DNA of 64,000 bases, from the NCBI RefSeq assembly GCF_001194135.2, contig NC_068992.1:48846568-48910567 (forward strand), written 5' to 3'. Positions within the stretch are counted from its first letter, which is position 1. Each line of letters starts with the position of its first letter. This stretch comes from Octopus bimaculoides (lineage: Eukaryota). Shown here in pieces: positions 1-64,000 of the stretch. The translations under genes and the position numbers were made by a program. Under the pieces are notes generated by a model. That model ran no database searches. It had not been told where the DNA came from and was given only the letters and a program-made list of their open reading frames with translations.

Positions 1-164
1 ATGCTATACACGTGATGGAAAAGAAGAGACATAAGCATAGCATACAAAGGGGAAAAAAGTGGAGGATGATAGAGATGTGGCCATCCTGATACAGGAAAGC
101 CTCTAGGGATAATCGAGATTTCCCTGAAACCCCATGAGCAAATGTCCTCTCCAATTCCTTCTCT

Positions 165-545
165 CCGACGCACAGGTCTACAACTTAGAGAGGTACTGTC
201 CACTTTTGCCTTTTTCGCAACTTTCACCCACCTTTTAATAAGCTCACTCGAGGACAGCACTTCCCTCTCCACTCTCAATTTCCTCTTCGAGTGAAAGCTT
301 GAAAGAATCAATGAGAGTTCTACCAAAGAGGAATGTATCTGTCCTCATGCCTTTCAGCCTTGTCCACCAAACAACTTATTTCGCCACAGCCATCAGGCTA
401 AGAAAAACTACCTTGCCTGACCGATTGAAGGAGGGCGGCGGTGCAGTCATCACCACAAACTCCGTCAAGGAGACGAGCTGCGGAAAGATGAGCCTCACAA
501 ACGGAGCCCACACGCGCTCAAATCTTCTTCCATTTCTCGCCGAGT
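165..545 (-). mobile_element. Degenerate L1/Tx1-like LINE ORF2 C-terminal remnant
   Basis: Minus-strand translation with a stop and frameshift: VWAPFVRLIFPQLVSL..APPPSFNRSGKVVFLSLMAVAK*VVWWTRLKG..RKLRVEREVLSSSELIKRWVKVA. Resembles the K-xx-IWxxR / E-x-F-xxRW tail of Tx1-type ORF2 (recognised by eye). Confidence 0.5.
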
Positions 546-559
546 GTTTTCCGTACACC

Positions 560-1598
560 TAGGGCAGAGAAGCTCATTGTATGCATTCCCAGTTTACACA
601 CGCAAATTCACAGGTAAAATATGTATTTAAAAAAATAAATAAATAAATAAATTCAAGAATGGATGTTGTTTTCACAGCTATAATTTTCTTCTCATCACAT
701 GAGTCATTCCAGTTAACACGATTCTTTTTGCACTTCCTGTAGGGATGGTAATGCTGGTATCATTTTCAAATAGGTTTCAGTACCTTTTTTTTTTATCATT
801 CCTAGAGATCCTACAATCACTGGTACGGTAGTCGCCTTGAGGTGCCACATTTTTTCAATTTCTATTAGCAATCTTTATATTTACTGGTCTTGTCAAATTC
901 TTTCGCCGCTATATTATGATCGCAAGGAATATTCATGTCAATTAATAAACACATCTTTGTATGATCTTTTATAATAATATCCGGCTTATTAGCTTTTATA
1001 GTTTTGTCGGTATGTACGGGGAAGTCCCAGAGAATCGACACATTTTCTCCCTCACTCACACCTTCAGGATGGTATTTATACCATTTGTCAGCGGTTTTGA
1101 TTTTATAATGCCGACATATTGTCCAGTGTAAATACTTGGCGACTCTGTCATGTCTTGCTTTATATTCTACAGGTGCTATGACTCTACACCCTGAGATAAG
1201 GTGGTCTATAGTTTCAATCGCATCGTTACAAAATCGGCATTTTGTGTCAGCTCCATTTTTTATCACATTGGTTTGATAGTTCCGGGTTAATAAGCTTTGG
1301 TCTTGAGCAGCCAATATGAAACCTTCACTCTCTGCTTTTAGCCCTGAACTTCGTAACCACTGATGCGTGTGTTTCTGGTCGACATCAGCTTGTTTGCTAC
1401 GAGCCACATACTTGCCATGCAGAGGTTTCTGTTCCCATCTGATAGCTAATTGTTCATGTGTTTTGTCTTTGCAATTAGTTTTATTTTCTTTGCAGCAGCA
1501 GTTGGCGAATTTCCTTCAACCTGATCAATCTGGTAGGTATCTAAGAGATCAGTAGCGAATGTTTTGCTCTCTTTCAGAATAGAGTGAAGTTCTTTCGG
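560..1598 (-). mobile_element. 5'-truncated R4/Dong-like non-LTR retrotransposon (CCHC knuckle + restriction-like endonuclease), frameshifted
   Basis: ORF 865-1407 has GLKAESEGFILAAQDQ, CRFCNDAIETIDHLISGC, RHDRVAKYLHW, ILWDFP and KPDIII..LIDMNIP. A shifted frame continues LIEIEKMWHLKATTVPVIVGSLGMIKK. The 5' break abuts the (ATT)n run at 1599-1658. Confidence 0.9.
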
Positions 1599-1608
1599 TT
1601 TATTATTA

Positions 1609-1658
<50 letters not shown>

Positions 1659-1664
1659 TCTAGT

Positions 1665-1702
<38 letters not shown>

Positions 1703-2231
1703 TAGTAGTAGTAGTAGTAGTAGTAGTAGTAGGTGTTAATGTTGGAATTATTGCGGCCATGTCGTTCATTGCTCCCGATACTCATTCCTTCGTTCCTTTC
1801 TAACCTTCTTTCCTTTTCTCCTTCAAATAAGAAACAACGATAACCATAACAGCCACCATTATGAGAATCACATCTCACCGCCACCACCATAGCCACGATA
1901 GGTTGTAATGAATTTCTGTTGTAAATGTTGAAATAACAATTAAAAAATAAAGGAAGTGTCTTCTAAATGTGCGGAATATATAACAATTAAAATCTGCTTC
2001 TTATAATAGCAATAACAACGACAAATACAACAACAACAACAATAATAATAATAACTATAATAATAATAATAATAATGATGATGATGATGATGATGATGAT
2101 GAAGATAATAATAATGGTAATAATGACAACAACAACAGCAACAAAGTACTACACTATAAACAAAAGATCTAGGTTAAGTAAGCGTAAGCAAATTTTAATT
2201 GAATAGAAGTTGCGGCTTCAACTACAAGGCC

Positions 2232-3085
<854 letters not shown>

Positions 3086-3443
3086 GATCAGTCCTAATTT
3101 CGGGCTATTTCTGCCACTCTTCTGTACTAGACATCGTCGCTAGAAGGTGGTAGGGGTTCGCTTCCCTGCTCGCAATTTATCGGATGCAGTTCTGCATCGT
3201 TAACTAGCCAGAGGTGATTTCCTCTTAGGATTAAAAAATCGCAGTATAGTCCGTACGAACGTACGGCCATGTTGAAGTGGCTACGAATATTACTTGATAG
3301 CATAACTGCTGCGTTGATCTCTTGGAGAGATTTTAGAACTAGCATTTTTGCTTATCTGTATGTGTGCATATGTGTGTATACATACATACACACATATTTA
3401 TATATATANNNNNNNNNNNNNNNNNNNNNNNNNNNNNNNNNNN

Positions 3444-3488
<45 letters not shown>

Positions 3489-4311
3489 CACATATATATA
3501 TTCATATATATATATACATATATACACGCACGCATATAGATATATGCACAATATATACACACACTAGCAAAAGTATATAGTTATACCTATATGCGTGTCA
3601 TTTGGCCTATGTGTGTGTTTGTGTGTGTGCGTGTGTGCGTGCGTGTGTGTGTGTGTGTGTTATGCGTAATATTGCGTGAATCTATACTTTAAAAAAATTA
3701 AGTTAACTATGAAAAACTTTGAGAATTTCATAAAATAAAGACACGTTGTGCTGTTACTGGTAGGTCTTTTCGAGGCTGGTTGATCACTCTTCAGGGAAGA
3801 CGTACTTGCTTTCGTTCCACAATCAATACTGCTGAATATTCAGCTACTATAATAATGCAATGATGAATTAAATCAACTATTGCCGTAGTAAATAGCTTAA
3901 TTTTCTTATTTGTCCTTTAAACGACTCGACATTAATTAAACAATATATTTTTATGCACAACAAAGCATGAATCAGCGGAACATTACTAACATGGTGGTCA
4001 CTCTGCAATTTTTCACGCTTTTCTCTCCCACTCCTTCATTTTCACTCTTTCTCTTTCTTTTTTCTCTTCCTTTTTCCATCTCTCCAGCATAGCCACATTT
4101 CTTTTCTTTTTTTTTTTTGCCATTTTCACTTTACTTCCAGTAATTGTTCAGTCATCAAACATATTCCAATAGAAAATATCGTTTCTTCTTGTTCATCATC
4201 ATCATCATCATCCTCATCATCTATTACTACTACTTCTATCCACCACCTCCTCCCCTTCTGCTTTTCTCCTGTCTCTCCCACCTTCCCTTTCTTCTTCAGC
4301 AACAAAATTTT

Positions 4312-4386
<75 letters not shown>

Positions 4387-4854
4387 ATCATTTGTTTCTT
4401 TTAAACGCTACACCTCCAGCCAGGTTAATTTCATTTGTGTTTTGCTCTACATATATTGGTTTTGCTAGAAGGTGAAGAGGAAAAAGGAAAGAATAATAGA
4501 AGAGACAGAAAGAGCGAAGGACGTTGAGGATGGTCAAGAAGAAGAAGAAGAAGAAGAAGAAGAAGAAGAAGAAGAAGAAGANNNNNNNNNNNNNNNNNNN
4601 NNNNNNNNNNNNNNNNNNNNNNNNNNNNNNNNNNNNNNNNNNNNNNNNNNNNNNNNNNNNNNNNNNNNNNNNNNNNNNNNNNNNNNNNNNNNNNNNNNNN
4701 NNNNNNNNNNNNNNNNNNNNNNNNNNNNNNNNNNNNNNNNNNNNNNNNNNNNNNNNNNNNNNNNNNNNNNNNNNNNNNNNNNNNNNNNNNNNNNNNNNNN
4801 NNNNNNNNNNNNNNNNNNNNNNNNNNNNNNNNNGTGGAGGTTGTGGTGATACTG

Positions 4855-5095
4855 GTGATGGTAGTGATGGTAGTGATGGTGGTGTAGGCACCAATGATGT
4901 TTGTGTGACAGTAATGATGATGGTTGTAGTTGTGGTGATGGTAGTGATGGTGGTGGTAGCGGTGGTAGCGGTGGTGGTGGTGGTAGCGGTGGTAGCGGTG
5001 GTAGCGGTGGTAGCGGTGGTAGCGGTGGTGGTGGTGATGATGGTGATGGTGGTCGTAGTCGTCGTAGCTGTAGTTAGGGTTATGATGATGATGAA
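4855..5095. repeat. (GGT)n / (AGCGGTGGT)n compound microsatellite next to (GAA)n and a gap
   Basis: Direct reading; source of the poly-V/T/H ORFs. Confidence 0.95.
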
Positions 5096-5295
5096 GAGAA
5101 GGAGAAGGCGGAGGGTAGCGATTGCTAAGAACAACCTCATAGAAATGGTACAAAATTTTCGAGTTTTACAGCTTGAATTCATAAATTATTTTCACTCAGA
5201 TTCATCACGTGGGAAATGTTACAGGCGATAATGAAATGCAAGAATGAAATGAAAAGCAAACAAGTCTGCTTGTACAACTAGCTATCATTATTTTA

Positions 5296-5330
<35 letters not shown>

Positions 5331-5340
5331 NNNNNNNNNN

Positions 5341-5380
<40 letters not shown>

Positions 5381-5381
<1 letters not shown>

Positions 5382-5521
5382 AGGTGGCGAACTGTCAGGA
5401 TCGTTATCACGCCGGGTGAAATGTTTAGCAGTATTTCGTCCGCCTTTACTATTCTGAGTTCAAATTCCACTAAGGCTGACTTTACCTTTCATGCTTTTGG
5501 GGTCGATAAGATAGGCATCAG
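5381..5521 (+). mobile_element. SINE family B, 5' part
   Basis: GGTGGCGAACTGTCAGGATCGTTA..GTTCAAATTCC..TTTCATGCTTTTGGGGTCGATAA, directly after (ATT)n. Confidence 0.8.
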
Positions 5522-5723
5522 TAAAACATTGCAATATCTATAATCTTGGTTTTCCTTTCTCTCTCTATCTGCCACAACAATATCTGGTCTCCGAGCCTTG
5601 ATTAGAGAGCCACATTGGATTGTAAAATCCCACAGTATTTTATATTCCTTATTCTCGGTGACTCCACGTTCACGTTCGTACCATTTCCGTGCTCCGTTCA
5701 GACCGTACTTTTCACATAGCCTC

Positions 5724-5832
5724 CAGTGCTGGCAGAATCGTTAGCACACCGGGCGAAATGTTTAGCTGCATTTCGTCCGTCTGTACGTTCTGAGTTCAAA
5801 TTCCGCCGAGGTCGATTTTGCCTTTCATCCTG
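5724..5832 (+). mobile_element. SINE family B, 5' part
   Basis: CTGGCAGAATCGTTAGCAC..GTTCAAATTCCGCCGAGGTCGA..CCTTTCATCC, followed by (ATT)n. Confidence 0.85.
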
Positions 5833-5840
5833 TAATAGAA

Positions 5841-5909
<69 letters not shown>

Positions 5910-6040
5910 TGAGAGAGCAGCGCATACCATCAAAGTGACATTAGGGTAGAAATATACGAAGCCCAATATACCAATCATGTCTGCCCATCTGATAAACGTA
6001 TACCAGGCACATGCATCACAACCATTTGTGCATGACATTG
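5910..6040. mobile_element. Family E repeat, copy 2 (one end)
   Basis: TGAGAGAGCAGCGCATACCATCAAAGTGACA.. closely matches 59428-59490 and begins at an (ATT)n run. Confidence 0.75.
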
Positions 6041-6051
6041 GACGATAGCAC

Positions 6052-6260
6052 AACTTCAATTCACACCATCCATACAGTGTAAAGAGAGGGATTGCTCAGT
6101 GCCTAAAACATCGAGCAAAGAATATAAGCAGCGATCCTGATACACAGCACGAAGGAATGATCGAGCTAAGTAACAATCTATTAAGCAACAACTACCCACA
6201 AAACATACTATCCACTCCAATTATGAAGAAAAGAGAGTATCAACCCTTATCATCCCTTTA
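6052..6260 (+). mobile_element. Penelope-like element fragment (post-RT region)
   Basis: Open frame without ATG: NFNSHHPYSVKRGIAQCLKHRAKNISSDPDTQHEGMIELSNNLLSNNYPQNIL. Matches the SHHP..KRG...L..RA..I.S / L..N.YP signature of Penelope-like polyproteins. Confidence 0.75.
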
Positions 6261-7764
6261 TGCGTGGTAGGTATTCGTATTCTATTTATATACATTTTAG
6301 AATGGTAGTTTCAGAACGCTGTTAGTAGTTTTCTAGTTTTCACGTCTAAGCTTTTCACCGCATATTATATTATTGAATTGTTTAGGTTTGAGACAATTAA
6401 TTTGCATCTTCTTAAAGTAGCTTTGGGACATTTGCTACGTTCCATACTTATGTTTATATTAAAGATGAGTTTAGGATTTTTTTTCTTTTGCTTATAGATT
6501 CATATGTGATTTACACTTATTTACAAGAGTCAATACTCGATATATGCTGAATATTGTCCCTTATGAATACATTCGCAAAGAGAGGGTGGTTTATAATGTG
6601 TCCACACCATCTATAACCAACGAAGGTTTTATTCAGAAAATTTGTTAACGAAGGCAAAACTAGAGAAAAATAACGAGGTGTCTCTCTAAAATATTCATCT
6701 TGTGGATATAAGTCTGATTTTAATAGTCTCTCTTTGACATGACTTATTTGATGTATTACATTTGTTTTATTTATATGCAGCATCTTCATTATCTAAGAAT
6801 GTGTCATACTGTCACCAGGTTTTTTTTTTTTTTTTTTTGGTAATTTTAATTTCAGTATTAGCCTGTCTTTTACAAAACCCTCTTTCTAACACTATATTTG
6901 CTCCTCTGGTGAGATGTTATTGGCTTCTAAGCGAGCAGTCAACTTGATACGGAGTATAGATGAAAGGATTGTGTATGTTGTTGGTAAATAAATTATAGAT
7001 CACTAATTTTGCTGTCGTAAGACTGTGTTCATTTTTTTCCCCCGTTTAAAGAATTACTATTGTTTCTCCTCCTAGTAACCATTCTTAAGTGTTAACAATT
7101 ATGCTATGTTTAACAACTCATTAAATGTTGTTACAGATTCTTCACTGTTGTTTAGATGTTTCAACAAATAACTGAAGAGCCTTTGTCGATCTGGCAGCCT
7201 GGCATTTGCTTGCAATCTTTTACTATATTGTCAAGCTGAGTCACGCTTGCGGTATTATTACATTTTCTTGCCCTTTCTCTTTTTATTCTTTGTTCTTATT
7301 GACAGTACTCAATGCTTTTCGCTCCAAATTTCCAACCAATATTCTACGAATTCTGTTGCTGATGTTATTGTGGTTGTTGTTGTGTCATCTATTGTTTTGA
7401 TTTTGTGTTTATTGTTGTTCTCTTTGTTGTTCATGTTCCTGTAAATGTGTTATTATTTGTTTCAGATGCCTTGTTCACCTTAGAGAAATGCTTAACTTTC
7501 TTGCAGCGTCTTATTCTGTTTTCTTTTATCATTACCATTATTATTTAAAGTGCAGTTGTTGTTGTTGTTATTATTATTATTATCATTATTATTTATTAAT
7601 TAATTAACTAATTAATTAATCTTCCGCTTTTATTTTCTTATCTTTCTTCTGGCTTCCTTTCCATTTCTCTTCTTCTTTCTACCCTTCAGTCTCTATCATT
7701 CATTTTTCTAATTTCTATTCTTCTTCTTCTTCTTCTTCTTCTTCTTCTTCTTCTTCTTCTTCTT

Positions 7765-7795
<31 letters not shown>

Positions 7796-8241
7796 TCGGT
7801 TTTCTTCTCTCCGGTTTTCTTCTTCTGCACTTAATTCTCTCTTCGTCATCATCTTCACCATCTTTAACGCTGAATTTGCGACGAATACTACTAGCACTGC
7901 TGCTTCTCTGACTATTACTACTACCACTAACACCAACAACATCACCACTACTATCACTACCACCGCCACAACCACCAACACTACCACTGCCGCAACTAAT
8001 ACTACTACCACTACAAATACTACTGCTATCACCAGCACAGCCACCACTACTACCCTACACTACTACCACCACTACTACTACTATTACTACTGTCGCTCTT
8101 ACCATCACTACTACTGCTGAAAGTGGTTTTGGCTACTAATTTTCTTCTTGCAACTACGACTTACTTCGTCATAAAATTCGATCAATTCTTCTATCAGAGA
8201 ATTATCTCTAAAACAGTTGTAGATTTCACCATAAAATCCCC

Positions 8242-8771
8242 TGACGTCACTTCACAAATCAATGACATCACTGTTCTGAATGGTTTACCTCATCACTCAA
8301 CTAATGTTGAAGCTCGTATGCTGAGAACAGATGAGAGAGCTGTTGTTTCTAGTAAAATTCTTTGTCCAGGGCGGGCATCACATGAAGTAATTTTTACCGA
8401 CAGAGACGACCGCTGGCTTTCTTGGAATTAATTATTTTTACTGGGCTTCACGATTCGATAACAATGTCCTTTACCTGTGTTTATTTTTTTCTTTCTTTTA
8501 GACAGTGATAAAATTGTAAATATATGTACACCTGTAAATAAATAAATAAATAACAAGTGACTCGTTTTAAACATAACGATACAAACGACTGACGTCAGCA
8601 CACTAAATCGCAGTCAGATTTATATTGTCAAAACTACCTAGTGCTATATTTTACTATACAAAGGAATGAAGTCACCACACAAAGAGGAAAAAACAACTGA
8701 AATCATCGTTAAACAAATGGTAGATTTAAGCACATAAACGTTTGACGTCATTGCACAAACGAACGACGTCA
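8242..8771. promoter_or_regulatory. Cluster of cAMP-response elements (candidate CREB/ATF-regulated promoter or enhancer)
   Basis: Perfect TGACGTCA at 8242-8249, 8590-8597 and 8743-8750. One-mismatch sites TGACATCA at 8263-8270 and CGACGTCA at 8764-8771. Lies in non-repetitive sequence. Confidence 0.55.
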
Positions 8772-9474
8772 TCACAATAACAGTTAGCTTAGAAGGAATT
8801 AAAGCGAGTCTCAAACAGACAGCATTGCACAGAGGAATCACACCAGCATGCTGACGAGAAAACATCGATTCTTGCCACAGAATGTTTTAACAACAGCAAG
8901 GTTCGTTTATTAGGTTATTCTACAAAGACTTTCTTCTTAAGACCTTATTAAAAAGCTGTACTTGCATGTGTGTGCGTGCATGTATACGCTTGTATAGTAA
9001 GCAAGCATGTGTTTGTTCATAGTACATGCATGTGTGGAAGCAAATGCATAAAAGCAAGTGTTTGTGCGTGCGTGCATGTGTGTGTGTGTGTGTGTGTGCA
9101 TGCGTGTATGTATATGCGTGTGTTATTTCCTCCATTGAAGCGAAATATCTTGTTGCGTAGGAACATATCACATTTCTGGCGAATGATATTCAATTACTAA
9201 TTTCCTTGAAAGAAGGCACGTGAAAACATGTAATCTTTCTCATTGGTAAGCCTTTAATGAGTTTCAAATGCCATTAAAATCTTACACTTAACATCACTTC
9301 CAATGAACTCGGAAACCATGAAAATAAAGGAATAACGAAATGTTACAGTAAAAAGACGCCATTACTACTCGAGGTTATTCACAGATATCACGCTCTTTTT
9401 GGTGGGAAACAACAAATGCTCTAAGTCAATAAAATACATTTCTGATACATGCAGTGCAATAATTGAGCAACACA

Positions 9475-9505
9475 GTGTTGTTGTTGTTGTTGGTGTTGTT
9501 TTTGC

Positions 9506-9545
<40 letters not shown>

Positions 9546-9553
9546 GCTGCTGC

Positions 9554-9606
<53 letters not shown>
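9475..9606. repeat. (GTT)n microsatellite
   Basis: Direct reading; source of the poly-Q and poly-V ORFs. Confidence 0.97.
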
Positions 9607-10494
9607 CACTATAGGTCAGGCCTAATCAAGCTGTTGTAGCGAGATACCGGCTGAGATTTGAACCATAACTCTCAGTTTTTCCCAGTTCAGAACCATCTAA
9701 CTAATGTATTTCCATAAAAGGAAAAATGCAACCATGAAAGTTATTTAACGTTTATGTAAATATGATTCTATCAGGCAGTACTGGTTGATTTATTATAGTC
9801 GACACGGCAGACTTCAAACTTATGCAGCGAGTTTTCATGCCAAGGAGATTGGCCGAAGATTCTAGAAGTTAGCTTATAGCTATACAAGCTGACAAACTAA
9901 AACCTAGGCCAAGGAACTGCTAAGCCGTCAGTTGCAATCTATGTCATTTGTATGGGCAGTTGGTTTGTTTCCACGTCCTTCACTTTTCTTATACAGCATG
10001 TTAATGCTGCATTCAGCAATACACATCAACCTTGGCTTATAGTATCAAACAATACACATTAATTATATGCAGTACAGTACTTTTAAGAATTATCCAGCAA
10101 ATTATAATCAGTAGATTCCAAACTGTTATGTTCTGTCTACATTGTTCTATTAATTCACGGGATGTACTTATATAACGACGCGGGTTAAGAAAATATTTGA
10201 AAACTGAATTGAACTTTCGCACGGTTATTGTTTACGTGCCCAACCTTCCTCACATTTTGAACAGCCAGTGAAGAACATATCGCCAACCACCATATTAAGC
10301 AGTCTTGTAATCAGAAAGATTCTAACCGTGCCTATCTCATATTTTTATTATGTTTAGTGTAGCGTTCATTTTATTTTTATTTAATGGGGTTTTTTTCAAA
10401 GATGGTCTGGTGTGCCTAGGGTGAAATATGTTTGCTATTTCTAGCAGCGATTTTGAGGCAAGTACTTGACGATTTTGAAGCTAGTACTTGACGA

Positions 10495-10620
10495 GTACTT
10501 TATTTTATCACTCCCGACATGATGAAGGGCAGAGCTGACTTCAAGAGGATTTGAACGCAGTACCTAAAGGACTGATAGAAATAGAGATTTCCAGCACTCA
10601 AATGATTCTGCCAGCTCAGT
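10495..10620 (-). mobile_element. Diverged SINE family B copy
   Basis: GTACTTTATTTTATCA..GATTTGAAC..GATTCTGCCAGCTC matches the reverse complement of the family B head and core. Confidence 0.6.
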
Positions 10621-11784
10621 CGTTTGGTAATAATGATTTATAAAATTGGCACAAACCCACACATTCAGTGGAGGCAGGGAGTGTAAGGGATTTCGTCGAC
10701 CCAGTTCTTCAATAGTACTTTATTTCATCGACACTGACATTTTGGAAACCAAAATCGCAGTCTCAACGTGATTAAACGTCAACAAATGTATGTAAATACC
10801 AGAAAGCATTTTATTTCAAGGTTCAAACATTCCTGCTAAAAGAGGTTGATTTTCCGATGAAAATCGGTTTTTCTGCCGGTCGAAGCAGAAATGTCACTGT
10901 TCTTCATTTTCTCCGATAAGAGGAAGATTCAATTTGAACCCTGAACGCAGACAGCCAGAACTGATATCACAAAGCAGATTCTCATATGCTCTGATAATTC
11001 CATCAATCTTCGACTGGTAATTTATTTAAAGACCTAAAAAAGATTAATTAAAAAAAAAAAGAAGTAGCCGTGTGTTGGATGCGAACTCAGAATGTAGGAT
11101 TACTTACTGCAAAACTAATTCTTACGATGCTGCCAATTCTCAGTTCATTCTGACATAAAGCGAATAAGGTACAATCAACTACATTTGCCCAAATGCATGA
11201 AGGATATTTAGTCCCTCGCACTCCGGCGGCTGAAACACAAACAAGATTCATCCAGGTGGAATTCGAAACCAGAACTTCAAAGACCATTAGATAAACAACA
11301 CGCTTTCTATTCAGTCTGCTACTGTTACTACCATTTCACAGTCTTAATATCTAAGGTGTATTAAATAGTTAATACTCAAGGGATTCCTTCTTTTAGTCGA
11401 TATTAAAGGCAGAAATATCATTTAGTTGTTCAATCGATAAAATTCAATTACAGAAATTATTTATTTTCTATTAAAAATTATTATTTTTTTGTGTGCGTGT
11501 TCTGTGAATATGTGTGTTTGTAAAATGTGAGTGAATGTGTGTAGGCATGTTTGCATATATGTTTATATCTGTATATGTATTTATAAAGATATATACACAC
11601 ACAGACCTGTATACAAACATGCACATACGCCGCATATATGCGCATGTAAGTACACATACAGACAACATACGCACACACGAACACAAGTATACACGCACAT
11701 ACACACATATATTTATATACATATGTAAAGATATGCATGTATGTATGTTTGTATATATAAATATATACACACACNNNNNNNNNN

Positions 11785-11821
<37 letters not shown>

Positions 11822-12187
11822 GTATATGCATGTATGTATGTTTGTATATATAAATATATACACACACACAGGCATGTGTGTGTGTACTTACGCGATTAGT
11901 ATTTTTTTTATATATTGACTAGTTTCAGTCTTTGGACTACTGCCATACCAGGGGCACAATCGTAAAAGGTTTTGCCGACCATGTCGATCTCAGTACATAT
12001 TTCAATCTGTTATTTAATTTCTCATTATCTATTTGTCGAACCGTTATTTAACGAGTCACAAAGCGAAACTAACGTAAATAAAACTTTCTCAACGTGCCAT
12101 GCACTACGGCCGAACACGAAACCAGGGGAGGCTCTTAACAACGTCATGCCACTGACTCGAATAATAATATATAATTTATAAATATGT

Positions 12188-12288
12188 GCCACTGCGCGGC
12201 ACCTTGAGCAAGTGTTTTCTACAATAGCCTCGCTCTGACCAAAGCCTACTGGGAGGATTTGGTTGACAGAAACTGAAGGAAGCTCACT
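12188..12288 (+). mobile_element. CORE-like SINE (family A) fragment
   Basis: GCCACTGCGCGGCACCTTGAGCAAGTGTTTTCTACAATAGCC..ACCAAAGCC..GAAACTGAAGGAAGC, homologous to 54000-54095. Confidence 0.75.
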
Positions 12289-12291
12289 TTC

Positions 12292-12692
12292 GTGACCTCT
12301 ATTAATGTTGCCTCTGGGTTCTAATCGCTAATGAGTCAGCCTTTTAATTAGTTATTTACACTTACACCGATTAGAAAATCAGCATATGATTTAAACGGTT
12401 TTTTTAATACTATTGACAGAGGAAGGTGAGTTTAACCCTAGGCACTAAAAGCCGCTGATGAGAATTAAGGTGTCCAACACCAAGATTCGAAGTCGCGATA
12501 CGGCTTCGTACGCTAGGGATTTACCTCCCTTTGTCAGTCATTAAATTAGTGCTCTGTGGCTTTAGAGTTAATTTAACTCTCATCTTAGCGTAATCGGTGC
12601 TGACCAAACACCCTCTGTCACTTATGTGACCTCTATTATTTTAGCCTTTAGGTTCTAACTGCTAATAAGCCAACTTTTTAATTAGTCGTTTA
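12292..12692 (+). mobile_element. Candidate non-LTR retrozyme / Penelope-type repeat unit (~334-bp monomer bounded by 67-bp direct repeats)
   Basis: 12292-12358 and 12626-12692 align without gaps (about 54/67 identical) and enclose a hammerhead fold and several inverted repeats. Confidence 0.6.
12414..12536 (+). ncRNA. Type I hammerhead ribozyme fold (A15.1->G variant)
   Basis: Stem I AAGCCG 12449-54 / CGGCTT 12501-06; core CTGATGA 12455-61. Stem II GAATT/GATTC plus GGTGT-CCA-ACACC 12462-88; GAA 12489-91. Short stem III around palindromic CGCG; ATA triplet 12498-12500. Stem I extends via CCCTAG/CTAGGG and an 18-nt helix with 17 pairs. Confidence 0.8.
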
Positions 12693-12830
12693 TATATATG
12701 TCTGTAAACAAAGTCCGTTTTGTTTTTATGCTCCCGTTCATTTTCCTAACGTCCTGTACCCGAATATCCATCTATATATACATGTAGATGTAGATATACA
12801 TGCATATGCTTATATATCATTTGTTTTATC

Positions 12831-12861
<31 letters not shown>

Positions 12862-12865
12862 CGTT

Positions 12866-13093
12866 TGTGTGTGTGTGTATTTATGTATACGTTTGTGTCA
12901 GTTTGACAACCGGTGTTGATGTGTTTATGTCCCCGTCACATAGCGGTTCAACACAAGGGAACGATAATATAAGTACCAAGCTCACCAAAGATAATGGTAC
13001 TGGCTGGTATCCGTTCGTTCGACTAAAAATTCTTCAAGGTGGTGCCCAGCTTCATCCTCAGTCTAATGATTGAAATAAGTAAAAGATAAAAGA
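12866..13093 (+). mobile_element. SINE family A, 3' half
   Basis: TTGACAACCGGTGTTGATGTGTTTATGTCCCCGTCACATAGCGGTTC..AATGATTGAAATAAGTAAAAGATAAAAGA, homologous to 54175-54360. Confidence 0.8.
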
Positions 13094-13375
13094 TTTATTT
13101 ATATTAATATGATTATATGTATAGGTGAGTATGTCTGCGTGGGAGAACATAGGTGTGTGTGTATGTATATACGTGTGTGATGGAATATAGACAGACAGAC
13201 AGAAAGCGACACAGAGCGAGGTGTAAGGAACAGCGTGAAAAACAGATAGAAAGCGAGGGTAGGACGGAAAGAGAGAGAGAGAGAGAGATATAATATTTTG
13301 CTCGCATTATTCGTTTACATCAAATGTATCTGAGAGTTTACCTCAAAATCTACAAATTAATATGGTGAAATGTGT

Positions 13376-13408
<33 letters not shown>

Positions 13409-14564
13409 GTGCGTTTGTATGTGTATGTATGTACATATATACATCNNNNNNNNNNNNNNNNNNNNNNNNNNNNNNNNNNNNNNNNNNNNNNNNNNNNNNN
13501 NNNNNNNNNNNNNNNNNNNNNNNNNNNNNNNNNNNNNNNNNNNNNNNNNNNNNNNNNNNNNNNNNNNNNNNNNNNNNNNNNNNNNNNNNNNNNNNNNNNN
13601 NNNNNNNNNNNNNNNNNNNNNNNNNNNNNNNNNNNNNNNNNNNNNNNNNNNNNNNNNNNNNNNNNNNNNNNNNNNNNNNNNNNNNNNNNNNNNNNNNNNN
13701 NNNNNNNNNNNNNNNNNNNNNNNNNNNNNNNNNNNNNNNNNNNNNNNNNNNNNNNNNNNNNNNNNNNNNNNNNNNNNNNNNNNNNNNNNNNNNNNNNNNN
13801 NNNNNNNNNNNNNNNNNNNNNNNNNNNNNNNNNNNNNNNNNNNNNNNNNNNNNNNNNNNNNNNNNNNNNNNNNNNNNNNNNNNNNNNNNNNNNNNNNNNN
13901 NNNNNNNNNNNNNNNNNNNNNNNNNNNNNNNNNNNNNNNNNNNNNNNNNNNNNNNNNNNNNNNNNNNNNNNNNNNNNNNNNNNNNNNNNNNNNNNNNNNN
14001 NNNNNNNNNNNNNNNNNNNNNNNAGTGCATATCTACATTTTGTATATGTGTGTATACATATATATATATATATATATATATATGCACGTACGTATGTATA
14101 TATATATATTATCGAGTATAAATTATGAAATTGTGTTGTTGTGATGCCGGTTTTTGCTTTTGTTTTTGTATATATACTTAAAAGTACTCGATGCATACTT
14201 ATACCGGAAGTGTGTAGAGTTTAATACGTATGTTTTAAAATATGCGTGTATATATGTACGCGCGCGCACGTGTGTGTGTTTTAGTATGCATGCATACATA
14301 CATACATACATACATACGTACGTACATACATAGACCTATATGTATACATATATATAAATATGTAGAAGTATACATAAATGGGCGCAGTCTAATAACTAAA
14401 ACAAACAAAAAATAGAAAAGATAAAAAACTATAGTCTACACATATATAAGTACATATATATGAATATATATATACATATGCATATATTTATGTATATGTA
14501 TGTATACGTATACATATATGTACTTATATGACTACTTATATATATGTATATATATGTGTGTATG

Positions 14565-14603
<39 letters not shown>

Positions 14604-14957
14604 GTATATATATATATAGATATATATATATATACACATATATATAAATGTACGCACGCCACATGCATTTATATTTTAATCCATAAGCATGTATATGTAT
14701 ATTTAAAAATGTGTGTTTTTGTGCGTGAATATGTTTGTGTGTGTGTGTGTGTGTGTGTGTACGTGTGAGCATACAATCATGCTTATGTGCGAGTGTGTAC
14801 GAGCATATGCGTTGGGTAAATGAACTTCATGTAATTGTACAGTTTACCTTACAACCTCACATAAACAACTGTAGCCATCGTGCTGTGAAGTCGGCCTTTC
14901 TCGAAGTGCATCTACGTGTTTGATGTCCTAATTATAACATGCACACACACACACACA

Positions 14958-14989
<32 letters not shown>

Positions 14990-15043
14990 TACACACGGAG
15001 AGATTGAGAGAACGATATTTATTCACAGGGGCATATATATTTG

Positions 15044-15099
<56 letters not shown>

Positions 15100-16329
15100 A
15101 CGACTTCACAAATAAAAATTCGTTTAATGACGCACGCATGATCGCACAGATATTCACATAAACAATGTGAGAGGCACTACGTGGTCGCCCGATTTTCAAG
15201 AAATAACAACCAAATCGTTTTTAAATTACAACGTAAGGTCTTGGAAAAACTATTGGTGTATCATAGAGAGAGACACACACAATGCCCAAGAAAATAGCGG
15301 AATGGTTATGGTTGGAACATCTGTTGTGTCAAAGGATAATGGTCCTGTAGTTAACAACGCACATGTGCTCACAAAGACACACAGACACACACAAGCACAG
15401 AAATAAATATGCACACAGTAGGAGACTAGAACAGGGGAGGGGGAGAAGGAGGAGGAGGAGGAGGAGGTTTCCGATGTCATTCCGATCTATTCTGCCTTTT
15501 ATTTTCCATTCATTGATGATTGAACAAATGTATACCAGTCATTCACTGGGGTCGCCTATTAAATAGAATGTTCATCTCTTCATCTCTTCTCGTACTTAAA
15601 AATACCCATGTTAAAATTCTACTGATGTTGGAAACTGTTGTTATGAACTTACTCTGCAATGCAACCGTACCGAGTTCAAATCCTATAGCAGTTTTATATG
15701 CAATATGAATAAGAATAACATTCTCAACGGATGTCTCTTTCTGGTTATCTTCCATATCAATATCAACGTTGTATTGTATCAAAAGCTATGAAGTGGCAGA
15801 GATCAAATCCCGTTGGAATCAACGTGCTTCCTCATTCCTGTGGGTCGATAAAATAACTTCCATTCATGTACTGGACCTAATTCAATCAACATTCCTTGCA
15901 TTTTATATCCGTGGCCCTTTGCCAGACTTTGAGAGGCTTACTGGTCAATATTCCCCATTGCAATGGTAGAAACGATAAAGTGCTCTTGTGATATTTAGTT
16001 AACTGGGTTCTTGAGTTCAAATACAGTTGATTTCGTATTTAAGATTTCTCATTCGTTCTCCAGTGCCTACAGAGGACGTTTCTGTGCCTTCTGTACTTCA
16101 TAAATTCCGACCACCGAGAAATGTCGTCATTGCTTTCAATGGCGTCAAATTTCACCGAGGTTAGTTAACAGCATTTAACCATCTGAGATATATTGAGAAA
16201 GTACAGTAATACAATTTGTGTATGTAACCATATTGATAGATATATATACATACGTATACTACGTTATTAGATCCTCTCATAAAAGCACATACATAGATCG
16301 TGGCAAGCAATAATCGCTTGTCATGGACG

Positions 16330-16560
16330 CCGGAATTTCCAATTCTAGTGGAAATTATCTGTTAGAAGCGTGCGGTCACCGTATGCCAGTCGGTTCTAAC
16401 TGCTGCGAAATATAGGTTATCAACTTCTTTTCAGACACCGACGTCGCAAATAGCCAACAGGTTTATTAAAAATTAATTATTACAGACGAAGCAGTATTAA
16501 TACGAAAAGATAATCTTTATATCCAACATAACATAGATGTCTTGTTAGAACACCGAACGA
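16330..16560 (+). mobile_element. Highly degenerate Tc1/mariner transposase remnant
   Basis: Frame KLIITDEAVLIRKDNLYIQHN resembles the first-catalytic-Asp motif I(L/I)FTDEA.F...G..N.HN. Confidence 0.4.
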
Positions 16561-16610
16561 TGAGTTATTAGCCTGGAGAGATAGATCCATATAGACGCTT
16601 AGAGCATGAA

Positions 16611-16663
<53 letters not shown>

Positions 16664-16796
16664 CGTAACAGACGAAAATCGCCTGCATGGGTGCCGGAAT
16701 TCCAACATCACGTGATTTCATTTCTACTGGCAATCATCAGAGGAAAGCATCCGGTTACTGCTTCCGCCGCGAATAATTACTATATATATATATATA

Positions 16797-17092
16797 TTCT
16801 TTTATTCCTTTATTCTTTTACTTGTTTCAGTCATTTGACTGCGACCATGCTGGAGTACCACCTTTTAACAGAGCAAATCGACCCCAGGACTTATTCTTTN
16901 NNNNNNNNNNNNNNNNNNNNNNNNNNNNNNNNNNNNNNNNNNNNNNNNNNNNNNNNNNNNNNNNNNNNNNNNNNNNNNNNNNNNNNNNNNNNNNNNNNNN
17001 NNNNNNNNNNNNNNNNNNNNNNNNNNNNNNNNNNNNNNNNNNNNNNNNNNNNNNNNNNNNNNNNNNNNNNNNNNNNNNNNNNNNNNNNNNNN

Positions 17093-17123
<31 letters not shown>

Positions 17124-17150
17124 TACGACGGGCTTCTTTCAGTTTCCGTC
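16797..17150 (-). mobile_element. SINE family A, broken by a gap at its internal (TA)n
   Basis: Both flanks of the gap match family A: CTTTTACTTGTTTCAGTCATTTGACTGCGACCATGCTGGAG.. and ACGACGGGCTTCTTTCAGTTTCCGTCT. Confidence 0.8.
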
Positions 17151-17312
17151 TGTCGCTACGTTCTGAGTTCAAATTCGCCGAGGTCGACTCTGCTTTTCAT
17201 CCTTTCGAAGTCGATAAAATAAGTACCAGTTGAACACTGGGGTCGATGTAATTAATTCATCTCCTCCACTGAAATTCCTGCGCTTGTGGGAAGAATTTGA
17301 AACCATTATTTA
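17151..17312 (+). mobile_element. SINE family B, fused to the preceding family A copy
   Basis: GTCGCTACGTTCTGAGTTCAAATTCGCCGAGGTCGAC..CCTTTCGAAGTCGATAAAATAAGTACCAGT..AATTTGAAACCATTATT. Confidence 0.85.
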
Positions 17313-20300
17313 GTTACTTCCCGTAACGTCCCTGAGTTCAAATCCTGCTGAGGTGAACTTTTGTTTTTAGATTCTCAGTAACGATAAAAGATAAAGTATC
17401 AGTCATCTACTCGGTTCAAAATAGCCGACCATTCCCTTTCCTTCGAAAGATACAAAAAAAAATGATAACATACCCAGCACCATCTCAATCACCAAAACGA
17501 CAGAAAACATATTCTTATTATTTAATATAAATGTTTTTTTTTTAAAAAAAGAAGTCGAAGCGAAACAGAAATATATGATTTTATTACAAAATATACAGAA
17601 AAAAAACGCAGAAAGTATTTCATATTTAAAAAAAAATAAAATAGCAGAAAATATCAGAAATATATACTTTATTATTTAAATCAAAAATGGGGAAAAAAAA
17701 AACAGAAATAGAATTAAACAACAAATGAAGTTGGGATATTTAACATAAGATTTGATGAGAATTAATAACTGTTCGATAGAAAGAAATTTAGCGCCAAGAT
17801 CGAATCTAAATACAATAGCCTCGCTCAACTTAACCAATCAAATCAAATCAAATAGCAGTTTTTTTTGTTGCGGGATCATAATTTTCTTTTACTTCTTTTT
17901 GTTATTATGCATTATTGTTGTTGTCATTGTTATTATCGTTCAACTTTTGTTGTTGTAGTTGTTGTTAATGTTATAAGGCATTATTAATGTTACTGTTTTG
18001 TTGTTGTTATGGCGGTTTTCTCAAGACTTATTAATATTGTTCCCTGTGTGAGTAAGTGTGTGTGCGTGCGTGAGTGTATTTCAGCGTGTCGCTACCCTTG
18101 TGCGGATGTGCCTCTTTGTGTGAGCCTCTGTGTGTGTACCACTTGTGCCACTGTAATTGTATAGCTGTGTGTATGTATGTATGTATGTATGTATGTATGT
18201 ATCTATGTATGTGTGTGCGTGTGTTTGTATGTTTTCGTGTTCCTATATCGTGTGTGCGCTTATGTGTATTGTGTTTCTTGTAATGTGTGTGTTTATGTGT
18301 GTGTCTACGTCTGTGTGTATGTTTGTATAACTTAATGTGCATATTTTTCCATGTGAATATTTTGTGTGAGTACAAGTGTTTGTGTGAGTGTGTGTGTGTG
18401 TGTGTGTATTCGAATTTCTGCGTATAGTTCTCTGTGTATACATATAGGTTTGTTTGTCTCTCTCCACATGTATATTTATGTATGTGGTTTATTGTCTGTT
18501 TGCGTGCATCTGTAAGTCAGTGTCTATGTGAGGTTGCTGCTGCTGCTGCTGCTGCTGCTGCAGCTGTCGTTGTTGTTGTTGTTGTTGTTGTTGTTATGTT
18601 GTTGTTCCCATTATATTCCTCCCTGTTGAGTAATTGGTATGTTTATTAGCAGTCATACACATGTGAGCAATTAATATTGTTACCAATTGTTCTTTATCAA
18701 TTTATATATCTTAACTTTTTCTCTATTACCATTCTCTATAACAAAACAATACATTGTTTGTTCGTCTATTAGTTTATTTCCCTTGCAACTCCCAGCCCCA
18801 CAAACCCATCAACCCCTCCTAAATTGATTCTGTCTATTGTTTTTGTTATTGTTTTTATTTTTCATTTTCTTTGTTTTTGTTTTTTTTTCGGGGCGAATTT
18901 TGGTTGGCCCTGGGAATTCGGATTCCATTCATTCACCGTAGCAATATTTCTTCACGCTCTTCTAAACATTGTTTATTTGGCACAGAGATTCCAGAGTGGA
19001 AATTAGAAAAAAAAATCCAAGAAAAAGAAACGAAAATAAAACTAAAATAAAAGCGAAAATAAATTTCATGTGATTTGAATGGAATAACAATTCTTAAAGT
19101 TTCGGTGAAGAACGCTTTCGAGTAAAAGAACCAAGAGCTCCAAACCAACTGAATCTTGAGATCTGGTTTCTTTCCATAGATTTAGAGCTATTTCACTTCC
19201 GTCTTAAATTTCTTTAAGGAATGCATAAATTGCAATAGATCGATGTTGAGTTCTTATTTTGGCACAAGGCCTCAATTTATGATGAAATGTATAAGTGATT
19301 TAAAAACCTCCAGTATTTGACCTTAGATTTTGTTCTTTAGTCTTTAGTCGATTTGGTGCTGCGCCTTACACCAGTTCGTCCATGCCCAGCTTATCTGTCT
19401 CTGACCTTCGAAGGGTTTGTTTGGTTTCTTTGAATGGGTCCTGCAGCAAGTTAGCTTTTTATGAGATGTTGCTAACCTCTAATTCAGCCCTGTTGCTTCA
19501 CCAGGGCTTAGGACCAGATGTCACCCTGCTTTGAATGACAAATAACCATGTAAAGATCAAACAGAGAAAGACAGGCAGAGAGTGAGAGAAACAGAGAAAT
19601 CTGTCTCAGTACTTGACTGGTACTTTATTTTACTAGCCCCCACCACCGCACCCAATGTAAATAGAAATATAAAAATCGGTAAAATATAAAGAAATCAGAA
19701 CATGAAAAAGGAAATGAAATAAAACTAAAACAAATGTCTGCCATTATGATGTTGACAAGACATTCGTTACAGTTTAAGTTGAATCTTTGGTTGGCTGCCA
19801 TATTGAATTGTTCATGTCAAACCTAAAACACCTTGTTCTCTTCTATCACTAATTAAACCATACTAGAATTCTTAATCTCTGCTTCCAACAGAGACCACAA
19901 TCCTTCCGTCGCCACAACCCTCTCCCTGATAGGATCTTGAATTAAACGACAAGTCAAATTTCCGTTTAGGATTCCATCAGCGATAAAGCCTTCTCTCTGT
20001 CTCTTAACATCTCTCTCTCTCTCCCTCTCTCTCTCTCTCTCTCATTCCCTCACTCTGTCACTCGTTTACTCAGATTTTCTCTGTCTCTCACCTTCTCTCT
20101 CTCTCTCCCTCTCTTTCTCTCCCTCTCTTTCTCTCCCTCTCTCTCCCTCTCCCTGTCACTCACGGCTAATCTTCCCTTCTTCCCAGCTCGCACTGCGCAC
20201 GCCTATTTTCATATTCTCTCCCTCCCTCTCTTTCTATCTCGCGCTCTTTTCTCATTTTCATTTGCCCTTTACTTGTATCTCCTTCCTCTTCTTCACATTT

Positions 20301-21655
20301 TGCTTTCTCTCATTTTCTTCTCCATCTCGTCCTCTTTCTCTTTTTTCTTCTCTTTCTAGAGACATTTACTAACATTAAATTAAAAATAATTATTGATTTC
20401 TTGTTTAAGAACAGGGAACAGGGCACGTACCGAGTTTTCTTTCTAATTTCCCCCCTGTTTTTCGTGGGGGTAGACGGGTGTGCTATGTTTATTTCATTTT
20501 CAGATGTATAGCAGCAATATAGTTGATTGGATTCACTCAGGTGTACACCTGGTATTTTACAAAGTTTAAAACACCGGAAGTAATATTCAACACTAGCATG
20601 AAATGAACTCAAGAGGAAGAATACCGAGACTAAATACTGAACAGAAAGTCATTTCGCCGGCCGTGTTACAGTTTTTTTTTAAATTCGTATTAATTATACA
20701 CAAGATCGATTGTTTTAAACCAGAGGAATAGATTGTTTAATTTACACCATTACATTACAAGTATTTCAAAAACTTGAAAGCACGTGGATTGGTGTCTACA
20801 GCGTTCACAGACCATTGACTAGCAGTCATGGTGTAAACAGTTTCATACCCGGAGTGTGTCATCAGGATACAAGTAACTGTTCTCCAATATTCAGATGGTT
20901 TCCTGCCCCCTATGTCAGTTAACTTTTCTCAGCTACAATTTTAACCTTTAAGCTCTTTAACGTCATTGACAGTTCACCAATACATAGATCTGTTCCTGAA
21001 TAAATAAATAAAAACTTAAGAATCATCGCATTTAGCTCGAACACAAAACTTTAAAAATGCAAGAACTGCTGTCGAGTTGCTCCCCTAAAATCTTCAAGGC
21101 TGCTGTCCAACGGCTAAGACAAGTAAAATGATAAAAGAATTTTTTTATTCAATATTATCCCTAAGTTGTTTTTTTTTATTATTATATGTTCTTTAGCATT
21201 CGTATTTAGCTGCTATTTCAATCTATTTGGATCTCATCAGTACGGGGTAGTCAGGATATAGGGCCTATTGAACATTACCTTATATTGAATTAAATTATTA
21301 CTTAAACGGACGAGAAAGAAGGATGGAGTAGACATTGAAAGCATTTCGTTTGGAGGAAGCCATTATCTTTCATAGTTCCTCAGCATTGTAAAAGAGAGGA
21401 GAGATATAGCAGTAAACTTAATTCAAGATTTACATACAATTCGAAACATTATTCAGAGCAATCCAATTTATGTTTTCCCTGCGTATATTACTAATGCAAT
21501 TCTTCATTTCTTCCTTTCGGGATTTATTTCTTTATTTATCTGTAATTCCAACGGCAGCTCTACTGTCAGTATTCGTCAGTTGTTAGAAGATATTTAATGT
21601 CAGCCATACATCCATGGGTGAAACTCGGAGTAGACTATTAACTTTTGATGTTTCA

Positions 21656-21748
<93 letters not shown>

Positions 21749-22871
21749 GCATACATACATATATGCATACAGATAACGACATACACATACACATTCATAC
21801 ATACACCCACTCACACGCGTTAGTAGTAACGAACGAAAGAAAAAGTAATTAATTCCGTAAAATAGTGTATGAATAATTTACTTTGGCCAGCTGAAACCAA
21901 CATTGGCCAATACTTAGTACGAAAGCTACGCGATGTTTATCTCTGCTGTGTTGCAATACAGTTCATGACAAAATAAATGCTATTGCAAGGCGATGGGTGA
22001 AAATTTTCGTATCATTACTCAACACAAGGTAACAGATCAAAGCTTTCTTCCCATAAGCTAGCACAAGTCACGTTTTGATCTTGCATTAAGAGAAGCATTA
22101 ATTGGCATTAAAATGGAAAGATTCTTAAGATTTAGGACATGGAAAGTGACTCTCAGGGAACTAAATTTAGAAGAGAAGAAACTGAAAGCACCTACGTCTC
22201 AAAGGAAAAAAAATATGGGATTACGTGGGATTACAAGAACGGAGTTACAAAGCTAATACAGGATTAACTGGAATTGTGGTTGAAATTATCTTTCTGATCC
22301 TTAATCCTTAACTGCAGTTTGCGTAAGACGTTCAATTCGATCATCTAATGTTAACTGTATAACTAAATTCTTCGCTTCATCCGTTTACTATACTGTATTT
22401 TTTGCAAGTATGTTATATTATCATTATCTAATAGTAATCTATTTGTGCAAATGCCTGTTAAGATCAAACATATTTTTAGTTTTGCCTGCTTGCACTAATA
22501 GATTCATGAGATTTTGAAAGGTCTCTAGATACTGCTGAGCATCACTTTGAAAGTTATGGATGCAATTAGTAAATTTACCATTTGTAATAACACTACCATT
22601 TCCTTTACTCTGTTTTCTCTTTCCTCAAAACTCCCTACATATTCCTCCTGTGACTCTTCGCCAATTTATCCTCCGCCTACTATGCACAGTTGTCTTCGTT
22701 AAAATAGAACAGATCTACTAACAGGAAGGTTATGACTGTTCTGAAGCGTCGTTAAAATCCGATACATAAAACTTCCAGTGGTTTAACGGGATACAGGCTC
22801 AGCACTTCCCTAATTCTACTGGATCCCATTTTATTCTTTTCACACTTATACCGAGAATACAAGACTCTTCA

Positions 22872-22926
<55 letters not shown>

Positions 22927-22989
22927 TTATATATATTTATGTATATATATATTGGAAAACAGCCTTGAAGAATCTTTTAATCGAATGAG

Positions 22990-23292
22990 TTAATCACAGT
23001 ATTCATTTTTGTTAAGCCTGGTACTTATTCTATCGGTTTCTTTAGCTGGACCGCCAATTAACGGTGACGTAAACACACCAGCACCGGTTGTCAAGCGGTA
23101 ATGGGGGACAGACACAGACACAAACCTACACACAGTTCTTTGTGTTTCCGTCTACGAAATCCCCTCACAAGGTTTGGGTCGGCCCAAGGCTATACTAAAA
23201 GGCACTTGACCCAGTTGCCACGCAATGGGACTGAACCCGGAACCATGTGGTTGAGAAACAAGCTCCTTACCACACGACTACGCCTGCGCCTA
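22990..23292 (-). mobile_element. SINE family A (CORE-like), internally shortened
   Basis: Reverse complement of the family A head (GGCGCAGGCGTAGTCGTGTGGTAAG..GGTTCCGGGTTCAGTCCC) and body. Confidence 0.85.
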
Positions 23293-23995
23293 TATACACA
23301 TATATATATATATATATATATANNNNNNNNNNNNNNNNNNNNNNNNNNNNNNNNNNNNNNNNNNNNNNNNNNNNNNNNNNNNNNNNNNNNNNNNNNNNNN
23401 NNNNNNNNNNNNNNNNNNNNNNNNNNNNNNNNNNNNNNNNNNNNNNNNNNNNNNNNNNNNNNNNNNNNNNNNNNNNNNNNNNNNNNNNNNNNNNNNNNNN
23501 NNNNTATATATACATACATATTCATATGCATATATATATATATATAGACACGTACATTATATGTGTGTTTATGTATAACTGTGTGTGTGTGAATGTATGT
23601 GAAAGTGTGCGTGTGTGTGTGTATTTTCAGCTCATTAGAATGGGCTACCTTGTCCATTATTCCAACTTATGCCCTCCTAAGGTTCGTTACATGGTGTAAG
23701 CGCCAATATTCCTCACTGTTTTCTTTTTGTAAAAGTTAGGCATTATTCGTTCGTTTCGTTCTCACGTGGTGATAGAGTTTTCTCCTACAAATGATTTTAT
23801 GCTTTCACTTTCAAACACTTTCAGGAATATCTTCCCTTCTCTTTCTCTCCCTCCCCCTCACTCTCTCTCTCTCTCTCTCTCTCACTTTACCTATCTATCT
23901 CTTTATATATATGTATCTCTCTCTCTCTCGCTCTCTCTCTCTCTCGCTCTCTCTCTCTCTCGCTCTCTCTCTCTCTCGCTCTCTCTCTCTCTCGC

Positions 23996-24027
<32 letters not shown>

Positions 24028-26239
24028 GCTCTCTCATTCTCTTTTAATAGTGGAATTGATTATTTGTTTTTATGAGGGGTTTTTTTTCTTCTTGAGAGAA
24101 AAGAATCATTTTTTCATTCATTTATTTCTCCTCCTACTCTTCCCCCAAATCAATAATGTCAAGTGTGTGAAAACATTAATTATGAATTGATCTTTGGCAA
24201 ATATATCTGAACAGCTGAAAAGTGAGTGCATTTTCAGATTTTTTTAATTTTGTTTTTTTTTTTTAGTCTTTTTCTTCTTCCTTAAAAATTATTTTTCTCG
24301 TGTCTTCATTTCTCTCACGTTTTTTTCTGTGTTTGTTCTTTGTTGTTTCCCATGCTATTTCTACTTTTGTTTTTGTTGTTGTTCTTGCTAATGATGGTGA
24401 TGATGATGTTATTGCTGTTAATGTTCTTATTATACTTGTTATGTGCATGTATTTTTCTTTTTCTCTCTCTCTCTCTCTCTCTCCCTCTTTTCTTCATTTA
24501 TATAACGTGTTCATTTTTATGGAACAGACTTTTAATGAAAGGAAAAGTAAATGTTTAAGAGAAGTAAGCCAAGTCTGCAGAACAGAGATATGTCAGAGCA
24601 AACTTTATTTTGTCATGCATTTGGGAAGAAACAGTGGTGAGTTAATACGTTCAATAATCACATAGTTTTAGAGAGAGAGAGGGACGAGGGACAGAGAGCG
24701 AAAGAGTGAGAGGGTGAAAGAACAAATACATATACACACAGGACTAAATAAACAATAAATAAAACCATCTACCAATTCTTTAATGGTTTCTGCTTCCAAA
24801 AATACTGCCAACTCTTATCAGCTCCTCGTGATTACAGAACTACTCGATCTGGGCAGACTTCGTGCTAGACACTTACATGATTTTAATAAATCAAGAATTC
24901 ATGTTGTATGATATTTGATATGCTTGTAATAGTCTGTAATGTTCATATACATGCCGCTGACCACTCTGAGTTATTTATCTTGGCCCATTTTTGCTTGATT
25001 TATATAAAACAAGATTAGTAACTGGAGAGGGAGTACCTAGAAGTCACTCAATCAAAAATATAACTGTTTCTGATTTAGAAACATTAAGCGATTATGGTAC
25101 TTTCATTAAAGGTAAAGTTAATCTCTACGGAATTTGATCTCAGAACGTAACAAGCCAGAACAAATTTGTAAGGCATTCTATCCGACGTTCCGAGGATTCC
25201 GTCAATACATTCACGTTGTCAGTTGGAAATAATAAGCAAAATCTCGCCCAAATCAGATTTTATTGTCTTAAAAGAGGGATGCCACTTTGGATAATGTAGT
25301 GCTAAATACACCATGCCGAGGAAAACGCCAGGATGTTCACGGCAGGAATGCTACAATCGAGAAATCTTCGATTTTGGGCTACGGCTAAACAGTAACAACT
25401 AGTTTCTCTTCCCTCAGCCCACCTTACTGCATCACACACACACACATACACACACACACACACACACATACACACACACACACACACACATACATACATA
25501 GAACTCAGAACTGAGTACATTAACTTTCTGTTTCTAAGCATAATTTAATTAATACGTACACTATATTTTGTACATAGACCTTTGCGTTGACTTGTGGCCA
25601 GTGAAAAGATCCTTTTGTAGAATACGTCACTAACAACTTCTTCGATAAATTTGCTGATATTTAGGGTGATTTTATTAATATGTATTAATTAGCGATAGCG
25701 TCTAAACAAATTCGACACAGTTTACAGAAATCCCATTCGGCTACCATAAATATGCCAATAACATTTTAAATCCAGATAATGTAACCATGAAATCTAGAAA
25801 CGTGGACTATGGATTGAGGAACTTTCATGTTCCAAAGGGTAAAATGTGGAAAAATATGACCCAAAAGTCGATGTTGTCTCAGGGAAATACTGCACAGATA
25901 CAACTCAGCACCGATGTCGTTTTAAATGTTGCTGTTTGAACGCAAAAATCTGGAAAGCTTCCGCAGGAAATCATGGCCAAACCTTGAATAAATCTGCCAA
26001 TCCACTGCCTTGGATTGGTACTTTATTTCATCAACCACAAAATGGTGAAAGAGGAAGGTGACCTCGTTGAAATTTGAACTCTGCACCAAATGGTCTCATA
26101 CGTACATATAACAATGTAAAAGTATGCATGTATACCAGGTAGATAGATATATAGATAGTTTTCTTTCCAGCAAGATAGTGCATCCCCACACTATCATAAT
26201 ACCTTAATGAGATTTTGCCAAAAGGCGGGGGTGGACGTA

Positions 26240-26611
26240 GAGGTTCCGTTTAATACCCTCTGTGTTTCATGGACCTCACACTACTAGACTTATTTTTATG
26301 TGTATACTTAAAAGATAAACCTTACAGTACAAAACCGACAACAATCGATGAATTAACGGCAGCCATTCAACGAGATGCGTACAAATATCGAACGAAATGT
26401 TTCTCGATGTTTACGATTACATTGCTCCGTGTTATCAGCACTACCTGGACCAAAATGTTCATCAGCTTGCAAACAGACGTTTATGAAAGAAATTAAATTG
26501 TGTCTTTAGATTCTGTTCAATTTTGAAACTAAAATATATTTTAATAAACACTGACTTAATAATCATTCTATGTGCGTATGCGTTTTTTTTTTGTGGGGGG
26601 AGACACCCTGT
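26240..26611 (+). mobile_element. Tc1/mariner transposase C-terminal remnant with right end
   Basis: DLTLLDLFLCVYLKDKPYSTKPTTIDELTAAIQ matches the SPDLTPLDFFLWGYLK..VY..KP.T..EL motif. Ends in GACACCCTG-TA, a typical TIR end plus TA. Confidence 0.75.
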
Positions 26612-26622
26612 ATATATGTGTG

Positions 26623-27274
26623 TGTAACATATGGTATAATTATAAACAGGGCGAATTTTTAGCCGTTTCGCCACAGACTAATAAAAATGATGAGCAACCT
26701 TAATCGATTTTCGAACCTTATTGTGTTCCTATCAGTGGCGTCTGCATCATTCTGAAAGTCTCCAGAGAAACAAGCAGCCAAACTATTTATATACTCAAAA
26801 CAAATGCAACAGTTACTCTATAAAGGAGTTCTTAATAGGCATACCAAAAGTGTTTAACATTCTACAAATACCAGGGGCCTGTCAACGGGGATCTTAGTCC
26901 ACAAGGTATCAAGGTAAGATATAATAAATATGTAACANNNNNNNNNNAACAGGGCGAATTTTTAGCCGTTTCGCCACAGACTAATAAAAATGATGAGCAA
27001 CCTTAATCGATTTTCGAACCTTATTGTGTTCCTATCAGTGGCGTCTGCATCATTCTGAAAGTCTCCAGAGAAACAAGCAGCCAAACTATTTATATACTCA
27101 AAACAAATGCAACAGTTACTCTATAAAGGAGTTCTTAATAGGCATACCAAAAGTGTTTAACATTCTACAAATACCAGGGGCCTGTCAACGGGGATCTTAG
27201 TCCACAAGGTATCAAGGTAAGATATAATAAATATGTAACATATGGTATAATTATAAACAGGGCAAATTTTTAGC
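26623..27274. repeat. Tandem ~310-bp duplication across a 10-N gap
   Basis: 26645-26937 reads identical to 26948-27240. The 41-bp boundary sequence recurs at 26623-26663 and 27234-27274 with one mismatch. Confidence 0.9.
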
Positions 27275-27399
27275 TATTATTTTACACTTCTTGGATCCAG
27301 GCCTTTCTTTTTTACTAGCTTCAGCTCAAGAGCTGCGACCATGCCGATGCACTGCCATTAGCTATGTTATAATTTCTCTAAACCTCCTCTGATATGAGG

Positions 27400-27620
27400 C
27401 ATTTGGTGAATGGTGGCGGTGATGTTGCTGCCCTCATCTGTGTTTCTTGCTGCGTGGTAGGTTTCTCCTGAACTCTGGACACGAGGAATTCTTGTTTTGT
27501 TTTGAAGACCCCTACATCCATTCTATGTGAGTCTCTCGGGTTTTGTGGGAGGATATTGAAGAGTTATGGGCCCTTGAAACCCAAGCCGTTGCAGTATCAG
27601 GTCCTATATTCTGATGGCCA
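27400..27620 (-). mobile_element. CR1-like LINE 3' remnant
   Basis: Minus frame GFKGP*LFNILPQNPRDSHRMDVGVFKTKQEFLVSRVQEKPTTQQETQMRAAT resembles the GP.LFN.LP..LR....V..FK.LD..L..PD.P...RAA tail of CR1-clade ORF2. Confidence 0.65.
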
Positions 27621-40900: not shown

Positions 40901-40974
40901 TGTAGCCTTCTCAATAAGTTTCCTTTTCTGGTGTTTGCTATTCATATATCTGTGGTGAATCTCTATGAGAATGG

Positions 40975-41012
<38 letters not shown>

Positions 41013-41248
41013 GTGTATGAGTGTGTGTATATACATGTAGGTATGCACGTGTGTGTATATATATAGATATGTGTGTATGTATATATGTGTGTGCAGGCAT
41101 GCATGCATGTATGTTTGTATGTATGTATGTATGTTATGTATGTATGTATGTATGTATGTGTACGTGAGCGTATTTCTTGTTTGCGTGTACTTTGTGTAAT
41201 AACTTATTTGGAAGTGTGCATTTATGTATATATGTGCGTGAGTGCATG

Positions 41249-41317
<69 letters not shown>

Positions 41318-41433
41318 TGTTGTTGATTTATTTATTTGTCATTTATATTGTTCTGTCAACTGAAAGGAATTCCTGTAGGTGCCGTTAGTAGATAAGACGG
41401 ACGTAGGTGTATCTCTCTCTCCCTCTCTATCTA

Positions 41434-41483
<50 letters not shown>

Positions 41484-41662
41484 TCTCTTTCTCTATCTCA
41501 CTCTCTCCCTCACACGCTCGCACATACACATTCATTGCATTTTCATTGTATATTTTATAGTTTATCATATTTAAAATGTCGTAAGCGCAATATAACGGCT
41601 CAGAAATTCACTTCGCAATCGAGAGGTCACGGCTTATAAATATGCTGCGTACCATCTTAGGC

Positions 41663-41703
<41 letters not shown>

Positions 41704-42223
41704 CTTTTATTGGCCAAACCATGCACTCACACACATACATATCTTCGGGCGGGCAGACCGATACTTTGTGCGATGAAACTGAATATGTAACAAAACTGCG
41801 AGGAAGCCCATTTGATGGATTATACTTGTAATTCAAAGGTCCAGCCATGTCAAACTATATCTCGCTGATTATACCCTAGAATTACAATAAAGGTTCATTT
41901 CTCACTGGAATACTCTTACGCTATTCCAGTCATCCTACGATGACTGGTAGCGCGAGTCGGCGGCTCAGTATAAACAAAGTACGGGGTTGCAAAATTGTAT
42001 TTATACTCAGCCCAGCCCCTGACAGTCGTTGATGTTTCAGTGAATACTTCCATCCAGATTTTAGATATCATTAAAATTTATAGTTATAATGTGTGTGTGT
42101 ACGTGTGTGTTCATGTGCGTGTGCGCGTGTGTGTGACTGCAATCCAATGAATCTAACGAATAAATGGCTAAATGAGTGTATATTATATGATACATATGGT
42201 ACAAATACATATAACACACACAC

Positions 42224-42298
<75 letters not shown>

Positions 42299-42299
<1 letters not shown>

Positions 42300-42495
42300 T
42301 GGAGGCACATGGCCTAGTGGTTAGAGCAGTGGATTCGCGGTCGAAGGATGGCAGGGTTCAACTCTCAGACCGGGCGATGTGTGTGTTTATGGGCGAAACA
42401 CTTAAGCTCCAGGAGGCTCTGGTGGGGAACCTATACGCTAATGAAACCGGGAACCCACCCCTTATGAGCCAAGCATGGCTCAATAAGGAACAAAT
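42299..42495 (+). mobile_element. tRNA-derived SINE, family C, partial
   Basis: GTGGAGGCACATGGCCTAGTGGTTAGAGCAGTGGATTCGCGGTCGAAGGATGGCAGGGTTCAACTCTC has clear A/B boxes, but the sequence continues as a non-tRNA body. Confidence 0.75.
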
Positions 42496-42859
42496 AAGAA
42501 CAGGGCGAAGAACCTTGTACGTGACGGAAAGAAGAATCATAGGTAAGATGACAGAAACTGTACAAGACTCCTTTTTTACTATCTTCTTTTCTTATTTCTC
42601 TCTCTTAACTCAATATGACCGAACTTTTAATAATCCATATTCTCTATATTCTTCGTCGATAATTTTTCATATTATCTACCCCAGTCTTTGAATTTTGTGA
42701 ACATTTAGTCATTTAAACATGTTTTCTACTTCGCAATACGTTTATACAAGTGATAAACAAAAGCATTGTTGAAACTAATTTGGTATATACGTAAATATAT
42801 TTATTTAAAAACAATTACAAGTCTTTCAAATTCAGATGCATTTTCAAAAACAGGAATTA

Positions 42860-43032
42860 CAACCCTTCTTTCTAAATCATTGGCATATAAAAGACCCGTG
42901 AAATGTAATCTTTGCCTGTCAGAAAAGTTTTTCATCCTGTTCCAGGATAAACCTGTTTTGAATCACAGACGTGAGCTCTTAAATTCCTACAGGCGCACCG
43001 CGAGGTTTAAAATGTCAACCGATAAAATATAG
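42860..43032 (+). mobile_element. Penelope-like element C-terminal remnant (post GIY-YIG tail)
   Basis: SKSLAYKRPVKCNLCLSEKFFILFQDKPVLNHRRELLNSYRR matches the C.LCL.EK..I....LN.R.EL...CRH terminus of Penelope-like ORFs. Confidence 0.75.
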
Positions 43033-43035
43033 CAT

Positions 43036-43103
43036 GGAGAATTTTGACTGCCGGAGTATTTTGACTGTCGGAGTATTTTGACTATCGGAGAATTTTGACT
43101 GTC
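43036..43103. repeat. 4 x 17-bp tandem repeat GGAG(A/T)ATTTTGACT(G/A)(C/T)C
   Basis: Direct reading; starts 4 bp after the stop codon of the Penelope-like remnant. Confidence 0.95.
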
Positions 43104-43184
43104 GCACTTGAATTTGACTTTACACCTTTTAGTTATTTTGTATTAGAAGGCTAGTGCATATTTCGTCTTCACTTTTATGCAACA

Positions 43185-43231
<47 letters not shown>

Positions 43232-43977
43232 TATGCACGTATGGATGGATTGATGGATGGATGGATGGATTGATGGATGGATGGATGGATGGATGGATGG
43301 ATGGATGGAAATTGTGCTTGGGTGTTATGTGAGTGTTTGTATGTACGCATGCTTTTGTTGTTGGTTGGTCGTCATCATTGACGTCTTAGTTGCGGCTATG
43401 GTAGACGTGGTGGTGCTGCGATGATGATGGTGGTGGCAGTATTGGTGGTGGTGTTGGCAATGGTGGTGATGGATGAGTTGTGCCGATATTGGTGCCAGTG
43501 GTAGTATTTGAACTGATCTTCGATGCCGTCGTTGTTATACTATTTGGGGGGGGGTTGAGGTGGTAGTAAATATTTTTATTACTTAGCCTAGATGTTTTAA
43601 TTATAGTTCATAACCTTTGCTGTGCCAGACAGGTTCCACGAAGGCAAAGCAGTTGATATTTAACTTGAAGATGCTGTATATGATTATGAGGAGGAGGAAG
43701 AGGAGGAGGAGGTCGCTCATCGTCATCACCACTATCATTATCATCATCATCACCACCACCATCAGCATCATCATCATCATCATCATCACCCCCACCATCA
43801 TCAGCATCATCATCAGATTCATCATGTTTATTATCATAACCAATATACAGATGCTGATAAAAGGTCATTAGAAATAGGCCGAGACTGAGTGATTGAGGGA
43901 GAATGCAGAATATTTAGGTATAAGAAGTTTTTCAGAAATAATGAAAGGGATATGGTGTATATATATCTGTGGCAGAG

Positions 43978-44041
<64 letters not shown>

Positions 44042-45599
44042 CATGGACGTATGTGTGTGTGTGTGTGTATTTGTGTATACACATGCAAATATACATGCAC
44101 ACACAGAAATGTATTCTAACGTACTCAAGCAAATATTTCAAATTAGTTTTAAAATTTCGGAGTTATGACTGTAGTCTTTAAGACATAAATGGAACAGAAT
44201 TGTAAAACGTGTGTTATTCCATACAAAAGAAATATCAGAAATATTTTACGATCGGAACCAGGTATACTTTCTATGAATTCTTATGTCATACCAGAAGCCT
44301 GTAGCTATACGCAGAGTCGGAAAGATAGAAAGTGCTTAATGGCGCTGGATAATTAGCAATCCTTGTTCAACACTTGATTGAACGAAATGATTGAATGGAA
44401 GGGTCATGTAACTACATCGACTACAAGCATCTATCCTTAAAAGGCTTACATATTATTTCTAAAGTGGTGAACTGGTTTAGTAATAAATTCATGAACTTAT
44501 AAACCTTTAGAGAACCATGGGCATTTGATATAAGAGTATGATCACATACCTGTCTAGAACAGCTTAAAATTAATACAGAACTAAATTAAGCTTTTCTTGA
44601 ATGTTGGATGAAATTTTTTAAAGGAAATTGAAGGAATTCAGAGCGATGGTTATTGTCAGTGAAATGGTATAGATATGGCAAATGCTTTTTATATACATGT
44701 GTGTGTGTGTGTAAAAGCAAAACAAGAAACAGAGATGTAAGAGAAAAAAGATATACTATGAGTGAGAGACATACAAAGCAATAAAAGGTAGGATATATAT
44801 AGGAAAATATAGGAAAGACAGGGAAATTAAGAGACGGACAGATAAAGAGAGATATAGAAATAAAAAAAATATAGAGAAAGAAAAATATGGAAGCGAGAGA
44901 AAGACAAACAGAGAGGGACAAAAGAATGTAAAGATAGGCAGAAATTCAATGTACAGAGAAAGAGAGATACAGCAGAGAATAAGCAGGTTGAAATATTGCG
45001 CTGGTCGATGTAGAAAAACACAAGAATCTAATAAAACTAAAGGGGAAAATAGGTGAGTTCAGATATGAAATGTGTGCAGAGAGTGAAACGGAAAGCTGAG
45101 AAAGGAAAATTTACCCAAGCAGCTTCCATATCGTTCCAGTGAATGGCTTTGTAAGGCCGGTGGCCATGTTATCTGGTTGTTTCTCGCCATACCTAACTGC
45201 TTTCGTGACCGTTAACAATTTCGGTTGTATCGAGTTAGCACTATATATTGGTTAGTCGTGCTGGTTAGTTAAACTTTATCGCAAAGTACAGAGGCTTCAG
45301 AAGGTAACAGTTATCTCTGATATATTTTTGTTACATTTTTAAAAATTTTATGCCTCTTGTCCTTTTGATTGATTTTATCTACATTCTTTTTGTTGTTGTT
45401 TTATCAGTGTAAAAGAATTTAGTGACAAATTTAGGTTGTCAGTCAATTTCAGGTTAACTTTTCTCACATGACTCTGTACATTCAAGTTAACTTGAATATA
45501 TAATTTCCTTTCCCGAATCTGAAGGTATCACAGTAGCAGCCTATCGGTGCTTATCTTTGATCTACTTCATATCAAACCGATATTTATCAATTTTGTTAT

Positions 45600-46236
45600 A
45601 CTCTACTCTTTACTCTTTTACTTGTTTCAGTCATTTGACTGCGGCCATGCTGGAGCACCGCCTTTAGTCGAGCAAATGGACCCCGGGACTTATTCTTTGT
45701 AAGCCTAGTACTTATTCTATCGGTCTCTTTTGCCGAACCGCTAAGTGACGGGGACATAAACACACCAGCATCGGNNNNNNNNNNNNNNNNNNNNNNNNNN
45801 NNNNNNNNNNNNNNNNNNNNNNNNNNNNNNNNNNNNNNNNNNNNNNNNNNNNNNNNNNNNNNNNNNNNNNNNNNNNNNNNNNNNNNNNNNNNNNNNNNNN
45901 NNNNNNNNNNNNNNNNNNNNNNNNNNNNNNNNNNNNNNNNNNNNNNNNNNNNNNNNNNNNNNNNNNNNNNNNNNNNNNNNNNNNNNNNNNNNNNNNNNNN
46001 NNNNNNNNNNNNNNTATACATATATATATATAGATATATAGATAGATATATATATATATACATATATATATACGACGGGCTTCTTTCAGTTTCCGTCTAC
46101 CAAATCCACTCACAAGGCTTTGGTCGGCTCGAGGCTATAGTAGAAGACACTTGCCCAAGGTGCCATTCAGTGGGACTGAACCCGGAATCATGTGGTTCGT
46201 AAGCAAGCTACTTACCACACAGCCACTCCTGTGCCT
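45600..46236 (-). mobile_element. SINE family A, full length, gap at internal microsatellite
   Basis: Nearly identical to the reverse complement of 53935-54360 on both sides of the gap. Confidence 0.9.
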
Positions 46237-47469
46237 ATGTTCTCTTTTATTTTTTTTTGTTTCAATTAGCTTTTCCCTCTCCACTTTTCCTTCTCCTCCA
46301 CCTTTTCCTCTTCTTTCTCCTCCCATATCTTAACTCTAGTTGTTAATTGTGGGACCGAAGGTATAATTTTAGGGTTGTGTATTTGGTTCCATAAGGACAT
46401 CGATGGTTTTCTTAATCAATTTGGATTTTAGATCTTTTTACAATGTCGATAATTTTTTCTTTTTTTCTTTTGGCAACGTTTTGTTTGTTTGTTTTTTGCA
46501 TGGTTGGTTCTTTAATATTTTCACTGCATTTAAAGGATTTATTCATTAGATGTGTAGTTGTCTCTACTGCAATGCTTCCTTTCTTATACAGAGTTCTTGT
46601 GTTCTGTAACTGAAGGTTTCTGTAGAAATGCTTCCATTCATTGTGGAAGGTAATCTTTAAGATTAAGTTGGTTGTGTTGTTTTACTTTCACTATGTATCC
46701 TTTCTATGAGTCGTCTTATTTCAATTTCGGGTATCTTTTATTGCTTATTATTAATCTCCCTAACTTGCAAATGTATCCGTCTTTATATTTTCCTCGCTTC
46801 TTCGTTGTTTTTTCCCTCCATCATTCATACGTCACTTACTGTTCTTGTGTGTTGGATACGTGTTAATGTTTAATAGAAATGTAAGGCTTCAATGCTATGT
46901 TCATTGGTCCAAAAGAGCATTTTTATTTTGTTTTATTTTGTTTTATTTTGTTTTATCTTTGTTTAGATCCAATCTTTGCAGAGGATGCTGCTTCTAAAAC
47001 ATTGTTTCATTACTTTCGTATCGTGGTCGCAATAAACTTGCGATGCGAATTTCTTTGACCATTCTGATACAGTTGCTCGTATTTTGCAGATATTGAAGTT
47101 ATTAATGGACATTAGTAATTTGATTACTTTTTAATTAGGTTTATTTAAACTCATTCCACTTTAGTTTATTTATATTGAAAAGTTTGTTTCGTTTCGTTTG
47201 GTCTATGTTAAAAGTTCATTTTGTGTTGCTATTGTTGTTGCTTTTGTCTATTGTTTATCTTTATTTTCGTATACTTAATCGTTCTTTAAATAACAAATTT
47301 GTATGTAATAAACATATGTATTACGTATGAAATAATATCAGTCGTACACATTAGAGTCATTTAGTATTGTCTTGTTCATCTTCAAAATGTCGGTTTCCAT
47401 TCGCTTGAAGTTCTTCATCCATCTGTGAATATTGTTGTTGTCAGTCGCGTCGTCTGCGTAAACTATTTG

Positions 47470-47560
47470 TCGCTTTCTATAGAAGTCGGACAATCCTCAC
47501 TTTTCTTTCATCAGGAACTCAATGACAGCACATTGCTCCTACTTCGAACCCATTATCTTC
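47470..47560 (-). mobile_element. Mariner transposase N-terminal remnant
   Basis: SK*EQCAVIEFLMKEK resembles the EQRAVI(K/E)FL start of mariner transposases. Confidence 0.5.
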
Positions 47561-48647
47561 CAGCAATGAAAAACAGGAAGAGATTCTATAAAGGAACAAA
47601 TCTACCAACATGTTCAGTTTGAACGATTCATGTCAGTTAATAAAAGAATTATGCCCACTTAAGCATTACTTTCGGAAGAATCCTCACTTATGTAAGTATA
47701 TGTGTGTGTGTGTGTATGAATGTATCATGAATGTGTGTCTGTGTTTTATTGTGGGTGTGTATGCGTTTGTATCCAGTATTCAAAATAGGTGGATATATAT
47801 CACATCCATAATGATTCGTCCGGTGGTGTAGACGTTCTTATAAGTAATCTAGAAAAAAATGATGACGCAACAACATTCGTACACAACTTTCTTCAACGTG
47901 CTACGTAATTGCTGTTGTATTTCAGAATTGTTTCTAACCAATCAGAGGCTTCTCACTTTGTCTAATCGATATCTAAGTACTTTGTCTTTCTACACAAGTT
48001 CGATTGCCAATTTTGTCAATAGTTATAGATTGAACCCAGTCAATCAACATTTACTATCAAGGCTATATTTTAGCAAATATATACTATGTCTATTCAGTCA
48101 ATATCTGCATACCCTATCTAATTTAACATATACAGGCTGTAACTATATCGTTAACATCTATATATTGTCACTTCTACCAACAGTTACAAAGTGATTACAT
48201 AATTTATATGTGCATGTATGTGCGTCTTCTCTCAGTTGAATTTGGTTCAATCGAGATGGACTACGTTCAAATGTAGTAGTCAATAAATGATGCAAATGTG
48301 GAGTTTACATTGCTGTTTTATATATTCAGGCGTGCAGCGTGGTAAGAAGTTTATTTTCCAGCCACATCGTTCAAGGCTTAATCTTACAGAGTGGCACTTA
48401 GGGCAAGTGTTTATATGTATGTGTGTATGTATGTATGTCTTCTATTTTTTTATTATCATAAATCTTCCACTGAGGAAGGATCCAGTTTCCAACAAAGATA
48501 TAAGGCTCCATCTTTGGGATGTAGTTAACACAAATTCACATTTGGAACTTGAGAAAAGTCTTGCATATTTTTACTATTACACTCACACATTGGACTTGTT
48601 TGTATGTATGTATGTATGTATGTATGTATGTATGACTATATGTATGA

Positions 48648-48703
<56 letters not shown>

Positions 48704-49061
48704 NNNNNNNNNNNNNNNNNNNNNNNNNNNNNNNNNNNNNNNNNNNNNNNNNNNNNNNNNNNNNNNNNNNNNNNNNNNNNNNNNNNNNNNNNNNNNNNNN
48801 NNNNNNNNNNNNNNNNNNNNNNNNNNNNNNNNNNNNNNNNNNNNNNNNNNNNNNNNNNNNNNNNNNNNNNNNNNNNNNNNNNNNNNNNNNNNNNNNNNNN
48901 NNNNNNNNNNNNNNNNNNNNNNNNNNNNNNNNNNNNNNNNNNNNNNNNNNNNNNNNNNNNNNNNNNNNNNNNNNNNNNNNNNNNNNNNNNNNNNNNNNNN
49001 NNNNNNNNNNNNNNNNNNNNNNNNNNNNNNNNNNNNNNNNNNNNNNNNNTATATATATACT

Positions 49062-49442
49062 TTTATTCTTTTACTTGCTTCAGTCATTTGACTGCGGCCA
49101 TGTTGAGGAACCAGCTTTTAGTCGAACAAGTCCACCAAACGACTTTTCTTTTAAGCCTGGTACTTATTCTATCGGTGTCTTTTGCCAAACTGCTAAGTTA
49201 TGGGGATGTTAACAAACCAACACCGGTTGTCAAGTGGTGCTGGGGAGACAAGCACAAACACAAATACATACACACTTTGATATATATGCGACGGGATTCT
49301 TTTAGTTTCTGCCTACCAAATCCACTCACAAGGCTTTGGTCGGTTTCGGGACGACCATCGTACACACTTGCCCAAGGTGCCACGCAATGGAATTGAACCC
49401 GGAACCATGCGTTTGGGAAGGAAGCTTCTTACCACACAGCTA
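49062..49442 (-). mobile_element. SINE family A, near full length
   Basis: Reverse complement contains the head, CORE-like block and GTAAAAGAATAAAAG tail. Confidence 0.88.
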
Positions 49443-49635
49443 AGCCTAGGTCTATGTATATATGTTTCTATACAAATTTGTGTGTATGTGTGTGTGGGGG
49501 TGTTTGTGTGAGTGTATATATGCATGTGTTCGTGCGTGTGTGTGTGTGTGTGTGTGTGCATGTGTATGTGTGTGTGTGCATGTGTATGTGTGTGTGCGCG
49601 TGTGTGTGTGTATGTGTGTGTGTGTGCGTGCGTGC

Positions 49636-49698
<63 letters not shown>

Positions 49699-50924
49699 CG
49701 TGTGTGCATTATTGTTCGGAAAGTGTACAGATAATGAAAGCAAGGAGCTTTCAAACAAAGGAGATAACTTCAGACGTGTTTCGGTCTACGTGGCAGCTCT
49801 ACCAGCTAGAAATAGCAGCCAAATCTGCTTCAAATCACAATCTGCTATATTAAACAAAAACAATGACGAATCGAGAAAAAGAGATGGAATAGTCATGACT
49901 GAATTGCCTTTGATTATAGGTCTACATGCTCAAGGCCGATCTGTGGCTAAATAAAAACAACAACGACTCTATCAACACTAATTGAATATTTAGTTCATGT
50001 CTTGAAGCAACGTCTGTATATACATATACATATATATATATATACAACTAATGTTTATCTAATCAACATCCGCAGTTTTTGATGCTTCAATCAACATCGA
50101 CGATATACAGCTACGTAATAATCAATATTTGATACAATCTGTATCAATACTGTCAACATAAAACCACTGTGACAAATCAATATCTAAAGACTATACCTCT
50201 CTAGTCAAACTTCGCAGTTGGTATTTATCGACTTCAAATGGATACATAGGCAACATCCATACACTGCATCCCGCAGCGCTATATATATATGTGTGTGTAT
50301 ATATATATGTATGTATATATATATATANNNNNNNNNNNNNNNNNNNNNNNNNNNNNNNNNNNNNNNNNNNNNNNNNNNNNNNNNNNNNNNNNNNNNNNNN
50401 NNNNNNNNNNNNNNNNNNNNNNNNNNNNNNNNNNNNNNNNNNNNNNNNNNNNNNNNNNNNNNNNNNNNNNNNNNNNNNNNNNNNNNNNNNNNNNNNNNNN
50501 NNNNNNNNNNNNNNNNNNNNNNNNNNNNNNNNNNNNNNNNNNNNNNNNNNNNNNNNNNNNNNNNNNNNNNNNNNNNNNNNNNNNNNNNNNNNNNNNNNNN
50601 NNNNNNNNNNNNNNNNNNNNNNNNNNNNNNNNNNNNNNNNNNNNNNNNNNNNNNNNNNNNNNNNNNNNNNNNNNNNNNNNNNNNNNNNNNNNNNNNNNNN
50701 NNNNNNNNNNNNNNNNNNNNNNNNNNNNNNNNNNNNNNNNNNNNNNNNNNNNNNNNNNNNNNNNNNNNNNNNNNNNNNNNNNNNNNNNNNNNNNNNNNNN
50801 NNNNNNNNNNNNNNNNNNNNNNNNNNNNNNNNNNNNNNNNNNNNNNNNNNNNNNNNNNNNNNNNNNNNNNNNNNNNNNNNNNNNNNNNNNNNNNNNNNNN
50901 TATATATATATACATACATATATA

Positions 50925-51080
50925 TGACGGGCTTCTTTTCAGTTTCCGTCTACCAAATCCACTCACAAGGCTTTGGTAGGCCCGAGGCTATAGTAGAAGA
51001 CACACGCCCAAGGTGCCACGCAGTGGGACTGAACCCGGAATCATGTGGTTGGTAAGCAAGCTACTTACCACACAGCCACT
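50925..51080 (-). mobile_element. SINE family A, 5' half
   Basis: GACGGGCTTCTTTTCAGTTTCCGTCTACC..CTTACCACACAGCCACT. Confidence 0.88.
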
Positions 51081-51289
51081 CATACAGATATACTGCTTGC
51101 CTATCCAAACAAGATCTATACTAACCACCCAGGAAGCTTCTTCCATAGAGCCATTTGACATGCTAATGGTAGCACCAAAATCTCCTTCACCCTTTCTAGT
51201 GAATATCTACATACTATATCAATCCAATCACAGACGACTCTAATAACAATCCGGTCGACTTAATTCGCTATACCTATCCATAAACAATC

Positions 51290-51914
51290 TGTATGTAAAG
51301 TCATTCCGTGCAAGCTTCATTTATCTTGTTATACCTACAATATGCATCGACTTAGTTATCAATATATTGGCTCAATACATCCAGTCGACAACCATACACT
51401 GTGTCTATTCTATCAACATTTGTACACTGTATCTGTCTAGTTGACATCTATACACCGTATCAATTCGATCAATAACTATAAACAGTATCTATTCTCTCAA
51501 TATTTATACACCGTGTCTATTCTGTCAATAGTTAAACACTGTATCTAATTCACATATATACATCTCTATATACTTTATCTACGCAGTTGACATCTACTTA
51601 CCCTGTCTATTCTGTCAATATTTATACATTGTCATTATCCAGCGAACATCTATTCACTATATCGATTCTGTCAACATACGGTCTATTTATCCATTCAGTA
51701 TCTATATACCGTATCTATTCAGTCAAAATTTATAGACCGTATCTATCTAGTTGATATCTGCTTGCCATGTCTGTTCTGTGACATTCATACGCTTTATCTA
51801 ATGAGTTGACACCAGTTCGTCATGTCACTTCTGTCAACATTTATATGCTGCAATTAACCAGTCAATAACTATACACGGCATTTATTCTCTCAAGATGGAT
51901 ATATCTATACATAC

Positions 51915-51965
<51 letters not shown>

Positions 51966-52460
51966 TGTATCTCTAGTTGATATCTATACGCAAAATATTC
52001 TGTCATGTTTATACGATTTATCTAACAAGTTGACATCTCTACATTTTGCTGTCAACATCCATAGATTGTGTCTATGCAATCAAAATTCATACATTGTGTC
52101 TGTCCAGTCAATATTTAAACCATATGTATACCTAGTTAACAGTATACACCCTGTATAAATTCAATCAATATCTCTCAACTGAGTCTATCTTAATCAATAA
52201 TTTATTCAACGTATATATCTAGACACAATCTACAAAACATGTCTATCTACTCAACATCTACATTTATACGTCGTGTCTAAATAATCAGTATATGCGTATA
52301 TCGAAAGCTTATCTCGTTAATCGATATTTTCACACTTTATTTATCCAGTTAATATCTACAGTTTTCATCTACCCGATAAACGTTAACACACTTCGACTCT
52401 TGAGTTAACGTGTTCACATATATCCCATCAAACAAACACATTGCTATTATCAAATCGATA
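51290..52460. repeat. Ancient diverged 28-bp tandem array (related patches at 47950-48200 and 49950-50270)
   Basis: Consecutive 28-mers such as TTGTACACTGTATCTGTCTAGTTGACAT / CTATACACCGTATCAATTCGATCAATAA / CTATAAACAGTATCTATTCTCTCAATAT / TTATACACCGTGTCTATTCTGTCAATAG. Confidence 0.8.
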
Positions 52461-53132
52461 TTTATAAACATTATCAAGATAGCCGATTTTTACAATCTAA
52501 CATTGTCCTGTCATCGCCAAGAGGCTGCCTCTATCCACCCTATATCTATGTAATAAGCATAAATAGTTTTGTTTACGGGGTCCATATATAACAAGCTATC
52601 TTCAACATTGGAATTACTGAATAAAAGGAAATATTCTAAGTAGATTTTAAAATCTATTATTACATTAATTTGCTAACTGAACCATGTATAACATTTGGTA
52701 TTTGGTGAAACTAAATATTATCAAATAAAATAGGTCAACAATAAGAATTTACCTTCGCTAAGATGTGTCTGCATTTGCAGCGCCGCTAGCGTGGCCTCCG
52801 AACACTTCTAACATGGCTGACCTAGAAGTAGGTTTTTGCCATTACTGGAATATTTCCAAGATCACAGACATTGTGTGTAGCCTTGGGAGGAGAGATCTGT
52901 TAAGCGCTTGTTGAGTCTGGAGAATTTAATAGAACGAATAAGAAAATTATAAGAGATTGATTAGTGGTCGTTTGAAATTGGAAGTGGCGATAGAAATAAC
53001 GGCTGGCTTTTGAATGATTACTTTGACTTAAACCTTTCAACCATGAGAAGTCGAATAGGATTTAGATGTGCAACAATGATGAAATACAAATCTTTTTCAA
53101 AGAGAATCTAGTATGCAAGTCGTATATCATTT

Positions 53133-53187
<55 letters not shown>

Positions 53188-53446
53188 TGAAATAATATTA
53201 ACAATAATAAGAATAAGAACAAAACAGTAAAATAATGATGATGATGGGCTTTTCCATTATCAGCCCCAAGGGCTCGAAGAGATATAAGAAAATACGATGA
53301 ACGTGAAACAAATGTCTTGTAAAGAAGCGTGAGATGGAACACAATTTATGCAAAGAGAAGTTAAAATGGTAACAAATTGAATACTAAAAAAATGCAAATG
53401 ATTACACAAAGCTTTTTTTTTAAATACAATAAAACTTAATAATTAA

Positions 53447-53679
53447 CCCTTTCAACGTGCAAGTACGCCTTGGTGGGTACGATTGCGTTTGACTATTTTC
53501 CTATTGAACACAAAAGCCGGTGACCACATGGTTTTGCATTTACAGCGCGTTTTCCTTAGCGGAAACTTAGTTGCTTTTAGCCATAAACACAACGCCACGT
53601 GGCCATCCTCTTTTGCGTATTCCAGGAGTACACTCAAGCGAAATCGCACCCTCTAAAACGCATTAGCAGGTTCAAAGGG
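53447..53679. mobile_element. piggyBac-like MITE (233 bp)
   Basis: TIRs CCCTTTCAACGTGC / GCAGGTTCAAAGGG (12/14 match). TTAA at 53443-46 on the left and TTA at 53680-82 on the right. Confidence 0.75.
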
Positions 53680-53680
53680 T

Positions 53681-54629
53681 TACGAGGTTGAGCTGAAAAG
53701 CTCATAGGCTGACAATGAAGGAGTGATACTAAAGCTGTGAAATCTTGCATGCCTTCATTTCAACTCTGTATTAATAACTGCATCGCTTCTTTCCAAGTAA
53801 ACTGACATCTTACTATTCAAAGAACACTTCAGAAGTAACAAGTAGCGACTTCTCTTGAAAATGGACAAAATTTGCCATCGTGTTGGTATCAAGTTCCTGA
53901 AGAAAAAGGATTTATTCCCGAAGGACATATATACATAGGCGCAGGAGTGGCTGTGTGGTAAGTAGCTTGCTTACCAACCACATGGTTCCGGGTTCAGTCC
54001 CACTGTGAGGCATCTTGGGCAAGTGTCTTCTACTATAGCCTCGGGCCGACCAAAGCCTTGTGAGTGGATTTGGTAGACGGAAACTGAAAGAAGCCCGTCG
54101 TATATATGTATATATACATATATATATGTGTGTGTGTGTGTTTGTGTGTGTCTGTGTTTGTCCCCCTAGCATTGCTTGACAACCGACGCTGGTGTGTTTT
54201 CGTTCCCGTCACTTAGCGGTTCGGCAAAAAAGACCGACAGAATAGGTACTAGGCTTACAAAGAATAAGTCCCGGGGTCCATTTGCTCGACTAAAGGCGGT
54301 GCTCTAGCATGGCCGCAGTCAAATGACTGAAACAAATAAAAGAGTAAAAGAGTAAAAGAGTATACTGACATCATTGCTACATTAGAGGATGACTCACAAG
54401 GCTTTGGTCGGCCCGAGGCTATAGCAGAAGACACTTGCCCAAGGTGCCATGGAGGACTTTTTTGACCAACAGGATAGAATCTTGTACACTAATGGGGTCC
54501 AAGCACTGCAACACCAATGGAAGAAGTGTGTGGACAACAAAGGAGACTATGTTGAAAAATAAACCTCGTTTAGTCACATTCCATGAGAGTATCTTGGTCA
54601 ACCTATTAACTTTTCCGCCGACCGGCGTA
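53681..54629 (+). mobile_element. Internally deleted mariner element with both TIRs and TA target duplication
   Basis: 5' TIR TACGAGGTTGAGCTGAAAAGCTCATAGGCTGACAA and 3' TIR TTGGTCAACCTATTAACTTTTCCGCCGACCGGCGTA. N-terminus MDKICHRVGIKFLKKKDLFPKDI..TDIIATLEDD; C-terminus EDFFDQQDRILYTNGVQALQHQWKKCVDNKGDYVEK*. Confidence 0.88.
53935..54360 (+). mobile_element. SINE family A (tRNA-derived, CORE-like), full length, inserted in the mariner ORF
   Basis: Head GGCGCAGGAGTGGCTGTGTGGTAAG..GGTTCCGGGTTCAGTCCC and CORE-like CTTGGGCAAGTGTCTTCT. Internal (TA)(TG) run, tail (GAGTAAAA)n and TATAC on both sides. Confidence 0.92.
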
Positions 54630-55652
54630 AAACAAAATATAATTAAACAGAAAATAAAACATGAAAAATAGCTTGGGTCCTTGTTTACACGCAAATAAGA
54701 CACCACTGGTTAACTCTGTTAGTACAGCCCAAGTCTCTTCCCGCTCGCCATTGTTCCAATTCCACTGCTGTCTCCTGCAACCGCTAACATGTTCTCTGTG
54801 GGTTAATCTACAAATACAACACACGCCTGCAGGTTATATTTCTGTAAGTATTTCATAATAAAAATCTATTGTCATCTTTTTCATATTTTGCCATTGGCAT
54901 GGATTATCATTATATTTCCATCTTATTTGTTCATTGATTCGGATACGCAGACATCGCTTGCGGCAACAATAACGTGTTCGTGTGTCAATGAGGTGTTGGC
55001 TACTGTTTCTCATCCCTTTGTGGAAACTTTTCCTCAGTATTTTTTCTCCGTTTTTGATACAAACACACACACACACACACGCATACACACACACNNNNNN
55101 NNNNNNNNNNNNNNNNNNNNNNNNNNNNNNNNNNNNNNNNNNNNNNNNNNNNNNNNNNNNNNNNNNNNNNNNNNNNNNNNNNNNNNNNNNNNNNNNNNNN
55201 NNNNNNNNNNNNNNNNNNNNNNNNNNNNNNNNNNNNNNNNNNNNNNNNNNNNNNNNNNNNNNNNNNNNNNNNNNNNNNNNNNNNNNNNNNNNNNNNNNNN
55301 NNNNNNNNNNNNNNNNNNNNNNNNNNNNNNNNNNNNNNNNNNNNNNNNNNNNNNNNNNNNNNNNNNNNNNNNNNNNNNNNNNNNNNNNNNNNNNNNNNNN
55401 NNNNNNNNNNNNNNNNNNNNNNNNNNNNNNNNNNNNNNNNNNNNNNNNNNNNNNNNNNNNNNNNNNNNNNNNNNNNNNNNNNNNNNNNNNNNNNNNNNNN
55501 NNNNNNNNNNNNNNNNNNNNNNNNNNNNNNNNNNNNNNNNNNNNNNNNNNNNNNNNNNNNNNNNNNNNNNNNNNNNNNNNNNNNNNNNNNNNNNNNNNNN
55601 NNNNNNNNNNNNNNNNNNNNNNNNNNNNNNNNNNNNNNNNNNNNNNNNNNNN

Positions 55653-55686
<34 letters not shown>

Positions 55687-55744
55687 TCAAAATAGTTTCA
55701 TTCTAATTCGTTGGTACACTTGAGTTTCACGCGTGATGCTAGTC

Positions 55745-55935
55745 GTCAGCCATTTTGAATTTGAATGATAGAAGTTGATTCTTATTACCGTAAGGTGGGC
55801 TGCGATTGGTCGAGGAAGGTCACGTGGTGTCATAGTTTGATGTTGATATATAGATAACAGTTAGTTGAAAAATACCGCATGATGAACAGGGAAATGACCA
55901 CGTGGAGGATAGGAAATAGACCACGTCGTGGTCAG
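55745..55935. promoter_or_regulatory. Promoter-like motif cluster (YY1-like, CCAAT, E-boxes)
   Basis: GCCATTTT 55749-56, ATTGG 55805-09, GTCACGTGG 55819-27, CACGTG 55899-904 and the palindrome GACCACG-T-CGTGGTC 55919-33, in unique CpG-retaining sequence. Confidence 0.4.
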
Positions 55936-56651
55936 GAAATCGGTCAGGTTGTTGGGGTGGGGGAGTAGGAAGGGACGGCATGTGTAAGCATATAGTTCTG
56001 TTTGTGGGCTTGTAGACGCTCTCATAAGGTTTTGCGTGCATGTGTGTATTGCATTGATGCGAGAGTGCGTAGCTGTATATGGGTGTGCATGCGCACGTCT
56101 GCACACGCACACACACACGCACACACACACACACATACACTTGGACGGACAAGCACACGCGCACACGTACACACATATGTGCGCGCACACGCACGCACAT
56201 ATACACGCGCACACGCACACGCATACACGCACAAACACACAAGAATACACACAGGTGCGTATTCATTCTTTTGTCCATATGTATATACGCATGCATATAC
56301 ACATGCCTATCAGTGTGTGCGTGCATACGCGCGCGCATGCGTGAGGATACACGCGCAAAATAAGCGTTTGGGATTGGTATGTACTGAGGGTTGGTAAAAA
56401 TTGGTGATTGACAATTGGCAGTCCTGCTCATGGGGTTGGGTGGTAGCAGTGACCTTAGTGCATGCGGTGCAGAGGAGCAGCTGGTGCTAAAATGGGACAT
56501 CCGGGTTGTCAGCAGTCAGAGGCTTGAGGTTTGTCAGAAGGGATAGCAATCCACAATGCTTACCAATTCCCAACGTTTACCAAGCCTCAACACTTGTTTT
56601 GCGCGTGTATACACACGCATGTGTGCACGTATGCACACGTGCATGTGCATG

Positions 56652-56763
56652 CTTTTCATCTTTTCTGGGGTCAATAAATTAAGTACCAGTGAAACACTAG
56701 GGTTGATGAAATCGACTCATCCCCTCCCCAAAATGGCTGTCCTTGTGGAAAAATTTGAAACCA
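56652..56763 (+). mobile_element. SINE family B, 3' half with (ATT)n tail
   Basis: CTTTTCATCTTTTCTGGGGTCAATAAATTAAGTACCAGTGAAACAC..AATTTGAAACCATAATTATT. Confidence 0.85.
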
Positions 56764-56765
56764 TA

Positions 56766-56801
<36 letters not shown>

Positions 56802-56804
<3 letters not shown>

Positions 56805-58182
56805 TAGTTTTATTTTTATAACGTGCTTTCACTTCACTACCGAGCGCAGCTCTGTGCGCCTTGGGTATGTGCTGTGGTTTGCTGTGGTGCTCTTATGTTT
56901 ACTGTATTGAAAGTGTTTTGCGTAGAATGTGTGCAGTACCCAGTAGTGCAATTTTCTGTATGTTATATATATTTGTAAGTCCTGGTGTTTTTGTTATGTA
57001 TTTGTCTGAATATTTTTTTATTATACCTAAGGCACCTACTATGATAGGAATTGTTTCTGTTTTTAGATTCCACANNNNNNNNNNNNNNNNNNNNNNNNNN
57101 NNNNNNNNNNNNNNNNNNNNNNNNNNNNNNNNNNNNNNNNNNNNNNNNNNNNNNNNNNNNNNNNNNNNNNNNNNNNNNNNNNNNNNNNNNNNNNNNNNNN
57201 NNNNNNNNNNNNNNNNNNNNNNNNNNNNNNNNNNNNNNNNNNNNNNNNNNNNNNNNNNNNNNNNNNNNNNNNNNNNNNNNNNNNNNNNNNNNNNNNNNNN
57301 NNNNNNNNNNNNNNNNNNNNNNNNNNNNNNNNNNNNNNNNNNNNNNNNNNNNNNNNNNNNNNNNNNNNNNNNNNNNNNNNNNNNNNNNNNNNNNNNNNNN
57401 NNNNNNNNNNNNNNNNNNNNNNNNNNNNNNNNNNNNNNNNNNNNNNNNNNNNNNNNNNNNNNNNNNNNNNNNNNNNNNNNNNNNNNNNNNNNNNNNNNNN
57501 NNNNNNNNNNNNNNNNNNNNNNNNNNNNNNNNNNNNNNNNNNNNNNNNNNNNNNNNNNNNNNNNNNNNNNNNNNNNNNNNNNNNNNNNNNNNNNNNNNNN
57601 NNNNNNNNNNNNNNNNNNNNNNNNNNNNNNNNNNNNNNNNNNNNNNNNNNNNNNNNNNNNNNNNNNNNNNNNNNNNNNNNNNNNNNNNNNNNNNNNNNNN
57701 NNNNNNNNNNNNNNNNNNNNNNNNNNNNNNNNNNNNNNNNNNNNNNNNNNNNNNNNNNNNNNNNNNNNNNNNNNNNNNNNNNNNNNNNNNNNNNNNNNNN
57801 NNNNNNNNNNNNNNNNNNNNNNNNNNNNNNNNNNNNNNNNNNNNNNNNNNNNNNNNNNNNNNNNNNNNNNNNNNNNNNNNNNNNNNNNNNNNNNNNNNNN
57901 NNNNNNNNNNNNNNNNNNNNNNNNNNNNNNNNNNNNNNNNNNNNNNNNNNNNNNNNNNNNNNNNNNNNNNNGTGTTTTGTGGCTATTTGTATTAGTTTCC
58001 CTTGCTTCTGGAGTAGGTATTTTTGCAGTCCTATGGTGGTTATTTTATAATAGTTTTCTAGCTGTATAAGACCCCTGCCACCTTCTGTGCGTTGTATATA
58101 TAGCCTTTCTATGTCAGATTTTGGGTGGTGCATCCTATATCCTGTCATTATTTTTCTTGTTTTTCTGTCTATTTTACATAGT

Positions 58183-58184
<2 letters not shown>
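56802..58184 (-). mobile_element. Young 5'-truncated R4/Dong-like retrotransposon embedded in (TAA)n (middle in gap)
   Basis: 5' part ELCKIDRKTRKIMTGYRMHHPKSDIERLYIQRTEGGRGLIQLE. 3' part WNLKTETIPIIVGALGIIKK..IQKIALLGTAHILRKTLSIQ* (stop 56899-901). About 95-nt 3' UTR; TAA runs at both ends. Confidence 0.92.
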
Positions 58185-58246
<62 letters not shown>

Positions 58247-58249
58247 CCC

Positions 58250-58394
58250 GCCGACAGTTCCAATTCCGCCAAGGTCGACTTTGCCTTTCATCTTTTCGGG
58301 GTAGTTACATTAAGTACCAGTGAAACACTGGGGTCGATATAATTTACTAGTCCCCTTCCCTAAGATTTCAGGCCTTGTGTCTTTAATAGAAAGG
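58250..58394 (+). mobile_element. SINE family B, 5'-truncated, ATT tail
   Basis: TTCCAATTCCGCCAAGGTCGACTTTGCCTTTCATC..CAGGCCTTGTGTCTTTAATAGAAAGGATTATT. Confidence 0.85.
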
Positions 58395-58422
58395 ATTATT
58401 ATTATTATCATCATCATCATCA

Positions 58423-58485
<63 letters not shown>

Positions 58486-59043
58486 CTATGCCACAACATA
58501 GCAATGGTGTTTTATCTGGTATAATTATGCTTCCTATCGAAACACCGTTTTTAATCTGAGAATAGGAAACAGCTTATACCTTCTATATAATTTTTTTCTG
58601 CTTTCATATCTGTTTTATCTTTGTATTGAGAACTTTCCAGATAATTTTGGGCTAAACCTAGTAAATATGTTTCTATACTGTGCCCATTCCTAGATTAAGA
58701 TCAAATTTTCCAAGGACTACTCTCAAAATTTTGTCGCTGTTTCCAAAGCCTCAATAATAGTTGTCAAGATCATGTTCTTGATAACTTTTCTGTTCCAGCA
58801 CTTGGGAATTTCATACTTCAGTACGGTACAATACGCCATTTTTTATTTTTCTTACTTTTTTTTCTGTTTTACATTAATATCAAAAGGTCATGCTATGTTG
58901 ATTACAATACATAGTTTCTTATTCTTCTCACGGACTACAATATGCAGCATGGAGTATTCTTTCAGTTTGTAAAGAAAAGTGCCATAACAAACTGACTTCA
59001 CCATTTTCGAGAAATTCCACTTTTATTATTCTTATTATTATTG

Positions 59044-59097
<54 letters not shown>

Positions 59098-59149
59098 GTT
59101 TGACTTCTGCTTTGTATTTGTATAAATTGACTCCAAGTCTCATCTATTA

Positions 59150-59217
<68 letters not shown>

Positions 59218-59221
59218 GTTA

Positions 59222-59400
59222 AAGGCAACGAGCTGACAGAATCGTTAGCACGCTAGACAAAATGCTTGGTGGTATTTCGCCCGTCGCTACGTTCTGATTT
59301 CAAATTCCGCCGAGGTCGACTTTAACTTTCACCTTTTCGGGGTCGATAAAATAAGTACCAGTTGCAGATGGGTCGATGTAATCGACTCATTCCTCCCTCA
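59222..59400 (+). mobile_element. SINE family B
   Basis: GGCAACGAGCTGACAGAATCGTTAGCAC..TTTCAAATTCCGCCGAGGTCGAC..GTCGATAAAATAAGTACCAGT. Confidence 0.88.
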
Positions 59401-59427
59401 GAATTCAACATTCTTATTATTATTGAA

Positions 59428-59665
59428 TGAGAGAGCAGTGCATGCCATCAAAGTGACACTGGGGTAAAATTATACGAAGCCCACTATACCCATCGTGACT
59501 GCTCAACTGGTTAAGATCAAACAACTGACAAGCAAATCTGTGGTAATGAGCAGAATATTTGCAGTAGCCTATCTTTTATACCAAGGCAAAATAATGTACA
59601 TGATAATACTTCCAACCAATTAAGATCAAAAGCAATGAGAGCCAGTGCCTGGTACTCCATCAGGG
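59428..59665. mobile_element. Family E repeat, copy 3 (both ends, internal deletion)
   Basis: Joins the end seen at 5910-5975 to the end seen in reverse at 2628-2790. (ATT)n on both sides. Confidence 0.78.
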
Positions 59666-59722
59666 AATTTATTATTATTATTATTATTATTGCTATTGTT
59701 GTTGCTGTTGTTGTTGTTGTTG

Positions 59723-59870
59723 TTATTCTGAAAGACTCTCGGATTGCGGTGAATGTTGAAGTGGCGCCCGCCGAAACTCACGCTGGACTGCTGTGATGGA
59801 CTCGTTATTATTCACGTAACTGTCGTAGGCAAACACGCGATGCTCTATTATCCACAGCGCCACAGTTTCA
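59723..59870 (-). mobile_element. Tc1/mariner transposase N-terminal remnant (DUF4817-type HTH)
   Basis: WIIEHRVFAYDSYVNNNESITAVQREFRR matches the W..EHR.FA...Y..N.ES...QR.FRR start of this group. Confidence 0.75.
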
Positions 59871-60774
59871 CCTGAAAAGAAAAAAACTGCTAAGACACCG
59901 CAGACCGAATGGTACCTGTCGGACACATGTCCCTCCCCCGGGGCTGAGTAGTAGCCATTTCAAAAGCGTCCGTCCTCTCCATCCCACCTTGTGTGTGTGT
60001 AAATACGGACATGGATACACACGCGCATACAGATATATACAACACATATACATATATACACTTATATACACTGGTGTTTTACTGGCCACTAGCTTTGTTG
60101 TTAATGATTTACTGAGTCGATTTGCCTGCCTCAATTGAGATTTGACATTGGTATATTTCACATTTACCAGCCCTAAACTTCATATTAATCACTTAATCAC
60201 AGCCACAGAAATGCAAAAAGCCAATTTGGTAAAGAAATTCCAACTGCAAATGCCAGAGCTTGCATCCAATTCTTATTCTATTAATTTATTGCGGTAGTAT
60301 TTCTTTCCAAACTAATTCTATTTAGATATTCTATATTTCTATCGTTTTCTTCTTTTTTATGTAAGAAATTCCATTGGCACCAGATCTAATCATTACACAA
60401 GCTGCAGTATGCATTAGAAGGTTTACAGCCGCCCTATTTACACGTTAGCTACATAATTCCTTTAACGTTGTTAGCTTACCTGATAAGAGCTTTGTAGTCT
60501 TATCTATCTTATTCTCTTCTAACATCACGTGAACTCCTTTCAACATAAAACCCTGATTGTCTCTGCTCTGTTTTCAGAGAATATGAATCCTTATTTATTT
60601 TGTTCTTCTACATAATTTTCTATATTACTCTAATCATTTGCTTCTATTTTCAATCGGCTTTATTCTTTGTTCTTACACTGCAGTGATAGGTTGATTAGGT
60701 TTTTGTTTTAACTTTCTATTTCTGCAATTAAGTTGTCTTAGTTGCCTGTCTCAGTAATGTTAAGTCGCATCACA

Positions 60775-61075
60775 ATCCGTGGTTTTACGCTTTGTTATGT
60801 CATGGTCTATGATTTTCATGTCACATGCTATTCCATGGCCTATGACACCGTTGTGATCTTTTGCCATAGCCTATGTCTTTGTAGTGATGTGTTGTACCAC
60901 GGTTTATGATTTTATTATGATTTGTTGGGTCATAGTCTCTGATTTTCTTAATCCATCATATCACAGTCTCTGTGTGATTTTCTTGCGATCTATTGTGTGA
61001 TAGTTTGTGATCATTTTGCGATTTGTTGTATCACTGTTTAGGATTTTGTTGTGGTATACTGTGATATTTTCAGTA
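60775..61075. repeat. Diverged ~31-34-bp minisatellite
   Basis: Recurring (G/A)(T/C)CA(T/C)(A/G)G(T/C)(C/T)TATGATTTT..TGTGAT.T.TT units, about 8 copies. Confidence 0.6.
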
Positions 61076-61489
61076 ACACTGTTGTCCTGAAACCTGTGTT
61101 TTTTTTTCTGTGTTCAGTATTATTCAATACTTTTACATTTTTTTTAGCATTTCTCAATATTTGATTAATGTTCTTTTTTTTATCATGTAAACCTTCTCAA
61201 AATTGATAACTTTATGCCCACCCTTTGTGAACAAATATCCCAACAGTTCTTTCATGCCATATTTGATTGCTTCGCTTGGGTTCGATCTAATAACGAAAAA
61301 CATACTTTTACAGACTCTCAATATTTAACACTTGTGAAACTGTTTCACACGTTTGTTTCTTTTGTGTTCTATTATTGTCTAAATTTAATGCAACGTATTC
61401 AGCGCTCTCCTATGGAAGAGGTACCTCACGACTCTACCACCACAATACTTGTAGGAATAGTGGGTGCAAAAATGGATGGATGGATAGAT

Positions 61490-61534
<45 letters not shown>

Positions 61535-62282
61535 CTGAGTGGTAGGCGGATAGATATGGATATAATAATGAAGAATGAACATGTATATATATATAGATAT
61601 ATATATATATATATATAAGCATGTATATCTATATATGTGTGCGTATACATATATATATATATATATATATATANNNNNNNNNNNNNNNNNNNNNNNNNNN
61701 NNNNNNNNNNNNNNNNNNNNNNNNNNNNNNNNNNNNNNNNNNNNNNNNNNNNNNNNNNNNNNNNATCCATGTATATATAATATAATATATATGTGGATAA
61801 TACACACATATATACATATAGATATGTATACATACATATATATATATATGTCGTTTCTTTTTATTCTTCATTATATTTATAATGTGTGCACGCGCGCGAG
61901 AATATGTGTGTTGTTCTTTAGGAATATTCAAGAATGTTCTTAACTATTCTTTATTTCTCTCAAAGAAATAGATGAAGAAGATACTATAATATCGATGATT
62001 GAACATGCTTTCTAAACATTCCAACATTAAATTATAATGAAATCCTCCCTTTGGCTGTTGTTACGAACGTCACTTTTTTTTATTCATAAAAAAGACGTTC
62101 GTTTATTTCTCGCTGATATAACTTCCTTAGAAGTGGGATCGGAGAAATATTTTACCTTCAATTAATATCACTACCATTGTTATGATTACTCACACATCAT
62201 TCTAACTACCCTCACATTGTTAGAACTGCCACTCAAACATTATTAATAATTATTATTATTATTATCATTATTATTATTATTA

Positions 62283-62325
<43 letters not shown>

Positions 62326-62488
62326 CATTATCATTAATATTATTATTCTCGTATTATTCCTACATTTTACCTCCAACATTTTTTTTTATATTCAGTTATA
62401 TTAATTCAAAACTGTATCTTCACAAACAAATCGCTACTTCAAGTTTTGAGTTTATCTATTGCTATAGATATTTGTTTAATAATTTTTG

Positions 62489-62553
<65 letters not shown>

Positions 62554-62649
62554 CGTACGTACATACATACATACATACATACATACATACATACATACAT
62601 ACATACATACATACATAAGAAAACTGAGCTAAGAGAGGTAACTCAGAGT

Positions 62650-63190
62650 GACCAGTGGCATGTATGTAAACAACAAATTCTTCATGTATTGAAACTATTT
62701 CGGCCCTTAGAGGATGTAAGAGGGTTACCAAATTGCAACCGAAAATAGCTCCATATGAGAAGGCAAGATATATGGCTTCCAAGAGCCGGAGATTAGATTT
62801 ATCATCGTACACAGGAAGTCGGCAGATACCAGGCTGGTTTCTATGGATACTTAAAGGACAAACTTTCAGAAAATGCTTATGTTAGTTTTGGGGGGTTTTT
62901 TGTCTTTTTTTTTTCCTGAGAGTAGTAGCTTATGCGTCCTCTGTGGCTCTGTGAAACCAGTAGACCGTCGTCTCTGTACGGTCCCATTCTATTATCGAAT
63001 AGGTGGTGCACTGCGCGTGCAGAAAATTCGTGAAGTTACGCGTAAGAACTGGGTTCCAGGTGGGAGTAAATGGTGGACGAGCTGTCTCGAAAAAGAATTT
63101 GCAGCACTCCAACGGAGGCTGCTCTCCATCTCTGACACCCTTAACTGCATATTGATATCAACTGATTTCTCCCACACTAATGGCTCTTTA
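62650..63190 (+). mobile_element. Possible degenerate hAT transposase remnant
   Basis: Broken frames DQWHVCKQQILHVLKLFRPL..VTKLQ..ENSSI and SKWWTSCLEKEFAALQRRLLSIS resemble hAT mid-region and dimerisation-domain motifs. Confidence 0.35.
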
Positions 63191-63591
63191 TAACGCTTCT
63201 GCTGCTTCCTTACGAATCTGACGCAAAGTTAGACGCAAAGGTAGAAATAATTGTATTTTTTATTCCATGCTGTACTCCATGCCATTCCGACAGCTGCGCA
63301 AATTTGAATACCCACACATATGTATATATACATACAAACACACGTATGTCTGCATGTATTTATGTATCCGTGAGTGTATATATTTGTGTGTGTGTACGTA
63401 TCTTTTGACAAAAAGTATATTTGCGTTTATGTATGTGGGTAGTGACAGAATATTTATATATCCTAGCGAATTTGCAACTTCAACTTCGTTTCTTCTCCCA
63501 CCTTCCAAGTTCTATTTACACACCTACCCCACTACACTGACTCTCTCCCCTCTATCTCTTCATCTCGCGCTCTCTTTCTCTCTATCTCTCC

Positions 63592-63635
<44 letters not shown>

Positions 63636-63727
63636 TACATACACACGCACTATCTTACATTCTGATCCCAAGAGAGTAATTATGACGAACGTATACAATT
63701 GTATATATACATCTACGCGCGGGGGTA

Positions 63728-63758
<31 letters not shown>

Positions 63759-64000
63759 ATATGTGTGTATGTATGTACGTGTGTGTGAGTGTGTGTGTGT
63801 GTATGTGTGCGTGTATATGTGTGTATGTGTGAGTGTGTGTGTGTGTGTGCACTTACATATACACCCCCGAAAATGTAAACAACATACAAATGCAAACGCA
63901 AATGTATATTTATGCATATATGCATACACATATATTATTCACATTTTGTTGGCGTTGTCCGCGCACACCTAGAAGTATAAATACATATATACATACATAC

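What the first reader, a model, noticed from the sequence alone, without database searches (positions are those of the whole stretch)
12414..12536. Type I hammerhead ribozyme at the tip of a long hairpin
Seen: stem I AAGCCG/CGGCTT, then core CTGATGA, then a 10-bp stem II with a symmetric AA/AA loop and CCA cap. These are followed by GAA and a 2-bp stem III closed by palindromic CGCG, then the AUA triplet, with predicted cleavage between 12500 and 12501. Stem I continues through an internal loop, CCCTAG/CTAGGG and an 18-nt helix with 17 pairs including three G-U. Known: short stem III with a palindromic loop is typical of metazoan type I hammerheads that cleave as dimers. Caveat: position 15.1 (12492) is G instead of the conserved A, so this copy may be slow or dead.
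Basis: partly seen in the sequence, partly recalled or inferred. Interest (0 to 1): 0.9.

Follow-up and report, generated by a model that had tools for sequence, protein, structure and literature searches.

The report
Decayed hammerhead ribozyme retroelement relic
This is a genuine but mutated copy of the hammerhead self-cleaving RNA motif, left in an octopus-type genome by a small ribozyme-carrying retroelement; such motifs are common in animal genomes, so the find is real but ordinary.

Summary
The motif has type I connectivity. It has a 6-bp helix I, CUGAUGA, a G10.1-C11.1-closed helix II and GAA. Helix III is 2 bp with a palindromic CGCG loop, followed by A17. It sits at the tip of a 123-nt hairpin (z = -6.8). 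The only core defect is G instead of A at 15.1. A descriptor search expects 0.0005 such motifs per window by chance and found two. The second, at 38340-38387 on the minus strand, has an intact core and is unrelated in sequence. The window comes from an octopod cephalopod. An Argonauta Penelope-like element fetched here carries similar hammerheads in both flanking repeats. The finding lies in a 409-bp insertion made of 1.22 copies of a 334-bp unit. That insertion sits between a SINE body and its TA-rich tail, as expected for a retrozyme or Penelope-type more-than-unit insertion. The two repeat ends are 80% identical, so one core mutation fits neutral decay. Folding favours a double-hammerhead dimer. 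Rfam gives no hit, but it also misses the controls. No sister copies could be sought, because the host genome was not searchable. Verdict: a fossil copy, probably inactive, and a new member of a known kind.

The parts
12187..12283 (+). 5'-truncated copy of a tRNA-derived octopod SINE. It ends at ...GAAGGAAGC and lacks the usual CCGTCG(TA/TG)n tail. This is the target context, not part of the element.
   Evidence: Aligned with five other copies in the window (alignment A1). A SINE-derived peptide matches only an Argonauta hians protein.
12284..12358 (+). R1, the left 75-nt terminal direct repeat and the start of the 334-bp unit.
   Evidence: 80% identical to 12618-12692 with sharp ends and no gaps (family D10). 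The 15 mismatches are 11 transitions and 4 transversions.
12359..12413 (+). Spacer between R1 and the hairpin.
   Evidence: No repeat and no significant fold. The unit without the hairpin has z = -0.8.
12414..12536 (+). 123-nt hairpin. It consists of the closing stem of helix I (an 18-nt helix plus CCCTAG/CTAGGG), an internal loop (loop 1) and the hammerhead at the tip.
   Evidence: MFE -51.1 kcal/mol, z = -6.8. The reverse strand gives -47.7, z = -5.1.
12449..12506 (+). Type I hammerhead motif HH1. Helix I is 12449-54 with 12501-06. C3-A9 is 12455-61, helix II 12462-88 and G12-A14 12489-91. Helix III is 12492-99 (G-U, U-A, loop CGCG) and A17 is 12500. The predicted scissile bond is 12500/12501. 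G at 12492 replaces the conserved A15.1.
   Evidence: Sequence read. Descriptor hit. Chance expectation. Dimer fold.
12537..12617 (+). Spacer between the hairpin and R2, the end of the first 334-bp unit.
12618..12692 (+). R2, the right 75-nt terminal direct repeat and the start of a second, incomplete unit. It is followed directly by TATATATATG, like the SINE's TA-rich tail.
38340..38387 (-). HH2, a second and unrelated type I hammerhead with a fully canonical core. The sequence is CUGUGA CUGAAGA GGAA-AUAACCA-UUCC GAA A-UG-CUAG-CA-U C UCACAG. This is context evidence that the genome carries such motifs.
   Evidence: Descriptor hit, sequence, fold at the tip of a longer hairpin, dimer fold.

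Best explanation
The hairpin is the ribozyme module of an old insertion of a small, non-autonomous, hammerhead-carrying retroelement. This is the animal non-LTR retrozyme kind, which depends on Penelope-like elements. The inferred life cycle, taken from the literature on the family, is as follows. Tandem copies are transcribed. Two hammerheads pair through their palindromic helix III (GUCGCGAU with itself, 8 bp) to form a double hammerhead. Each cuts after position 17 and releases a unit of about 334 nt with 5'-OH and 2',3'-cyclic phosphate ends. A tRNA ligase circularises the unit. A Penelope-type reverse transcriptase then copies the circle for more than one turn and inserts it, preferentially into TA microsatellites. 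What the locus shows directly is one insertion of 1.22 units (12284-12692). It begins and ends with the same 75-nt segment. It lies exactly between a SINE body and that SINE's TA-rich tail. The two 75-nt ends have since diverged by 20%. At that rate about 1.5 substitutions are expected in the 13 constrained core positions, and one is seen (A15.1 to G). The three G-U pairs and one A-C mismatch in the 18-nt helix are also single transitions away from Watson-Crick pairs. This copy has one ribozyme, no partner nearby and a damaged core. It is therefore most likely a non-cleaving fossil.
For: The motif is complete except at 15.1 and lies far beyond chance. G10.1-C11.1 and the palindromic 15.2-loop 3-16.2 are features that Cervera and de la Pena list as marks of genuine animal hammerheads (PMC4209133), and both are present. 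The monomer's minimum-energy fold (-18.8) pairs the core with helix III, and the single hammerhead fold is 6.8 kcal/mol worse. The dimer's minimum-energy fold (-43.7, against 2 x -18.8) is the double hammerhead with free cores. A second, intact type I hammerhead lies in the same window. The host is an octopod. An Argonauta Penelope-like element has a GIY-YIG domain (Pfam) and RT-like frames. It carries CUGAAGA...GAAA-CGCG-U hammerheads in both 270-nt flanking repeats and sits in (TA)n. The unit is 334 bp with 40% GC. This falls within the published 150-450 bp and under-45-50% GC for animal retrozymes (PMC7229834), and solitary monomers are common (bioRxiv 10.64898/2026.07.22.740005). More-than-unit reverse transcription of circles was proposed for these elements (PMC4209133), and TA-repeat targets are documented for Penelope-like elements (PMC8557442). 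The transition excess between R1 and R2 (11:4) fits neutral decay.
Against: No sister copy was found, so there is no family consensus and no covariation. The window has none. Metagenome, GTDB and viral scans gave only chance matches without stems. About 61 kb of other octopod-type DNA showed no similarity. No Rfam hammerhead model reaches even about 13 bits. Only one ribozyme is present per 1.22 units, whereas retrozymes are defined by tandem units that each carry one. Outside the hairpin the unit has no significant structure (z = -0.8), unlike the compact folds drawn for retrozyme circles. A 75-nt local duplication unrelated to retrotransposition would give the same repeat pattern. Helix II (10 bp with an internal loop) is longer than in canonical animal hammerheads.
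Confidence: 0.62

Rival explanations
1. It is a fragment of an autonomous Penelope-like element, such as a solo or truncated flanking repeat (pLTR) with its hammerhead, and not a short non-autonomous retrozyme unit.
For: Most animal Penelope-type hammerheads occur as single motifs from truncated elements (PMC4209133). Helix II is long, as in Penelope-type hammerheads, which have 6-8 bp (PMC4209133). The octopod element in L011 has a CGCG loop 3 like HH1 and also sits in TA repeats.
Against: No RT or GIY-YIG domain was found in any open frame of 70 aa or more within about 4 kb on either side. An assembly gap at 13446-14023 was not covered. There is no sequence similarity to the Argonauta or Octopus vulgaris Penelope-like loci. 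The 6-bp helix I with a closing stem is the canonical type, not the minimal type. The insertion has clean ends only 409 bp apart.
Confidence: 0.2
2. It is still an active or host-used ribozyme. In this reading G15.1-U16.1 is a tolerated natural variant that cleaves in the dimeric form, or the hairpin has been recruited for another RNA function.
For: Some natural core variants, including U15.1-A16.1, keep low activity (PMC3088659). All other core positions and all three helices are intact. The hairpin is unusually well preserved.
Against: Mutants at 15.1 or 16.1 are at least 10-fold less active, and A15.1 contacts G5 (PMC3088659). There is no second copy within reach to form the dimer. The number of defects matches neutral expectation from the R1/R2 divergence, so no selection need be invoked.
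Confidence: 0.08
3. It is a chance hammerhead-like arrangement inside an unrelated inverted repeat or foldback element.
For: Simple motifs that fit the consensus do arise by chance in large genomes (PMC3088659). At 5e-4 per 64 kb, a genome of roughly 2-3 Gb (my estimate of the size) would hold roughly 20. The core is not perfect, and Rfam gives no hit.
Against: The expectation for this one window is 5e-4 before counting three further features: the 6-nt perfect palindrome in helix III, the 10-bp helix II and the long closing stem. The same two sequence boxes occur 6 times in 596 Gb of prokaryotic DNA, and none of those has helices. A second independent hammerhead lies in the same window. No terminal-inverted-repeat element copies and no matching target-site duplication flank the hairpin.
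Confidence: 0.05

Closest known systems
Canonical metazoan type I hammerheads of non-LTR retrozymes and satellite repeats (newt and axolotl satellite repeats, Schistosoma SM-alpha, coral and mussel retrozymes; PMC7229834, PMC4209133)
   Same: Type I connectivity. A 6-bp helix I followed by an internal loop 1 and a closing stem. A G10.1-C11.1 pair. Helix III of 2 bp with a palindromic tetraloop. A predicted need to dimerise. A unit of about 330 bp with 40% GC.
   Different: Helix II is 10 bp with a symmetric AA/AA internal loop, not about 4 bp with a loop. Position 15.1 is G. Only 1.22 units and one ribozyme are present, not an array. Copy number and expression are unknown.
Minimal hammerheads in the flanking repeats of Penelope-like elements (PMC4209133; the Argonauta example in L011 found here)
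   Same: A palindromic helix III with a CGCG centre, a longer helix II, an animal host with Penelope-like elements, and insertion next to TA repeats.
   Different: Minimal hammerheads have a 4-5 bp helix I, often an unpaired base before helix II, and little or no helix III. They also lie in repeats that flank an RT-endonuclease ORF, which is absent here.
Rfam Hammerhead_1 (RF00163)
   Same: The same core boxes in the same order and the same three-helix topology.
   Different: HH1 scores below about 13 bits against a gathering score of 34. The 45-position model favours GUCC/GGAC in helix II, ACG/CGU in helix III and C17. It penalises the 27-nt helix II and the short helix III.
Double hammerheads of avocado sunblotch viroid and newt transcripts (Forster et al. 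1988, as cited in PMC3088659 and PMC4209133)
   Same: The single motif is unstable. An intermolecular, extended helix III built from a palindrome gives the active fold.
   Different: Those are replicating or abundantly transcribed multimeric RNAs. Here there is a single genomic copy.

Membership tests
Hammerhead ribozyme, type I | Conserved core C3 U4 G5 A6 N7 G8 A9 G12 A13 A14 A15.1 U16.1 H17 (consensus as used in PMC3088659) | tested here: not met
   Twelve of 13 positions are present. Position 15.1 (12492) is G, forming G-U instead of A-U. By the strict rule of PMC3088659 this hit would be set aside as a mutant copy in a repeated element.
Hammerhead ribozyme, type I | Three helices around the core with helices II and III closed and helix I open; base pairs adjacent to the core (1.1-2.1, 10.1-11.1) formed | tested here: met
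   Helix I is 6 bp with C1.1-G2.1. Helix II is 5+5 bp with G10.1-C11.1. Helix III is 2 bp.
Hammerhead ribozyme, type I | Match to the curated covariance model (Rfam RF00163 or its clan) at the gathering score | tested here: not met
   No hit at gathering nor at E <= 10 on 351 nt or 68 nt. Controls: the intact HH2 and the Argonauta Penelope-element hammerhead are also missed. A textbook phage hammerhead scores 30.5 bits, under the 34-bit gathering score.
Hammerhead ribozyme, type I | Helices supported by compensatory changes among related copies | tested here: inconclusive
   No related copy could be retrieved. The host genome is not in any searchable collection.
Hammerhead ribozyme, type I | Site-specific self-cleavage after position 17 | not testable with these tools
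   This needs in vitro transcription or RNA end mapping.
Canonical metazoan (dimer-type) type I hammerhead | Helix III of 1-2 bp capped by a 2-4 nt palindromic loop, so that two copies form an extended helix III | tested here: met
   The sequence G-U-CGCG-A-U contains the perfect palindrome UCGCGA. The dimer's minimum-energy structure is the double hammerhead with an 8-bp helix III, at -43.7 against -37.6 kcal/mol for two monomers.
Canonical metazoan (dimer-type) type I hammerhead | Helix I 6 bp and helix II about 4 bp, with conserved loop 1 and loop 2 nucleotides for the tertiary contact | tested here: inconclusive
   Helix I of 6 bp plus an internal loop is present. Helix II is 10 bp with an AA/AA internal loop after 5 bp. 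Whether that loop can replace loop 2 was not tested.
Animal non-LTR retrozyme | Head-to-tail repeats of 150-450 bp, each unit with a type I hammerhead | tested here: inconclusive
   The unit is 334 bp, but only 1.22 units and one hammerhead are present. Solitary monomers are reported for these families (bioRxiv 10.64898/2026.07.22.740005).
Animal non-LTR retrozyme | Low GC (below 45-50%) and no LTR, PBS or PPT | tested here: met
   GC is 40% over the unit. There is no long terminal repeat beyond the 75-nt redundancy. PBS and PPT were not searched for specifically.
Animal non-LTR retrozyme | Multi-copy family in the genome, expressed as linear and circular RNA of unit length | not testable with these tools
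   Neither the host genome nor its transcriptome was available.
Penelope-like element flanking repeat (pLTR) | The repeat flanks an ORF with RT and GIY-YIG endonuclease | tested here: not met
   Pfam found no RT or GIY-YIG in the open frames of 70 aa or more within about 4 kb on either side. The assembly gap at 13446-14023 was not covered.

The most novel reading that the evidence does not exclude
HH1 may be a decayed copy of an octopod-specific retrozyme family with an unusual hammerhead. In that family helix II would be extended to 10 bp, and its symmetric AA/AA internal loop would take over the tertiary contact normally made by loop 2. G15.1-U16.1 might also be a tolerated variant in the dimer. 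The family would still be expressed as circular RNAs of about 334 nt in octopus tissues.
Probability: 0.07. Interest if true: 0.5.

Novelty: new member of a known kind. Interest (0 to 1): 0.2.

Why it matters
It adds octopod cephalopods to the animals in which hammerhead-bearing retroelements can be seen. None of the papers I could search describes them there. An Octopus vulgaris repeat annotation lists Penelope-like elements but mentions no ribozymes (PMC13282606). The find is expected, because canonical Penelope-like elements carry hammerheads generally (PMC8557442). The practical lesson concerns detection. Rfam's hammerhead models miss this class entirely, including the intact copy in the same window, so descriptor searches are needed to annotate them. 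The intact second motif (38340-38387, minus strand) is a better candidate for bench work than the reported one.

Tried and rejected
1. Rfam was run at gathering score on the whole window and at E <= 10 on 351-nt and 68-nt slices. It gave no hammerhead hit. Controls then showed that this negative result means little.
2. Sister copies were sought in several ways:
- blastn within the window found none.
- One metagenome scan gave 10 chance hits, several of them tRNA T-arms.
- One GTDB scan gave 6 hits without helices.
- Two viral scans gave 0 hits.
- blastn against three fetched loci found nothing: Argonauta, Octopus vulgaris and one ENA contig of unknown organism.
3. Four window ORFs were looked up by exact protein match to identify the species, and none was on record. 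A LINE-tail protein search gave only 60-69% matches from assorted marine invertebrates. A SINE-derived peptide finally pointed to octopods.
4. I tested whether the whole 334-nt unit folds as a compact, viroid-like rod. It does not: outside the hairpin z = -0.8.
5. I tested whether the 75-nt repeat extends further, or into the SINE, with gapped local alignment. It does not.
6. I tried to build my own covariance model from phage type I hammerheads. MAFFT misaligned the 3' halves (alignment A2). Such a model would also share Rfam's sequence biases, so I dropped it.
7. A terminal-inverted-repeat (MITE) reading of the hairpin was rejected, because there is no matching target-site duplication and no other copy.
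8. tRNA and other RNA-family readings were rejected. ARAGORN found none, and the only Rfam hits were snoRNA-like noise at E > 5.

Full report
**Observation.**
- Helix I is AAGCCG (12449-12454) paired with CGGCTT (12501-12506).
- The core CTGATGA is at 12455-12461.
- Helix II spans 27 nt (12462-12488): GAATT/GATTC, a symmetric AA/AA loop, GGTGT/ACACC and a CCA cap.
- GAA is at 12489-12491.
- Position 15.1 (12492) is G. It is followed by T, the loop CGCG, A, T16.1 (12499) and A17 (12500).
- Helix I continues through an internal loop into CCCTAG/CTAGGG. Beyond that is an 18-nt helix with 17 pairs, three of them G-U, and one A-C mismatch.
- As RNA the 123 nt fold at -51.1 kcal/mol, against -28.7 +/- 3.3 for shuffles, z = -6.8. 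The complementary strand also folds well, as any hairpin does.

**Is it more than chance?** I wrote a descriptor of the kind used in this field. It requires helix I of at least 5 bp, CUGANGA, and helix II of at least 4 bp closed by G10.1-C11.1. It also requires GAA, A or G at 15.1 paired with U16.1, and H17.
- It gave two hits in the window and none in 400 dinucleotide-preserving shuffles.
- A Markov estimate gives 2e-5 per CUGANGA site. With 27 sites that is 5.3e-4 per window.
- This does not yet count the perfect 6-nt palindrome in helix III, the 10-bp helix II or the long closing stem.
- As a further control, the two HH1 sequence boxes at this spacing occur 6 times in 596 Gb of prokaryotic genomes. 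None of those has helix I or II.

**The second hit.** On the minus strand at 38387-38340 lies CUGUGA CUGAAGA GGAA-AUAACCA-UUCC GAA A-UG-CUAG-CA-U C UCACAG.
- It is a type I hammerhead with every core position canonical.
- It has a 6-bp helix I, a 4-bp helix II and a 10-nt perfectly palindromic helix III.
- It also sits at the tip of a longer imperfect hairpin.
- It shares only the core with the finding, so the two belong to different families.
- Two independent hammerheads in 64 kb show that this genome carries such motifs in numbers.

**Host.** The window is a gapped eukaryotic draft with 18 N runs, many microsatellites and about 33% GC.
- A tRNA-derived SINE recurs in it. A peptide read from that SINE matches a single database protein, from the octopod Argonauta hians.
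- A LINE tail with a zf-RVT domain matches marine invertebrate elements at 60-69% identity.
- The host is therefore an octopod cephalopod. The species was not determined.

**Do octopods have hammerhead-bearing retroelements?** The 20-kb Argonauta locus fetched holds a Penelope-like element.
- Its frames carry an RT-like YLDD motif, and it has a GIY-YIG endonuclease recognised by Pfam.
- It is flanked by 270-nt direct repeats 5,215 bp apart at 94% identity.
- Each repeat holds CUCUAC CUGAAGA UUU-UUAAU-AAA GAA A-CGCG-U U GUAGAG, and the element lies in (TA)n.
- This agrees with the literature. Canonical Penelope-like elements carry hammerheads in their flanking repeats, mostly with a small palindromic helix III (PMC4209133, PMC8557442). 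Animal non-LTR retrozymes are their non-autonomous relatives (PMC7229834; bioRxiv 10.64898/2026.07.22.740005).

**Anatomy of the locus.** A 75-nt segment occurs twice, at 12284-12358 and 12618-12692. The copies are 80% identical, without gaps and with sharp ends. The finding therefore lies in 1.22 copies of a 334-bp unit with 40% GC.
- The left end abuts a 5'-truncated SINE exactly where other copies continue with CCGTCG and a TA/TG microsatellite.
- The right end is followed by TATATATATG.
- A more-than-unit insertion into a TA-rich SINE tail is what is proposed for circle-templated reverse transcription by Penelope-type enzymes (PMC4209133). TA repeats are a preferred target of these elements (PMC8557442).
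- No RT or GIY-YIG domain lies in open frames within about 4 kb on either side. An adjacent autonomous element is therefore not supported, although one assembly gap remains.

**Age and decay (inference).** The 20% difference between the two repeat ends corresponds to a Jukes-Cantor distance of 0.23, or about 0.12 per copy.
- With the calibration used for Octopus vulgaris repeats (0.09 at 25 My and 0.2 at 56 My; PMC13282606), this is about 30 My.
- At that rate the 13 constrained core positions should have taken about 1.5 hits, and one is seen.
- The three G-U pairs and the A-C mismatch of the 18-nt helix are each one transition from a Watson-Crick pair. Transitions also dominate between the repeats, 11 to 4.
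- The state of the hairpin needs no selection to explain it.

**Mechanism.** The 58-nt motif alone prefers a fold at -18.8 kcal/mol in which CUGAU pairs with helix III. The single-hammerhead fold is at -12.0. Two copies together have the double hammerhead as their minimum-energy structure at -43.7, with an 8-bp intermolecular helix III and both cores free. The second motif behaves the same way, at -28.6 against 2 x -6.7. At this locus there is no partner copy. G15.1 also removes the A15.1 contact with G5, and mutants at 15.1 or 16.1 lose at least 10-fold in activity (PMC3088659). I therefore infer that this copy does not cleave.

**Evidence against, and its weight.** Rfam finds no hammerhead at any threshold tried. 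However, it also misses the intact second motif and the Argonauta element's hammerhead. A textbook phage hammerhead between tRNA genes scores 30.5 bits against a gathering score of 34, and was missed at gathering. The 45-position model is tuned to GUCC/GGAC, ACG/CGU and C17. No sister copy was found, but none of the collections holds cephalopod genomes beyond the 61 kb I could fetch. Outside the hairpin the unit is not significantly structured. That fits a retrozyme less well than a compact rod would.

**Comparison and verdict.** The motif works like, and by architecture belongs with, the canonical dimer-type animal hammerheads. It fails strict membership on one defining feature, A15.1, and on the Rfam score. 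It is best described as a mutant copy within a repeated element, the category that Perreault et al. set aside in their screens (PMC3088659). It is a new member of a known kind, in a host group where I found no published description. The interest is low.

Noticed in passing
window 38340-38387 (minus strand); hairpin about 38318-38412: A second type I hammerhead with a fully canonical core: CUGAAGA, GAAA, C17, a 6-bp helix I, a 4-bp helix II and the 10-nt palindromic helix III AUGCUAGCAU. It is unrelated in sequence to the finding and is predicted to act as a dimer. It is a better candidate for an active ribozyme than the reported one.
   Followed up: partly
window 38495-38590 (minus strand): A tRNA-like SINE head lies about 100 nt upstream of the second hammerhead, in the same orientation. 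I recognised its box A and box B-like segments by eye. It may be one composite SINE-plus-hammerhead element of the kind I recall for Schistosoma SM-alpha, or it may be mere adjacency. No other copy is in the window.
   Followed up: no
window 46079-46282, 53891-54145, 50890-51135, 49250-49500, 23090-23330, 12187-12283: A tRNA-derived SINE family of about 200 bp with a CCGTCG(TA/TG)n tail (consensus in alignment A1). Its only protein-database echo is an Argonauta hians protein, which places the window in octopods.
   Followed up: partly
L011 13981-14250 and 19196-19465 (Argonauta hians, GCA_054771915.1): A Penelope-like element with RT-like frames and a GIY-YIG endonuclease. It is flanked by 94%-identical 270-nt repeats, each with a hammerhead whose helix III is A-CGCG-U. 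It is embedded in (TA)n and holds internal 189-nt and 354-357-nt tandem repeats.
   Followed up: partly
L012 11727 (plus strand; Octopus vulgaris OX597819.1): About 1 kb downstream of a Penelope-like ORF lies a relaxed-descriptor hit with UUGAUAA. This is the U3-A8 core covariation described for Schistosoma elements in PMC4209133. It has a 5-bp helix II and the palindromic ACAUGU helix III. Helix I is only 4 A/T pairs, so it may be chance.
   Followed up: no
L098 579-627 and other IMG/VR loci L020-L105: 74 distinct phage hammerheads in type I strand order were picked up by one pattern scan, many next to tRNA arrays. None of the 15 loci tested reached Rfam's gathering score. The Rfam hammerhead thresholds therefore under-call even textbook motifs.
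   Followed up: partly
window 868-1515 (minus strand), 5492-5740 (minus strand), 57063-58148 (minus strand): Fragments of non-LTR (LINE) retrotransposon tails. The first has a zf-RVT match and 60-69% identity to elements of shrimp, cnidarians and a sea cucumber. The other two were recognised by eye only.
   Followed up: partly
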